Origin: Mycoplasmatota bacterium
GTDB lineage: Bacteria > Bacillota_I > Bacilli_A > MAG-NZ
DNA length: 64,000 nucleotides
NCBI GenBank assembly: GCA_018394315.1
Contig: CP074575.1
Coordinates: forward strand, 310,001-374,000
Direction of reading: 5' to 3'
Shown: piece after piece, positions 1-64,000 of the stretch
Layout: every line of letters starts with the position of its first letter
Numbering within the stretch: position 1 is the stretch's first letter
Program-made: the position numbers and the translations under genes
The notes under the pieces: generated by a model
Told to the model about the DNA's origin: nothing
Database searches by the model: none
What the model saw: the letters and a program-made list of their open reading frames with translations, nothing else

Positions 1-602
1 ATTGTCAATTGAGCAAATGAGTTAAGTAGATCTTCAGGAACTGTTTTAAGTATATCTGTCATTATGTATCCTGGTGAAATAGCATTTACTCTTACAGGTA
101 CACCTTTTCTTGCAAATTCTTTTGCCCAAGTTTTCGTAAGCCCGATTAATCCAGCCTTAGTAGCTGAATAATTGGCTTGTCCAATATTTCCATATTCGCC
201 AACAACACTTGAGATATTAATTATCGATCCTCCACCATTTACTTCCATCTGTGGACCAATATGTCTTACTAAGTTGAATACTCCTTTTAAATTTACGTCA
301 ATTACTAGATTCCACTGCTCATCAGTCATCTTTCTAGTCATTGAGTCTCTAGTAATTCCTGCATTATTAACTAGAATATCTATTTTTCCATACTTCTCAA
401 TAATCTTATCAAAAAAATTCTTACAATCTTCGGTATTAGTTACATTCAGTACATATCCTTCTACTTGATCGTTTTCATAACTTAATTCAGTCATGTCTAC
501 AGCTACGACTTTAGCACCTTCTTTTGCATATCTTAATGCCATTTCCATACCTAAACCTTTTGCTGCTCCAGTTACAACAGCTACCTTATTTTCAAGTCTC
601 AT
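1..602 (-). CDS. fabG: SDR-family 3-oxoacyl-(ACP/CoA) reductase (FabG/PhaB-like), 3' end runs off the window
   Basis: Not in the ORF track; my translation is MRLENKVAVVTGAAKGLG...LVNNAGITRD...GQANYSATKAG... (TGxxxGxG, NNAG and YxxxK motifs). Its ATG overlaps the thiolase TGA (ATGA). Confidence 0.85.
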   Translation of the reverse strand, partial: MRLENKVAVVTGAAKGLGMEMALRYAKEGAKVVAVDMTELSYENDQVEGYVLNVTNTEDCKNFFDKIIEKYGKIDILVNNAGITRDSMTRKMTDEQWNLVIDVNLKGVFNLVRHIGPQMEVNGGGSIINISSVVGEYGNIGQANYSATKAGLIGLTKTWAKEFARKGVPVRVNAISPGYIMTDILKTVPEDLLNSFAQLT

Positions 603-1816
603 TTACTCTCCTCCATACTTTTAAGAATTAATGCAGTACCCATTCCTCCACCAATACAAAGTGAAGCTAATCCATATTTTGATTTTCTTCGAAGCATTTC
701 GTGTACTAACGTAGTGGTAATTCTATTTCCACTAGCACCAACAGGATGACCTAATGCAATAGCTCCACCATTAACATTTGTTCTTTCCATAATTGCTTCT
801 TCTGTCATTTTGAATTCTGAAGCTAATTCTTTAACAACTCCTAGACTTTGTGCAGCAAAAGCTTCATTTAACTCTAATAATTCGATATCACTTAAAGTTA
901 AATCTGTTTTACCAATTGCATCTATTACAGCAGGAACTGGTCCTAGTCCCATATAAAGGGGTTCTACGCCACCTTGCCCAACACTTATAATTTCAACTAG
1001 CGGGTTCAAGTTATGTTCTTTTACTGCTTCTTCACTAGCTATTAACATAAAACTAGCACCGTCATTTATTCCAGAACTATTTCCAGCTGTTACCGAACCA
1101 TCCTTTTTAAAGGCTGCTCTTAATTTTCCTAATTTCTCTAGAGTAGTCTTACCGTTAGGATATTCATCTTTATCAAATATGATTTCTTCTCTTCTACTCT
1201 TAACTGTAACAGGTACTATCTCATCATTAAATTTGTTTTCTTCTAAAGCCTTAACAGCTTTCTTCTGAGAGTTAATAGCGAACTCATCCTGTTCCTCTCT
1301 TGTCAAAGAGTACTTCTCAACGATATTTTCAGCTGTTATTCCCATATGAACTTGATTAAAAGCATCAGTTAGAGCATCATCAATCATATGATCCTTAACA
1401 TTGAATCCAACCATCTTTATCCCATTTCTTACTTTTTCTGGCAGTAAGTATGGCGACAAACTCATTGATTCAGTACCACCAACAACTACCAGATTGTGAA
1501 TCCCTGCTTTAATACTTGTGAATGCATTCATTATCGTTTTCATCCCTGATCCACATACCATGTTTAAACTGTACGCTGGTACACTTACTGGTATTCCAGC
1601 TTTGATAGATACCTGTCTACCAAGTCCTTGACCCAATCCTGCAGGCAAAATATTACCTACAATTACTTCATCAATTTTCTCAGCACTAATTTTAGTCTCT
1701 TCTAAAATGTTCTTTACTACTACCGCTCCTAAATCCGCTGGATGCACCGATTTAAGAGTGCCAAGAAATGACCCAATTGCTGTACGTTTTGCTGATACAA
1801 TGTAAACTTTACTCAT
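599..1816 (-). CDS. Acetyl-CoA C-acetyltransferase (thiolase), copy 1
   Basis: NMVCGSG, NEAFA, GHPVG and CIGGG thiolase motifs. Start placed at MSKVY (1816) after a GGAGGAGGA RBS. Confidence 0.95.
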   Translation of the reverse strand: MSKVYIVSAKRTAIGSFLGTLKSVHPADLGAVVVKNILEETKISAEKIDEVIVGNILPAGLGQGLGRQVSIKAGIPVSVPAYSLNMVCGSGMKTIMNAFTSIKAGIHNLVVVGGTESMSLSPYLLPEKVRNGIKMVGFNVKDHMIDDALTDAFNQVHMGITAENIVEKYSLTREEQDEFAINSQKKAVKALEENKFNDEIVPVTVKSRREEIIFDKDEYPNGKTTLEKLGKLRAAFKKDGSVTAGNSSGINDGASFMLIASEEAVKEHNLNPLVEIISVGQGGVEPLYMGLGPVPAVIDAIGKTDLTLSDIELLELNEAFAAQSLGVVKELASEFKMTEEAIMERTNVNGGAIALGHPVGASGNRITTTLVHEMLRRKSKYGLASLCIGGGMGTALILKSMEESK

Positions 1817-1917
1817 ATAATCCTCCTCCAAAATATTAAAAGTTTTACACAGTTAAAAACTACAAATTGTCATTTAAACTTATACTTGAAATTTGTACTT
1901 TTTTCCTTTATACTATC

Positions 1918-1978
1918 TTCAGTTACTGGTTATCTCGTTAGTAACTGAATAACTGTTCATAACATGAAGACTTATTCA
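1918..1978. promoter_or_regulatory. Candidate TetR operator region in the divergent promoter
   Basis: 10-bp inverted repeat TTCAGTTACT-N12-AGTAACTGAA (1918-1949) and two TGAA-N6-TTCA boxes (1946-1959, 1965-1978). Confidence 0.4.
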
Positions 1979-2049
1979 ATAAATATCATAAAACGCTTAC
2001 AATGTCAATGCTATTAACGCGTTTTCGAGCTATATTAGGAGGAATTTAT

Positions 2050-2649
2050 ATGATTAGTGGAGTTAAGATACCAACCACTAGAAACGGAAAGGCAACCTTC
2101 AACATCATAGTAGAAACAGCGATAGAACTGTTTTATATAAATGGCTACCACTCTACAACCATCGGTAATATAACATCTGAGGCAGGAATTGGAGCTGGAA
2201 CTTTTTACCTATATTTCGCAAATAAAAAAGCATTATACACATATATATTGATGGAATTTCAACACGATATAAGAAAGAGAATTGCTACAAAAGTAAACCA
2301 AGTTGAAGGAAGATTTGAAAAAGAAAAAGAGGGTCTTAAAACATTCATTAAATACGCTTTAGAAAATCCTCATTCTTATAACATAATCTGGGAATCTTTA
2401 TATATTGATAGAGAATTATTCATAAATTATTACGATACTTTTGCCAAAAGATACGAAGTAGGTCTTAAGGAATCTGTTGAAAAAGAAGAAATGTATGACG
2501 TGGACACTGAACTTGTTTCATATATTCTAATGGGTGTAAGTAACTTCATTGGTCTAAAAGTATTACTTAAGTTAGGTGACAACAATTCTAATGTTGATCA
2601 AATAGTTGATAACGTAATGAACATAATAAGGACAGGTATTTTTAAGTAA
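2050..2649 (+). CDS. TetR/AcrR family transcriptional regulator
   Basis: N-terminal HTH (GYHSTTIGNITSEAGIGAGTFYLYFANK). AGGAGG RBS before the ATG at 2050. Confidence 0.9.
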   Translation: MISGVKIPTTRNGKATFNIIVETAIELFYINGYHSTTIGNITSEAGIGAGTFYLYFANKKALYTYILMEFQHDIRKRIATKVNQVEGRFEKEKEGLKTFIKYALENPHSYNIIWESLYIDRELFINYYDTFAKRYEVGLKESVEKEEMYDVDTELVSYILMGVSNFIGLKVLLKLGDNNSNVDQIVDNVMNIIRTGIFK

Positions 2650-2717
2650 ACTTAAATTTTAAATTAAGTTTTTTTATTTCCGATTAATGGGAGATAGCGT
2701 TATCATAAATAAAAATG

Positions 2718-2746
2718 TTCCACACTACTATAAAGTGTGCTAGAAT
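2718..2746 (+). promoter_or_regulatory. Sigma-A-like promoter of the T-box leader
   Basis: TTCCAC-17 bp-TAGAAT with an extended TG, about 15 nt before the T-box stem I. Confidence 0.5.
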
Positions 2747-2759
2747 AACTACTAAATAC

Positions 2760-2972
2760 GATGAACAAGAGTAGTAGTTAACAATCTTTAGTTATAGAGA
2801 ACTACAGTTTGGTGAAATGTAGTACAAAGAATTAATGAACGTGCTTGGGAGTATAATTATCGAATTTTGAGGTAATTACGTATATCTTGCGTTAAAAGAT
2901 TTGAGTGCTCTTTTTTAAAGAGAATTAAGGTGGTACCGCGTTAATAACGTCCTTTTTATGAGGGCGTTTTTT
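2760..2972 (+). ncRNA. T-box riboswitch, Arg (CGU) specifier
   Basis: AGTAG, AGAGA and GGTGAA stem I motifs; GAA-CGT specifier at 2840-2842; T-box AAGGTGGTACCGCG at 2927-2940; terminator AACGTCC...GGGCGTT plus T-run. Confidence 0.93.
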
Positions 2973-2988
2973 TATTAGGAGGATTATT

Positions 2989-3687
2989 ATGGAAAAATTA
3001 TTTGATTTCGAATCAGTTTATGTATGGATACCGTATTTGATAAAGGGACTATCTATTACACTAATTATTGCATTTACTAGTGCTTTATTTGGTATAGTCC
3101 TAGGAGTTATCTTAGTAATAATGACAAGGAGCAAGTTCTTGCGGTTTATCTCAAGCACATACATTGATATATTTAGAGGTACACCTGTTATTCTACAATT
3201 ATCAATAATTTATTTTGCGGTACCACAAATACTAGATAGATTATTTAACACAATGTTAGGTAATAATATAGATTTTGCGATGAATGCAGTTTTCGCAGCT
3301 ATTATTACTTTCAGTCTAAATTCAGCTGCATATGTTGCTGAGGTGATCCGTGCTGGGATCAATAGTATTGATAAAGGAGAGATTGAAGCAGCTAGAGCAC
3401 TAGGAGTTAGTAAATTTCACATATATAAAGACATCATATTTCCTTTAGCTTTTAAAAATTCATTACCAACATTGATGAATGAGTTAGTAACCTTAGTAAA
3501 AGAGTCATCAGTAGTCTCAATTATCGGTGTTCAAGATTTAATGAGAAGACAACAAATTGTAACATCACAAACATTCATGTACTTTGAACCACTTTTGTTT
3601 ATTGGAGTGATTTACTATATCGTTATTAAATTAATGACGATTACTAGTAGACAAATAGAAAAGAGGTTAGTTTATGATAACTATTAA
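2989..3687 (+). CDS. Polar amino acid (probably arginine) ABC transporter permease
   Basis: FRGTP and EAA loop (EIEAARALG); lies downstream of the Arg T-box. Confidence 0.92.
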   Translation: MEKLFDFESVYVWIPYLIKGLSITLIIAFTSALFGIVLGVILVIMTRSKFLRFISSTYIDIFRGTPVILQLSIIYFAVPQILDRLFNTMLGNNIDFAMNAVFAAIITFSLNSAAYVAEVIRAGINSIDKGEIEAARALGVSKFHIYKDIIFPLAFKNSLPTLMNELVTLVKESSVVSIIGVQDLMRRQQIVTSQTFMYFEPLLFIGVIYYIVIKLMTITSRQIEKRLVYDNY

Positions 3688-4393
3688 AAACATACATAAA
3701 TCATACGATAGTTTAAAAGTTTTAAAAGGAATTGATTACGAATTTAAACATAATAAAACTACCGCAATAATTGGTTCAAGTGGTAGTGGTAAGTCTACAT
3801 TACTAAGGTGTTTAAATTTGTTAGAAAATCCTAATGAAGGAGATATATTCTTCTTAAATGAAAATGTACAAGAGCTAAAAGATACAACTACTTTAAGAGA
3901 ACAAGTTGGAATGGTTTTTCAATCATTTAACTTATTCTCAAATATGAGTGTTCTAGAAAATGTTTCATATGCGTTAAGGGTGGTAAAAAAAATGAAAAAG
4001 ACAGAAGCCGATACTATCTCAAAAGCGTTGTTAGAAACCGTTGGATTAAGCGATAAAATAAGCGCTTATCCACATCACTTAAGTGGAGGGCAGAAACAAA
4101 GAGTAGCAATTGCTAGAGCATTAGCAATGAAACCACAGGTATTACTATTTGATGAACCTACTTCTGCTTTAGATCCTGAGATGGTTAACGAAGTCTTAGC
4201 GGTCATTAAAAAGCTTACTAAAACAGGAATTACAAGTATTGTAGTAACACACGAAATGAAATTCGCTAAAGAAGTAGCCGATGAAATAATCTATATGGAT
4301 AAAGGAGAATTAATCGAGAGCGGAAACGCATCTGAATTCTTTAATAATCCCAAGTCTAAAAGAGCCAAAGAATTCTTAAAAAATATAATATAA
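3674..4393 (+). CDS. Polar amino acid ABC transporter ATP-binding protein (GlnQ/ArtR-like)
   Basis: Walker A GSSGSGKS, LSGGQKQR signature, DEPTSALDPE. Confidence 0.95.
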   Translation: MITIKNIHKSYDSLKVLKGIDYEFKHNKTTAIIGSSGSGKSTLLRCLNLLENPNEGDIFFLNENVQELKDTTTLREQVGMVFQSFNLFSNMSVLENVSYALRVVKKMKKTEADTISKALLETVGLSDKISAYPHHLSGGQKQRVAIARALAMKPQVLLFDEPTSALDPEMVNEVLAVIKKLTKTGITSIVVTHEMKFAKEVADEIIYMDKGELIESGNASEFFNNPKSKRAKEFLKNII

Positions 4394-4404
4394 GGAGAAT
4401 TAAA

Positions 4405-5148
4405 ATGAAAAAAACAATTATAATATCGTTAATAATAACTTTATTAACTGGATGCAAAGCAAATACTGAAACAATTACTGTATTAACTAGTACAGGATAT
4501 GAACCATACGAGATGGTAGATACTAATGGAGAATTATCAGGTTTTGATATTGAGCTTTTTGAAGCGCTAGCTCAAGAAACTGGTTATGAAATCAAATGGA
4601 AGGACGTATCTTTTGACGGAATCATCGCCGCACTGCAAGCAAATCAAGCGGATGCTGCAATAGCCGGAATTACTCCAAGCAATTCAAGAAAAGAGAAAGT
4701 AGATTTTTCTAATACTTATTATAATTCAGAGGATGGGTTGATAAATTATCTTATTGTAATGAATGATAGCTCAATCACTGGAGTGAGTGATTTAGAAGCT
4801 AAAGTGCTTGGAGCACAATTAGGTACTATTCAAGCTGATCTAGTTGAAGAAATTAAGTCAATATATAACTTTGAGACTGATTTAAGAAATATTAATGCAC
4901 AAATTATTCAGGAGTTGAAGTCAGGTAGAATCGACGCACTTGTAGTAGAAAGTGCTGTTGCAGACTCTATTTTAGATTCGGAAAACACGTTTAAAAAAGT
5001 TCTACTGGAAGTTTCAAGCGAAAGTATCACCGGTAACGCAATTGCTTTTCCTAAAGATAGCAACCTAACTCAAGACTTCAATAATGCTTTAGAAACTCTA
5101 AAGTCAAATGGAAAATTAAAAGAGTTAGTTGATAAGTGGTTTAATTAA
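4405..5148 (+). CDS. Amino acid ABC transporter substrate-binding lipoprotein (SBP family 3)
   Basis: Lipobox LLTGC; YEPYE, GFDIEL, RKEKVDFS motifs. Confidence 0.92.
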   Translation: MKKTIIISLIITLLTGCKANTETITVLTSTGYEPYEMVDTNGELSGFDIELFEALAQETGYEIKWKDVSFDGIIAALQANQADAAIAGITPSNSRKEKVDFSNTYYNSEDGLINYLIVMNDSSITGVSDLEAKVLGAQLGTIQADLVEEIKSIYNFETDLRNINAQIIQELKSGRIDALVVESAVADSILDSENTFKKVLLEVSSESITGNAIAFPKDSNLTQDFNNALETLKSNGKLKELVDKWFN

Positions 5149-5175
5149 ACTAAAGAGGTAATTAACTTTATCATT

Positions 5176-5207
5176 AAAGGTGTTATGGGTTTTCATAACA
5201 CCTTTTT
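5176..5207 (+). terminator. Intrinsic terminator
   Basis: AAAGGTGTTATG-loop-CATAACACCTTT followed by T-rich sequence. Confidence 0.8.
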
Positions 5208-5361
5208 ATTTACCTTTTAGGCACTTTTTAAATAACTTAAGTGATAAAGGCACCTTCGGAAATTATATATTCTGAATACATATATATTGAATACTAAACT
5301 TGATGAACACTTAAGTAAAAATAAGATGTATTCCTCATATTCTACGAAAAGGAGGGAGGGT

Positions 5362-5829
5362 ATGGATAAAGAGTTAGATTCTATTATTGAAAAGGAAATA
5401 ATAAATCAGGAATTTGAAGAATGGTTTGGAGAGTTTCCATGTAGGCGTACAATATGGAGTTCTGATGAACCAATTGAAAATGCTACTTTAATATTTAATT
5501 ATCAAAATGGAACTGATGAACTCAGACTCTATATAAACGACAGTTCAAGACCTACAGAAATCCTTAACCCAGGAGAATCATATAAAAAAACAAAAATAAA
5601 CTTATATAGAATAGAAATCTGCTGTGGTAACGAGACCCCTGTAAGTAATAATAGATGTTTAAATATGTGTAAAAGACGAAGAATTAACGAATCACATTGT
5701 TCAGGTACTATAAGGATATGTACTTATCACAAAAAACCTTGTGCAAAACCAAAGTGTAATTATGCATTATGGTTAATTATATTTATATTAAATGTAATTA
5801 TAGCCCATTCTTGCTCTGACTGTTGTTAA
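5362..5829 (+). CDS. Cys-rich protein resembling the endospore appendage (Ena/DUF3992) core, with a hydrophobic C-terminal tail
   Basis: Strong RBS AGGAGGGAGG before the ATG at 5362. Pattern TIWSS..ATL..NG..LNPGES..T..L..IEICCG..CSG.I.IC recalls DUF3992 from memory; family call unverified. Confidence 0.5.
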   Translation: MDKELDSIIEKEIINQEFEEWFGEFPCRRTIWSSDEPIENATLIFNYQNGTDELRLYINDSSRPTEILNPGESYKKTKINLYRIEICCGNETPVSNNRCLNMCKRRRINESHCSGTIRICTYHKKPCAKPKCNYALWLIIFILNVIIAHSCSDCC

Positions 5830-5845
5830 TCTAATTCTAATAATC

Positions 5846-5874
5846 AATAACCCACAATCAATTTGTGGGTTATT
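5846..5874 (+). terminator. Intrinsic terminator-like hairpin
   Basis: AATAACCCACAA-loop-TTGTGGGTTATT. Confidence 0.7.
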
Positions 5875-5969
5875 ACTATTTTGAACTTTTTGAAAAATTT
5901 AACATTTATACAACTTATCACCTAGTCAAAAATCAAACTTAATAATACTATAAAGTAGGAGTTGATAAT

Positions 5970-7211
5970 ATGAGGGCTATCATATTCATAAACACAACAG
6001 AGTCGGGTACATCTAGAGAAGTATTAAAATCTGCGAAGAGATTAGGTTATAAAGTAATTCTTTTTACAGACAATTCAAAACAAGATAAAGAAAGACATCG
6101 ATTCACTGAAGTAGATGAACTAATATACTTAGAATATCTATCCTACGGCGATATAAAATCTTACATTGAAAGATATATTTTACACTTTTATGAGATCTCC
6201 GCTATCTTAAGCTTTTTAGATGGTTATGTAGGAATGGCATCTAGACTCGCAGACGATTTTACTGATAATATACTTAGTTCAAAAGCACTTGAAATAATGG
6301 AAAACAAACTTAAAACTAGAATGTTTTTTAAAGATGATAGTTTTACCCCGAAGTTCTCAAGTCTTAAAGATTTGTTAAATAAATCTCATTTGAATTTTCC
6401 TGTTGTCTATAAAGAATGTACTTCAACTGGTTCAAAGGGAGTAAAAAAAATAAATTCAAAATATGAACTTACAAACTTCGTGACGTCAGATGCCTTCATA
6501 GAAGAATATATACCAGGTCAGCAATATATGGTTGAGGTTTTAGTAAAAAATAGTAATCCAAAGATAATTGCCAAAATTAAGCAGATTATTTTGCAAACTA
6601 GTTATGATACATTCATTGTAAAAGGTTACTCTTTAGATAAAGATTTTAAGCTCCACACAAGTGAAAAAGAAATGATCAACAAAATTGTTTCTAAATTAAA
6701 GATTAAGAATGGACACATTCATATTGAATATAAGATGAATAAAGATGGGGTTAAACTCATTGAAATAAATCCTAGGATCTCAGGCGCAGGCATGCATGCG
6801 TTACTTGAAGAAGGACTTGGAATTAACTATACTGACCAAATGTTGAAGTTTTACCTAAAAGAAGATATACAAATTCCCAAACTTAAGAATAATTGTTACG
6901 CTCATTACTTTCTATCTAACAAAGGAGGGATACTTTCTAGAGTCACTGGAAGAGCAAAATCAATCATTCAAAAAGATATAAAGAGATTATTCATTAAACC
7001 TAAACAAGGTCAATTTATTAGATTACCAAAGTCAATGGCCAATCGATATGGTTACATCATTGGAACTGGTAGAACAATAGAGGAAGCAAGAACAAATACT
7101 CTCAAAGCTTCAAAAAATATCAAATTCCATCTAGTTCAAGAGTCATACTTAAACCTAATTCTCTTTATACTTCTCGTATTGGTACTTTCACTGCATTTGC
7201 ATAACTTATAA
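5970..7211 (+). CDS. ATP-grasp domain protein (L-amino acid ligase-like) with an extra hydrophobic C-terminal tail
   Basis: NKLKTR, STGSKGV, IEEYIPG, HIE and LIEINPRISG motifs. Confidence 0.88.
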   Translation: MRAIIFINTTESGTSREVLKSAKRLGYKVILFTDNSKQDKERHRFTEVDELIYLEYLSYGDIKSYIERYILHFYEISAILSFLDGYVGMASRLADDFTDNILSSKALEIMENKLKTRMFFKDDSFTPKFSSLKDLLNKSHLNFPVVYKECTSTGSKGVKKINSKYELTNFVTSDAFIEEYIPGQQYMVEVLVKNSNPKIIAKIKQIILQTSYDTFIVKGYSLDKDFKLHTSEKEMINKIVSKLKIKNGHIHIEYKMNKDGVKLIEINPRISGAGMHALLEEGLGINYTDQMLKFYLKEDIQIPKLKNNCYAHYFLSNKGGILSRVTGRAKSIIQKDIKRLFIKPKQGQFIRLPKSMANRYGYIIGTGRTIEEARTNTLKASKNIKFHLVQESYLNLILFILLVLVLSLHLHNL

Positions 7212-7285
7212 AAATTCATTATCAAAGAAGAGACTACTATTTACCATTCGTTTTTGAATGGTATTTTTTTAATTAAAAAAAGAAT

Positions 7286-8293
7286 TTAAAAATTCTTAAT
7301 TTTATATTCACTATATTTAATAATATTTCTGGCGTGATCAAGTTCACCTCTAAAAATTATTGGTACTCCCGGTCTCCAATTTATCTCATAAAGATAAATT
7401 TTATTATTCTTATCGAGTCCAATATCGATTCCTAGTTCATTAAGATCATCTCCATAATAATCATTAATGAATTCAGCCAACTGAATAGCGAACACTTTCA
7501 TGTATTTAAAAATGGCATTCCACTTCTCATCATACTCTCCCTTTAAATATGACTCGATATCAACTGTATATCCTCCTTGACTATAGTTTGTTACTTTGTT
7601 CTTGACGTTAGCTATTCTTGGATAGATAGTTGTAAGTATATATTTACCCTCTCCATTTTTTTGAGTATGAAGTCTAAAATCGACAGGTAGACCTTTTGAA
7701 GTCTCAGAGAAAATATATTGTTGTATTAAGTATGACTCTAAATCTATATTCTTTAAAGGCTCTTCTAAAGAGTTAACTACAAATTTACTACCATTCTCGT
7801 AGATTATATATGTTTTAGATTTTTTTTCAATAAACAAAATCCCGATCCCCTGGCATCCACTCATAGGCTTCAAAACGATTTTTTTATACTTATTCAGGAA
7901 TTCATCTACATTACTAATATTAGAGGCTAATTTAGTTTTCGGTAAGAAACCTCTAAAACAAGTGTCCTCCATTATTATTCTATGAATATCTTCTTTATCC
8001 CCTATTGGATTCTCTAAATACGATATTTCATCTCGTAATCTCAAGTAAATATCATTTTGTTTATCTGTATTTGGTTTAAACATATTAATTACAACCTTTG
8101 GAAACGGATAGGTCTTCTTAATCCACTCTCCATTTTCATAACTAAATCCCTCTATCGTCCTACTTATAAAGTCAACCTTTCCTGGTGAAAAATAGAAAAA
8201 TTCTACTCCCTCCATTTTAGCTGCAGCTGCAAAAGTATAGACCCTACTAATTTTGCTTGGATGAGCCCTCATATGCATAGCCCCTACTAACAT
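7286..8293 (-). CDS. YheC/YheD family ATP-grasp protein (spore coat-associated family)
   Basis: VLKPMSGCQGIGI, YLIQQYI, DFRLHTQK, TNYSQGG, ELGIDIGLD and YEINWRPG motifs. Confidence 0.88.
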   Translation of the reverse strand: MLVGAMHMRAHPSKISRVYTFAAAAKMEGVEFFYFSPGKVDFISRTIEGFSYENGEWIKKTYPFPKVVINMFKPNTDKQNDIYLRLRDEISYLENPIGDKEDIHRIIMEDTCFRGFLPKTKLASNISNVDEFLNKYKKIVLKPMSGCQGIGILFIEKKSKTYIIYENGSKFVVNSLEEPLKNIDLESYLIQQYIFSETSKGLPVDFRLHTQKNGEGKYILTTIYPRIANVKNKVTNYSQGGYTVDIESYLKGEYDEKWNAIFKYMKVFAIQLAEFINDYYGDDLNELGIDIGLDKNNKIYLYEINWRPGVPIIFRGELDHARNIIKYSEYKIKNF

Positions 8294-9480
8294 TATTCGT
8301 CCTCCCTTAAATGAAAAGTAATTTTTTTCGCAGCATCCAATGCAGCTTTTTTGGCATCTTCAACTGTCTCTCCAGTTGCGATAATGTAACCATTTCTATC
8401 TCCCATGTGCCTTGGCTTTCTAATATAATTCCCTTTTCTTCTCTTAATAAACACCACTTCAACACCAGGAGAGTTAAGAGCTTTAATCTTTCCAGTTACT
8501 CTGAGACTTTCTCCTTCTTTTTCTGATATTAAAAAGTGAGTGTACACATTTTCTTTTACTTTTGGCAACTCAAAATCTTCTTTTAAATAAAATTTAAGTA
8601 TCTGCTCTGCGTAATCAATTCCACTAGCTACTTTCATAATGTCATTCATTCCTGTACCCGTTGTTCTTGGATTTATTTCAATCAGTTTATAGATATCTCC
8701 ATTCTTTCTCATTTCAATATGTAATTCACCATTTTGAACTTCTAATTTCTTGGTAATATCTATAATGATTTTTTCTTCATTACTAGTTATATAGTCATCC
8801 TTATTTAGTGAGTATCCTAGTATAATGAATGAATTGTTTTTAGTATAAATATTATCCTGATGGAACTTAACGATATAAACAGGATTACCGTTTTCAACAA
8901 ACACCTCAAATAAGTACTGTTCTCCGTCTACATACTCTTCTACTAAAACATCATCAGAATTGTAAAATGATTCAGGGATGTCTTCTACTGTATCGACTTT
9001 TTTTACATCTCTAGAGGCTGATGAAGATGATTTCTTAATTATAAAAGGATAATTCAATAGAAAAGCGTCGCTCTTATTCATTTTTGCTTTTATGTAAATT
9101 GGCGAAAAATCATAGTCCTTAAATACTTCTCTAGTACGTAATTTGCTCTCCATAATCTCTAAAGCATTAGTGTTCCTAGGATTAAAAGTGAATTTATCTC
9201 TTAATCTAGAAGCCAAGGTAACATAACCATCTACAAAACTCAAAATAGATACTATTTCGAAATGTGGCTTTATATTTTGTTTTATATATTTTTTTAATTT
9301 ATCAAGAGATAAATCTTCCAAATAGAGCATTTGATGAACATCATGATACTCATCTAGCTGATTAATTTGTTTTTTGTTATCAGTTATTAAAATAGTATAA
9401 TAATTTAACCTGTCACAAGCCTTAATTACGTCCCTGCTTAATCCAGATTTATTCGTCTTAATGAAAACTACTGCCTTCAT
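8293..9480 (-). CDS. ATP-grasp domain protein, paralog of 5970-7211
   Basis: Same architecture (VEEYVDG, HIE, LIEINPR). Its TAA overlaps the YheC/D ATG (TAATG). Confidence 0.88.
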   Translation of the reverse strand: MKAVVFIKTNKSGLSRDVIKACDRLNYYTILITDNKKQINQLDEYHDVHQMLYLEDLSLDKLKKYIKQNIKPHFEIVSILSFVDGYVTLASRLRDKFTFNPRNTNALEIMESKLRTREVFKDYDFSPIYIKAKMNKSDAFLLNYPFIIKKSSSSASRDVKKVDTVEDIPESFYNSDDVLVEEYVDGEQYLFEVFVENGNPVYIVKFHQDNIYTKNNSFIILGYSLNKDDYITSNEEKIIIDITKKLEVQNGELHIEMRKNGDIYKLIEINPRTTGTGMNDIMKVASGIDYAEQILKFYLKEDFELPKVKENVYTHFLISEKEGESLRVTGKIKALNSPGVEVVFIKRRKGNYIRKPRHMGDRNGYIIATGETVEDAKKAALDAAKKITFHLREDE

Positions 9481-9535
9481 AATATCACCCTATCATATAC
9501 TATGATTTGTTAACAAACACAATTAGTGTAAATGT

Positions 9536-10894
9536 TTAGATATATATATTTTCATCAACTAGGTAATCAAATATTTCTTCAAAATTGTCCAGCATTGATA
9601 TTTTTACTAAAACCACAGTATCTTCATCAATCAATTCACTTAACAGTTCTTTTACACCTTCGACACTATCTAACATAATCACTCTATCTTCTTCTAGTCC
9701 ATTTTCAATTGCTCCATAACCAATGAGCTTAGATACCTCATCTAGAGTAATTAAATAATCCACATCAGTTAAGTATTGCCCCATTTCTCTATGTAACTCT
9801 TCTTCTAAATCATCTAGATACCCCATCTTAGATAAAATAATAATTTTCTTTTTGGGGAATTCCATCAATACATCAATAGCTGCTTTTAAAGATGTTGGGT
9901 TTGATGAAAATGAATCATCAATAATCAATGAACCATTTATACCACTTTTTAGTTCTAAGTGTTTACTAACATATTTATAGTCCTTTAGGATTGCAATTGA
10001 TTCAGTTATATCTATACCTAATAAACGACAAGCTATAATCGCAGCAGTCGCATTATACATATTGTGTTCTCCTAGACCTGGCAACTTAACAATATACTTT
10101 TTATCATCATGAATAAGGGTATAAGACATTCTTAACACATCAACATCAGTTATTCTGTACTCACTCTCATTTTTACCAAAGTATATTAATTTTCCTTCAA
10201 AGTCGCTTATATCTATCTTTGCAGTATTTTCACAATCTTTATTTAGAATCACAAAACCTGACTCATCAATTATTTCAAGCATTTCTGCTTTAGCCTTAAT
10301 ATAACCATCTAAATCCTTACAACCATTAAAATGATCATAACCTATGTTGGTTATGATTCCAATATTGGGATTAAAGTACATATTTGCCTCAAGTATGTCA
10401 TTTGGCTCAGCAACACCCATCTCATAAACCGCTACATCAATGTAATCATCTAAGGCTACTAAATATGGCAAATTAAAATACCCTGCATTTTTACTCGATA
10501 TTGTTCCTTCGACATTATAAAACTTAGATAATATAAACTTGATCATTTCTTTTGTAGTTGTTTTTCCACATGTTCCTGTAACCCCTACAACTGGAATATC
10601 AAATAATGATCTATAGTATTTAACAAATTTCTCTAATGCTTGGTCAACATCATCGACATAAATAACAGTAAAATCATCAAATTCCGACTCAAGCTTAACA
10701 TCAGAAACAATCACTACGTTGGTCCCATTAAAATCTGATGGATAAATCCTTGAATTAGATACATAAAAATAAGCAGAATTAACATCAAGAAACCTAACTC
10801 TATAACCGACATACTCTATGTCACCTAAAAAGTTATCCTGTGCAATTTCACCCCCAATAATTTCATTAAATTCGTCAAGCGAAAACTTCTTCAT
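9536..10894 (-). CDS. MurF-like Mur-family amino acid ligase
   Basis: P-loop GVTGTCGKTTTK, EMG, ITNIGYDH, GEHNMYNA, IIDDSFSSNPTS. Confidence 0.85.
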   Translation of the reverse strand: MKKFSLDEFNEIIGGEIAQDNFLGDIEYVGYRVRFLDVNSAYFYVSNSRIYPSDFNGTNVVIVSDVKLESEFDDFTVIYVDDVDQALEKFVKYYRSLFDIPVVGVTGTCGKTTTKEMIKFILSKFYNVEGTISSKNAGYFNLPYLVALDDYIDVAVYEMGVAEPNDILEANMYFNPNIGIITNIGYDHFNGCKDLDGYIKAKAEMLEIIDESGFVILNKDCENTAKIDISDFEGKLIYFGKNESEYRITDVDVLRMSYTLIHDDKKYIVKLPGLGEHNMYNATAAIIACRLLGIDITESIAILKDYKYVSKHLELKSGINGSLIIDDSFSSNPTSLKAAIDVLMEFPKKKIIILSKMGYLDDLEEELHREMGQYLTDVDYLITLDEVSKLIGYGAIENGLEEDRVIMLDSVEGVKELLSELIDEDTVVLVKISMLDNFEEIFDYLVDENIYI

Positions 10895-11046
10895 AAAATC
10901 ACCTCTACCTTAACCTATGAAAATATTTACTTTAACGACTGAGCAATTATCTTATAGTTTCTCTATAAAGTGGTTCGTTTTTTCATCAAATTATATTACA
11001 CTATAAAAAAAGCCTAGAGAGTAAGCTCTAGACTTTAGATTATAAA

Positions 11047-11122
<76 letters not shown>

Positions 11123-11130
11123 ATAAAAAA

Positions 11131-11206
11131 TGGTGGAGAATGACGGACTTGAACCGCCGACCCTCTGCTTGTAAGGCAGATGCTCTCCCAACTGAGCTAA
11201 TCCTCC
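11131..11206 (-). tRNA. tRNA-Val(UAC)
   Basis: 76-nt cloverleaf GGAGGAT...CTTACAA...TTCAAGT...CCA, with a TTTACA-17-TATAAT promoter just upstream. Confidence 0.97.
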
Positions 11207-11275
11207 AACTGAAATTATTATATCAAATACTAAAATAGTTGTAAATAGAAACTTAAAAAGGGAATTTCTTCCCTT

Positions 11276-12181
11276 TTAAAGTTTACTTGTAATCCAATTA
11301 CTTATATCCTCATAAACCTCTTCTTTATTCGTTTCATTTATCATTTCATGAAGTGCACCTTCGTATATTTTTAAAGTTAAATCAGTTATTACCTTTTTGT
11401 ATTTTTTATGTATCTTATAAACTAGATGACAGTTTTTACCCCCTACTGGATCCTTTTCACCAGAAAACATAAGAAGTGGTATATCATTTATATTTTGATA
11501 ACTAGCTTTCGACTCTATATATAAAACACCCTTAGCCATTTCGTTTGCATAATCAATTGTAATTGTTTCACCGCAAAGGGGATCGTTATTATATTTTTTT
11601 ATAACTTCTTCATCCCTTGATACAAAACTAGACACTCCTAATTTTATAGCTTTTTTGTCTAGACCACCATAAATTAGTTTGTGCAATTTTTTACTATAAG
11701 CTTCTTTTCCATGCTTTCTCTTTTCTCTTCTTATCATCCATAAGGCTATTTTCATCATAATTGGCGAAGTAGATCCTGTTCCACTCAATATAGCACCATC
11801 AATTAAATCAGAGTATTTACTCAAGTAATCTCTTACTATGAATGATCCCATACTATGACCCATTAAAAAGATCTTTTTATTTGGATTCTCTTCTTTAATT
11901 ATTTCTGTTAACCTCTTTGTCTCTTCTACATATAAGTCCCACCCATTATCTTCATTAGATAGATAATTAAGTTTTTTATTTATACTTCTTCCATGACCTC
12001 TTAAGTCTGCGATATAAACAGTGAATCCATTATCTTTTAAAAAACTCGCAAAATTCTTATATCTCTTTCCATGTTCTATTGAACCATGAACTATCTGAAT
12101 AACTGCTTTAGCGTTTTCACGCTCATACTTATCATAAAAAATTTGTGTATTATCATTTCCATAAAAATTATACTCTAACAT
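11276..12181 (-). CDS. Alpha/beta hydrolase (lysophospholipase/monoacylglycerol lipase-like)
   Basis: IVHG, DLRGHG, GHSMG nucleophile, HEMINE. Confidence 0.9.
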   Translation of the reverse strand: MLEYNFYGNDNTQIFYDKYERENAKAVIQIVHGSIEHGKRYKNFASFLKDNGFTVYIADLRGHGRSINKKLNYLSNEDNGWDLYVEETKRLTEIIKEENPNKKIFLMGHSMGSFIVRDYLSKYSDLIDGAILSGTGSTSPIMMKIALWMIRREKRKHGKEAYSKKLHKLIYGGLDKKAIKLGVSSFVSRDEEVIKKYNNDPLCGETITIDYANEMAKGVLYIESKASYQNINDIPLLMFSGEKDPVGGKNCHLVYKIHKKYKKVITDLTLKIYEGALHEMINETNKEEVYEDISNWITSKL

Positions 12182-12190
12182 GATTCCCCC

Positions 12191-13108
12191 TTATCGTTTT
12201 ATTCTACTTAATCTAAACACTGATAATCCAAAAAATATAAACGCAATAACAATCATATATAGTATCATTACAGATACCGATATATCATATCCAAATAAAC
12301 TCATATCAACACCATAAAAACTTCGGTAAAAATCTGTTGTTCCTGCTGGGGCATCACTAAACACTATACCAAGCGGTTTTTCCATAAATATTTGTCTAAA
12401 TATTGATGAAGTGTGTGCTGCGGGATTAATCTTAATAACCGTTTGAAGTGTTTCTCCAATTACTCCAATCGGAATATAAATACCTGCTAGAAAACCAATT
12501 AATGTACCAACAAGAGTGTTTATTACTCCAACTGTTGAAACAGATTTAACAAATGATAATATAAAGAAAGAAATTGATGAAAAACTAACTACTGAGAGGA
12601 TTATTAGTAATATTGACTTAATGAATGTCATAAAAGATATAATTTCTCCTCCATTAGATATCATATAAAATTGACCTAACCCAAAAGTTATTAGTGATAA
12701 AACTATACCTACTGCCCAACTAGCAATCAAATATCCTAAAACGATTTGCCCTCTTGAAATTGGAGCGGTTAGAAAATCATTTAAAGTTTTATTTTCAGTA
12801 TCACTTATCATATCACTCAATATACTTAGTGGTACTGTTATTGAATTTACTGTTACTATCCCAGCTAAGATCCAACTATCAACTAACCATCTAATACTTT
12901 GCGTACTTGGAACACTTCCTTGTTCTAAAAACCCATTACTAACTAAATTATTAAACCTATTTATAAGACTATCAACTTGGAGTTCACCTAAAAAACCAAC
13001 ATATAAGAAAATAATAATCAAAACACTTAGTAAAGAGAAGAAAATAGATGTTTTGTCGTAAAGATAGTTTAAACAGTTTCTCTTAACTAATTTCAATACT
13101 ACTCTCAT
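12191..13108 (-). CDS. ABC-2 type exporter permease
   Basis: Multi-pass membrane protein with DFLTAPISR and GIYIP, adjacent to the ATPase. Confidence 0.88.
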   Translation of the reverse strand: MRVVLKLVKRNCLNYLYDKTSIFFSLLSVLIIIFLYVGFLGELQVDSLINRFNNLVSNGFLEQGSVPSTQSIRWLVDSWILAGIVTVNSITVPLSILSDMISDTENKTLNDFLTAPISRGQIVLGYLIASWAVGIVLSLITFGLGQFYMISNGGEIISFMTFIKSILLIILSVVSFSSISFFILSFVKSVSTVGVINTLVGTLIGFLAGIYIPIGVIGETLQTVIKINPAAHTSSIFRQIFMEKPLGIVFSDAPAGTTDFYRSFYGVDMSLFGYDISVSVMILYMIVIAFIFFGLSVFRLSRIKR

Positions 13109-13109
13109 C

Positions 13110-14021
13110 TTATACCTCCAACCTATTTCCAGTAATATTTATGAAAACATCATCCATATTACCTCTAATAACTTCAAATGCTTCAACATACTTATCTACA
13201 TTATTTAGAATTCTAAGACCTTCTAAACTATCCTTAATCCTTATAATTATTGAATCTACTGACTTTTGATACTTAATATCTAATTCATCTAACAAAGATA
13301 ATATTTGATCACTGCTTGGAACTATTTTTAAAACATCACTACTATATTTTATCCTAAGTTGTTCTGGTGTTCCTGTTGCTACAATTTCACCCTCATTAAT
13401 AATAACAACATTATTAGCAGTATTCGCCTCTTCCATATAATGCGTGGTTAAGAATATTGTGATATGTTCATCATTTCTAAGTTTTTCAATTATTTGCCAT
13501 ACTTCACTTCTTGTCTTAGGATCCAATCCAGTCGTGGGTTCATCTAAAATAAGTATACTAGGAGTATTAATTAAAGCTCTCGCAATATCAGCTTTTCTTC
13601 TTTGTCCTCCACTTAAAGTTCCATATTTTTGATCAATAAACTTTCCTAAATCAAGCATATTGCTGATTGTATTTATACGACTCTCTAAGGAAACTTGGTC
13701 TAAGCCATAAAAACTGCCACGTATATCTAGGTTTTGCCTAACTGATAATCTTCTATCAAGCATATTCTCTTGAAATACAACCCCTACCTTTTTTCTTATG
13801 AGATTATCATCTTTTCCTAATGCGTTATCATCTACGATTACTTCGCCATTATCATATTCAAGTAGAGTACATATGATATTTATTGTCGTACTTTTACCAG
13901 CTCCATTTGGGCCTAAAAACGCGAAAAATTCTCCTTCAATAACATCAAAACTTATTCCTTTAACAGCTTTTATATCATCGTAACTTTTTTGTAAATCTTT
14001 CACTGAAATAATTTTTTTCAT
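13110..14021 (-). CDS. ABC exporter ATP-binding protein
   Basis: GPNGAGKST, LSGGQRR, LDEPTTGLDP. Confidence 0.95.
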   Translation of the reverse strand: MKKIISVKDLQKSYDDIKAVKGISFDVIEGEFFAFLGPNGAGKSTTINIICTLLEYDNGEVIVDDNALGKDDNLIRKKVGVVFQENMLDRRLSVRQNLDIRGSFYGLDQVSLESRINTISNMLDLGKFIDQKYGTLSGGQRRKADIARALINTPSILILDEPTTGLDPKTRSEVWQIIEKLRNDEHITIFLTTHYMEEANTANNVVIINEGEIVATGTPEQLRIKYSSDVLKIVPSSDQILSLLDELDIKYQKSVDSIIIRIKDSLEGLRILNNVDKYVEAFEVIRGNMDDVFINITGNRLEV

Positions 14022-14207
14022 GCTCCCCCTCCTATATCATAATCTTCATTTAATTAATTATTATTGATGAATAATTATATCATTTACTATATCAATAGAC
14101 AACTAATGTCATCTTAATCTTATCCTATAAATATACTATAAGTAGCTAGTGTTAATTACAAAATACTCAAGATATGATATAATTAACTCCAATGAAAGAG
14201 GGATATT

Positions 14208-14702
14208 ATGGAACTAAGTATAAATGAAATAATCATTAGAATCGGTATTACATTACTCTTTTCGTCTCTTTTGGGTTATGAAAGAAGCAAGCATAATAAA
14301 GCTGCTGGAATCGTAACTCACTCACTAGTAGCAGTAAGTACTGCAGCTATCGCAATTCTTCAAGTTGAGTTATATAATGATAGCATTAACTTTGTATTAT
14401 CAAATCCAGAACTAGTAACACACATCACATTCGAAAGACAAAGAATTGTCGCACAAGTAATTACTGGTATCGGTTTTTTAGGCGGGGGAGCTATCTTAAA
14501 AACAAAGAGCGAAATCAGAGGATTAACAACTGCCGCTACTCTTTGGGCAAGTGGTATTGTAGGTATAATATTTGGAATGGGTTATTATTCATTAGGTATA
14601 ATTCTTTCTGTTTTGATACTTGTACTAGTCTATGGTGTAAAAACCTATATTAGAAACAAAAGAATTAATAGAGAAACTACAGATGATAGTATCGAAGGAT
14701 AA
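14208..14702 (+). CDS. MgtC/SapB family membrane protein (membrane domain only)
   Basis: GYER...AG, RIVAQVITGIGFLGGGAI, GLTTAATLW. Confidence 0.92.
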   Translation: MELSINEIIIRIGITLLFSSLLGYERSKHNKAAGIVTHSLVAVSTAAIAILQVELYNDSINFVLSNPELVTHITFERQRIVAQVITGIGFLGGGAILKTKSEIRGLTTAATLWASGIVGIIFGMGYYSLGIILSVLILVLVYGVKTYIRNKRINRETTDDSIEG

Positions 14703-14735
14703 TCAGATATATCTTTTAACATTTTAATCCAAATT

Positions 14736-14762
14736 AAAACCCCTTTCAAAAAGGGGTTTTTT
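14736..14762. terminator. Bidirectional terminator between convergent mgtC-like and kbl genes
   Basis: AAAACCCCTT-loop-AAGGGGTTTT. Confidence 0.8.
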
Positions 14763-14765
14763 AGT

Positions 14766-15938
14766 CTAAATTATGTTCAATTCTTTCCCAACTCCAACAA
14801 ATACTTCAACTGCTTTATCTAATTGTTCTTTAGTGTGCTCAGCAGTAATCATACAACGTAATCTTCCTGTACCCATCGGAACAGTTGGAAATACTATTCC
14901 TGAAACAAAAACTCCACGTTCTAATAACTTTCTAGAAAACTCCATTGTTTTCGCTTCATCACCGATTATTACAGGAGTGATTGGAGTTTCACTATTCCCG
15001 ATATCAAATCCGGTCTCCTTCATTTTATCTTTAAAGTAGTTTCCATTATCCCATAATCTTTCAGATAACTCTTTGCTTTCACTCATTACTTTAATACTTT
15101 CATTGATCGCAGCTACTGTCCCTGGAGGAAGTGCAGTAGAGAATAGAATTGGGCGCCCTCTATGTGATAACCACTCTTTTGTAGCATAACTTCCTGCTAT
15201 GTATCCACCAATTACACCTACAGCCTTACTTAAAGTACCCATAATGAAATCTACTTGACCGTGCAAATTAAAATGATCAACCGTACCTCTACCATTTTCA
15301 CCTAAAACACCAGAACCATGTGCATCATCTACATAAGTTAAGCAATCATATTTTTTAGCTAAAGCAACTATTTCTGGAAGTTTACAAATGTCACCATCCA
15401 TACTAAATACACCATCGGTAATTATTAAAACTGTTTGATAATCATTTCTTTTTTCCTTAATTAATCTTTCTAGATCTTCCATATCACTATGTTTAAAAAC
15501 AGCTTTATCAGCTCTAGATAATCTAACACCATCAATGATTGAAGCATGGTTTAATTCGTCACTTAAAATTAAATCCCCCTTACCTGTAACAGCTTGAATA
15601 GTACCTGCATTACAGTTAAATCCAGATTGAAAAACCATTACTGCTTCTTCTTTTTTGAACTTAGCTAAAGTTTTTTCTAACTCTTCATGTAAATCCATAT
15701 TACCCACAATAGTTCTTACAGCTCCAGCACCAACCCCATACTTTTCTATCGCCTTAATACTAGCTTCCTTTAACCTAGGGTGACTTGCTAAACCCAAATA
15801 ATTATTACTCGTTAAGTTAATAACTTCTTTTCCATTTAAATTAATTACTGAACCACAAGCACCATAGTTAATTGGTAACTTTCTATAAACACCTTGATCT
15901 TTCAACTCTTGAACTTTCTTTTCTAATAACTTACTCAT
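14766..15938 (-). CDS. kbl: Glycine C-acetyltransferase (2-amino-3-ketobutyrate CoA ligase)
   Basis: [25 protein letters not shown] and TLSKA (PLP lysine); downstream of tdh. Confidence 0.92.
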
Positions 15939-16983
15939 TTATTCCACCTGGGAAAAGAACAATCTTTCCACATTTTCCTTCCTTCATAAGTTTAAATCCC
16001 TCTTCAAAATCTTCTAAAGCAAATTCATGCGTAACAATTTTATCTAAATCTAACACTCCTGATTCTACTAATCCAACTACTTTATACCAAGTATCATACA
16101 TTAATCTACCGACAACACCATATATTTCAATTCCCTTAAATACTACATCTTTAGCTAAATCTATTTCTATATTTTTACTAGGGATTCCTAGTAAAGACAT
16201 TTTTCCGCCTAGCTTAACGTATTTGAAAGCAGCCTCGATTGCATTTTTGTTTCCACTAAACTCTGCAACTACATCAACACCATTTTCAGTTTCTATAAAC
16301 ATTCTTTTTATTACATCTTCCTTTACAGGATTGATTATTACATCAGCTCCTAAATCTTTAGCCATTTGAATTCTATACTCATCCACTTCAACTGCGATCA
16401 CCTTTTTTGCACCTAGTGCTTTAGCTACATTAACTGCCATCAATCCGATTGGCCCACATCCCACAATCGCAACATTTTTTCCGACAATATCAAAATGCGT
16501 AAGTGTATGAACAGCATTTCCTAATGGTTCTAAGATTGAAATATATTTGGGATCAATTTTTGTTTTATTTACCATACAATTACTTGCGGGCATTTTAATG
16601 TACTCCGCGAATGCACCATCAACATCAACGCCAATAATTTCAGTATTTTGACAAATGTGACCATTACCAGTTCGACATTGCTCACATTCCCCACAAACTA
16701 TATGAGTTTCAACTGATACAATATCTCCAACATTTAAAGTTACAACGTTCTTTCCAAGCATAACTATTTCACCAGCTAGTTCGTGACCAACAGTAACAGG
16801 GGGTTTAATTCTGTTTTGACTCCACTCATCCCACTCATAAATGTGTTTATCAGTACCACAAATACTAGCAGCAATAACTTTAATTAAGACTTCATTGTCA
16901 GAGATTTCAGGTATAGGCTTTTTCGATAAGGTAAGCCCTTCTCCTTCGGTCTCCTTGATAATAACATTCATAAATTCTTTCAT
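15931..16983 (-). CDS. tdh: L-threonine 3-dehydrogenase
   Basis: [19 protein letters not shown] zinc site, [15 protein letters not shown]. Confidence 0.95.
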
Positions 16984-17245
16984 CTTACTCTCCTTAATTT
17001 GGAATTAATAATAGAAGTTGTGATTAATATATCACTACTTCGTAACAATAATTATCAAAAAGAAATTAGTCATAAATCATGTATGTTTTATATTGTTAAT
17101 TTGACAACTATATAATAACAAATAATAATTACAATTGATACTAAAATCATAAAAAAAACTTATGACTATTCAAAGAATATTAAAAAAGTATAGATATTAT
17201 CTATACTCTATATTCAAAACAAATATTAATAAAAAATTTTATGGT

Positions 17246-18304
17246 TTAAGAGGACTTAATTAGCTTCTTATACTCTATGCAAGCAAAAAATAAAGCAGCT
17301 AATCCATAAGAAGAATTATTTTCTTTTCTAACATATTTATACCCTGAGTATTTTCCTAGTCTCATTCGGTACGGAAGCAAAGGAATTGGATATGTTACAT
17401 CGCTAACTTCCTGTAAATAAACCTTATCACCCTTATATGCAATATTTTCCACAATTGCTTTAAAAGCGTTGATTGCGGGTGCTCTAAACTTTTCACTAAG
17501 ATATCCTTCTCTTACTCCTTGCATCCAGCCTGAAGCAATAAATGCTGTCACACTTGACTCTCTGTAACTATCACTTCTATTAATCACTGTATTAAAATAA
17601 TAATCTTCTCTTTGATAGGACAATATTGCATTTGAAATCTCGTTTAGATGTTTTATATTTTCTTCATCATGTATCGCGCTTATCATGATAGGAAGTCCAA
17701 AAATCATCAAGCCATTACCCCTACCCCAATATAAATTTTTAGGAGAAGCTTCATTTAAAAATTGAACATACGTATGAGTCAGTAGTTTTGTTTCTTCATT
17801 CTGTAAATATTTGATAAAATGTCTTGGGTGTTTAACTGCTTTTTCAATTAATAGACTATCATCAACATCTCTAGCATAAACACTAGAAAAGATACCAAAG
17901 ACTACAACTGAATCAATCCAAATACTTTTTGGATAAAATTTTGAAGTACCACTATGACCTAAGTGATTTGGTAAATCTTCAATAAGTTTTGGTTCATTTA
18001 TTAAGTAATCAACTACTTCTTGTATCAATTTATTGTATTTTTCTTCCTTAGTTTTCTTATATAATTCATGAGTTATTAGAGCTGGGGCACACGTGTTTGA
18101 CCTGTTAATATTTACTCCTTTTTCATAATGGTAATCAACATATTCCTTATAGAAATCAAAATATCTATTTTCATTTAATTCTTTATCAAGTAATGACAAA
18201 GAATACATTAATAATCCTTCTCCCCATGACCACTTCAAGTCTTTGGGGTCTACTACTTTTGTGACAAAATCCGCTAAATCTATAACTCTATTAAAATAAT
18301 CCAC
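17246..18304 (-). CDS. Glycoside hydrolase family 105/88-like protein
   Basis: WSWGEG, IWID, WGRGNG, ESSVTA and YG motifs; GTG start after AGGAGA. Confidence 0.8.
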   Translation of the reverse strand: MDYFNRVIDLADFVTKVVDPKDLKWSWGEGLLMYSLSLLDKELNENRYFDFYKEYVDYHYEKGVNINRSNTCAPALITHELYKKTKEEKYNKLIQEVVDYLINEPKLIEDLPNHLGHSGTSKFYPKSIWIDSVVVFGIFSSVYARDVDDSLLIEKAVKHPRHFIKYLQNEETKLLTHTYVQFLNEASPKNLYWGRGNGLMIFGLPIMISAIHDEENIKHLNEISNAILSYQREDYYFNTVINRSDSYRESSVTAFIASGWMQGVREGYLSEKFRAPAINAFKAIVENIAYKGDKVYLQEVSDVTYPIPLLPYRMRLGKYSGYKYVRKENNSSYGLAALFFACIEYKKLIKSS

Positions 18305-18394
18305 TTAATCATCTCCTGACGCCTAAATTAATATAGCGAAAAAAAATATACCATACATTTTTATTATAGTCAAATATGGTATATTAATTAATAA

Positions 18395-21382
18395 TTACTT
18401 TTCTAAGACATAATACATTGCTGGAACAACAAATAAAGTTAAAATTGTTGATGCCATAATACCTCCCATAAATACTATAGCTAACGGTGAGAAAAATTCT
18501 CCTCCATTCATCACTAAAGGAATCAATCCCATAATAGTCGTAATACTAGCTAATAAAATAGGCCTTAATCTTCGTTTAACTGCTAAAATACAGGCATCAA
18601 AAACTACTATCCCCTCGTCAACAGCCTTATTGATATAATCAACCAACAAGATTCCTGTATTAACTACAACTCCAATTAAACTTACTACCCCAAGTAAAGA
18701 CGTCAAAGAGATTGGAGCATCATGATATACTAACATCACCGATGAACCTATCAATGATAAAGGTATAGTAATAAAAACAATTAGTGGTTGTTTATATGAA
18801 TTAAACTGAACAAACATTATTAAATATATTAGTACCACCGCAATTATTGCGGCAAGAACTAAATCATTAAATATTGATCTAGTTAGTGCTGTATCTCCAC
18901 CATACTCTAGTTTTATCTCACTTGTTATATGCTTATTAATTATATCCTCAATATCATTCTCTAGTTTAAATGAAGAATAATTAATGACTGGTTCAGCTTC
19001 AATTGTTACCAGTTGTCTACTGTTATATCTATATATACTGTCCTTGGTAGCAGTCTCGTTAATTTTAATTAAATCTTTCAATTGAATAGCTTTACTCGTT
19101 CTTCCAATAATAGATAAGTTTAAGAGTTCCTTGATATCAGTAAAATTGGATTTAACTAAAACAGCTATTTTATTATTATTGTAGGAAAAAACATCAGCGC
19201 TTAGTCCATTTAAATGAATAGCAATGAACTCCTCTATCTCAAAAACAGTCAATCCATATTGAGTTAATAAACTATCATCAATTTCTAAGTTATATTCTTG
19301 CTTATATGTATTCTCAATTATATTAAAGCTTCTTATATTAGACAGTTGATTTAAATCGTTTCTAATCTTATCTAAAGTATTCTCTAGTAAATTAGCATTA
19401 TAAGACATTAATAATAACTCAACAGATGCAGAATCCATTCCTAATGTTATTTGTTTAACTGATGCACTCCCATAATCATTATCGATAGCATCAATCTTGT
19501 CTTGTAAACTATTAACATAATCACTTATTTCATCAATCTCTAAATCTAGATTTAAATAAAACCTTCCTACATTTACTATCTCATTAGTCTTCCTAACATT
19601 AAGACTAAATAACGGCAACGATCCACCAACACTAAAAGTGTATTCATCTACATTCAAATCATCTTTTAGTACAGATTCTATCTCTAAAGCATATTCAGTT
19701 GTTTTTTCTTTATCTAAACTTTCATACTCATAATCAATATAAATATGAGTTTTTTCATCTGGTGGAAAAATCTCAATGGGTTGCTCTAGACCTACATATG
19801 ATAAAGTTCCAATAACTAGTACTATACTAAAGGTAATAATTAACCAAGCGTTACTTAAAGTAAAATTCATTATTGTTTCTAAAACTCTTTTCTTAGAATC
19901 TTTTTTCCTTTTCTTAGGTCTAAAGATTAAAGAAGCAAGTACCGGGGTAACTAGCATGGCGAATATATACGATAATATAATAGCTGTCATCACTGTTAAA
20001 GGTAAAGATCCTGCCATCTGACCTGCTAATCCCGGAAGCATAGCTAAAGGAATAAATGCAGCTACTGTAGTTAATGTTGACGATAATACTGCTACAGCAT
20101 TATCCTTTACTGCATTCTTGCATGAATCATATTTACTAGATCCTCTATCTAGATGATATTGAATTGATTCAGAAATCACAATCGAATTATCAACTAAAAT
20201 ACCAATGGATATAATAATTCCCGCAATACTCACTTTCTGTAATTCGTATCCTGCAATATCCAAAACTGAAATCGTAGTAAATACGATAATTGGAATTGTA
20301 AAAGCAATCCCTACTGTATTTCTAACACCCAGACCTATCATCACCACTACCATGACAATCAATATACATAATAACAATGAATTCATGGCCTGAGAGATTT
20401 GTTCATCTACAAATTCAGGAATAAAGTTAACTTCGGAAGCATTACTAGATTCATTAGTACTATTGAATTTATTCATCACTTCTCGTAAGTCATCCCCTAC
20501 TGCTGTAAAATCAATGTTTTCATCGAAGTAGACTTCTAATAATACTGCTTCTTTCCCCTTATAATAGTATTCTTTATTATCTGATACTTCCTTTAATTCA
20601 ATAGAAGCAATATCTTTCAAGAATAAAGGTATTGTTTGGCTCTCAGCTAGTCTGTATCCAACAACTAAGTTTTCTAATTCATTAATACTTTTATAATTTG
20701 GATTGACAAAGACAGATATAAACTCACCATTCTCAAGTATACTACCTAAAGGTATCTTATAACCATTCGCATATATCGAACCATATACATCCTTTAATGT
20801 AGTATAATTTTGAACCAACATTTCAAAGTCAATATTGACCTCAACATATTTTTCATGTGGAGAATCAATCTTAACAGATTTAACGTGATTAATATCCAGT
20901 AAATCATTCTTAAAATCAAGGGCATCCTCTTTTAGTCCTAGAAAACTACTGTTACTATGAACCGCATAAATTGCATGCGGAATATCAAAATCTGTTATAA
21001 AATGTCTTTCTATTACTTCATCGGGCAATTCTAAATCTGATAGTTCACTTTTAATCTCATTTGATATTGCACTCGTATCCTTCACATCAAAATCATACTC
21101 TAAAGATATAAATGCAACATTATCAAGCGTTGTTGATGAGTACTTTTCAACCTCATCATAACTATTAATTAAGTCCTCAATCTCGTAAGTAATAGTTTCT
21201 TCTATTTCAGTAGCGCTAAGTCCAGGTGCAATTATTTGAACAATTCCCATTGGCGCAATCATATCAGGCATTTCTTGCTTAGGTATTGTGATATAACTAT
21301 ATATTCCATAAAACAATAATATTATCGACACCACTAAAACAAAAACTTTTCTCCCTAAAACAAAATCTAATAATCTCCTCAC
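18395..21382 (-). CDS. RND efflux transporter permease (AcrB/SwrC-like)
   Basis: 995 aa with two large extracytoplasmic loops; GILVDNSIV, GVVVNTGILLVD and RLRPILL motifs. Confidence 0.93.
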   Translation of the reverse strand: MRRLLDFVLGRKVFVLVVSIILLFYGIYSYITIPKQEMPDMIAPMGIVQIIAPGLSATEIEETITYEIEDLINSYDEVEKYSSTTLDNVAFISLEYDFDVKDTSAISNEIKSELSDLELPDEVIERHFITDFDIPHAIYAVHSNSSFLGLKEDALDFKNDLLDINHVKSVKIDSPHEKYVEVNIDFEMLVQNYTTLKDVYGSIYANGYKIPLGSILENGEFISVFVNPNYKSINELENLVVGYRLAESQTIPLFLKDIASIELKEVSDNKEYYYKGKEAVLLEVYFDENIDFTAVGDDLREVMNKFNSTNESSNASEVNFIPEFVDEQISQAMNSLLLCILIVMVVVMIGLGVRNTVGIAFTIPIIVFTTISVLDIAGYELQKVSIAGIIISIGILVDNSIVISESIQYHLDRGSSKYDSCKNAVKDNAVAVLSSTLTTVAAFIPLAMLPGLAGQMAGSLPLTVMTAIILSYIFAMLVTPVLASLIFRPKKRKKDSKKRVLETIMNFTLSNAWLIITFSIVLVIGTLSYVGLEQPIEIFPPDEKTHIYIDYEYESLDKEKTTEYALEIESVLKDDLNVDEYTFSVGGSLPLFSLNVRKTNEIVNVGRFYLNLDLEIDEISDYVNSLQDKIDAIDNDYGSASVKQITLGMDSASVELLLMSYNANLLENTLDKIRNDLNQLSNIRSFNIIENTYKQEYNLEIDDSLLTQYGLTVFEIEEFIAIHLNGLSADVFSYNNNKIAVLVKSNFTDIKELLNLSIIGRTSKAIQLKDLIKINETATKDSIYRYNSRQLVTIEAEPVINYSSFKLENDIEDIINKHITSEIKLEYGGDTALTRSIFNDLVLAAIIAVVLIYLIMFVQFNSYKQPLIVFITIPLSLIGSSVMLVYHDAPISLTSLLGVVSLIGVVVNTGILLVDYINKAVDEGIVVFDACILAVKRRLRPILLASITTIMGLIPLVMNGGEFFSPLAIVFMGGIMASTILTLFVVPAMYYVLEK

Positions 21383-21498
21383 ATTATCACCTCTATTTTA
21401 CAAATTAAGACACACTTGTCCCATTAGTGTTTTTATGATACACTTCAAATAGAAGGTAGTCAACGGTTAAATGGACCAACGAAACAGGGGGAAACTGA

Positions 21499-22050
21499 AT
21501 GTATCATAAAATCAATGATAAAAGAGCAGTTCGTTCTAAAGAGTGGATTTATCAAGCATTAATCAAACTTATATATTTGAAAAAATATGAAAACATAACT
21601 GTTACAGATATCATTAAAAAAGCAGGAGTAGGTAGGTCAACATTTTATAGAAATTATGATCTTATAGATGATGTCCTATTAGAACATTTAGATAATACAT
21701 TTGAAGACTTCTACTTATATATTTTCAATGAAAACTTTAAAGAAGAAACTGATATTTCTCCACAACTCTTCATACCATTCTTTAGTTACTGGGATTCTAA
21801 ATCAGAGATACTTGAAATAATAATCAGAGCAGATAAACTAAGCTTTATTAATGATCGTATGGAAAAATCAATAACCAAAGTAATTAATACCTATAAGATT
21901 TTCGATAATTTTAGTAAGACCGACAATGATTATGCAGTAGTAATTATGGTAGGAATACTCCAATCAGTTCTAGTCAAGTGGATTAAAGATGGAAAAAAAA
22001 TCTCTACAAATAAATTAGCTGAAATAGTAATTAATTCAATATTTAAGTAG
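21499..22050 (+). CDS. TetR/AcrR family transcriptional regulator
   Basis: ITVTDIIKKAGVGRSTFYRNY HTH; divergent from the RND gene. Confidence 0.92.
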   Translation: MYHKINDKRAVRSKEWIYQALIKLIYLKKYENITVTDIIKKAGVGRSTFYRNYDLIDDVLLEHLDNTFEDFYLYIFNENFKEETDISPQLFIPFFSYWDSKSEILEIIIRADKLSFINDRMEKSITKVINTYKIFDNFSKTDNDYAVVIMVGILQSVLVKWIKDGKKISTNKLAEIVINSIFK

Positions 22051-22058
22051 GAGGACAT

Positions 22059-22448
22059 ATGGAATACATCAATATTACATTCCCTGGAGGAAAAAGAGTA
22101 ACAAGTCACGTAAATGAATTCACAATTGAAACAGATCAATCTATTCAAGGTGGAGGAGAAAACACTGCACCATCACCTATGGACTTATTTCTGTCGTCAA
22201 TCGCTACTTGTGTTGGCATGTGCGCTCTTGGATTCTGTAAATCTAGAAACATCGATACGAAAGGAATGAAATTAGCTTTATGCTTAAAAAAAGAAGATAA
22301 AAAAATTAAGGAGATAAACCTTAAACTAACCAGACCTGCTTCATTCCCTAAAAAGTATGAAAGAGTTATAATTGACGCAATCAATCAATGTTGTACTGTA
22401 AAAAAATATATATATAATCCACCAGTAATAAGTACTTCTTTAATATAG
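22059..22448 (+). CDS. OsmC/YhfA family protein
   Basis: TDQ..GG..APSPMDLFLSSIATC and CTVK motifs. Confidence 0.88.
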   Translation: MEYINITFPGGKRVTSHVNEFTIETDQSIQGGGENTAPSPMDLFLSSIATCVGMCALGFCKSRNIDTKGMKLALCLKKEDKKIKEINLKLTRPASFPKKYERVIIDAINQCCTVKKYIYNPPVISTSLI

Positions 22449-22613
22449 AAATGACTTATTCTATAAATACTTGTTTAATTTTCAATGAAACCAATACATA
22501 TTTGTCATCTAAATTAATTTTTTAGATTTTTTCTATGTAAATTCATTTGTAAAAGTGTTATTATGTGTGTGTAATATTTAATTCTTAAATTTTAGATATA
22601 AGGGAGATGAACA

Positions 22614-23804
22614 ATGAGACTTTCTAATCGAGTAAATGCAATGCAAGAATCACCGATAAGAAAACTAGTTCCATATGCAGAAGCTGCAAAAAAATCTGGA
22701 AAAAAAGTATATCACTTAAACATAGGACAACCCGATATTGAAACTCCAAAGGCATTTATGGAGTCTATCAAGGATTTTAATGATCCAGTTATCAAATACT
22801 CATTTTCTCAAGGTGATCCTAAGTTAATTAATGCTATTATTGAATATTATAAGGGATATAATATGCATTTTACTGAAAACGAAATCTTAATAACAAATGG
22901 TGGATCAGAGGCGTTATTATTTGCGATAATCGCAATTTGTGATCCGGGTGATGAGATTTTAGTTCCTGAACCATTTTATACTAACTATAATGGTTTTACT
23001 GGAGGAGTGAGTGTAAATATTAAACCTATTACCACTTCTGCAGAAAATGGATTTCATTTACCAGATAAAAAAGAAATCGAACAATTGATTACCAATAAGA
23101 CTAAAGCAATTCTCTTTAGTAATCCAGGTAATCCTACTGGTGTTGTTTATTCTAAAGAAGAGATTAATATGTTAGCTGAGATAGCTAAGCAAAATGATTT
23201 ATTTATTATCAGTGATGAAGTCTACCGAGAATTCGTTTATGATAATCTAGAGTATACGTCTTTTGGAAATGTAGAAGGTATAAGTGATAGAGTAATACTA
23301 GTAGATAGCGTTTCAAAACGTTATAGTGCTTGTGGAGCTAGAATTGGTTCATTAGCATGTAAAAATAAAGATTTCATTAAGCAAGTACTAAAACTTTGTC
23401 AAAGTAGATTATGTGTTCCTACTTTAGAACAAATAGGCGCAACAGCTCTATATCATGTTGATAAAGCCTACTTAGATACAGTAAACATTGAGTACAATAA
23501 GCGTCGAGATATCGTATATGAAACATTATCATCGATTGATGGTGTTATATGTGAAAAACCAACTGGTGCATTTTATGTAGTTGCAAAACTCCCTATTGAA
23601 GATGCTGAAGACTTTGTAATCTGGCTCTTAAAAGATTTTGATCTAAACGGTGAAACTGTAATGTTCGCTCCAGCTGCTGGTTTTTATGCAACAAAAGGAC
23701 TAGGCCAAAACGAGGTTCGAATAGCTTATGTCCTAAACGAGGATGATTTAAAGAAAGCGATGAATATCTTAAAATATGGTTTAGAAAAATACTCAAGAAG
23801 ATAA
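22614..23804 (+). CDS. PLP-dependent class I/II aminotransferase (aspartate aminotransferase-like)
   Basis: NIGQPD, NPGNPTG, SDEVY, SVSKRYSACGARIG. Confidence 0.93.
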   Translation: MRLSNRVNAMQESPIRKLVPYAEAAKKSGKKVYHLNIGQPDIETPKAFMESIKDFNDPVIKYSFSQGDPKLINAIIEYYKGYNMHFTENEILITNGGSEALLFAIIAICDPGDEILVPEPFYTNYNGFTGGVSVNIKPITTSAENGFHLPDKKEIEQLITNKTKAILFSNPGNPTGVVYSKEEINMLAEIAKQNDLFIISDEVYREFVYDNLEYTSFGNVEGISDRVILVDSVSKRYSACGARIGSLACKNKDFIKQVLKLCQSRLCVPTLEQIGATALYHVDKAYLDTVNIEYNKRRDIVYETLSSIDGVICEKPTGAFYVVAKLPIEDAEDFVIWLLKDFDLNGETVMFAPAAGFYATKGLGQNEVRIAYVLNEDDLKKAMNILKYGLEKYSRR

Positions 23805-23825
23805 AAAGGGATATGAATATAAAAT

Positions 23826-23872
23826 AAAAAACGGGCACTTAAAAATCATTAGATTTTCAAGTGCCCGTTTTT
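23826..23872. terminator. Bidirectional terminator
   Basis: AAAAAACGGGCACTT...AAGTGCCCGTTTTT between convergent genes. Confidence 0.85.
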
Positions 23873-23891
23873 CAATAAGCATAATCCCCCT

Positions 23892-24671
23892 TTATATAGA
23901 GAATTTTATTAAATTTAAAATATTCAATACGATAATCAAAAGAATGATAAAATTAAAAATGCATTTTATATTTGATTTGCTTAATTTCTTGATTAAATTT
24001 GTTCCTAGTAATCCACCTAAGATTCCTCCAGGAATCATATATAAAAGCATTTCTAAATTATAATTACTAAAGCCGGTCGTGAAACTAATACTTACTACCT
24101 TAGCAAACTGTGAAAGCATAATAATCAAGATAGAGTGAATTGCTGCAATTTTTGCATCCATAGAAAAGATCAAGTAAAGAAACGCTACATTAATAGGCCC
24201 ACCACCAATTCCAAGAAATGAAGCTATGAATCCAAGAATAATTCCTGTTATAACTATAACTAACTTATTATAAATATTATACGTTTTCAACTTGCTCTTT
24301 TCATTCACAAATACTAAAACAAATATCATCAATAAGCATAGAGTACCTGATTGAATTATTTTTATTGTGTTTTCTTCAATGTATATAAGAGTATAATTCA
24401 AAATCATATTTCCCAAAATACCACCAAGGATAGAACCTAATACGAGAAAAAAAGTTCTTAAACCTTCTAATTTAACTTTTGAAAGGATTTGTCTAGTTGT
24501 TGATACAATCGCCATCGAAAGAACAGTAATACTTGATAATAGTCCTATAGTAGCTACATCGTAACCACCTATAGTATCAAGAACTGGTTTTATTATTACT
24601 CCACCACCAACTCCCGCTAATGCTCCAAATATGGTAGAAAATAACGCTACAAGTAAGTAAATAATTTCCAT
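23892..24671 (-). CDS. Sulfite exporter TauE/SafE family protein
   Basis: Duplicated GxGGG motifs (GVGGGVIIKP, GIGGGPIN); multi-pass membrane protein. Confidence 0.88.
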   Translation of the reverse strand: MEIIYLLVALFSTIFGALAGVGGGVIIKPVLDTIGGYDVATIGLLSSITVLSMAIVSTTRQILSKVKLEGLRTFFLVLGSILGGILGNMILNYTLIYIEENTIKIIQSGTLCLLMIFVLVFVNEKSKLKTYNIYNKLVIVITGIILGFIASFLGIGGGPINVAFLYLIFSMDAKIAAIHSILIIMLSQFAKVVSISFTTGFSNYNLEMLLYMIPGGILGGLLGTNLIKKLSKSNIKCIFNFIILLIIVLNILNLIKFSI

Positions 24672-24686
24672 CTTTATTCTCTTTCT

Positions 24687-25313
24687 CTAGACAAAAAATC
24701 TATTTATGCTTTCTTTATATGTTTTAATAAGTACTCCTATAATAGGTCCTACTAATAACGCAGAGATAATAGTACCTTCTCGTATGATTACTATATCATT
24801 TAAAAAGACTAGTCCTATTAGAAGCGCAGAAGTCGATGTGATTATATCGTGAATTAACTTTACTCTACCAAAATCTTTATTATACCTAATAGTAATTGCT
24901 CTAATAAATCCTTCAGCTGTTGAGTCAACAATATGAGGTACTATGATAAACAACAATCCAAAAGATATAAACATAATACTAGCCAGTTGCAGAATGACTC
25001 TAAACAAATAAACATCCGGTGTAGAAAATATTAGTAGCATACCCGTTAAGTCAATAAAAACTCCAAATAATATACCGAATGGAATTTGTAATAAATACCT
25101 CTTCTTGAATTGTTTCCTTAAAATAAATACTTGTGAACCAACATAAACAAGATGGGTTAAAATTGTTGCATTACCAAAGGATATACCCCAGACATTACCC
25201 AAAGCATAAGGTAATGCACTCACTGCAGATAACCCTAAATTACTCTTACTTGAAAACGATACACCTAACGCTAGTAAAAATAAACCAAATATATATACTA
25301 CTAATTTCTTCAT
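24687..25313 (-). CDS. YczE/YyaS/YitT family membrane protein
   Basis: GVSFSSKSNLGLS..SALPY and IREGTIISALLVG motifs; GGAG RBS before the ATG at 25313. Confidence 0.82.
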   Translation of the reverse strand: MKKLVVYIFGLFLLALGVSFSSKSNLGLSAVSALPYALGNVWGISFGNATILTHLVYVGSQVFILRKQFKKRYLLQIPFGILFGVFIDLTGMLLIFSTPDVYLFRVILQLASIMFISFGLLFIIVPHIVDSTAEGFIRAITIRYNKDFGRVKLIHDIITSTSALLIGLVFLNDIVIIREGTIISALLVGPIIGVLIKTYKESINRFFV

Positions 25314-25347
25314 GTTATACACTCCACTTCCTTATACATTCTAACAT

Positions 25348-25380
25348 AAAAAAACTTTAAGTCTAACCTTAAAGTTTTTT
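25348..25380 (-). terminator. Terminator-like hairpin in the 5' region of the yczE-like gene
   Basis: AAAAAACTTTAAG-loop-CTTAAAGTTTTTT, 35 nt upstream of the ATG. Confidence 0.6.
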
Positions 25381-26145
25381 CCTGAAAAGCTTTCTACGAT
25401 AATGATGGAGATATGTAATATTTATAGATTATTTTATTAATCAATTTTAATTACTTTTAACTATAAATAACTCCGCATGTGTACTCCGTATACACTTACA
25501 TAAAAGGCTGAAGCTATTAACTTAAGATATAATGAACAAAATCCGTCTATGGAAACTAGGATTATTAATTAGCTGCTATACTTAATTAAATTTTAGACAG
25601 TTTAAGTCATTAATATTTTAAGCTTAGTATTAAAGTAAAAATAATCTACTAAAGATGCACCAACAATTGTTGATCGACTAATATCAATTAATAAAGAATC
25701 TTCTGCGGTAAATATTTTATATCTCAATCACAATTTTTAAAGCTCTTTATATGAATCTATTATCACCTTATAAATGAGGTTGTCTTCATCAATAAGTGAC
25801 TTATTTACCCGCATATACATCCTTTATGTTTTATATTTTACCAATTTTCTTCACTATTTCAACTTAAGTTCACTAAACTTTGATTCCATTATACCTATTC
25901 AATCGGTTTTTTACCTTAGAAATTAATTGCTCTCTTAAATAAAAACTACATTTTGTCTCATATCTTGGATATTTGTCGCATTTTTTATTACTGTTTTTCC
26001 TAACTTAAGTTATAAATAACTGTTTCTAAGATAATCTAAGCACCCACTTTTTTCAGATTTATTATAAATAGATTTTCATGTTTTGATTTATCTACCATAT
26101 AGAAAGTTTACATCTTAGAATAAAAAAAATGGCTGTTAGCCATAT

Positions 26146-27372
26146 TTAGGTACTTATTTTACTGAGAAGTGCGTACTTTCTTTTCGCAACTAGGTAATTT
26201 CTATAATCTGAAATAACTGTTGTATAATTCCTATTTGAAATCTTGGATTTGTTAGGAATAATTTTTTTGATAATATAGTCTTCATAATCCTTCTCGTTAT
26301 ATTCATGTTTAAGTAAAAAGACTGTTGAACATTTAATTTCAGTTAAGTTTAAACCACTCTTAAGTTCGTTGGTAATGTCTATATATTTGTCATGATTTAT
26401 TTCCTTATATACCCTGATTAATAATGTATATATAAAGTCTTTTAAATCGTTATCAATCAAAGAACCATCTTGACACTTTAGAGCGTTTTCTAAATGTATA
26501 AGAGCTTTTTTAAAATGTGATTGTTTAAGCGCCAATTCGCCCTTTACAAGGTTAAATAAACACTCATTACTCTTAAGTGCTTTTTTGATCATCTTTTTTC
26601 CTTCATTGTATCTATTTAAGTAATCTGATGCTTGCTCAATTTCGTTAATAATTAAGAATACTTCTGCAAGTTCAAGTAATACATTCTCCACTCCGAGAGT
26701 ATTATTTTCGAACTTAAACATTGTTTCAACCTCAAGGTAATATTTTACAGCCATAATCTTTCTTCCAAAATATTTCAATGCGTACGCATACCAAAAAACA
26801 ATATAACTGTTTCTACTATTGTCCATATTATCAAAACTTAATCTGAAATTTTTTATTAACTTATCCACGTCTTTATTCAGAATCAATTCTACCAATCCTA
26901 GATTAAAATAAAACTTTTGAAGTTGTACTCTAGACATTATGTTCTTTAGGTTCTTTAGGCTCTTTAGAAACGTAATTCTTTTAATAGCCAGATCATGGTT
27001 AATAAATTGAATTAATTCAAATGTAGCAAGTTCATTGAATGAGTCAATAACTAGATTTAAATCGAAGCATAATGAACCTTGTCTACTAATTAAAAAATCA
27101 TAAATTTTAAGACTAGCTGGATAATAAAACCTCTCTTGACTTCGAGAAAAAGTAGAGACTTTTCTTTTTAAGAAGCCAATGTCTGCTTCATGGGGAATTA
27201 TCTTGATTCCATATTTATCTAATAATTTGGCTTTTATTTTATCAGTTAGGTTGATTTTACCAGTTTCAAATTGGCTTAAAGCGCTAGCTGTACAAATATC
27301 ATCAGAAGCTTCATTTAAATTTAAACTATTAAACTTTCTTAATCCTTTGAATAGTATATTATCAACTTCCAT
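26146..27372 (-). CDS. XRE-HTH plus TPR-like helical-repeat regulator (RRNPP-like)
   Basis: N-terminal LRK...DDICTASALSQFETGK HTH typical of PlcR/NprR/Rgg, followed by about 340 aa with TPR-like patterns. Confidence 0.72.
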   Translation of the reverse strand: MEVDNILFKGLRKFNSLNLNEASDDICTASALSQFETGKINLTDKIKAKLLDKYGIKIIPHEADIGFLKRKVSTFSRSQERFYYPASLKIYDFLISRQGSLCFDLNLVIDSFNELATFELIQFINHDLAIKRITFLKSLKNLKNIMSRVQLQKFYFNLGLVELILNKDVDKLIKNFRLSFDNMDNSRNSYIVFWYAYALKYFGRKIMAVKYYLEVETMFKFENNTLGVENVLLELAEVFLIINEIEQASDYLNRYNEGKKMIKKALKSNECLFNLVKGELALKQSHFKKALIHLENALKCQDGSLIDNDLKDFIYTLLIRVYKEINHDKYIDITNELKSGLNLTEIKCSTVFLLKHEYNEKDYEDYIIKKIIPNKSKISNRNYTTVISDYRNYLVAKRKYALLSKIST

Positions 27373-27424
27373 AATATCACCACCTTATAATTTGATTAAA
27401 CTCAGACAATTAAATAATAAGCTA

Positions 27425-28165
27425 TCAACCTATAAGTAATGTAAGTAATACAGATAACAAATTATTTAAAGCATGTGCTACGATAGGTACGTAAATATTT
27501 CTATTACTTTTTAAATATATATACCCTAATACTATTCCCATTATTACATAAATAGGTAAGAAAATTATATCTCCTGTTATTACGTGCATAAGTCCAAACA
27601 TTAATGATGATATACCAATCCCGATAATGTTACCCCATTTTCGAAAGTATTCTAATATAACTTTTCTAAACATCAACTCTTCAATGATTGGTATAAATAA
27701 CACAACTGTTAAAGACATCAAAAGCGGAGACACAACCAATAAATCTACGACAGCATCTTGGTTCGCCGAATTTCCTTCAATACCCAGGAGAATGTACAGA
27801 GAACTAATAAAATAATTACCTAAAAGCATTATAATAAAACCAACAATACTTAACACTTTCAATTCTTTTGTCCCAAGGAATTTATTTAATTCTACCTTCA
27901 AGAATTTCTTTAATATCAGATAGAAAATAATCAATATGATAATTGAAGAAACAATCATTATCACTGGAGTCTTCAAAGTAAGATATTCCTTTAATTGATC
28001 CTCCATAAATAAAAGATCATCTGATGCGAAAAATCCACCGTTTTCTTTAATATAGTCCAAAGTATAGATTATTACGTAACCTATAGAAATAAGTATTTGT
28101 AGACCATTAAAAATAACTAAGTAACCCCAAAACACCCAGAGTTTTTCTCTTTTAGAAAGTTCCAC
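27425..28165 (-). CDS. CPBP (CAAX/Abi) family intramembrane metalloprotease
   Basis: EELMFRK, FGLMH, HALNN motifs. Confidence 0.93.
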   Translation of the reverse strand: MELSKREKLWVFWGYLVIFNGLQILISIGYVIIYTLDYIKENGGFFASDDLLFMEDQLKEYLTLKTPVIMIVSSIIILIIFYLILKKFLKVELNKFLGTKELKVLSIVGFIIMLLGNYFISSLYILLGIEGNSANQDAVVDLLVVSPLLMSLTVVLFIPIIEELMFRKVILEYFRKWGNIIGIGISSLMFGLMHVITGDIIFLPIYVIMGIVLGYIYLKSNRNIYVPIVAHALNNLLSVLLTLLIG

Positions 28166-28384
28166 TATTTTTCCTCCTTAGAAGTTAATTCATCACAATA
28201 TAGACAAAATCTTTTCTTTTATAATTATTATAAGACAGGACTTTTATCTACTTAAGATTTATACAATTAAGACTAATTATATTCTAACTTTCTTATTATT
28301 TCATTCTACTACTAGACTATCATAACTATGTACTTTTATAAATTGTTTTTTAATATAATAAACGACAAATTCACAAAAATTAAA

Positions 28385-29014
28385 CTATAAATGACTTTTT
28401 TTACACGCAAGTATAATTGTTAGTACATGTAGTAGCACTGTTATTAAAACTACTATAATAGCGGTAACAAAAAAGAAATTAATAGGGAGCATTACTAAAA
28501 GAGGATCATCATATCTAAGCATCCATAAGTCATTTGTAAATAATGTTTTATGAAACATAGTAAATGCAAAGTCGAAGTTAACAATCATTAAAAGAGTAAT
28601 AGAACCGACAAAGACCGTAGGAAATATCCAAATTTTTTTTAGAGTACTCCAAAATTCCTTTCTATCCCACAGGTAAATGCCACTTACTGCTACCATAACA
28701 ATGGAGAATGCAATTAAAATCTTTCCTCTTTCATACAGTACTTTAACATCCTCCATATGAGCTAATCCACGCTCTGTCATCAAAACATCACTCATGATTG
28801 GACTTGACCCAAAAACTAAATTGTCCTGCTTACCATTCAAGTAATCCATAATATTCGTAACTGCAAATTCATAGTCCCAAGTAATTTCTTGGTGTCTTTC
28901 ATACTGATTGTAGCTAACCATCATATACTGTTTAGTGGAAACTATTTGAAACGCTATTAATATAAAGACAATTGATAAAAACACACTCAGTGTTATTTTA
29001 GATAATATTTTCAT
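28385..29014 (-). CDS. TIGR01906/DUF1461 membrane protein (lipoprotein intramolecular transacylase Lit-like)
   Basis: AHMEDVK and FTMFHKTLFTNDLW..DD.L..M.P..FF, carrying the two conserved His residues. Confidence 0.75.
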   Translation of the reverse strand: MKILSKITLSVFLSIVFILIAFQIVSTKQYMMVSYNQYERHQEITWDYEFAVTNIMDYLNGKQDNLVFGSSPIMSDVLMTERGLAHMEDVKVLYERGKILIAFSIVMVAVSGIYLWDRKEFWSTLKKIWIFPTVFVGSITLLMIVNFDFAFTMFHKTLFTNDLWMLRYDDPLLVMLPINFFFVTAIIVVLITVLLHVLTIILACKKSHL

Positions 29015-29923
29015 TTATAAATTTACCTTTCTTCTAAATTTAACAGTACCGTAAACACCGGCAATTATTAAGACACTACCAATAATCTGATAGTAATAAA
29101 AACTTTCTCCTAGTATTATTGTACCTGCAAGTATAGATACTATGGTAGCAATATTAGCAAAAATACTAGACACATGGGCCTCTAACTTACTTAAAGAATA
29201 ATTAACTAAGAAAAATCCACAAATTGATGCTACTATACTTAAATATAAAATCGGAGCTATAATGCTTCTATTTAATAACGGTGTAAAATAATTCTCTAAA
29301 TTTCCTTCTGCAATACCCTGAAAAACTGCAAAGCCGTTAAAAACAATCATCCCTGATAACATCATAGAATATGTAAGCTCATAAGAATTAAATTCCCTAG
29401 AAGATCTTCTAGATAGTGTATTAAAAATAGCAGCACTAATAACAGCACCTAATAATAGTATGAGTCCTAAATAATTAACCTCTTCACCACTAGATTGCCT
29501 CATTAAGTTAATATAAAAAACTCCTGATACACTTATCAAAATAGTAATTAATTGTAATTTAGTTGGTTTCTCATTTAAAAATATTGCACTAAGTATGGTA
29601 ACGAAAATAGGGATTAGGGCTATCATCATACCGGCCTCACTTGATTGAGTTAAGGATAAACCATAAGTTTCCAAGATGAAATATAAAACAGGTTGGAATA
29701 AGGCAGTATAAAACAATAACATTATTCTTTTACCTTTGAAATTAATTTTAATAATCTTAAGTAATCTAAGAACTTCAAATACTATAAAAGCTATTAAAAA
29801 TCTATATGCTAATAACTGCATTGTTGTAATATGTCCTAGTATTATTTTGGAAAACATAAATGAAAATCCAAAGATTGTTGCAAACACTAAGCCTGATATA
29901 TATGGTAAATATTTATTATTCAT
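29015..29923 (-). CDS. DMT/EamA family transporter
   Basis: About 10 transmembrane segments in two EamA repeats (FLNEK, LGESF). Confidence 0.92.
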   Translation of the reverse strand: MNNKYLPYISGLVFATIFGFSFMFSKIILGHITTMQLLAYRFLIAFIVFEVLRLLKIIKINFKGKRIMLLFYTALFQPVLYFILETYGLSLTQSSEAGMMIALIPIFVTILSAIFLNEKPTKLQLITILISVSGVFYINLMRQSSGEEVNYLGLILLLGAVISAAIFNTLSRRSSREFNSYELTYSMMLSGMIVFNGFAVFQGIAEGNLENYFTPLLNRSIIAPILYLSIVASICGFFLVNYSLSKLEAHVSSIFANIATIVSILAGTIILGESFYYYQIIGSVLIIAGVYGTVKFRRKVNL

Positions 29924-30126
29924 TCCTGCACCTCTTTTGTTACTAAATAATTGTACTATATAAAAAGAAAAATTGATACATATATAATTTCATAAATTAT
30001 CTGTTATCTGAAACTTAAGAATAAATCCTCTACTTTTTGTTAGATTATCATTTAATAGAATTATATATAATAATAATCTTAATTATTGAGAAAATAATAA
30101 AGAAAAAAATGATTGAGGGTGTTTTA

Positions 30127-31026
30127 ATGAGAACGAGAAAATCAACAAAATCAAGTGTATCCATTACTCACAGTATAGATGAATGTATCGCTATAGAAAA
30201 AGGGTTAAAGAGTATCCACATAAATAAATTGATTAAAAGTAAAGACACTGTAGTTATAGTACCTAATTGGGTCAATTATAAAAAGCCTGATCCGAAAGAT
30301 GCTGTAGTTGTAGGGCAAAACAGTCTTAGAACAATAATCGAAATAGTTAAGTCGAGTAACCCAAAGAATATAATAGTTGCTACTGGTTCAGATGGAGATA
30401 AGACTTCAAAGGTAATGAAAAAAGTCGGATATAAAAGAATAATAGATGAAACCGAGGCAAAATTTATTGATCTTAACTATGGTCCTTATTTTGAAATAAG
30501 TCTAAACAACAAAAGACCATCATCTACAGAAATAAATAAGATCATAGAACTCGCAACTGTAATAATTTCATTCACACCACTTAAACATCACGAAGAATCT
30601 ACAATGTCAGGCTCTATTACAAATATCGCTTTAGGATTGCCACCAGCTGAAATTCATGGATACCCTAAGAAAAATCTTGGTATTCACGAAGACCTCCACG
30701 GATTCATAACCGCGATGGCAGAAAGAATAGCTATTGATATTTCGATAGTGAGTTGTGACCCTGTAATGATAGGAAAGGGACCAAGTAACGGTATTGCAAG
30801 ACATGCAAATCTAGTTATATGTGGAACTGATCCAGTCGCAACTGATACAGTTGCAGCAAGACTCTTAGGTTTCAAACCTCAAGCAATACAATATCTATTT
30901 AATTGCGGTAAGCTTAACATTGGTGAAACTGATTTAGAAAAAATAGATATAAAAGGTATAGGAATAAAAAAAGCAGAAGGAATTTTTAGTCAGAACGTAT
31001 ATGGTGAGGAAATAGTAATAGATTAA
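30127..31026 (+). CDS. DUF362 domain-containing protein
   Basis: VVIVPNWV, LKHH, GKGPSNG, DPVATDTVAARLLG. Start chosen after a GAGG RBS. Confidence 0.8.
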   Translation: MRTRKSTKSSVSITHSIDECIAIEKGLKSIHINKLIKSKDTVVIVPNWVNYKKPDPKDAVVVGQNSLRTIIEIVKSSNPKNIIVATGSDGDKTSKVMKKVGYKRIIDETEAKFIDLNYGPYFEISLNNKRPSSTEINKIIELATVIISFTPLKHHEESTMSGSITNIALGLPPAEIHGYPKKNLGIHEDLHGFITAMAERIAIDISIVSCDPVMIGKGPSNGIARHANLVICGTDPVATDTVAARLLGFKPQAIQYLFNCGKLNIGETDLEKIDIKGIGIKKAEGIFSQNVYGEEIVID

Positions 31027-31063
31027 AATACCTAAAAAAATTATCTAACTCTAGATAATTTTT

Positions 31064-31630
31064 TTATTCAGTGATTATTTCTTTCAATAATGGATAGCCA
31101 TTATACACTTTTATCAATGCGTAAGCGTCTCCATTTCTTATTTTTTCTTCCAACTCTCTACCCGTATTTTCTGGTACAAAGTATTTATCAAGAGCATATT
31201 CCACTCTTATGCCAACTCCATTTTCAATCCCCATATCTAAAGTATATGAATATTCACCAATTAAATAAATTCCTTCCCTTGGTCTAGTCAACGTTACTTT
31301 CTCAACCTCATAGTACTTCCCACTCTTAGTTAAAGTAACATATATTATTTCATTACGTAATTCATGACTGATAAAATAGTCTTTTTCAACATAAACTTCC
31401 AGTATATCTTGATCTAATTTATTAAGATCTATCTGATTAATTTCATAATTCAAATCAACGTAATCTCCTCTAAATACGTCTCTAGGATCATAAGCCATAG
31501 TCTTAATCAATATCGACTCACCCATTATATCAGTTATTAGTGGTTTAACACCCATTGACAGAATAATCATTAATAGTACTATAAATGATATTAAATATCT
31601 GTTTTTGCTTTTCCTTAAAAGTTTACGCAT
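31064..31630 (-). CDS. GDYXXLXY domain-containing membrane-anchored protein
   Basis: YDPRDVFRGDYVDLNY and YFVPE motifs. Confidence 0.92.
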   Translation of the reverse strand: MRKLLRKSKNRYLISFIVLLMIILSMGVKPLITDIMGESILIKTMAYDPRDVFRGDYVDLNYEINQIDLNKLDQDILEVYVEKDYFISHELRNEIIYVTLTKSGKYYEVEKVTLTRPREGIYLIGEYSYTLDMGIENGVGIRVEYALDKYFVPENTGRELEEKIRNGDAYALIKVYNGYPLLKEIITE

Positions 31631-32696
31631 CTATCTCACCCCCTGGATGTTTTCTAAATCTTTCGATGTAGTAACCAAATCCCAATAAGATTAAACCACC
31701 TATTATAAAGAATAAAGACTTAGGCATAAAATCATATAATGTGTCAAAATAATACCTTAGTATCAATATACATGTAAATATAAGTGGAGTAATTTGTCGT
31801 CTTCTCACTAAACTTAATAAATAAACAATTAAGGAAATACCCACAGTAACTGCAACAACATCTGGTCTATCTATATATGGTAACTGACTCCAAGTTCCCT
31901 CAAAAGTTAAAATAAATCCACTTATACCAATCAATAAAATACCAATGAGCTTAACTACGTCTAAGTTTAAATCATGTTTGATATAATACATCCCTAAACC
32001 AATGACTATGAAGATTAATGCTATGTAGGTAGGCTCCACATCAACAAAATCTAATAAGTAAAGTATAAAGTTTAATGAAAATACAGTTGTAAAGAACGTA
32101 ATAATTTTATTGAAGCTGAAGTATTTATTTCCTGCATAGAAAGCGGTAATTAACAATAATGAACTAATTATTACATTATCATTGAAGTTACTATTCAGAT
32201 ATATTAAAGCTAATATATGTGCGAACAGAATCAAAATAATGTTTTTAAATAATATACTAATTACGATTATACCAATTGTCCACAGCAAGAACGCTCGACT
32301 ATAATCTCCTGCATAATTAAAGATCTGTTCCATTAAGAATATACCCGCACCATATATAAGCGCACTTAAATAAAGTAAGGACTCAGATGTCTTCGGATAT
32401 TTTTTCTCTAATTTATATGATGAAAACATCGAAACCCCTAGTGCTATAATTATAGTAATTACTTTTAATAACTTTGACATATAATCCCAATTACTTGCGA
32501 TGAAACTCAAAACCCCAAGTCCTAATAATATAGATCCTATTGTAACAAGAACTTTAATGAAGTTTAGCCCTAACCCTTCTTCATAATATGTCATTATATC
32601 ATCAACTTGTTGTTTACTAATTATCCCTTTCTCTTTTTGAGAGTTAAGTTCTCTTACTAAGAACCTATAGTTAAATCTACTCAATCTCTTCTTCAT
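31623..32696 (-). CDS. DUF2157 domain-containing membrane protein
   Basis: GII...LLGLGVLSFIASNW..K and GAGIFL.EQIFN; the usual partner of GDYXXLXY proteins. Confidence 0.85.
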   Translation of the reverse strand: MKKRLSRFNYRFLVRELNSQKEKGIISKQQVDDIMTYYEEGLGLNFIKVLVTIGSILLGLGVLSFIASNWDYMSKLLKVITIIIALGVSMFSSYKLEKKYPKTSESLLYLSALIYGAGIFLMEQIFNYAGDYSRAFLLWTIGIIVISILFKNIILILFAHILALIYLNSNFNDNVIISSLLLITAFYAGNKYFSFNKIITFFTTVFSLNFILYLLDFVDVEPTYIALIFIVIGLGMYYIKHDLNLDVVKLIGILLIGISGFILTFEGTWSQLPYIDRPDVVAVTVGISLIVYLLSLVRRRQITPLIFTCILILRYYFDTLYDFMPKSLFFIIGGLILLGFGYYIERFRKHPGGEIDA

Positions 32697-33165
32697 GATC
32701 TTCACTCCTTTTTATAAGCATTTGGAACTCTTCCATTATAAATTCTTTATTGAATGAACTATACCATCTCTTTTCATTACCATCAATAATTCTATAATGT
32801 GAGCTTATTATATTTTTTTGAACCTTAAATTTTCCTCTTGAGTCAACTGTTCTCCAGAACATCCTACCACCACCAGTAATGTTTCTTGGTACCGAAACAC
32901 TTTCAAATACGATAGCTTCTACTAATTCAATAGGATCTCCTCCTAAAGTCATTTTCAAGATTTCACTTTCTCTAAAGATGCCACATATAGCTACTACCAT
33001 TGTCCACGATGATATTATTCTTTCCTTTTCTATTTGAACCAAAGTTTTTTTAGATATACCTAAAATTTCTGACATTTTTGCTTGTGAAAAGTTATATTCA
33101 CTTCTAAGTAATCGAATCTTTTTAGATACAATACTTATTAAATCATCTTTAGTTATATTATTCAT
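32677..33165 (-). CDS. XRE-family HTH transcriptional regulator
   Basis: IRLLRSEYNFSQAKMSEILGISKKTLVQIEKER; C-terminal TGGGRMFW domain. Confidence 0.88.
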   Translation of the reverse strand: MNNITKDDLISIVSKKIRLLRSEYNFSQAKMSEILGISKKTLVQIEKERIISSWTMVVAICGIFRESEILKMTLGGDPIELVEAIVFESVSVPRNITGGGRMFWRTVDSRGKFKVQKNIISSHYRIIDGNEKRWYSSFNKEFIMEEFQMLIKRSEDHEEEIE

Positions 33166-33208
33166 ATTATCTCCTCAATTTCATTATTATACTAGAATAA
33201 ACATATCG

Positions 33209-33226
33209 TAGTGTAATTTTACACTA
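33209..33226. promoter_or_regulatory. Palindromic operator candidate upstream of the XRE-DUF2157-GDYXXLXY operon
   Basis: TAGTGTAA-TT-TTACACTA, a perfect 8-bp inverted repeat near the -35 position of a TATAAT promoter. Confidence 0.55.
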
Positions 33227-33534
33227 TTATGAGAACAATTACAATAATTAAGATATATTTCCATATAACCAAGATAGTATTCCATATAAAACTAACTAAT
33301 ATAATCAGTTTACAGAACATTGGTTAATAATTAACTGCAATCATGAAAGACCTTACTTATCTACGTATAAACTGACAATTTGATTATGATATAATAAGAT
33401 ACTTGAATCAATTAGGGTTTAGTTTATCGAAAACTGAAAAACATTATTTGTGCAACCATAGATTGCTAAATATCACTTAAAGATTTCTTTATCTTTAATA
33501 AATAGTCTCATATACTTAAACTAGGAGGGGTACG

Positions 33535-34767
33535 ATGATTGAGGAGAGAAAAATAGGTATTACAATACAAGAGTTAAGAAAGAAAAATAAGATGTCCCAA
33601 GGAGATCTTGCTGATATTATGCACATATCAAGACAAGCAATATCAAGATGGGAGCGAAATGAAGCACTACCTGACATCTATAACCTTCAACAGTTGTCGA
33701 TAATTTTTAATACATCTATTGACGACATATTGAGTAATACAGTCGATAGGAGTGATGCTATATCTCAAGATGATCAAAACACAAACAGTTCATCATATCG
33801 GCTTCTATATGCAAGTAAAATAATAAATATTATTTTCGTTGGATTGTCTAGTATATTATTATTGTTACACTATATAAATTCAATAATTTGGAGTATACAC
33901 GGAATATTTGATAGAACTTATCATAAAACAACTAGCTTTGAAAATTACTTAACAGTATTATTTATTTTATTAGTGATTTTCATATTAATAGAAAAGTGGA
34001 TAATTGACAACCTTGAAAAAGCAGTCAATTTAGATGAACTAAAAGTCACTACCATGATTTTAGGTATTATGAAGTTTATACTTTTAGCACCACTAGCCTT
34101 TCTAATAGTAGATCGGGCTGCAACCGATATAGTACCCTTAGGTATATTAGTTTCAATAATCTTTTTTATAGAAGGGATAATTAATATTGTTTCTAGCATC
34201 AAAATAGGAGTAAAAGCAAAGGAAGTACAAAAGACTCTTTTTAAAAATTTATCACGAATAGAGAAAGTAATAAGTATTACATCCAAACTTCTTATATTCT
34301 TACTAATCATATATACAGCCCTACAACTTTTATTTCCTATTAGACCAATAACCTATCATATCAACGAGTCAAGTGACTTTGATATTATATTAGATGGCTT
34401 GACTGAATTACAACATTCTCCAATTCCTGTGATTGAACCATATTTTGAACTCAAATTCTCTGAAGATTTCTCTACTCTTACGATCACCAACCTTCAAGAA
34501 CCTGCATTTAGTGTTAATTATATGCCTACAAATTGGACAGTTTGTTCAACATATGAAGGAGAGTGCGCTTTCCAATTCAATGAGTTCATGGCAAAGAAAC
34601 TAGTATCAGGTAATTTTCAAATTTCTATCAAGGATAGCAGCAGTTCTAAACCGATCGATTTAATTAAGGAACCATTAACTAGCCAATATTTCAAGCGGAA
34701 ATTTTTCTTGGTTAGAGTAAAGTGCCAAAAACTAACACGGGGAGAATTCACTATATGTACTTACTAA
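33535..34767 (+). CDS. XRE-HTH domain membrane protein
   Basis: MSQGDLADIMHISRQAISRWERNEALPD HTH, then several transmembrane helices and a soluble C-terminal domain. Confidence 0.8.
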   Translation: MIEERKIGITIQELRKKNKMSQGDLADIMHISRQAISRWERNEALPDIYNLQQLSIIFNTSIDDILSNTVDRSDAISQDDQNTNSSSYRLLYASKIINIIFVGLSSILLLLHYINSIIWSIHGIFDRTYHKTTSFENYLTVLFILLVIFILIEKWIIDNLEKAVNLDELKVTTMILGIMKFILLAPLAFLIVDRAATDIVPLGILVSIIFFIEGIINIVSSIKIGVKAKEVQKTLFKNLSRIEKVISITSKLLIFLLIIYTALQLLFPIRPITYHINESSDFDIILDGLTELQHSPIPVIEPYFELKFSEDFSTLTITNLQEPAFSVNYMPTNWTVCSTYEGECAFQFNEFMAKKLVSGNFQISIKDSSSSKPIDLIKEPLTSQYFKRKFFLVRVKCQKLTRGEFTICTY

Positions 34768-34823
34768 TGAATGTACGATTTGTAAATTCCTATAAACTTT
34801 ATAAGTGTGATATTATCTAGTAT

Positions 34824-34858
34824 AGAAAAGAGAAAATCATGAGATTTTCTCTTTTTCT
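34824..34858. terminator. Bidirectional terminator at the end of the lysine operon
   Basis: AAAAGAGAAAATC-loop-GATTTTCTCTTTT. Confidence 0.75.
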
Positions 34859-34937
34859 CTTTTCTATTGAACATAGACACTATGGAGTGTCTTCCCTAAA
34901 AATTGTTATAAAATTCTAGTATTATCTGTAATTATAT

Positions 34938-35588
34938 TTAGACATTCATGGTTTTCAGGTTATCACTAATAATTAGTTTTGCTTCAGTTACTTCTTGTAC
35001 TTGTTCTACTGTAGTATCAGGAGCTATTTCTGTTAACAGGATACCCTCTGGTGTAATCTCCATAACACCTAATTCTGTAACAATCATATTTACCTGATTA
35101 ACAGCAGTAAAAGGTAACGTACATTTCTTTAATATCTTCATCTTTCCTTTAGCTGTATGTGTCATAGCGACAATTACTTTCTTTGCCCCCACAACTAAAT
35201 CCATGGCTCCGCCCATTCCAGGAACCATTTTTCCAGGAATAATCCAGTTCGAAATATTTCCCTTTTCATCAACTTGAAGTGAACCTAGTACAGTGATATC
35301 AACGTGGCCCCCTCTTATGATTCCAAATGAGGTAGCACTATCAAAACACACACCATCCGTACTCATCGTGATGGGCATACCTCCAGCGTTTGTTAAGTCG
35401 AAATCTTCTTCACCCTCTTTAGGAGCAGGCCCTAACCCCAACATTCCATTTTCAGACTGAAAAGTTATATCTTTATCATCAGTAACAAAAGAAGCAACCA
35501 TTGTTGGTAAGCCAATACCTAAGTTGACCACATTACCATCTTTTAATTCTTGTGCCACACGCTTAGCTATAAATTCTTTAATATTCAT
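34938..35588 (-). CDS. atoA: Butyrate/acetoacetate CoA-transferase subunit B
   Basis: [14 protein letters not shown] (catalytic Glu), GMGGAMDL. Confidence 0.92.
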
Positions 35589-36242
35589 TTACTTATCCCC
35601 CTTCACAATATAGTCCACAAAGATATGTGGAGTAACAATATTGTCTGGATTTAAGTCGCCAATACTAACTACTTCTCTTGCTTCTACTATTACTATTTCA
35701 CATGCAGTAGCCATCATTGGATTAAAATTACGCGTAGTTTTACTATAAATAGTATTGCCTTTTTCATCAACTTTGTGCCCTAGTAGTAGTGCTATGTCAG
35801 CTTTTAGAGGTTTTTCTAAAAGAAATTTTTCTCCTTCAACTTCTATTATTTCTTTACCTTCTTGAACGATAGTTCCTAGTCCAGTAGGTGTAAGGAATCC
35901 ACCTAATCCCGCTCCACCTGAACGAATTTGCTCAACTAAAGTTCCTTGGGGAACTAGTTCTACTTCCATAGTTCCTTCACTCATTCTTTTTCCAGCTTCA
36001 GGATTTAATCCAATGTGAGACGCGATTAGTTTTTTTACCTTACCAGCGCTAATCAATTTCCCAACACCTTTATTTGGTAATCCTGCGTCGTTACATATAA
36101 TTGTTAGATCTTTAATATCACTTTTTACAATCTCTTCTATTAGGTTTTCCGGAGTACCAACAACCATAAAGCCACCAACCATAATACTCATTCCGTTTTT
36201 TAGCTTAGATATAAACTCACTCTTATCTATTATTTTTTTCAT
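35589..36242 (-). CDS. atoD: Butyrate/acetoacetate CoA-transferase subunit A
   Basis: IMVGGF, SHIGLNP, PQGTL, RNFNP. Confidence 0.92.
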   Translation of the reverse strand: MKKIIDKSEFISKLKNGMSIMVGGFMVVGTPENLIEEIVKSDIKDLTIICNDAGLPNKGVGKLISAGKVKKLIASHIGLNPEAGKRMSEGTMEVELVPQGTLVEQIRSGGAGLGGFLTPTGLGTIVQEGKEIIEVEGEKFLLEKPLKADIALLLGHKVDEKGNTIYSKTTRNFNPMMATACEIVIVEAREVVSIGDLNPDNIVTPHIFVDYIVKGDK

Positions 36243-36250
36243 AGTTCCTC

Positions 36251-37006
36251 CTAGACCAATTTTCTATTAATCATCTCTTGAACAATAAATGAAGCTACAT
36301 CATCTGCGTATTTCTTTGATCCAAATCCCGCATCATAACCTAATTCTTTAGCAAGTTCATGTGTAATTCTAGGTCCTCCAGCTACTACTATTACCTTATC
36401 TCTTATTCCTTCAGCTTCCAATAACTCAATAAGGTTGGTTAAGTTATCAACATGAATCCCTTTTTGTGTTACAACTTGAGAAACCAAAATTGCATCAGCT
36501 TTTACTTCGATAGCTTTTTTTATTAACTCTTCATTTGGAACTTGACTTCCCATATTTAATGCATCTATTCCAATATATCTTTCTAATCCGTAATGTCCCG
36601 CAAAACCTTTCATATTCATGATTGCATCTATTCCTACTGTATGAGCATCAGTTCCTGTAGCAGCTCCTATAATGACAACATTACGTTTGATATTTTTTTC
36701 AATGAATTTTTGAACTCCATACATATCCATTTTATCTGTATCTACAGCTTCAATTTTTATATCATCGTAATTTACTGAGTTTTTATAATTACCGTATACT
36801 ACATAATAAGAAAAATTCTTATCAAGTTCTTCTTGATGAGCAATTGAAGGATTCTCTAAATTCATCCCTTTGGCTACTAACAAGGCAGCCTCATAAGCTT
36901 TTTCATCAGCTGGTAAAGGCAATGTAAATGAAACTTGAACTTTACCATCATCTAATGTATCGCCATATGGCTTTACTTTTTTAAGATCAACTTTCATTCT
37001 ATTCAC
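36251..37006 (-). CDS. kamE: Lysine 5,6-aminomutase beta subunit (B12-binding)
   Basis: KPYGDTLDDG, DAHTVG (DxHxxG), MKGFAGHYGLERY. Confidence 0.95.
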   Translation of the reverse strand: MNRMKVDLKKVKPYGDTLDDGKVQVSFTLPLPADEKAYEAALLVAKGMNLENPSIAHQEELDKNFSYYVVYGNYKNSVNYDDIKIEAVDTDKMDMYGVQKFIEKNIKRNVVIIGAATGTDAHTVGIDAIMNMKGFAGHYGLERYIGIDALNMGSQVPNEELIKKAIEVKADAILVSQVVTQKGIHVDNLTNLIELLEAEGIRDKVIVVAGGPRITHELAKELGYDAGFGSKKYADDVASFIVQEMINRKLV

Positions 37007-38558
37007 TCCTCAATTCTTTAATCATCTCAGTTAAAACTGGATTGAAATAAGACTCACTTTTTTCAAATACTCCAATTAATCCTTTACCCATATTTTTACC
37101 ACGCTTAATACCTGCAAAAATACCTCTTTCAATTGTATTAAATAAACCAATTTCATCAATCTTAGATAAAAGGTCAATTGATTTATCTAACACTTCATTT
37201 GCTCTTGTTTGGATAATCCCATTCTCTTTAAACACTATTTCATCTGAGATATCTGCCATAGTATTAAATATATAGTTTGCATTCTCAATTGCTAACGCTC
37301 TATCTGATAAGAATGGTGTGTGTATTGCTTCAGTCATCATTCCCAGTAAATGAATCTTTTGATTTGTTAAAATTGTAGTTATATTAAATAAAGCATCTTG
37401 AACATGTCCTTTAAATATATTACCTGTCATGAATTTAGTTGGAGGCATATATTTCAGTGGCGCTTTAGGGAAAATTTCTCTAGCCATTTGTGCTTGTGCA
37501 ACTTCATAAAGAAATCCATTCTTAACATCAGGATTAATCTCAAAAGCATGACCAAGTCCTTGTAATTCTTCAGGTAAATAAGCCAAAAGTGCAAATTGCT
37601 CATTAATAAATTGACTAGCAAGAACCGTATGTGCTTCTTCTACGGCATCAGCTGTTGTTAAATAATTATCTTCACCAGTATTAATTATAATACCTGCATA
37701 TGAATCGATAACTCTAGAAAAATATTGATCGACAAATGTTCTCTTCATATTTATGTCTCTAAATAAAACTCCATACAAAGAATCATTAAGCATAACATCT
37801 AATCGCTCTAAAGCACCCATTGCAGCTATTTCAGGCATACATAACCCAGAAGCATAGTTAACTAATTTTATATATCTACCTACCTCTTCACCTACTTCAT
37901 CTAATGCTTTACGCATAATCTTGAAGTTTTCTTGTGTTGCGTAAGTTCCTCCAAATCCTTCTGTGGTAGCTCCGTATGGAACATAATCTAATAAACTTTG
38001 TCCTGTAGTTCTTATAACTGCAATAATATCTGCACCCTGTCTAGCTGCTGCTTGGGCTTGTAGAACATCTTCATATATATTACCTGTCGCAACAATAACG
38101 TATAACTCTGGTCCAGATTTCTTTCCGTATTTTTTATAGTAACCATCTCTTAGGTCTTTATTATTCTTAATCTTATCTAAATACATCTTAACAACAGTAT
38201 TCATTTTCTCTTTTATTAGACTAATATCACTAAACTTTAATTTGGTAATATCTAATGATTGATTGGATACATTTTTAGCTATTTCATTTGGAGTTAATCC
38301 AGTTTCAATCATCGCGTTTCCTAAGTAATAAGATACACCTAGTGAAATATCACCATTTTCAACAATATAGTCAACAAGAACATTTGGTAGCGGCACACCG
38401 AAATCATCAACGCCATCGATACCTACTAATCTGCAAATAGTCCTTTCTACTGTAAGAGTAGAATGGACATCAATATATACCTGTGTTTCCAACGCTATGT
38501 TTTTAGCTAAAGTTCTAGCTTTAGAAATTAATTTTTTATCTATATTTAGCTTACTCAC
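36999..38558 (-). CDS. kamD: Lysine 5,6-aminomutase alpha subunit
   Basis: YVIVATGNIYED, TTGQSLLDYVPYG, KYMPPTKFMTG. Probable GTG start at 38558. Confidence 0.95.
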   Translation of the reverse strand: MSKLNIDKKLISKARTLAKNIALETQVYIDVHSTLTVERTICRLVGIDGVDDFGVPLPNVLVDYIVENGDISLGVSYYLGNAMIETGLTPNEIAKNVSNQSLDITKLKFSDISLIKEKMNTVVKMYLDKIKNNKDLRDGYYKKYGKKSGPELYVIVATGNIYEDVLQAQAAARQGADIIAVIRTTGQSLLDYVPYGATTEGFGGTYATQENFKIMRKALDEVGEEVGRYIKLVNYASGLCMPEIAAMGALERLDVMLNDSLYGVLFRDINMKRTFVDQYFSRVIDSYAGIIINTGEDNYLTTADAVEEAHTVLASQFINEQFALLAYLPEELQGLGHAFEINPDVKNGFLYEVAQAQMAREIFPKAPLKYMPPTKFMTGNIFKGHVQDALFNITTILTNQKIHLLGMMTEAIHTPFLSDRALAIENANYIFNTMADISDEIVFKENGIIQTRANEVLDKSIDLLSKIDEIGLFNTIERGIFAGIKRGKNMGKGLIGVFEKSESYFNPVLTEMIKELRSE

Positions 38559-39561
38559 AATTTTCACCCCTAACTTTTAATACATTATATATAGGTAAAT
38601 CTATTTTCTTTTCTAACATTTCCCTAAATAAATAATCATCATATTCATATCCAAGTGGTGAATATGGATTATATGTTAAACAAACTAAGTTTATATTATT
38701 TATCACCAAAATGTTCACACCTATTTTCTGTAAATTTATATATGAATCGTGATCCAAAAATGCTTTTGTACCATCCTTAATAATAATAGTAAGCTCATCT
38801 AACTTTTGTCGTTTTCTAATCAACTGATTAACCAATTCAATAGTTAAGGCTCCATTAATAATTAAGTATTTACTTGTTTTATCAAGTCTTGATACAATTT
38901 CTTCTTTTGAACCTAAAACTGATTCTAAATCAAATGTAAACACTTCGTCAAATTTATCTATTATTGAAACAGCATGATTGCTTATTAAATCCTTGACTCT
39001 CTTAGAGTTGATTGTTGGTAAAGTCAATAACTTATAGATCGTATATGTATCATCAACAGTCTTTTTAATATCCTTATCATATGAAGCACCAGTTACCAAA
39101 ATAGTAGCTTCCATCAAGTGATTACTTGCTATTTGCTTTCTAGAAAAAGCTCCATCAACTATAAAAATATCTACTTCATCTTCAATCAATGACAAAACAT
39201 CTTTAACCTGTTGGTTAAAAGATGGTCCTGCTAAATCAGTGAACCCATCACTTATTACTTCTGCAATATGAACTAATCCCATTGGTGTATTCATATTAGT
39301 CTTATAAAGTACTTTTAATGAAGATGTTGAATTCTTTATTGCTTCTGAAGTAGTAGCAACAATCGTACCCTTTTTTAAATAAACTCTTGGTTTACTTACG
39401 AAATAAACACTATCTTCCTTTTCTCCATCTCTACCAATTGAAGTTAAGCCAATTTTCTTATCAGATAATTCCTTTAATATATGATTTAACACAGTAGTCT
39501 TACCAACATTTTTTTGCATGCCGATAATAGATAAAGTCTTTACATTTAACAAATGTCTCAT
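38551..39561 (-). CDS. kamB: KamB-like lysine 5,6-aminomutase reactivase-associated subunit (P-loop protein)
   Basis: SIIGMQKNVGKTT, TSIGRDGE, TPMG, AGPS and VDGA motifs; sits between kamA and kamD. Confidence 0.78.
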   Translation of the reverse strand: MRHLLNVKTLSIIGMQKNVGKTTVLNHILKELSDKKIGLTSIGRDGEKEDSVYFVSKPRVYLKKGTIVATTSEAIKNSTSSLKVLYKTNMNTPMGLVHIAEVISDGFTDLAGPSFNQQVKDVLSLIEDEVDIFIVDGAFSRKQIASNHLMEATILVTGASYDKDIKKTVDDTYTIYKLLTLPTINSKRVKDLISNHAVSIIDKFDEVFTFDLESVLGSKEEIVSRLDKTSKYLIINGALTIELVNQLIRKRQKLDELTIIIKDGTKAFLDHDSYINLQKIGVNILVINNINLVCLTYNPYSPLGYEYDDYLFREMLEKKIDLPIYNVLKVRGENCE

Positions 39562-40826
39562 TGCTTACCGTTTCTCAATTTTCTAGCAAGAATTTTTGGT
39601 TCTAAGGCTATATTTTCACCTCTTAATAAACCAGCTACTCCTGTGGTTTGATTATCTTCTTGGCAATACTCACAATCACAATGATCATCGTAATTATTAG
39701 GTACATGATACGTAGTTATCACGCCTTCAAAGTTCCTTAAAACTACTCTTCTTGGTGATTGAGATATCATATATTGAGGCATAACAGGAATTTTCCCTCC
39801 TCCACCTGGTGCATCAACAACAAATGTTGGTACTGCAAATCCAGATGTATGTCCTCTAAGTGCCTCTATTATTTCTATTCCTTTTGTAATAGGAGTTCTA
39901 AAGTGTTCAATACCTTCAGACAAATCACATTGATATATGTAATATGGTCTAATTCGTAACGCTACTAAATCGTGAACTAGCTTTTTCATAATATTAACAC
40001 AATCGTTAATACCACGAAGTAAAACTGACTGATTTCCTAACGGAATTCCAGCATCAGCTAATAAATCAATAGCTCTTTTAGATTCTAACGTAAATTCTTT
40101 TGAATGATTAAAGTGAGTATTGAACCAAATAGGCTGATACTTTTTCATAATGTTAACTAGCTCTGGTGTAATTCTTTGCGGCATTACCACTGGAACTCTA
40201 GAACCAATTCTGATTATTTCTACATGTTCGATATTTCTTAATTCACTTAATATATAGTCTAATCTTTCATCACTTACTAATAATGCGTCTCCACCTGATA
40301 ATAATACATCTCTAATTTGTGTATTTTTCTTGATATAGTCAATAGCCATTTTAACTTTATCAATTGCATACGATGCATCTGTTTGACCAGCTAATCTTCT
40401 TCTTGTACAGTGTCTACAATACATACTACACATATCAGTAATTAGTAATAAAACTCTGTCTGGATATCTATGCGTTAAACCAGGAACAGGAGAATCCCCA
40501 TCTTCGTGTAGTGGATCAGTTAAGTCGTGTTTCCCAATATGAGTTTCATAAGCGCTCGGTACCGCTTGCATCCTTATTGGACACTTAGGATTATTAGGGT
40601 CCATCAAAGCAAAATAATATGGAGTTATACTCATCCTAAATCTATCCAAAACTTTTTCAATTGACTCTTTTTCTGATTTCTCAAGTTTAATATATTTTTC
40701 AATTTTTTCAATTGAATCTATTCTATTTTGTACTTGCCATTTCCAGTCATTCCATTCCTTAGCACTCACATTTGGAAAGTACTTCGCTTTTCTTTTTAAA
40801 TAATCATTATTTAACTTAACACTCAT
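39558..40826 (-). CDS. kamA: Lysine 2,3-aminomutase (radical SAM)
   Basis: LTHRYPDRV, CSMYCRHC, LSGGD, APGGGGKIP. Confidence 0.97.
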   Translation of the reverse strand: MSVKLNNDYLKRKAKYFPNVSAKEWNDWKWQVQNRIDSIEKIEKYIKLEKSEKESIEKVLDRFRMSITPYYFALMDPNNPKCPIRMQAVPSAYETHIGKHDLTDPLHEDGDSPVPGLTHRYPDRVLLLITDMCSMYCRHCTRRRLAGQTDASYAIDKVKMAIDYIKKNTQIRDVLLSGGDALLVSDERLDYILSELRNIEHVEIIRIGSRVPVVMPQRITPELVNIMKKYQPIWFNTHFNHSKEFTLESKRAIDLLADAGIPLGNQSVLLRGINDCVNIMKKLVHDLVALRIRPYYIYQCDLSEGIEHFRTPITKGIEIIEALRGHTSGFAVPTFVVDAPGGGGKIPVMPQYMISQSPRRVVLRNFEGVITTYHVPNNYDDHCDCEYCQEDNQTTGVAGLLRGENIALEPKILARKLRNGKQ

Positions 40827-41647
40827 AAACATTCACTCCAATCAACTTCAATTAATCTTTCTTCTATTAATTGCGTTTTTCCACTCAAAAACACTTCATC
40901 CTCAACTCTTACATAAATCAACGACTCGGCATTCATATTAACACCCTGTAAAAAAACTAACTCTTTATCAACCATTTTAAGTTCAGATAAGTAAAAACCT
41001 AACGCACTATTAGCGCTCCCAGTAGCACTTTCTTCATCAATACCATATAGCGGCGCGAAATTTCTAACGACTGCAGTATAATCACTATCCAGGGAAAACA
41101 AGTGATACCCAACCACATCAAATTCTTTACTAATTTCTTCAACCATTTTAAAATCAGGATTTATATTTAGCAAAAGATCTTTGTTCGCAATAGGTATAAG
41201 TATATCTTGTACTCCACTACTTACTACTTTAATAGGAATTCTATTATCTAAATCTTTATTTGTGATGCATAAACTTTGAAGTATCAGCTCTTCATTTAGA
41301 TCTTTTTCAACTATACTAGGTTTTCCGACAGAAAAATAAATGTCTCCATCATTAATAGCTCTTATTTCAATAGAATTTGTACTAATCTTTGCGTCAGTAA
41401 AATCTAATTGACTTAAACCAGCAACAGTAGCATGACCACAAAAATCTATTTCTGACAGTGGAGTAAAATACTGAAAATTATATTCTGAATCACTAATCTT
41501 AGTTATAAAAACAGTTTCTGATAAACCAAGTTTAGAAGCTATTTCTTGCTTAACCTTATTTGATAAATCAGAGTCAATAACAACACCTGCTAGATTTCCG
41601 CCCAATCCATTTTTTGTAAAAGCTGAAACTATCTTTACTTTAACCAT
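40823..41647 (-). CDS. PhzF family isomerase/epimerase-fold protein
   Basis: AFT..GGN.AGV, SETVF, FTP..EIDFCGHAT, RNFAP..GIDEESATGSA. Overlaps both the kdd stop and the kamA start. Confidence 0.9.
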   Translation of the reverse strand: MVKVKIVSAFTKNGLGGNLAGVVIDSDLSNKVKQEIASKLGLSETVFITKISDSEYNFQYFTPLSEIDFCGHATVAGLSQLDFTDAKISTNSIEIRAINDGDIYFSVGKPSIVEKDLNEELILQSLCITNKDLDNRIPIKVVSSGVQDILIPIANKDLLLNINPDFKMVEEISKEFDVVGYHLFSLDSDYTAVVRNFAPLYGIDEESATGSANSALGFYLSELKMVDKELVFLQGVNMNAESLIYVRVEDEVFLSGKTQLIEERLIEVDWSECL

Positions 41648-42674
41648 AGATTTCTTCAAATAATTTTCTAATCTTATCTGATTCTTTAAGAAGGTTTAAT
41701 GTTAGCTCTGCATGACCTTTTGTATATCCATTTCCAACGATCATAGTCACATCACTACCAACACCTTCTGCACCTAGTGCAGCTTTTGTGAATGAAGTAG
41801 CCATACTAAAGAAATAAACCACACCACTATCTTTAGTAATTAATATTGCACTCATTTCACAATTTGGAACATTTACAACATTTATAGTTACATCTACCTG
41901 TTCATCATTTAATGCCATAACTTTTTCATAAACATCAACAGCTTTAGTAGCATCCGCGACAATAATATCATCTGTTACACCTAATTCTTTTAACCCCTTT
42001 ACCTGTTCTTCGAACGGTACTATTCCGATAACCTTACCATTATTCCCAACTTTCTTTTTTGCTTGATAGCAACATAAGACACCACTCTTACCAGCAGCAC
42101 CAATAACAGCTACCGTATCACCTTTAGAAACTAATTTGTCAGTTTGAGCAGGTGCTCCAGCTACATCTAAAGCGGCTAAAACTAATTTCTCAGGCATATC
42201 ACTAGGAACTTTTGCATAAATCCCAGACTCAAAAAGAATTGCTTCACCATCAATATCTACTTGATCGTTTTCTAGTTTGATATCTCTAATTTTCTTTATT
42301 TTTAGTGGAGTTAAACTTAAACTAACTAAAGTAGCAATAGTATCTCCAACAGATAAACTCTTATCAGGAAAATCTGTTCCGATTTCCTTTACCCTGCCAA
42401 TTAACATTCCTCCAGAACCAGTAACTGGATTCTGCATTTTACCTCTTTTACTAACTATATCTGAAATCATCTCTTCCATTAATGATTTATCAGAATTACA
42501 AACATCTTTTATTTGTGTAAAACTTGCTGAATCAATATTTAAAGTAATTACCTCAATTAATAATTCGTTTGAATTAATTTTCATTTCATTATTAATTTTT
42601 AATGCTGCTTGTGGTAATACACCACTTGGTTCTACTACTCTATGAGTACCAAATCTACATCCTTTATTCATCAT
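41640..42674 (-). CDS. kdd: L-erythro-3,5-diaminohexanoate dehydrogenase
   Basis: GTHRVVEP, NIDSASF, QNPVTGSGGMLIG, FFSMATSF. Confidence 0.95.
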   Translation of the reverse strand: MMNKGCRFGTHRVVEPSGVLPQAALKINNEMKINSNELLIEVITLNIDSASFTQIKDVCNSDKSLMEEMISDIVSKRGKMQNPVTGSGGMLIGRVKEIGTDFPDKSLSVGDTIATLVSLSLTPLKIKKIRDIKLENDQVDIDGEAILFESGIYAKVPSDMPEKLVLAALDVAGAPAQTDKLVSKGDTVAVIGAAGKSGVLCCYQAKKKVGNNGKVIGIVPFEEQVKGLKELGVTDDIIVADATKAVDVYEKVMALNDEQVDVTINVVNVPNCEMSAILITKDSGVVYFFSMATSFTKAALGAEGVGSDVTMIVGNGYTKGHAELTLNLLKESDKIRKLFEEIYG

Positions 42675-43494
42675 ACACCTCTATTCCTAAAATTTTTCTA
42701 GCCTCGTTAGGGGTAGCTATTTCTCTACCAAATTCAAGTGCTAATCTAACTACTTTAGCAACTAACTCGCCATTATCTTTAGCTAAAACTCCTTTTCTAA
42801 TGTAAATATTATCTTCTAATCCAACTCTTACGTGACCACCCTCTAAAATAGAGGCAACTGCAAGAGGAAATTCATATCTACCAACACCAGCAACAGAGTA
42901 AGTCGTACCATGTGGTAGTGATTCCTTCAAAAACAGGAAATCTCTAAGCTCACCACTTTGTCCACCATTAACTCCTAAAACAAAACTTACATGCATTGGT
43001 GATTTGATATATCTTTTTTTATGTAATCTTAAAACCATATCAAGATGTCCCTTTTCAAAACATTCTAATTCTGGTTTTATTCCTTTACCATATATTCTTT
43101 CAGCAAACTTTTTAATATCGTTCTCAGTATTAACAAAAATTTCATCTCCACCAAAGTTAAGAGTTCCACAATCTAAAGTACACATTTCTATATCAATTTC
43201 AGTTGGTGCTAATCTCTCATCAATACTCATCCCAACAGCCCCACCCGTAGATGGCTGAATAATTACATCAGGACACTCTTTCTTTATCGCTTTAATCGCT
43301 TGATTAAATCTATCCTTACTTTGAGTAGGTGTCCCATCATCTTCTCTAACATGTAAATGTATAATAGCAGCACCTGCATCATAAGCACTTTTAGCTTCTC
43401 TTACTATTTCCTCAATCGTATAAGGGATAGCTTCAGTATGATCCTTAGTAACTTCTGCTCCGCAAATAGCCGCGGTTATAATCAATTTTTCCAT
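42664..43494 (-). CDS. kce: 3-keto-5-aminohexanoate cleavage enzyme
   Basis: IHLHVR, QPSTGG, GTLNFG, GHVRVGLED. Confidence 0.95.
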   Translation of the reverse strand: MEKLIITAAICGAEVTKDHTEAIPYTIEEIVREAKSAYDAGAAIIHLHVREDDGTPTQSKDRFNQAIKAIKKECPDVIIQPSTGGAVGMSIDERLAPTEIDIEMCTLDCGTLNFGGDEIFVNTENDIKKFAERIYGKGIKPELECFEKGHLDMVLRLHKKRYIKSPMHVSFVLGVNGGQSGELRDFLFLKESLPHGTTYSVAGVGRYEFPLAVASILEGGHVRVGLEDNIYIRKGVLAKDNGELVAKVVRLALEFGREIATPNEARKILGIEVYDE

Positions 43495-43495
43495 A

Positions 43496-43876
43496 TTATT
43501 TCCTCTGTTTATCTTTTGGGACTACGCAAGTTCCACTAGCCCTCGCTACTAAGATAGGTTCATCCAATAAATCACACGCAGAATCACTAATATCTGGTCT
43601 TGGAACGATAACTTTATACGCTTCAAAGACCATTTTTCTTGAAGTGTTACCAGTATTGACTATCTCTCCTTTAGCCTCAATAAAATCACCTGCATAAACT
43701 GGAGCCAAGAACTCAATCATATCGTAAGCTTTAAATAAACCTTCATCCCCATCATTTTTTATTAAGAGTTCGGTCGCAACATCTCCAAATAAAGCTAACA
43801 TTCTTGCTCCATCCACTAATCCACCACCATAATGTGCATCATGAGCACTCATTCTAATTCTAATAACAGATTTCAT
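43496..43876 (-). CDS. kal: 3-aminobutyryl-CoA ammonia lyase
   Basis: Hotdog fold [17 protein letters not shown]...FGDVATELL; first gene of the lysine operon. Confidence 0.95.
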
Positions 43877-43900
43877 ATTTCCTCCTAAAAATTAAAGAAT

Positions 43901-43929
43901 AAAAAACCGACTGCTTAAAAGCAGTCGGT
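43901..43929 (-). terminator. Riboswitch expression-platform terminator
   Basis: ACCGACTGC-TTTTAA-GCAGTCGGT followed by a U-run, 25 nt upstream of kal. Confidence 0.85.
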
Positions 43930-44082
43930 GGTTCTCCATCAAAAAATGACAGCCTTACTTCCATCCAAAGTAAGTCCAACAAATAGGCCGGGCCTTCCTA
44001 TTTATTTCGGCACTATAATCTTTTTACTATCTTCAACGTTGCCAACTCCAATAGCATATACATTAATAGTGCTCCCCCACAA
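43928..44082 (-). ncRNA. Lysine riboswitch (L-box), divergent variant
   Basis: Minus strand GTGG-GGGAGC...GCCGAA...TTGG...GCTGTC...GGAGAA-CCAC with P1-P5 helices; TTGAGC-17-TATAAT promoter at 44128-44100. Confidence 0.85.
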
Positions 44083-44131
44083 ATATTCAATTCACCAAAA
44101 TTATAACATAAGAGCCCTATAAGCTCAATAA

Positions 44132-44932
44132 TCAAATAAATAATACTAAACTAACTGCCATTATAAACATTCCTAAGACTAATCCATACATTGCTGAATG
44201 TGCTTCACCGTACTCTCTGGCTGTAGGTAATAACTCATCCAATGAAATAAAAACCATTATCCCCGCTACCGAAGCGAAAACAATACCAAACACAACTTCA
44301 TTCAAAAAAGGCATAAGTATCAAGTAGCCAATCAAAGCGCCAACAGGCTCAGATAAACCAGATAGAAATGATAATCCAAATGCTTTTTTTCTATCTCCTG
44401 TTGCATAGAATAAAGGTATTGAAACAGCTATCCCTTCTGGAATGTTATGGATAGCAATTGCGATTGCAATTGCAATTCCTAGCGAAGGATCTTGAATAGC
44501 GCTAGTGAACGTAACTAACCCCTCTGGAAAATTATGAATTGCTATCGCTAAAGCAGTATACTTACCCATCTTAACCAAACTTGATTTATTAAGTTCTTTT
44601 ACATCCTCTACTCTTCTTACTTCATGAGGATTATCCTCTGATGGAACTAATTTATCTATAATCCCTATTAATAACATCCCACCAAAGAATGCTAATATGA
44701 CAGTTATATTTCCCAGTTCATCTCCAAGCTCATTTACTAAAGATGTTTTAGCCTTAGAAAAAATTTCTACCATTGAAACATAGATCATTACTCCTGCTGA
44801 AAAACCTAACGCAACTGATAACATCTTAGTATTAGTCCTTTTAGCAAAGAAAGCTATTAGTCCACCAATTCCAGTAGATAATCCTGCAAACAAAGTTAAC
44901 AGAAACGCTAATAGTATAGTATTAAATTCCAT
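44132..44932 (-). CDS. zupT: ZIP family zinc transporter ZupT
   Basis: HNFPEG and HNIPEG motifs. Confidence 0.95.
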   Translation of the reverse strand: MEFNTILLAFLLTLFAGLSTGIGGLIAFFAKRTNTKMLSVALGFSAGVMIYVSMVEIFSKAKTSLVNELGDELGNITVILAFFGGMLLIGIIDKLVPSEDNPHEVRRVEDVKELNKSSLVKMGKYTALAIAIHNFPEGLVTFTSAIQDPSLGIAIAIAIAIHNIPEGIAVSIPLFYATGDRKKAFGLSFLSGLSEPVGALIGYLILMPFLNEVVFGIVFASVAGIMVFISLDELLPTAREYGEAHSAMYGLVLGMFIMAVSLVLFI

Positions 44933-44946
44933 AAAACCACCTAACC

Positions 44947-45360
44947 CTACTTAGGAGGCATCACTAATGCATTACCCTCAATAACAACTACACCATCTTG
45001 ATTAGTTGTTATAGTTTCCATTTTAACTCTATTCTTTTCTAGTATTTCTTTAACAATAACTTTAGCAGTTAGCTCATCACCCAAATAAACTGGTGCTAAA
45101 AATCTAACTTCCTGAGACAAGTAGATTGTCCCATATCCAGGCAATTTAGTCCCTAAAATAGTTGAAAAAAGAGATGCACATAACATTCCATGAGCAATAC
45201 GCTTTTTAAAGATTGTTTTAGAAGCATACTCACTATCAAAGTGAGCTGGATTCATATCACCAGATACTTCACCGAACAACTCTACTTCTTTTTCTGTTAT
45301 TTTCTTCTTAAATGTTTCGAAATCACCTACATTAATTTCTGATATTCTTTTACCGATCAT
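44947..45360 (-). CDS. MaoC/PhaJ family (R)-specific enoyl-CoA hydratase
   Basis: SGDMNPAH hydratase-2 motif, IAHGML, LPGYGTIY. Confidence 0.9.
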   Translation of the reverse strand: MIGKRISEINVGDFETFKKKITEKEVELFGEVSGDMNPAHFDSEYASKTIFKKRIAHGMLCASLFSTILGTKLPGYGTIYLSQEVRFLAPVYLGDELTAKVIVKEILEKNRVKMETITTNQDGVVVIEGNALVMPPK

Positions 45361-45476
45361 AATCTAATACCTCCATTTACCAGAATAATTCATGTTTCAT
45401 AATATGATTCACACTATTTCTAATTAAATAAGATAAATACATTTTTATGTTAGCATAATTTATTATATCTGTAAAT

Positions 45477-46448
45477 TTAACATAATATATCTTTTAAAAC
45501 TCTTAGTGCATTCTTATACCAAATCTTTTCAATTTCTTCCTCTGTAAAGCCCTCATCTTTTAAAGCATTAATTAATTTGTCCATCTCAGATATATTATTA
45601 ATCTCTAAAATTCCTTCAATTCCATCAAAATCAGTACCGAGCGCAATACAGTCAATTCCTCCAACTTCTTTTATATGTTTAATGTTTTTAACTAGGTCCT
45701 TTACATACATCTCTTTACTTTTAGTATCTTCAGTTAGAAAAGCACTACAAAAATTGATTCCAGTTACTCCACCTCTTAAAGATAATGCTTTAATCATATC
45801 ATCGGTTAAGTTTCTTACATGATGACCAATACTTCTTGCATTAGAGTGTGATGCAACAAATGGTTTAGTCGAGTACTTGACTACATCCCAAAAACCAGCA
45901 TCAGATAAATGAGATACGTCTATTATCATCCCTAACTCATTCATCTTAGCTATAGCTTTGATACCAAAATCGGTCAATCCCTTACTCATATTCTCTTTCG
46001 GGACATTCGGATACCCTAAAGAATTAACATAATTCCAAGTAATAGTTATAAGTCTAACCCCCATGTCATAATATTCTTGAAATCTTTCTAGCTTACCATC
46101 TACTGACCCAGCACCCTCAATAGCTAATAAGGCTGATATCTTACTATCTTTTGAATTCCTACTAATATCACTAAATTCTTTGACAATAGCTATTTCGTCT
46201 TTATGTATTTCTACTTCTTCCATAAATCTATCATACATCTCTAATACTAATTCATGTTGATTACTCGCCTTTACATCTTCTCTTTCGCAAAACTCTGGTG
46301 AAGCGAAAATCGCAAAGGTCTGTAAATAAGAATTAGACTCTTTTAGTTTACTTAAATCAACATGAAAATCGTTTTTATTTAAAAGACCTTTTTCTTTATT
46401 AAATAAAAGCTTCAAAATAGTATCACAATGTAAATCAATCATTTTCAT
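45477..46448 (-). CDS. Membrane dipeptidase (peptidase M19)
   Basis: DLHCD, IEG, DVSH, ASHSN, GTDFDG. Confidence 0.92.
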   Translation of the reverse strand: MKMIDLHCDTILKLLFNKEKGLLNKNDFHVDLSKLKESNSYLQTFAIFASPEFCEREDVKASNQHELVLEMYDRFMEEVEIHKDEIAIVKEFSDISRNSKDSKISALLAIEGAGSVDGKLERFQEYYDMGVRLITITWNYVNSLGYPNVPKENMSKGLTDFGIKAIAKMNELGMIIDVSHLSDAGFWDVVKYSTKPFVASHSNARSIGHHVRNLTDDMIKALSLRGGVTGINFCSAFLTEDTKSKEMYVKDLVKNIKHIKEVGGIDCIALGTDFDGIEGILEINNISEMDKLINALKDEGFTEEEIEKIWYKNALRVLKDILC

Positions 46449-46544
46449 ATATATCACCCACTTTATAGTTTAACACAAAAAGAGCCTATGGCTCTAATTC
46501 TGTTATATATAATTAAGTAGTAACTAATCGGATAATTGAATAAC

Positions 46545-46991
46545 TTATTTCAACAAACTAGTTAACATCCATAATTCCTTTTCATAAAAATCAATATAAT
46601 CACTAAATAAAGAAGCAGTAGTTGGATCATTTATATTATTTGCAAGAATCAAAATTTTTCTGGCACTATCCAGTAAATACTTAAAGTCATTAATTATATA
46701 CTCAATAACTTCTGCACCTTTATAATCCCTACTCTTCATTTCTTTTATCTTAGTTTGTTTTGCATACTCACTTAGCAAAGTCTCAGGATATGTATTGAGC
46801 ATTTTCATCCTTTCAGCTACCTGATCATACATAAGTTCTGCTTGTTCATAATATGCTTGAGTTCTTTCATGAATATCACCAAAAAACGGCCCTACTACAT
46901 TCCAGTGTAAATTATGTAATTTTACATTCAGTGCCGCCATATCCATAACGTATTGATCTAATCGACTTATTAGATTATCATTGTTAAACAA
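46545..46991 (-). CDS. dps: Dps family ferritin-like protein
   Basis: KLHNLHWNVVGPFF..H..D.VAER and EKELWM. Probable TTG start after a GGGGTG RBS. Confidence 0.88.
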   Translation of the reverse strand: MFNNDNLISRLDQYVMDMAALNVKLHNLHWNVVGPFFGDIHERTQAYYEQAELMYDQVAERMKMLNTYPETLLSEYAKQTKIKEMKSRDYKGAEVIEYIINDFKYLLDSARKILILANNINDPTTASLFSDYIDFYEKELWMLTSLLK

Positions 46992-47080
46992 ATTATCACC
47001 CCTAATAAAATGTATTAATCTAAAAAGAGTTCTATACAAAAAAGATACCGATTATACGATATCTTCTTAAATTTTATAAC

Positions 47081-49069
47081 TTACTCATTAAAATGTCTTT
47101 TTAACTCTTCTAAAGAAGTAATCGGCTCCTTACAAGAGTAATTTTCGCAAATGTATATAGTAAAGTCTTCGTTTTTATTCTTATAGTTCTCCAAGAACTT
47201 AAATTCTTTTATACTCTCTTCATCCTTCAAAATGACTGAAGTAAATGGCATATGCTTTCCTCTTAGATATACTAATACCTCTTTCATCTTCTTCTTATCA
47301 CCTGTTATTACTACTTCCTTAGTAGAATTAAGAATCATTTGATAAGAACTAAGCATAGCGCTATATCCAGTTTCATAACTCTTTATCTCGCTAGAAAAAT
47401 AATCAATAGTACCTTCAGCATATTGAATTAGAGATTCATCTTGATAAATTCTTGCTAGTCTTATTATATTTCTTATAGCTATAGAGTTACCTGATGGCAT
47501 AGCCCCATCATAACCTTCTTTTGGTCTATAGATTAACTCTTCAGAATCATTTCCAGTTAAATAGAATGCACCCAACTCATTATCATAAAATAGATCTATC
47601 ATGAGTTTATTTATTTCATAAGCTTTCTTAATATATTTTATATTAAATGTAGATTGATAAAGTTCAATTAATGAATCAACCAAAAATGCATAATCATCTA
47701 AATAACCTAAATAGGAGCTCTCTCCATCAATATGTCTAGCAAGTAGTCTATCATCCTCTATTAAATTACATAAAACAAATTCAACTGCTTTTTCTGCGAT
47801 CTTAGTGTAAGTATCTTCCAAAAAAACTCTACCAGCCGAAGCAAAAGCTGAAATCATCAATCCATTCCATGAAGTAAGAATTTTCTTATCCTTATGCGGC
47901 CTCTTTCTGTTTTCTCTAAAGTCAAACAACTTCATCCTTTGATTGTCAGATAATGAATTATTTATATCTGAGTTAATTAAATTTAATATATTCTTACCTT
48001 CAAAATTCCCTGCTTGAGTTACATTATACAGTTCACAAATTATAGGAGCTTCTTTTTCTAAAATTCTATAAATTTCGTCTCTTTCGAATAAATAAAATTT
48101 CCCCTCTTCTCCCTCGCTATCAGCGTCTTCTGCAGAATAGAACGCTCCCTCTTCAGAAGTCATATCTCTATCAATATATATAAATATACTTTTAATTACT
48201 CTTTTATATAGTGGATTCTTTGTTATTTTATACGCTTCTAAATAAGCAATAACTAAAAGCGCATTGTCATAAAGCATCTTCTCAAAATGAGGAACTAACC
48301 ATTTTTCATCAACAGAATACCTAGAAAATCCGAATCCAATATGATCAAAAATCCCACCTCTATACATTGACTTCAAAGTATGTTCGACCATCTCTAGTAG
48401 TTCTTTATCATCAGAAATGTAATAATTATTCAATAAGAATGTTAGATTATGTGGCGATGGGAACTTAGGTAAATGTCCAAATCCACCATATGACTCATCA
48501 TAGAGCCTTTTATAAGATGAGATGGCTTTCTCAATAGTTTCTTTACCAATACTAACAACATTACCGACCTTGTTCTCTAGAATTGAGGAAAAGTCATTTG
48601 CTCTTTTAATAATGTTTTCCTTGTCTTCTTTCCATAGCTCACTTATCTTAGTTAGCACCTCTATAAGTCCCGAAAAGCCTGCTCGCCTATTTTTAGGTAG
48701 ATATGTGAAGGCATAGATTGGTTTCTTATCTGGAGTCAGAATTACATTTAGTGGCCATCCACCACTCCCGGTTAATCGCTGACATGCTTTCATGTATATA
48801 CTATCAATATCAGGTCTTTCTTCACGATCAACTTTTATTGATATAAAATGATCGTTTAACACATAAGCCACTTCATCATCCTCAAAACTCTCTTTCTCCA
48901 TTACATGACACCAATGACATGTTGAGTACCCAATACTCAAAAATATTAACCTGTCTTCGTCTTTGGCCTTTTTGAGTGCATTATCTTTCCAAGTGTACCA
49001 ATAAACAGGATTATAGGCATGTTGTAATAAATAAGGACTTTTTTCATTTATCAAATTATTCACATTCAT
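47081..49069 (-). CDS. YyaL/SSP411 thioredoxin domain-containing protein
   Basis: [37 protein letters not shown]. Confidence 0.93.
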
Positions 49070-49190
49070 ATGATCACCCAATTTATTGTTTCCACTTAGC
49101 TGCTTTATATGATTTCTAATCATAAAATATCACTGAATAGTATGGATGAAAAAAGGTATCACTCTAAAGAATGATACCTAACGTTTATTT

Positions 49191-50324
49191 TTATTTTCTA
49201 AATCTCTTATAAATAAATCTTACCGGTAAATATATTACTCCTAATATCAATAAGTATGGACCAATAACTATTATCCCTAACACTAAGAATTCTACAACTG
49301 AAACAACAGAGTTAATCGATGCATCAAACAAATCAGTACTTTTGATCAAGAAAGTTTTTTTAGTATGCACATCTTTATAATATTTATTTGACTCAGTATG
49401 ATCAGATTCTAATCCATAGACTTCAATACTATATACTTCATCTGATTCAAGATTGTCAACTGTAAATGATACATAACTAGAGCCATGAGTATCTTCTTCT
49501 AGTTCTTCTACGAGCTCTCCATTTAATTTTATTTTTGCATAAAGAGTTGCTGCATTTTTACTTTCATTATAAACACTAAATGTAATAGATTTGGTACCGA
49601 TTTCTAAATCTATTATATTAGGCCTTTCAGTCTTAGGTAGTTGTTCAGGTTCGTCACTCACAAGATTAATAGTTAAGTTTATAGTACTATAATCTATTAG
49701 CGAATCATAGTTTGATAGCTGACTCCCAATATAATTTAGATCAGCTTCAACTTCAACCCGAACCGCTTCAAGGGCTATTATACTTTCTACACTATCTGCA
49801 ACTTCAATTAACTCAAGTATTCTTTTATGTTCCGCTTCTAAAGCTTCTTTTCTAGATTCAAAAGTAGAATACTTAGTAGTAACATCTTGAGAAGTCTTGG
49901 AATAGCTAATTACCTCTCCATCCGTTTTAATGTCATTTACAAAATCTATCAAATTCTCTGATCTAACTCTAATTTTTAAAGTGAATCGTTTCTCTGTAAT
50001 CGTCTCTTGTTCAATGTATGCATCATATAAAGCGAGTTTATTTACTAAATTAGTGTAAACATTATCAGGTTCAGTTGACTCAAGAACCAAATTAGAAGTA
50101 TAGATAATTTTACGATTCTCTAAAGCCGGAATATCAGATACTTCCTCAACTTTACCAGATTCTATAGAAATAGTCTCACTTGGAACTTCTACATAGACAG
50201 TCTCTACAGAAGACTCCACCTCAACTTCTTTCTCAACTTCTACTATCTTTTCAACTTCTTTTGTACAAGCTCCTATAGATAGAGATAAACCTAATACTAG
50301 CATTAAAACTAATAATTTTTTCAT
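49191..50324 (-). CDS. DUF4349 domain lipoprotein with a C-terminal membrane helix
   Basis: Lipobox IGAC; RKIIYT..L, DVT..Y and IDYSTINL motifs; GAGGGAGG RBS. Confidence 0.82.
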   Translation of the reverse strand: MKKLLVLMLVLGLSLSIGACTKEVEKIVEVEKEVEVESSVETVYVEVPSETISIESGKVEEVSDIPALENRKIIYTSNLVLESTEPDNVYTNLVNKLALYDAYIEQETITEKRFTLKIRVRSENLIDFVNDIKTDGEVISYSKTSQDVTTKYSTFESRKEALEAEHKRILELIEVADSVESIIALEAVRVEVEADLNYIGSQLSNYDSLIDYSTINLTINLVSDEPEQLPKTERPNIIDLEIGTKSITFSVYNESKNAATLYAKIKLNGELVEELEEDTHGSSYVSFTVDNLESDEVYSIEVYGLESDHTESNKYYKDVHTKKTFLIKSTDLFDASINSVVSVVEFLVLGIIVIGPYLLILGVIYLPVRFIYKRFRK

Positions 50325-50528
50325 TTTTTTCCTCCCTCTAAAATGAACAATACTCATATGAACATTACTTTTCTCTATAAGACCATATATTATATGTTCG
50401 TGAGTCTTAATAAAGTAATTTAACTTATAAATTATTATATCATATTTCATTATTACTGACTATTATAGAATTCAATATAAAAACGAGAGTTAGTCTCATT
50501 TCATCATATATAAATAGAATGAATGTTA

Positions 50529-50663
50529 TTTTACAATAATTGCAGTACCCATTCCACTAATAGAAAGTGGTGCTAGTCTAAACTATTATTTCTTTTCCTC
50601 ATTTCATGGATTAAAGTTACTACTACTCTAACAACTACAACCTACCGGATGCGCAACCGAGAT
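50529..50663 (-). pseudogene. Decayed thiolase 3' fragment
   Basis: Aligns with 53255-53396 (HPVG...LIHE...GMGTAIIVK region) with indels. Confidence 0.85.
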
Positions 50664-50723
50664 TATCAGTTAAATATACTCCTATCTCCTTGCTTTATCG
50701 ATTGTTATTTGCTCCATAATCGT

Positions 50724-51287
50724 TTACTTTTTAATTTCTCGTTCCTCGTATATTTTTTTCATATCATTTATCGAACTCAAATAACTTATGTATACAATTA
50801 AATTTGCAACTATTAAAACGATTAATAAAAAAACAGTCAATGAATCATCTACTACTGGAATTAGTGAAAGATTTATTAGTTGTAAAAATCCAACTATTGC
50901 CGCAAGGGTTTGACGACCCTCAAACATAGCTTTGTCATACTCAAGATATTTAACTAATTTGATTATTCCTGAGTAAAAAGTAAAAAATATAGTTATTTCA
51001 ACTAACGCACTAATATAAATAAAAGACAAGTTGAGACTAGGTATATATACTTCTACACTATAATTAATAGGGTAAAAAAACGCCAAAATTGAAAATACTA
51101 AATTCACAATGCTTAGTAGCTGAGCATAAAAAAATTGTTTTATATTCGTTTTATTATATAGATTTGATAAGGCAGATATAATAATTAAATATCCAATAAA
51201 ATCAGGAATAATATCAATATATCCAACATTGATATCAATAAATACTATTAAAGTTCCAAGAAATATGTTCTTAAAATAACTACTCAT
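50724..51287 (-). CDS. Hypothetical multi-pass membrane protein
   Basis: AAGGAG RBS; DIIPDFIGYLII motif; about 5 transmembrane segments. Confidence 0.75.
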   Translation of the reverse strand: MSSYFKNIFLGTLIVFIDINVGYIDIIPDFIGYLIIISALSNLYNKTNIKQFFYAQLLSIVNLVFSILAFFYPINYSVEVYIPSLNLSFIYISALVEITIFFTFYSGIIKLVKYLEYDKAMFEGRQTLAAIVGFLQLINLSLIPVVDDSLTVFLLIVLIVANLIVYISYLSSINDMKKIYEEREIKK

Positions 51288-52116
51288 TATTAAACTCCTT
51301 CTCCTTAACATATTCTCTTAATTGTTTATCAGTTAAATTAGGTTGATAAGATAAATATGCATGAGTGTGACGACCATCTACTAGATTTAATTCTAAGGAG
51401 TACTGTTGAATCACATATGGATGAACATCATTTCTTTTTGCCATTATAGTCAAAGGACTAGATACTTCTTGATTTACTCTAATCTTTGTTTCACTTTTAT
51501 GAATTCCTGTATTTGAAATATGTCTATTATTAATATTTAGATCATATTCATCAAGTAAATCATAAAGATAAAATGATTCTATTTCTTCAATTATTGCATC
51601 TCCTTCTAACAAATATACATCTTTACTAGTATATACACTATCTGGTCCAGATGAGGAAGATGATAAATAACTTGTAATTGTGTTTTCAGACATTTCTTTT
51701 TTCTTGAGAACTATTAGTCCAAAATTTACTCTATCAGTACTTCCATCAGTGTATGATATTGTTGCATAATCAAGTTCTATATGACCTTGTTCTAATTTAT
51801 CTTTATCTAGTTCATCCAATATAGAATCCAACCATATGACTTTATGTAGATATTCTTCATATTGTATAAATACATTACTGTTTCCAAAAAGTGGTGTTTC
51901 AAGATTATCGAAATCAATTCTATATATGTCTTTGTCTTCTCCACGATTAGTTAAATAATTAAGTCTTGCATCAAACCTACCACCTATTATATTTACTTCA
52001 TATTTGTGTTCAAAAATAATAACGCCGTCAATTTTATAGTATTCACGGTAAACTATCATAGATATAAAAAGGATAGTTATCAAAGTAATAGAAATTAAAA
52101 ATGTCTTTCCCCTCAT
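51280..52116 (-). CDS. Hypothetical protein with an N-terminal membrane anchor
   Basis: GAGGTG RBS, long ORF, overlaps the downstream gene start. Confidence 0.75.
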   Translation of the reverse strand: MRGKTFLISITLITILFISMIVYREYYKIDGVIIFEHKYEVNIIGGRFDARLNYLTNRGEDKDIYRIDFDNLETPLFGNSNVFIQYEEYLHKVIWLDSILDELDKDKLEQGHIELDYATISYTDGSTDRVNFGLIVLKKKEMSENTITSYLSSSSSGPDSVYTSKDVYLLEGDAIIEEIESFYLYDLLDEYDLNINNRHISNTGIHKSETKIRVNQEVSSPLTIMAKRNDVHPYVIQQYSLELNLVDGRHTHAYLSYQPNLTDKQLREYVKEKEFNNE

Positions 52117-52352
52117 GTTACACCTCATTCCATGGTTCTAAGAAAGTTACTCCGTTGCAAGAAATCAACTCTTTCCAATAATGATATGTTTATAGTATAC
52201 ACCTACAGTACTATCTAGACAAGAATGTAAAAACTACTAACCACAAAGTTACTCAATAGCTAACAGAATATCATTCATTAATACAAATAACCCCATAGTA
52301 GAACATGTATTGGAAGCATAATCCTATCATAAGCAAATTATAAAGATATAAC

Positions 52353-53396
52353 AAAAAGGTATCACTCAAATGAATGATACCTAACGTTTATTTTTATTTT
52401 CTAAATCTCTTATAAATAAATCTTACCGGTAAATATATTACTCCTAATATCAATAAGTATGGACCAATCACTATTATCCCTAACACTAAGAATTCTACAA
52501 CTGAAACAACAGAGTTAATCGATGCATCAAACAAATCAGTACTTTTGATTAAGAAAGTTTTTTTAGTATGCACATCTTTATAATATTTATTTGACTCAGT
52601 ATGATCAGATTAGCGAATCATAGTTAGATAACTGACTCCCAATATAATTTAGATCAGCTTCAACTTCAATTAATTCAAGTATTCTTTTATGTTCCGCTTC
52701 TAAAGCTTCTTTTCTAGATTCAAAAGTAGAATACTTAGTAGTAACATCTTGAGAAGTCTTGGAATAGCTAACTACTTCTCCATCGGTTTTAATGTCATTT
52801 ACAAAATCTTTCATATTCTCTGATCTAACTCTAATTTTTAAAGTGAATCGTTTCTCTGTAATCATCTCTTGTTCAATGTATGCATCATATAAAGCGAGTC
52901 TATTTTCTAAATTAGTGTAAACATTATCAGGTTCAGTTGACTCAAGAACCAAATTAGAAGTATAGATAATTTTACGATTCTCTAAAGCCGGAATATCAGA
53001 TACTTCCTCAACTTTACCAGATTCTATAGAAATAGTCTCACTTGGAACTTCTACGTAGACAGTCTCACCTGAAGACTCCACCTTCTACTTTCTCAACTAT
53101 CTTTTCTACTTCTACTTCTTTAGTGCAAGCTTCTAAAGATAGAGATAAACCTAATACCATTTTTTCATTTTTTCCTCTTATAAAAAAACGAGAATTAGTT
53201 CAAATTAGTCTCGCTTTTATCATATATAGATAGAATTAATGTCATACTAAACGTTTTTTACAATAATTGCAGTACCCATTCCACCACCAATACAAAGTGA
53301 TGCTAGACCTAAACTACTATTTCTTTTCTTCATTTCATGGATTAAAGTTACTACTATTCGAGCTCCACTACATCCTACCGGATGCCCCAACGAGAT
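52353..53396. repeat. Segmental duplication copy B (terminator + DUF4349 pseudogene + 3' end of the intact thiolase)
   Basis: Near-identical to 49150-50663 apart from deletions. Confidence 0.92.
52394..53168 (-). pseudogene. DUF4349 lipoprotein pseudogene
   Basis: Frameshifted signal peptide (ATG AAA AAA TGG TAT TAG), a 51-bp in-frame deletion and a 290-bp frameshifting deletion relative to 49191-50324. Confidence 0.9.
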
Positions 53397-54452
53397 CGCT
53401 CCTCCATTAACATTAGTTCTTTCCATAATCCATTCTTCTGTAATATCATGTTCATCAGATAGTTCCTTTATTACACCTAAACTTTGTGCAGAAAATGCCT
53501 CATTCAATTCTAATAAATCTATTTCATCTAATTTTAAATCCGTTCTATTGAGTGCATTTCTAATCGCAGGTACTGGTCCTAATCCCATTATACTAGGATC
53601 AACTCCTCCTTGATCGACTCCTATAATTTCCACAAGAGGTTCTAAGTTATGTTTCTCAACTGCTTCTTCACTTGCTAGCATCAAGAAAGCGGCTCCATCA
53701 TTTATTCCTGAAGCATTCCCAGCTGTTACAGTTCCATCTTTCTTGAATGCTGGTCTTAATGTACTTAATTTCTCTATTGTAGTTTTTCTATTTGGGTATT
53801 CATCAGTATCAACAGTAACTGTTTCTCTTCTTAGTTTTACTTCAATCGGAACTATTTCATCATCAAACTTTCCTTCATCAATAGCCTTAATACACTTTGC
53901 TTGAGAATTAAAAGCAAATGCATCTTGGCTTTCTCTAGAAATATTATATTTATCTACGATGTGTTCAGCTGTAATACCCATATGATATCCTTCGTACACA
54001 TCTATTAATGCATCATAAATCATATGATCAATTGCTTCAAGATTCCCCATCTTAGCACCTATTCTTACCTTATGAGGTAACAAAAGTGGTGCTTGAGACA
54101 TAGACTCGGTTCCTCCGGCTATTAACAAATTACTCCACCCAGATTTTATCTTCAGGTATCCATCCATTATGGCTTTCATTCCAGATCCACATACCATACT
54201 TACAGCATATCCAGGCACTGAATATGGAATACCAGCTTTAACCGATACCTGTCTACCCACTCCTTGTCCTTGTCCAGCTGGCAATATGTTACCAGCAATA
54301 ACTTCACCTATTTTACTTGGATTAACTTTCGTTTCCTCCAAGATATTCTTTACAAGAACCGCTCCTAATTCACTAGCTGATAAACTTGAGAGACCACCTA
54401 AAAATCGCCCAATTGCAGTTCTTTTTGCAGCTACTATATATACTTTTGACAT
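53247..54452 (-). CDS. atoB: Acetyl-CoA C-acetyltransferase (thiolase), copy 2
   Basis: MVCGSG, NEAFS, GHPVG, CIGGG; last gene of the atoD-atoA-atoE operon. Confidence 0.93.
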   Translation of the reverse strand: MSKVYIVAAKRTAIGRFLGGLSSLSASELGAVLVKNILEETKVNPSKIGEVIAGNILPAGQGQGVGRQVSVKAGIPYSVPGYAVSMVCGSGMKAIMDGYLKIKSGWSNLLIAGGTESMSQAPLLLPHKVRIGAKMGNLEAIDHMIYDALIDVYEGYHMGITAEHIVDKYNISRESQDAFAFNSQAKCIKAIDEGKFDDEIVPIEVKLRRETVTVDTDEYPNRKTTIEKLSTLRPAFKKDGTVTAGNASGINDGAAFLMLASEEAVEKHNLEPLVEIIGVDQGGVDPSIMGLGPVPAIRNALNRTDLKLDEIDLLELNEAFSAQSLGVIKELSDEHDITEEWIMERTNVNGGAISLGHPVGCSGARIVVTLIHEMKKRNSSLGLASLCIGGGMGTAIIVKNV

Positions 54453-54471
54453 AATTATCCTCCAAATTTTT

Positions 54472-55833
54472 TTATAATAAGATCAATCCTAAACTTATTA
54501 CAATACCAGAATATAGTAATACCATTAAACAATATCCCATGATGTTCTTAGCACCTAATTTAGCAATACCTAATACGGGAAGTGCCCAGAATGGTTGTAT
54601 CATATTTGTCCAAGCATCACCCCACGCGATTGACATTGCTGTTTTAGCAGCATCTACATTTAATGCAGCACCTGCTGGCATCATAATTGGAGCCTGGACC
54701 GCCCATTGTCCACCACCACTTGGCACGAAAAAGTTTACAATCCCCGCACTTAAGAATGTGAATAATGGGAATGTTCTTACCGTTGAAATATTAACGAACA
54801 TATCTGAAATTGCTCCTGCTAATGAAACACCCTCAGGTCCTTTAGCGATCATAATACCCATAATACCCGCATAAAATGGGAACTGCAAAATAATTCCACC
54901 AACGCTCTTAACAGCACTATTAACCGCTCTAACAACTCTAATAGGAGTACCGTGAAATAATATAGCCGTGAACAAGAATATAAAGTTAACAATATTTAAA
55001 TTTAACTTGAAGCCATTTAAAGCAAAGTATCTAATAATAAATGCATATCCTAAAACGCTTAAGATAATATTGATTATTCTACTATTTTCTAATTTCTCAG
55101 CTGGAGTCATTTCGGAACGCTTCTTGTTTTCAATAGCTATATCATCATCTAATAACTTTGGATCAACTACTTTTGTATCTTCAAGTTTTGGATGCATGAA
55201 GGATAGTAAGAAAGGTAAAGTAACTAGGATCACACCAAAGATAATAAGGTTAAACGTTGAAAATATAGTTAAATTAGTCATGATAGGATCAACAACTGCT
55301 CCGTTAGTAGCTATTGCAAGACTTTCTCCTGCAGTTGCTAATTTTAGCGGAATTGAGCCCGATATTCCTGCATGCCAAACAACAAATCCACTGTATGCAG
55401 CAGCAATCAATAGTGGATAATCTACATTTTTAACTTGCTTAGCAACTTCTTTAGCGTAAATTGCACCGATAACTAAACCGAATCCCCAGTTTATAAAACA
55501 TGCGACTAAAGCAATTAAATTTACATAGATAATTGCTTGTACTTTGTTTTTAGGTAACGATGCTAATTTCTCAAGTACTCTTTTAAATGCAGGTGCAGTA
55601 GCTAAGATTGTACCAGTAACTAGTACCAAAGCCATTTGCATTGAGAATGCTAATAAATTCCAGAAACCACCATACCAAGCCTCAACCACACCCATCGCTG
55701 TTGTTTTAGTAACAAAGATAGATGCAATAACAACGACGAATGTCAATAATACTGCGAAAATAAACGGATCGGGTAGATATTTTTCTACTAAATTAACCGA
55801 ACCTTTAGTCATTCTGTTAAATAATTTTTTCAT
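54472..55833 (-). CDS. atoE: Short-chain fatty acid transporter
   Basis: LPDPFIFA, FSMQMAL, QFPFYAGIMG, FVPSGGGQW, NMIQPFWALP. Confidence 0.95.
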   Translation of the reverse strand: MKKLFNRMTKGSVNLVEKYLPDPFIFAVLLTFVVVIASIFVTKTTAMGVVEAWYGGFWNLLAFSMQMALVLVTGTILATAPAFKRVLEKLASLPKNKVQAIIYVNLIALVACFINWGFGLVIGAIYAKEVAKQVKNVDYPLLIAAAYSGFVVWHAGISGSIPLKLATAGESLAIATNGAVVDPIMTNLTIFSTFNLIIFGVILVTLPFLLSFMHPKLEDTKVVDPKLLDDDIAIENKKRSEMTPAEKLENSRIINIILSVLGYAFIIRYFALNGFKLNLNIVNFIFLFTAILFHGTPIRVVRAVNSAVKSVGGIILQFPFYAGIMGIMIAKGPEGVSLAGAISDMFVNISTVRTFPLFTFLSAGIVNFFVPSGGGQWAVQAPIMMPAGAALNVDAAKTAMSIAWGDAWTNMIQPFWALPVLGIAKLGAKNIMGYCLMVLLYSGIVISLGLILL

Positions 55834-55842
55834 TTTTATCTC

Positions 55843-56496
55843 CTATATCCTAATTGTTTCTAAATTTTCACTAATAATTAATTTAGGTTCTGTAACTTCT
55901 TGAATCTCCTCTATTGTCACTCCAGGTGCAATTTCTGTTAGTAAAATTCCTTCGTCAGTTATTTCCATGACACCCAATTCAGTGACTATCATGTTTACTT
56001 GTTTAACTGCAGTAAATGGTAAACTGCATTTTTTTAATATCTTCATTTTCCCTTTTGCTGTATGAGTCATCGCGATGATTACTTTTCTTGCTCCAACTAA
56101 CAAGTCCATTGCTCCACCCATACCAGGAACCATCTTACCGGGAATTATCCAATTCGATATATTCCCTTGTTCGTCTACTTGAAGTGATCCTAATATAGTA
56201 GCATCAACATGTCCACCTCTAATGATTCCAAATGATGTTGAACTATCAAAGCACACCCCACCAATACTCATGGTGATTGGTTGCCCTCCTGCGTTAGTTA
56301 AGTCCCAGTCCTCTTCTCCTTCTACTGGAGCCGGACCTAATCCTAACATTCCATTTTCAGATTGGAACGTAATGTCAACACCTTCAGGTAAGTAATTTGC
56401 TACCATTGTTGGTAACCCGATCCCCAAGTTAACAACATCTCCATCATTTAACTCTTTAGCTACTCGTCTTGCTATCAATTCTTTCGGAGTCATCAT
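55843..56496 (-). CDS. atoA: Acetate/acetoacetate CoA-transferase subunit B, copy 2
   Basis: [21 protein letters not shown]. Confidence 0.92.
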
Positions 56497-57149
56497 TCTT
56501 TACCTCCTATCAAGTAATCTACAAAGATATGTGGTGTAACAATATGATCTGGATCTAATTCTCCTAATTTAACCACTTCTTTTGCTTCTACTATCACTGT
56601 TTCACAGGCAGTTGCCATCAGAGGATTAAAGTTCCTTGTTGTTTTGTTATAGATTGTATTCCCCTTCTCGTCTGCCCTATGTCCTAAAATTAGAGCCATA
56701 TCTGCCTTCAAGGGTTTTTCCAATATATAATCTACACCATCAACGTTCACTATCTCTTTTCCTTCTTCAACCGTAGTTCCAAGACCTGTTGGTGTTAAAA
56801 AGCCACCTAATCCCGATCCACCTGCACGAATTTGTTCAGCAAGCGTCCCTTGTGGTACCAAAATCACATCCATGGTTCCTTCGCTCATTCTTTTTCCCGC
56901 TTCAGGATTTAATCCAATGTGAGAAGCAATCAGTTTCTTAACCTTGCCGGCTGTTATCAGCTTTCCTACACCCTTATCCACCAATCCTGCATCGTTACAG
57001 ATTATTGTTAAATCTTTTACTTCTGTATTCACAATTTCATCTATCAAATTTTCTGGAGTTCCTACAGCCATGAAGCCACCAACCATAATACTGATTCCGT
57101 TTCTAAGCTTTTCTATAAACTGTGCTTTGCTAATAATTTTGTTAGTCAT
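56493..57149 (-). CDS. atoD: Acetate/acetoacetate CoA-transferase subunit A, copy 2
   Basis: IMVGGF, SHIGLNP, PQGTLAE, RNFNP. Confidence 0.92.
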
Positions 57150-57550
57150 AACATCCTCGCATTCTAATTACTTTTTTATAATTTTGCCCAAGTTTCAGAC
57201 TAATATTCTTATTTCACTTAATCGTTTGGTAATTTCAAAATGTAAAAAGCAGAAGTCTAAAGTAAATTTATAAAGATTTATCTAATATATTTCGACAATA
57301 AATCATAGACAAGAAATAATTTATATTATAAAAAGACTAGATTAGAATTCCTACATATATATTTATTTATTCTGATAATCTTGCAATTAATGAAAGTTAT
57401 AACATAATGAGGTAGTCTAGTGCTGGAAAAAATTACTATTAGTACCACGAAACATAAAAAAGCCATCAACTACCAACTTACTAGTAATTAATGGCCTACT
57501 ACATAAAATTCTTAATAATTAAATAAATTTTGTTTGAGTTTAATATACGT

Positions 57551-57927
57551 TTATATTTCCATTGATACTATTTCATTAACTCCACTCTCCCTAGCATTGT
57601 AAAGTAGTTCAATAGTATCATCTATTTTAACTCTTGGTTCTTTGATTAGTCCAGCTTTAGTAGTCAAGGTACCAATATAGCATCCTTGTTGATGCTGACA
57701 CCCAATGGTCTTTTATATCATCAACTACTCTCTCTGAAGTACTGCGAATTTTCTTCAAATCCCCCCCTTATAAAAACCACAAATTCATCGCCTCCAGCTC
57801 TACCAATAAAACTATCCTCCATGTTCAATACCCTATTATTAATTATCTTAAAGAATTCCACTATCACACTAGCACCAACATCATAACCATAATTATCATT
57901 AACTTGTTTAAAGTGGGTTAAATCTAG
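57551..57927 (-). pseudogene. GGDEF (diguanylate cyclase) domain remnant
   Basis: My translation LDLTHFKQVNDNYGYDVG...GRAGGDEFVVF... has no start codon, and a frameshift precedes the LLYNARESGVN tail. Confidence 0.8.
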
Positions 57928-58176
57928 TTAATTATAATCTTTCCCCTAATGGTAAAGTCAACAGTTTATTACAAAAAAAAGATAAATCTACTCTTAAAAT
58001 ATTATTACTGGCTTGATTCGTGATATTACAGAACATACTTCGTAGGATTTTTTCTTTACGGTATGGAATCGTACTCTTCTGCCTCATCATATTAAAAATG
58101 AAACAAGATGATAGTAGAGAAATTGCTTAATTCCTTGATAAACAAAAAAGACGAATCTTAGTTCGTCTTTTTTTTA

Positions 58177-59682
58177 GGCTGTAAAATTAAGTTTGGGGTA
58201 AGAGAGTTATTCTCTTATTTCAAACTTTTTTAGCGGAAATAAAAAAAGTGCATAATAACACGTTATAATTAAAGCGACGAAACCCAATTAAAAGAGGTGT
58301 ATTATGCAAAGAAATTTTATCACATTTAATGAAGATTTGAAATCACTATTCAACATTGATGATCAAAATATTCACATTGATGGTTATGAACATGTAGGAG
58401 ATGAAATTATAATTAACTTATCCAGAGAGCGTCAGTTATCTAAATGTCCTGTATGCGGAGAGCTAACTGATAAAGTTCATGACTACTATACTCGAACTAT
58501 TAATCACGGTGTTTTCAATAACCGTAAGTGTTTTATTAGATACAAACAACGTAGATATCGTTGTGATTGTGGTAAGAGGTTCTCTTTACCTAATCAATTC
58601 GTAGAGAAGTACAATAAGATAAGTACTAACTCTAAATGGAGTGTTATTAAAGAAGCTATACTTGTTTCTTCTTTCAAAGACATGGGGAAAAGACTTAATA
58701 TGTCTTCTACCACTGTAAGAAGAATATTTAATATGTATTGTAAACAATCTAGAAAGTCTTTACCTAGAGTATTAAGCATTGACGAATTCAAAGGTAATAG
58801 TGGTGGATATAAGTATAATCTATCTCTATGTGATCCGTCGAACAGAAAGATAATCGACATATTACCATGTAGGTATAAGGATTATTTACATCATTACTTT
58901 AGTAAGTTTAGTTCTGAAGAACTTAATAATGTAGAGGTTATTACTATGGATATGTATCATACTTACTATGATATTTGTAAGGAGTTCTTCCCTAACGCTA
59001 CTATAGTTATTGATACATTCCATTTTGTGAGACTAGTCACCAATGCAGCTAAAAAGATAAGAATACGGATTATGAAGAAATTTAATCGTACTGATAAAGA
59101 ATATAAAGTTCTCAAGTCTAGGTGGAGATTATTTAATACAAAGCCGGAAAACATCTCTAATGATTGGAAGTTTGACAAAAGAACTAAACAATGGACTAGC
59201 GATTCTTACTTACTAGATTATATGAGAAACATCCATCCAGAGTTAGCTACAGCTAGGGAACTACTAGAATCATTTTATGAGATTGTTCATAGCTCTACTT
59301 ATCCTGATGTTTATTCTAAAATCTCTAGTTGGATAATTGAATCTAAAAAATCTAACATTGGTGAATATAGAGAAGCAGCATTATCAATTGAACGATGGTT
59401 ACCTGAAATAGTCAATTCATTTATGATTAATCCTGATACGAATACTAAATATACTAGTTCTTTTATAGAAGGATCTAACAACTATATCAAAGTGATTAAA
59501 CGTACTTCATACGGGTTCAGATGTTTCAATACCTTTAGAAACAAGATCCTTTATCATCACAATAATTCAAGACACGTTGTATCTGCATAGTTATGCACAA
59601 AAAAAGGACATAGATTTTTCAATCTACATCCTTTGAGCTCTTACTCTTTTATTGAGTTTACCCCAATCCTTGACTTAGAGCC
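58177..59682 (+). mobile_element. ISL3 family insertion sequence (about 1.5 kb)
   Basis: Imperfect terminal IRs GGCTGTAAAATTAAGTTTGGGGTAA / GGCTCTAAGTCAAGGATTGGGGTAA (18/25 identical) and an 8-bp target duplication TTTTTTTA (58169-58176, 59683-59690). Confidence 0.93.
58304..59590 (+). CDS. ISL3 family transposase
   Basis: CPVC...RYRC.C zinc finger; SIDEF, MDM, IDTFH and IEGSNN.IKVIKR.SYGFR motifs. Confidence 0.95.
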   Translation: MQRNFITFNEDLKSLFNIDDQNIHIDGYEHVGDEIIINLSRERQLSKCPVCGELTDKVHDYYTRTINHGVFNNRKCFIRYKQRRYRCDCGKRFSLPNQFVEKYNKISTNSKWSVIKEAILVSSFKDMGKRLNMSSTTVRRIFNMYCKQSRKSLPRVLSIDEFKGNSGGYKYNLSLCDPSNRKIIDILPCRYKDYLHHYFSKFSSEELNNVEVITMDMYHTYYDICKEFFPNATIVIDTFHFVRLVTNAAKKIRIRIMKKFNRTDKEYKVLKSRWRLFNTKPENISNDWKFDKRTKQWTSDSYLLDYMRNIHPELATARELLESFYEIVHSSTYPDVYSKISSWIIESKKSNIGEYREAALSIERWLPEIVNSFMINPDTNTKYTSSFIEGSNNYIKVIKRTSYGFRCFNTFRNKILYHHNNSRHVVSA

Positions 59683-59690
59683 TTTTTTTA

Positions 59691-59714
59691 TGGTGACCCG
59701 TACGGAATTCGAAC
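59691..59714 (-). repeat. Duplicated 3' end of tRNA-Glu (att-like site)
   Basis: TGGTGACCCGTACGGAATTCGAAC matches 61325-61348 at 23 of 24 positions. Confidence 0.85.
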
Positions 59715-60485
59715 TCCTGTTATGTATACTTATCGATAAATTAGAGTGTATTTCTTTAACCTTTTATCATATATAGTCTCTTAAGTAATAAAATTATTCT
59801 ATGTTATATTTTATCCACAAATATATTTGGTTACAGTTCTTCTGCGAATACTTAAATTTCTAGAATAATCTCTATCATTCATAGATGATCCCAGGAGTAC
59901 ATGGTAAAAGAATAAAATAAGTTACTTAGTTCTCTACACTTCAATAATTAATTCCCTCCTATTATACAACATATGGGTAGACAGTATATGTACTGTCTAT
60001 ATTCAAAAAAAATCCGACTTCTTATTGTTTTATGGATTACTCTATTCAGTAGAAAGACAAATCCATATATAACCATTAACACACAAAAAAAGTGTTCACA
60101 TAAATCCATACTTTTATCAATAAGAAAATAAAGAGAGTATCGTTATGTAATTCCAAGAGTATAATAGGCTTTATAATATCTTTTGTCGCTACCATAATTA
60201 AAAAACAATGTCTAGAGAATTAACTCCAATCATTGTTATAGTAAAATTTTATATGCATCTAATTAAAGTAACAAAAACCGAATCTCTTCTTATCTGAAAG
60301 ACTAAGGTATTTCAGTTCCTTCAATTGGAAAACCTAGAGATTGCAACTCATCTATTGTCATTAAACCTCTTTCTATAATTATATTACCCTTATAGTCTTG
60401 ATTGTTGCATCTAACTTTATACTCATTAATACATCCAATATTATAAACGACATAATGATGTCCTCCCAATTATTTAATGTAGTAA

Positions 60486-60929
60486 TTAATGATAATGTCT
60501 AATTAAAAACTCTCTCACAAGTGTACCAGGAGCAGCTCCGATAATCTTGTCTTGTATATACCCATTAGCAGCAACATATGTAGCTGGAATAACTGATTCT
60601 TGATAGTATTCTGTATAGTTAGACTCTTCTTCTATGGTCATCTGTGAGGTATCTATATAGTATAATTCAATAAAGTCAAATTCCTCAAGTTCATTTACAA
60701 TTATAGGAAAATATAATTGACAGTGATCACTTTCAGGATTACTAAATAGAATCAACTCTCTTGTCCCAGTACTACTTTCTACTAATTCTTTTGACTCCTC
60801 ATATGAAATTACATTAATAGTTATATGATATTCTTCGAGATCATCATAGCCATAATCTTCAACAGAAGCTTCACACCCACTAATAAATAACATCGTAATT
60901 AAATATACAAAAGTAATTATTTTTCTCAT
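60486..60929 (-). CDS. Thioredoxin-fold lipoprotein (SxxC variant)
   Basis: AAGGAG RBS; lipobox ISGC; LFSNPESDHCQ, YYID, IPAT and G motifs. Confidence 0.68.
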   Translation of the reverse strand: MRKIITFVYLITMLFISGCEASVEDYGYDDLEEYHITINVISYEESKELVESSTGTRELILFSNPESDHCQLYFPIIVNELEEFDFIELYYIDTSQMTIEEESNYTEYYQESVIPATYVAANGYIQDKIIGAAPGTLVREFLIRHYH

Positions 60930-61324
60930 ATTTCTCTCCTTTTTATTAACTTTAAACATAACTAATTACATGATTCGTAGCGAACACAAATATCTACATA
61001 GTCACCCATATAAATAATTCTTCTAAGACTTTGCAACTTCGGCACTGTATATAATACTTCTCCAAAATATATATATTCTTTCTCTCTAATTATATCATGT
61101 AGAGAATACTTTATATACCATATTTTTTATGATAATTTCCACAATATTCAACAATACTTATTGACATTATATTAGTCACAAAAAAAAACAAATCTAATAA
61201 ATACTCACAAGAGTTAATTAAAAAATTCTTATATACTACTATCTAAAATGAGCCACGATATATTAGTAAAATAAAAACTCAGTGTAAGCAAAAAAAACGA
61301 ACCTAAATTCGTCTGATTTTTGTA

Positions 61325-61401
61325 TGGTGACCCGTACGGGATTCGAACCCGTGAATGCATGCGTGAAAGGCATGTGAGTTAAGCCGCTTCTCCAACGGGC
61401 C
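61325..61401 (-). tRNA. tRNA-Glu(UUC)
   Basis: 77-nt cloverleaf GGCCCGT...CTTTCAC...TTCGAAT...CCA. Confidence 0.97.
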
Positions 61402-61629
61402 TTTAATTATACTAGATATACTGTTTATTATCCTTAATCATTATATAAGAAAGTTCTTTCATTTTCAATAGTTATTTTCTTAAGTCTCCTAATCGTATTA
61501 ATAATACGATACTAAAATATGCAATATTAGGAAATATAATCATTTAACCTCAAACTGAGTGTATTTAACTAGAATAAATACAATTTTTTTATAAGATACT
61601 GTATAATATTTCCAAGGGGGGTATATGTT

Positions 61630-62361
61630 ATGTCTTATTTTTTTAGTCACGGACAACCAGGGGAGTTTCAATATTTTTCTTTTCCACATTTTGTTCCATT
61701 GTTTTTAATGGTATTGATTATTTATTTAATATATCGATTTCGAGATAAAATCAAAGAATTTAAACATGAAGATAACATCAGATTAGTATTAGCATTTATT
61801 ATGATTATCGCTGACATGTCATATTTTTGGCATAAGATGTATATAGGAGCGGAAATAAAAAACCACCTGCCAATCACAGTTTGTGGATGGTCCGCAATAT
61901 TAGGTGGATTTATGTTATTAAGCAAGAAACAATCATTATTTGATATAGTTTATTTTTGGGTTTTAGCGGGGTCTATTAATGCACTTATAACACCTGCTGT
62001 GATTACTGATAATGGACCAACACACTTTAGATATTATCAATTTTGGATTGAACATACTTCTATTTTTATTGCGGTATTTTACATGATTTTTGTGCATAAA
62101 TACAAGGTTAACTTTAAGTCATTAATTAAAGCTTTCGTAGCCATTGTATTTCTCACATTAATAGCTATATACGTTAACAGTAACATCACTGGAGCCAATT
62201 ATCTATTCTTATCAACGACTGAAGCTGGAGATAGCATTTTAAACTTTTTACCAAATAATTTAGGACTTAGATTGTTAGTAATGGGCGGTGTGATATTATT
62301 CTTATTCTTCTTATCTTATTTACCATGGTTAATAATTAAAAAGTCAAAGAGAATTGACTAA
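61630..62361 (+). CDS. YwaF/TIGR02206 (TMEM164-like) membrane protein
   Basis: FSFPH, HLPITVC, ALITP, FWIEH, ANYLFL. Confidence 0.85.
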   Translation: MSYFFSHGQPGEFQYFSFPHFVPLFLMVLIIYLIYRFRDKIKEFKHEDNIRLVLAFIMIIADMSYFWHKMYIGAEIKNHLPITVCGWSAILGGFMLLSKKQSLFDIVYFWVLAGSINALITPAVITDNGPTHFRYYQFWIEHTSIFIAVFYMIFVHKYKVNFKSLIKAFVAIVFLTLIAIYVNSNITGANYLFLSTTEAGDSILNFLPNNLGLRLLVMGGVILFLFFLSYLPWLIIKKSKRID

Positions 62362-62369
62362 CAAATCTT

Positions 62370-62400
62370 AAAAATCTCAATCAACTGATTGAGATTTTAA
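62370..62400. terminator. Bidirectional terminator
   Basis: AAAATCTCAATCA-loop-TGATTGAGATTTT between convergent genes. Confidence 0.8.
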
Positions 62401-62402
62401 CT

Positions 62403-63476
62403 TTAGAATCTACCTTTTATAACTTCCTCCTCAGTTAAGATTTTAGCGTCAACTAAGGCTCTTTGATAAGAAGTACTTTCTCTTGACATTCTCACAGTTG
62501 CTCCTGCAATCCCATCATATGAATTTTGAGCTGATTTAGTAGCACCCGCAGATGCATCGTAATCAACCCCAAAGAAATTATCTTCGTTGATAGCTAATGC
62601 CCATCTCTCTACCGACCAATCAACTAACGAAGTCAATTCTGTAGCGTTTTTCCCAATTAAGTACTCTTCGATCGCTTCATAGTTACCCTGCCATCCACCT
62701 TTTGAGTGGCGTCCGAGTGTAACTGGTAACTCATTTGGTGTACCATTCGTAAATGTAACACCAGCAGCCTCCATCAATTCTTTCATAGTTGATGTTTCAC
62801 TCAAACCTGCAAATACACCAAAATCTATTAAAATATGATTATAGTGACTGATACTTAAGATGTTTTTTCCTGTTAATTCATCCCATGAATTAGGTTTCAT
62901 TAAACCTGCACCTGATGTTCTCACAGTAGGGATAAATCCTCCTTCTGTACCATCAACAGTTACATCACCTAATAGGATTGAATAGTCATAATCAGCAGGT
63001 AATTTAATTTCAAACTGATATCTAGTTACTGGTTCTACAATTAATAAAGCAGCGCTTCCATCAGGATCTACTTTCACTGCATATAAAGACATCTTATCAT
63101 GTGTGTCTATATTAAACATAGATGTACCTTTAGCATATTCGCTTCCTGGAGTTGCAGCAGTTGGTGTTATACTTAAATCTGCGCTAATTCTTGCAGTACT
63201 ATCTTGTCTTGTATACCATGATCCTTGTGACGATTTGAAAAATAAAACACTTGCATCAGTGATTATTCCATCATCATCTATTGTGATAATTGTTTGAATT
63301 TTTTGAGATGCTTCTTCTAAGGTAGTTCCTTTAGATTCACCTTTCCAAGACCACCCCATATAAGTACCATCTAAAGATTCAATCGGAATTTCTACAGGTA
63401 CTTCAACCTCCTTAGTACATGCAACTATTGTTAACAACAGTGCAAATGTTGCTAAAAGTGACAAAAATCTTTTCAT
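62403..63476 (-). CDS. Lipoprotein with probable FMN-binding (flavinylation) motifs
   Basis: Lipobox IVAC; DGTYMG at the N-terminus; W..N...IEEYLIGK; DASAGAT and DGIAGATV. Confidence 0.6.
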   Translation of the reverse strand: MKRFLSLLATFALLLTIVACTKEVEVPVEIPIESLDGTYMGWSWKGESKGTTLEEASQKIQTIITIDDDGIITDASVLFFKSSQGSWYTRQDSTARISADLSITPTAATPGSEYAKGTSMFNIDTHDKMSLYAVKVDPDGSAALLIVEPVTRYQFEIKLPADYDYSILLGDVTVDGTEGGFIPTVRTSGAGLMKPNSWDELTGKNILSISHYNHILIDFGVFAGLSETSTMKELMEAAGVTFTNGTPNELPVTLGRHSKGGWQGNYEAIEEYLIGKNATELTSLVDWSVERWALAINEDNFFGVDYDASAGATKSAQNSYDGIAGATVRMSRESTSYQRALVDAKILTEEEVIKGRF

Positions 63477-63932
63477 AAATTCTCTCCTTCTATTTGTGTA
63501 AACTTGGAATATGATATTTTGAAATCATAATGAATAATAAAAAGAAAGATAATATATTAAACTATTTGTAGTAATTGAATCTATTTCATATTACACTTCC
63601 TGTCAATACAAAAAAAGTCAGAAATCACATTATATTTTTTCAGGTTTTGAAAGTATTTATTAGAGAAAAATTTAACATAAAAGTTAATACAATTACAATC
63701 TAAAAGTAATAATCTTTAAAAATTTTACTGTTCTTTCTTCCTTTTTAATCTTGGGTACATAGAGTAATTCCAAAGGAATAAAACAATCATCAATTTAAAG
63801 CATATTTGTTTTAGTAAAACATATTAAAAGATAATAGACAATTGTGGAAAAGAATCGAAGTAAGCTGAAATTTGATTAAGTTATACGTGTACAAACAAAT
63901 ACATTCTAATGCAAATCGTTTCTCTCAAGAAA

Positions 63933-64000
63933 AATCATAACTACCAGTTGAACTGGTAGTTTGCTCAGCGCCTATAAGGCTTGATGCTGGCTATGTCTCA
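63933..64000 (-). mobile_element. Possible right end of an IS200/IS605-family element (cut by the window edge)
   Basis: Minus strand GCCTTATAGGC...CAAACTACCAG-TTCAA-CTGGTAGTTATGATT resembles IS200-type subterminal hairpins as I recall them. No transposase is visible in the window. Confidence 0.35.

Follow-up and report, generated by a model that had tools for sequence, protein, structure and literature searches.

A putative sporulation-linked amide-ligation locus combining LAL-type ATP-grasps, a YheC/YheD-family protein and a MurF paralogue

Introduction

The YheC/YheD proteins of spore formers have a described location and regulation: in Bacillus subtilis, yheC and yheD are recorded as sigma-E genes and YheD as a basement-layer coat protein. 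Our literature search found no reported activity for the family. Several better-described systems use related folds. Ddl and MurF carry out the last cytoplasmic stem-peptide steps of peptidoglycan synthesis, cyanophycin synthetase (CphA1; 7LG5, 7LGJ, 7WAE) places an ATP-grasp domain before a Mur domain with no nucleotide-sugar domain, and the L-amino acid ligases BL00235 (3VOT), RizA (4WD3) and BacD (3VMM) combine ATP-grasp and LAL_C2 regions. The S- and L-ENA subunits Ena1A/B/C, Ena2A and Ena3A (7A02, 9T3P, 9I0Y, 8PDZ) share a jelly-roll fold and conserved cysteines, and an N-terminal Cys connector for fibre cross-linking is described as a feature of Ena1A/B (PMC12921279).

Here we describe a locus from a Mycoplasmatota bacterium (contig CP074575.1), within a window of 64,000 nucleotides that is the whole stretch of DNA analysed. 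A first-pass annotation had proposed it as a candidate spore-surface decoration locus. A sporulation-linked amide-ligation system is well supported because the ligases are co-conserved, the genome carries sporulation regulators and a separate murF exists; membership of the Ena-like gene is not supported.

Locus organization

The two paralogous ATP-grasp ligases, coupled YheC/YheD protein, MurF-like ligase and small Cys-rich protein of the first-pass annotation are all borne out (Table 1). The lalB stop codon and the yheCD ATG overlap at 8293, and yheCD is translationally coupled to lalB. Since genes converge and terminator-like hairpins lie at 5846-5874 and 7242-7263, the locus comprises three transcription units and not one operon: ena, lalA and murF2-lalB-yheCD. 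Terminator-like hairpins occur at six sites, against 1.7 +/- 1.3 in shuffled sequences. As originally noted, 5362-10894 contains no gene for an exporter, a racemase or a precursor enzyme. An amino-acid ABC importer (by Pfam) sits immediately upstream of the locus at 2989-5148, and tRNA-Thr/Val genes are found at 11047-11206.

Table 1. Features of the locus, in window coordinates
Feature	Position	Strand	Remarks
Ena-like gene	5362..5829	+	155 aa, 12 Cys; frame open from TTG at 5287; RBS precedes ATG at 5362
lalA (LAL-type ATP-grasp)	5970..7211	+	413 aa
yheCD (YheC/YheD-family ATP-grasp, LAL-linked subtype)	7286..8293	-	335 aa; PF14398
lalB (second LAL-type ATP-grasp)	8293..9480	-	395 aa; catalytic set intact; without tail
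murF2 (MurF-derived ligase)	9536..10894	-	452 aa; Mur_ligase_M + Mur_ligase_C
CATA-n3-T mother-cell-type -10 box, Ena-like gene	5336..5343	+	
CATA-n3-T box, lalB	9497..9504	-	same box, same place in G004
CATA-n3-T box, murF2	10912..10919	-	matching box in G004
YjcZ-like hydrophobic tail of Ena-like protein, helix 134-152	5761..5817	+	
YjcZ-like hydrophobic C-terminal tail of lalA	7143..7208	+	
Terminator-like hairpin, Ena-like gene/lalA boundary	5846..5874	.	12 pairs
Terminator-like hairpin between convergent lalA and yheCD	7242..7263	.	9 pairs
Terminator-like hairpin ending tRNA-Val/Thr transcript, upstream of murF2	11009..11036	-	

A CATA-n3-T box, which we take to be the consensus of a mother-cell-type -10 box, precedes three of four lead genes here (10-40 nt before the start) compared with 65 of 1004 lead genes genome-wide, and it is short and AT-rich. 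The same box accompanies 85 of 161 Mur and 40 of 84 LAL genes, against 60 of 586 other genes; CotZ genes (7/51) and stand-alone YheC/D genes (9/51) show little enrichment, and the NlpC/P60 gene lacks the box (5/55). No convincing -35 element was found upstream of the boxes in the window. Mother-cell expression of the module is likely, judging from these boxes.

The ligases

lalA and lalB are 44% identical and match Pfam ATP-grasp_3/4 and LAL_C2 (46.1 and 64.9 bits for the latter; cut-off 29.4). Residues K113, K149, E256, E268, N270 and R272 are invariant in 43 LAL sequences and present in both proteins, and lalA retains both ATP lysines together with the H-x-E and E-x-N-x-R motifs. The solved structures closest to the LAL family profile are BL00235 (3VOT), 4DIM and RizA (4WD3), and its best matches are described as dipeptide ligases (PMC6920838). 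Architecture and catalytic residues mark lalA and lalB as predicted L-amino-acid ligases. In a second LAL copy of this genome (C1:179058-180218), the two lysines and the E-x-N-x-R motif are gone.

yheCD matches PF14398 (ATPgrasp_YheCD) at 190.4 bits (cut-off 26.8), and its K100, K142, D205, R207, D290, E303 and N305 are invariant in 10 of 10 aligned sequences. A domain homologous to it folds like RimK, GshB and LysX/ArgX (Z 18.5-19.0, rmsd 3.2-3.9, 257-282 aligned). The protein belongs to a LAL-linked subtype of about 340 aa that is distinct from other YheC/D proteins: the other YheC/D genes of this genome score 75-88 bits against that subtype, compared with 325 for a member of it.

The Mur_ligase_M and Mur_ligase_C regions of murF2 are matched by Pfam, and the N-terminal Mur domain has no Pfam match. 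On TIGR01143 it reaches 223.9 bits, below the cut-off of 288.6, as does the presumed housekeeping, ddl-linked MurF of this genome (241.6 bits); the canonical copies of five other genomes score 408-464 bits. A separate canonical MurF above cut-off was present in five of five genomes examined, and the ddl-adjacent murF of this genome lies elsewhere (G000:C1:966689-969228); murF2 is therefore not the only murF, the case that the first-pass annotation had named as refuting its reading. Cluster-linked Mur proteins, murF2 among them, form one clade apart from canonical MurF (support 0.83). The P-loop, Glu, His, carbamoylated Lys, Asn and Asp of the core are kept, residues that presumably serve Mur ATP binding and catalysis. 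Changed are the domain-1 motifs D-S/T-R and N-G-H and the C-terminal Arg, Y-N, E-L-G and K-G-S-R motifs, which we assume to be UDP- and dipeptide-binding sites; all are present, with single substitutions, in six aligned canonical MurF proteins. By these residues, murF2 reads as a non-housekeeping MurF paralogue with its catalytic core kept and its substrate-recognition motifs altered. In stand-alone MurF2 proteins, His or Gln takes the place of the Arg that is conserved in the Mur 'R-L/M-E' motif, a change that may lower or remove activity.

YheC/D and Mur domains are joined in one chain, without the UDP-binding domain, in 57 of the 80 best LAL loci; in the window they stand on separate genes, and only the fused relatives have an ATP-grasp-Mur single chain. 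In 12 fusions inspected, the Mur match begins in the region of the P-loop domain (murF2 residue 84-101). The resulting domain order is that of cyanophycin synthetase, and Foldseek alignments with that enzyme run through the ATP-grasp half and the Mur half of a fusion model alike (738-753 columns). Because the rmsd between CphA and the model is about 20 A (17-18% identity) and the Mur half resembles MurF more than CphA, the modelled likeness is confined to domain order. The fusion model has nothing before the ATP-grasp, where CphA1 has its N domain, and TIGR02068 (cut-off 850) gives murF2 62.6 bits and a fusion 71.7 bits.

Distribution of the module

The relative G004 has all four ligase genes, ordered and oriented as they are here, at 65-72% identity. 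Within 8 kb of the best 80 of 464 LAL loci, which include kin and are hence not independent, YheC/D genes occur at 73, MurF-like genes at 62 and both at 59; a CotZ-family gene is found at 51 and a secreted tandem NlpC/P60 protein at 56. Co-conservation, expected from the first reading, thus holds for the ligases. Gene order is fluid across loci, and 18 of the 80 lack a Mur-like gene. LAL and YheC/D genes occur without Mur on plasmids (including a mobile pair on an 8.4 kb plasmid), in G002 and in the second copy of this genome, while a second murF2 in G004 has no ligase nearby. These Mur-less loci, stand-alone pairs and the solitary murF2 indicate that the Mur step is not obligatory; the minimal unit is LAL plus YheC/D, and Mur enzymes are an add-on.

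All LAL-bearing genomes in the two surveys carry sporulation markers. In the class survey, family-level LAL occurs in 15 of 72 spo0A-positive genomes and in none of the 128 scored spo0A-negative (15/15 carriers spo0A-positive); in the family of the L076 genome, it occurs in 43 of 90 spoIVA-positive genomes and none of 31 spoIVA-negative (43/43 carriers spoIVA-positive). Because only these fractions of spo0A- and spoIVA-positive genomes carry it, the LAL family is accessory. Among the genes of the present genome are spo0A, spoIVA and sigma factors of the sigE/G/K/F types, so it has the regulators that a sporulation role called for. The ligases are a conserved module, restricted to spore formers among the genomes searched.

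The Ena-like protein

Pfam Enas matches the Cys-rich protein at 21.8 bits, just under the cut-off of 22, and an orthologue at 42.9 bits; its family profile matches 9T3P, 8PDZ and 9I0Y. The predicted model (pLDDT 86) has Ena proteins as its best five Foldseek matches (TM by target 0.48-0.68). Profile and model together confirm an Ena (DUF3992/PF13157) jelly-roll fold. Its first Cys is residue 27, and the N-terminal Cys connector is absent; the tailed Ena subfamily lacks the N-terminal Cys run of tail-less homologues. By analogy with Ena1C as described in PMC12921279, the protein may anchor instead of forming a stalk.

Both this protein and lalA end in a YjcZ-like hydrophobic tail, now the sole remaining tie between them. 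PF09680 and TIGR01732 match neither tail in the window, and both match the Ena orthologue P0050 above cut-off (40.5 and 30.8 bits). With a home-made YjcZ-only matrix, the Ena-like tail ranks first of 1949 C-termini and the lalA tail ties for third to fourth (eighth over whole proteins). The lalA tail is retained in orthologues from G004 and G001 and is weaker in G002; among 111 LALs from the 80 best loci and the window, three have such a tail, all from lalA's own family.

The Ena-like gene is a local neighbour outside the conserved ligase module. No Ena homologue lies within 8 kb of any of the 80 best LAL loci, and in G001, G002 and G004 the ligases do not have the gene next to them; the G004 orthologue (C1:173003) is far from the ligase block of that genome (C1:2331137-2336017). 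The Enas family was not found in the ligase-bearing genomes G002, G034 and G039. A Cys-terminal protein of 22 Bacillales loci was considered as an Ena counterpart and rejected (hhalign 0.2%).

Proposed pathway and alternatives

Our preferred reading, which we hold at slightly under an even chance, has three parts: synthesis of L,L-dipeptides by the LALs, their transfer by the MurF paralogue to an acceptor that is not peptidoglycan, and construction or extension of this acceptor by YheC/D in the coat. In the pathway we infer, the module would be expressed in the mother cell, where lalA and lalB would join L-amino acids into dipeptides; MurF2 would add the dipeptide to a carboxylate of the acceptor, and YheC/D would build or extend the acceptor, using a coat protein or peptide as its base. 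Such a scheme would copy, for new substrates, that of Ddl and MurF, in which a dipeptide made by an ATP-grasp is handed on by MurF. The fusions of many Bacillales carry the YheC/D domain where MurF has its UDP-MurNAc-binding domain, giving the ATP-grasp and Mur order of cyanophycin synthetase, and in this lineage the YjcZ-like tail would hold lalA at the spore envelope. The product is likely to belong to the spore coat, as a peptide decoration or as a polymer.

The MurF-derived Mur half would also suit spore peptidoglycan editing, in which LAL and MurF2 replace Ddl and MurF and put other terminal residues on the stem peptide of the cortex or germ-cell wall, later trimmed by an NlpC/P60 hydrolase. 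The secreted NlpC/P60 protein of the 56 loci and an LPG_synthase_C-type transferase beside the genes in family f4 fit this idea, which we consider unlikely: canonical MurF domain-1 motifs are missing and the domain is gone from fusions, CotZ-family genes are neighbours at 51 of the 80 loci, and the NlpC gene lacks the promoter box and occurs neither in this window nor in the inspected f1 and f4 loci. An improbable alternative is a free product with no protein decorated, either a branched polymer resembling cyanophycin, for storage or as matrix, or a small peptide with bioactivity like those of BacD and RizA. Here the CphA-like domain order (described in PMC11915815), the second-hand account of cyanophycin as a proposed Clostridium perfringens spore matrix (PMC5532821), the antibiotic dipeptides made by LAL relatives and the plasmid mobility of the LAL and YheC/D pair are set against CphA models scoring well under cut-off (71.7 against 850 bits), a YheC/D half nearest to protein- or peptide-modifying enzymes, and the finding that the clusters present in at least 14 of the 80 loci include no cyanophycinase, no precursor enzyme and no conserved exporter.

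Synteny largely refutes the idea that the ligases modify Ena appendages and that the Ena-like gene belongs to the system. The gene adjoins lalA in the same orientation, shares its tail and has the promoter box of the ligase genes; a terminator-like hairpin nevertheless separates the two, and with Ena genes absent from the 80 loci, not adjacent to the ligases in three relatives and not found in three ligase-bearing genomes, and the Cys-terminal protein not Ena-like, we regard it as very improbable. It is also highly unlikely that the proteins serve mostly as structural parts of the coat that bind ATP, or that they are independent enzymes clustering merely as sporulation genes. Fluid gene order, the degenerate second LAL and the remark of Galperin et al. 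that coat enzymes are 'not necessarily active' agree with such a role, but 43 LALs and 10 YheC/D proteins show no variation in their catalytic residues, and translational coupling, recurrent fusion and joint plasmid travel point to one pathway.

Peptide decoration or polymerization in the coat, if true, would mean that many soil and gut spore formers carry a non-ribosomal peptide on or in the coat, that MurF has taken on a new purpose beyond cell-wall synthesis and that uncharacterised dipeptide ligases, which may be of use in biocatalysis, are encoded at 464 genomic loci. YheC/YheD coat proteins gain named partners (dipeptide ligases, MurF paralogues and a CphA-like fusion), and the module suggests a short assay list that could yield the family's first substrate. 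In these genomes, a murF annotation often does not denote a cell-wall gene.

Comparison with known systems

Like BL00235, RizA and BacD, lalA and lalB have the ATP-grasp and LAL_C2 layout and catalytic motifs; they are only distantly similar (best profile E 8e-26) and lie outside an antibiotic cluster, and lalA has a hydrophobic tail. The window's yheCD shares its Pfam family, sporulation context and promoter type with B. subtilis YheC/YheD, yet represents a separate subtype tied to LAL and MurF-like genes. The Ena-like protein shares the jelly-roll fold and conserved Cys of the ENA subunits and differs from them in having no N-terminal Cys connector and, in its stead, a C-terminal YjcZ-like helix. 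The module resembles Ddl and MurF in setting an ATP-grasp beside a MurF-fold ligase with the Mur catalytic core, and the best solved matches of the murF2-type Mur are MurF structures (4QDI, 4CVK, 3ZL8); in contrast to that pair, its ATP-grasps are LAL_C2-type, its UDP-side and dipeptide-side motifs are altered, and it is confined to spore formers among the genomes searched, with housekeeping ddl-murF separate. The 57 fused forms share the CphA1 arrangement but have a MurF-derived Mur half, a YheC/D ATP-grasp, no N domain and extra LALs, whereas the genes of the window are split and CphA models score far below cut-off. A more ambitious and doubtful proposal is that the module joins cyanophycin synthetase and the pseudomurein ligases as a third type of ATP-grasp/Mur polymer synthetase. 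In this view, MurF would have been recruited from cell-wall synthesis, fused independently to YheC/D and paired with L,L-dipeptide ligases, and many Bacillales and spore-forming mycoplasma relatives would thereby build a branched, non-ribosomal peptide on the spore coat or within it; in this lineage, the YjcZ-like peptide would be a natural spore-anchoring tag on one ligase and an Ena-fold protein.

Gene content of the ligase locus

ORF checking recovered the five genes that a first-pass annotation had placed here, and Pfam upheld its reading of an ATP-grasp pair beside a YheC/YheD ATP-grasp: lalA and lalB are of the L-amino-acid-ligase (LAL) type, and yheCD belongs to PF14398. The proposed coupling of yheCD to one ligase also stands, with the lalB stop overlapping the yheCD start. 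Alignments show complete catalytic residues in all three ATP-grasps. Two hairpins, found by a scan with shuffles, divide the locus into three transcription units; together with ORF orientation they rule out a single operon for all five genes. Sigma-70 promoters are not in excess (31 found vs 36 ± 6 in shuffles). Further along lie genes resembling, by sequence, a threonine dehydrogenase and a PLP-dependent CoA ligase (tdh-kbl type).

Features of the ligase locus (window positions) and of related loci (prefixed; G000, host genome; G004, relative; L-numbers, loci read)
Feature	Position	Strand	Assignment
ena, Ena-like gene	5362-5829	+	ORF
Hairpin	5846-5874		
lalA	5970-7211	+	Pfam ATP-grasp + LAL_C2
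Hairpin	7242-7263		
yheCD	7286-8293	-	Pfam PF14398
lalB	8293-9480	-	Pfam ATP-grasp + LAL_C2
murF2	9536-10894	-	Pfam Mur_ligase_M + C, without N-terminal Mur domain
tdh-kbl-type genes	14766-16983		
Second LAL-yheCD pair (L135)	G000:C1:178048-180218		
tRNA-SeC	G000:C1:712683-712779		ARAGORN
Small YjcZ-like peptides (L145-L148)	G000:C1:744621, 848334, 1771666, 2152061		
ddl-linked MurF (L136)	G000:C1:966689-968188		
murF with ddl	G000:C1:966689-969228		
Double YheC/D protein	G000:C1:1079085-1081814		
Two-gene Ena operon (L035)	G000:C1:1234163-1234994		
Further YheC/D gene and partner	G000:C1:1872832-1874899		
Ena orthologue	G004:C1:173003		
Second murF2	L137:6848-8194		G004
ddl-like gene and murF	L138:5237-7676		G004
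Cys-ended protein, ~146 aa	L061:5819-6265		no Pfam family
Tandem NlpC/P60 protein	L071:1421-2821		
Ala/Gly/Ser-rich protein, ~190 aa	L084:5976-6560		no Pfam family

Distribution of the ligase module

G004, from the host's family, holds all four ligases in unchanged order and orientation at 65-72% identity, with a different gene preceding lalA. In a second relative, G002, lalB-yheCD faces lalA, and the window's query found no murF2. G001, a 55% complete genome of the same genus, retains nothing of the set but yheCD and, facing it, a lalA interrupted by a single internal stop. This remnant sits behind the same tRNA-Val/Thr pair as in the host, which, with neither an integrase nor a GC shift seen, argues against a tRNA-targeted island. 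G004 additionally carries a solitary second murF2 and an extra pair, a ddl-like gene with a canonical Bacillus-type murF (424 bits).

Searching species genomes with an alignment of 43 LALs gave 464 relatives; the best 80 loci, which come mostly from Bacillus, Neobacillus, Sporosarcina, Lysinibacillus and Psychrobacillus, were inspected together with their 8 kb flanks. Among these best 80 of 464, YheC/D accompanies the LAL in at least 73 and a MurF-like gene in at least 62 (both in at least 59, neither in 4); a single-chain YheC/D-Mur fusion occurs in at least 57, a tandem NlpC/P60 protein in at least 56, a CotZ-family gene in at least 51 and a Cys-terminal protein of no named family in at least 22, these counts being floors because some contigs stop within the flank. 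Taken with the full set in G004, these neighbourhoods show that the ligase grouping of the first-pass annotation is co-conserved elsewhere. In a typical cluster, CotZ and the fusion are accompanied by one or two LALs and a pair of MurF-like genes that stand alone. Two families of the host's class (f4 and f17) carry murF2-LAL-yheCD sets with a small Tyr/Pro-rich protein and an LPG_synthase_C-type gene, and B. cereus-group chromosomes carry a bare divergent LAL + YheC/D pair. Among the 3 of 18 plasmid matches whose contexts were examined, the pair occurs on plasmids including two of Priestia megaterium QM B1551, pBM600 (BMQ_RS26870-75) and pBM300 (BMQ_RS25700-695), and on an 8.4 kb B. wiedmannii plasmid. 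pBM600 is required for exosporium formation, in an account that leaves these ligase genes unmentioned (PMC4674009).

The small mobilizable plasmid CP024692.1 (L175, 8368 bp) has the divergent pair as its main cargo. One Neobacillus/Bacillus chromosomal site (L064, L069, L070, L085, L096, L103, L115) varies in content from the full module through LAL alone to LAL with four YheC/D genes. Beside the B. cereus-group pair, L084 and six other loci encode an internally duplicated Ala/Gly/Ser-rich protein. The NlpC/P60 protein (L071 and 55 other loci) is secreted and has two or three tandem domains, with the catalytic Cys motif in the first only among the rows inspected. Its solved-structure matches are general NlpC/P60 peptidases; a role as a PgdS-like poly-glutamate hydrolase is a possible lead.

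Mur enzymes

In a FastTree phylogeny of middle and C-terminal domains (83 sequences, 351 columns, with 21 of the 80 loci represented), cluster-linked Mur proteins group together as a single clade (0.83) next to canonical MurF. Fusion and stand-alone types are separate, well-supported groups, and murF2 groups with its G004 orthologues. A separate canonical MurF exceeds the cut-off in all five genomes tested; cluster copies score 219-266 bits. Among the aligned rows inspected, a subset of the Mur copies, murF2 retains its core residues (P-loop, Glu, His, Lys, Asn, Asp); its domain 1 has neither D-S/T-R nor N-G-H, and at its C-terminus the Arg, Y-N, E-L-G and K-G-S-R motifs are altered, the changes differing between Mur paralogue types. 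In canonical MurF, the domain-1 and C-terminal motifs have roles in UDP and dipeptide binding.

The host genome has seven Mur-domain genes. A separate murF adjoins what we take, by eye from its sequence, to be ddl, and retains the Arg, Y-N and E-L-G motifs that are all altered in murF2; both miss the TIGR01143 cut-off (241.6 bits for the ddl-linked MurF, 223.9 for murF2). This gene and the Mur tree rule out murF2 as the sole murF, a possibility raised in the first-pass annotation. In the ddl-linked MurF a hydrophobic N-terminal region replaces the usual domain 1, a type also present in f4.

The LAL of the host's second LAL-yheCD pair is degenerate, having lost the two ATP lysines as well as the E-x-N-x-R motif, with an intact YheC/D partner; the G004 counterpart retains most residues. 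Other YheC/D sequences of the host are a 909 aa protein in which the domain occurs twice and a gene that follows a 252 aa partner of degenerate appearance, which has a CATA-n3-T box. ARAGORN calls a tRNA-SeC and just 33 tRNAs altogether.

Association with sporulation

Sporulation regulators, looked for at the suggestion of the earlier reading, are present in the 2.17 Mb, 31% GC host genome, in which the window spans G000:C1:310001-374000. They are spo0A, spoIVA and a set of sigma factors that best match the SigE, SigG and SigK models, with a short one of SigF type; only some of these factors pass a cut-off. The genes beside the SigF-type factor are presumably spoIIAA/AB. In the host's class (201 genomes, 200 scored with the LAL profile at E <= 1e-40), 16 of 200 match. 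Fifteen of these score better than 1e-130 and without exception carry spo0A, a gene present in 72/201; the sixteenth, G145, is weak (4e-42) and lacks it. In the 121-genome family that includes locus L076, all 43 genomes with LAL have spoIVA, and LAL occurs in 0/31 genomes without spoIVA; counts in both surveys include kin, so genomes are not independent. Only 15/72 spo0A-positive genomes of the class and 43/90 spoIVA-positive genomes of the L076 family have LAL, an accessory family.

A CATA-n3-T box, which we take to be the -10 element of sigma-E/K promoters, lies upstream of ena, lalB and murF2, and lalA has a version with a single mismatch; genome-wide the box precedes 65/1004 lead genes. 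Across the 80 loci it precedes 85/161 Mur genes and 40/84 LALs vs 60/586 other genes, with little or no enrichment at NlpC (5/55), CotZ (7/51) or stand-alone YheC/D (9/51). B. subtilis yheC/yheD are described as members of the sigma-E regulon (PMC517825) and YheD as a basement-layer protein (PMC7725329).

The Ena-like protein

By profile and predicted model, the Ena-like protein has the Ena fold. It falls in a small subfamily with a C-terminal hydrophobic helix and no N-terminal Cys connector; a word search found homologues in its own cluster only, and a profile search found 32. Synteny rules it out as a conserved module member, since ena adjoins the ligases in none of three relatives (G001, G002, G004; the G004 orthologue, at 44%, is tabulated) and an Ena homologue occurs in none of the best 80 of 464 LAL loci with 8 kb flanks. 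The tie between Ena and ligases drawn in the first-pass annotation is not supported.

The helix of the G004 orthologue exceeds YjcZ cut-offs. lalA has a similar tail, which G004 and G001 retain and Bacillales LALs lack. A YjcZ-only matrix, trained solely on two stand-alone YjcZ-like host peptides, one of which did not match TIGR01732, ranked the Ena-like protein 1, its paralogue 2 and lalA 3-4 among 1949 C-termini; the two window tails alone match neither YjcZ model. SscA of B. subtilis is, we assume, a YjcZ-family peptide. It is reported to take fused enzymes to the inner coat (PMC13417171). This carriage and the tail similarity suggest that the tail may place the Ena-like protein and lalA at the spore envelope, yet not as one system.

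Elsewhere in the host, a two-gene Ena operon pairs a tail-less subunit bearing an N-terminal Cys with a YjcZ-tailed subunit. Of four small YjcZ-like peptides, two have long Gly/Tyr/Cys repeats and 3/4 pass TIGR01732. The Bacillales ligase clusters (L061 and 21 other loci) encode a conserved beta-rich protein with Cys at both ends, for which an Atlas search gave unnamed clusters only. As an Ena equivalent it found no support (hhalign 0.2%); it is a candidate coat subunit or acceptor.

Proposed pathway and alternatives

RimK/LysX-kind ATP-grasps elongate proteins or peptides. We tentatively favour, at a little short of an even chance, a pathway in which the LALs would form a dipeptide, MurF2 would transfer it and YheC/D would build the acceptor, all in the mother cell, with the product ending in the coat; we infer the chemistry throughout. 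Editing of spore peptidoglycan by the same enzymes is unlikely, and a free polymer or peptide as product is about equally so. Independent or structural roles for the proteins are improbable. Decoration of Ena by the ligases is slightly more improbable still, given an Ena gene that does not adjoin them in relatives or in the best 80 loci.

Each protein family is already known, and a spore role of YheC/D is on record. A search of openly available article text listed none that treats LAL, YheC/D and MurF in combination or describes the fusion. YheC/D neighbourhoods may already have been described by Iyer et al. (2009).

Comparison with known ligase systems

MurF usually joins an ATP-grasp-made dipeptide to a peptide carboxylate (PMC10618370). 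Here, by contrast, the partner is an ATP-grasp of the L,L-dipeptide ligase type, murF2 has lost the marks of a UDP-linked acceptor, and in the fusion, whose Mur portion starts at the P-loop domain, the UDP-acceptor domain is replaced by a RimK/LysX-kind ATP-grasp. In a predicted model of the fusion (pLDDT 86, pTM 0.56), the C-half matches MurF (3ZL8, Z 38.9, rmsd 2.2, 341 aligned) and the N-half matches RimK, GshB and LysX/ArgX (Z 18.5-19.0); by sequence, the YheC/D part also weakly matches tubulin ligases. Cyanophycin synthetase (CphA) is itself described as a fusion of ATP-grasp and Mur (PMC11915815), and neither ATP-grasp nor YheC fusions are mentioned in a survey of Mur chimeras (PMC10214165). 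Among the matches listed, only cyanophycin synthetases align over both fusion halves. The two proteins have the ATP-grasp + Mur layout in common but superpose at an rmsd of about 20 Å, so the most plausible reading is that the fusion reached the CphA layout independently.
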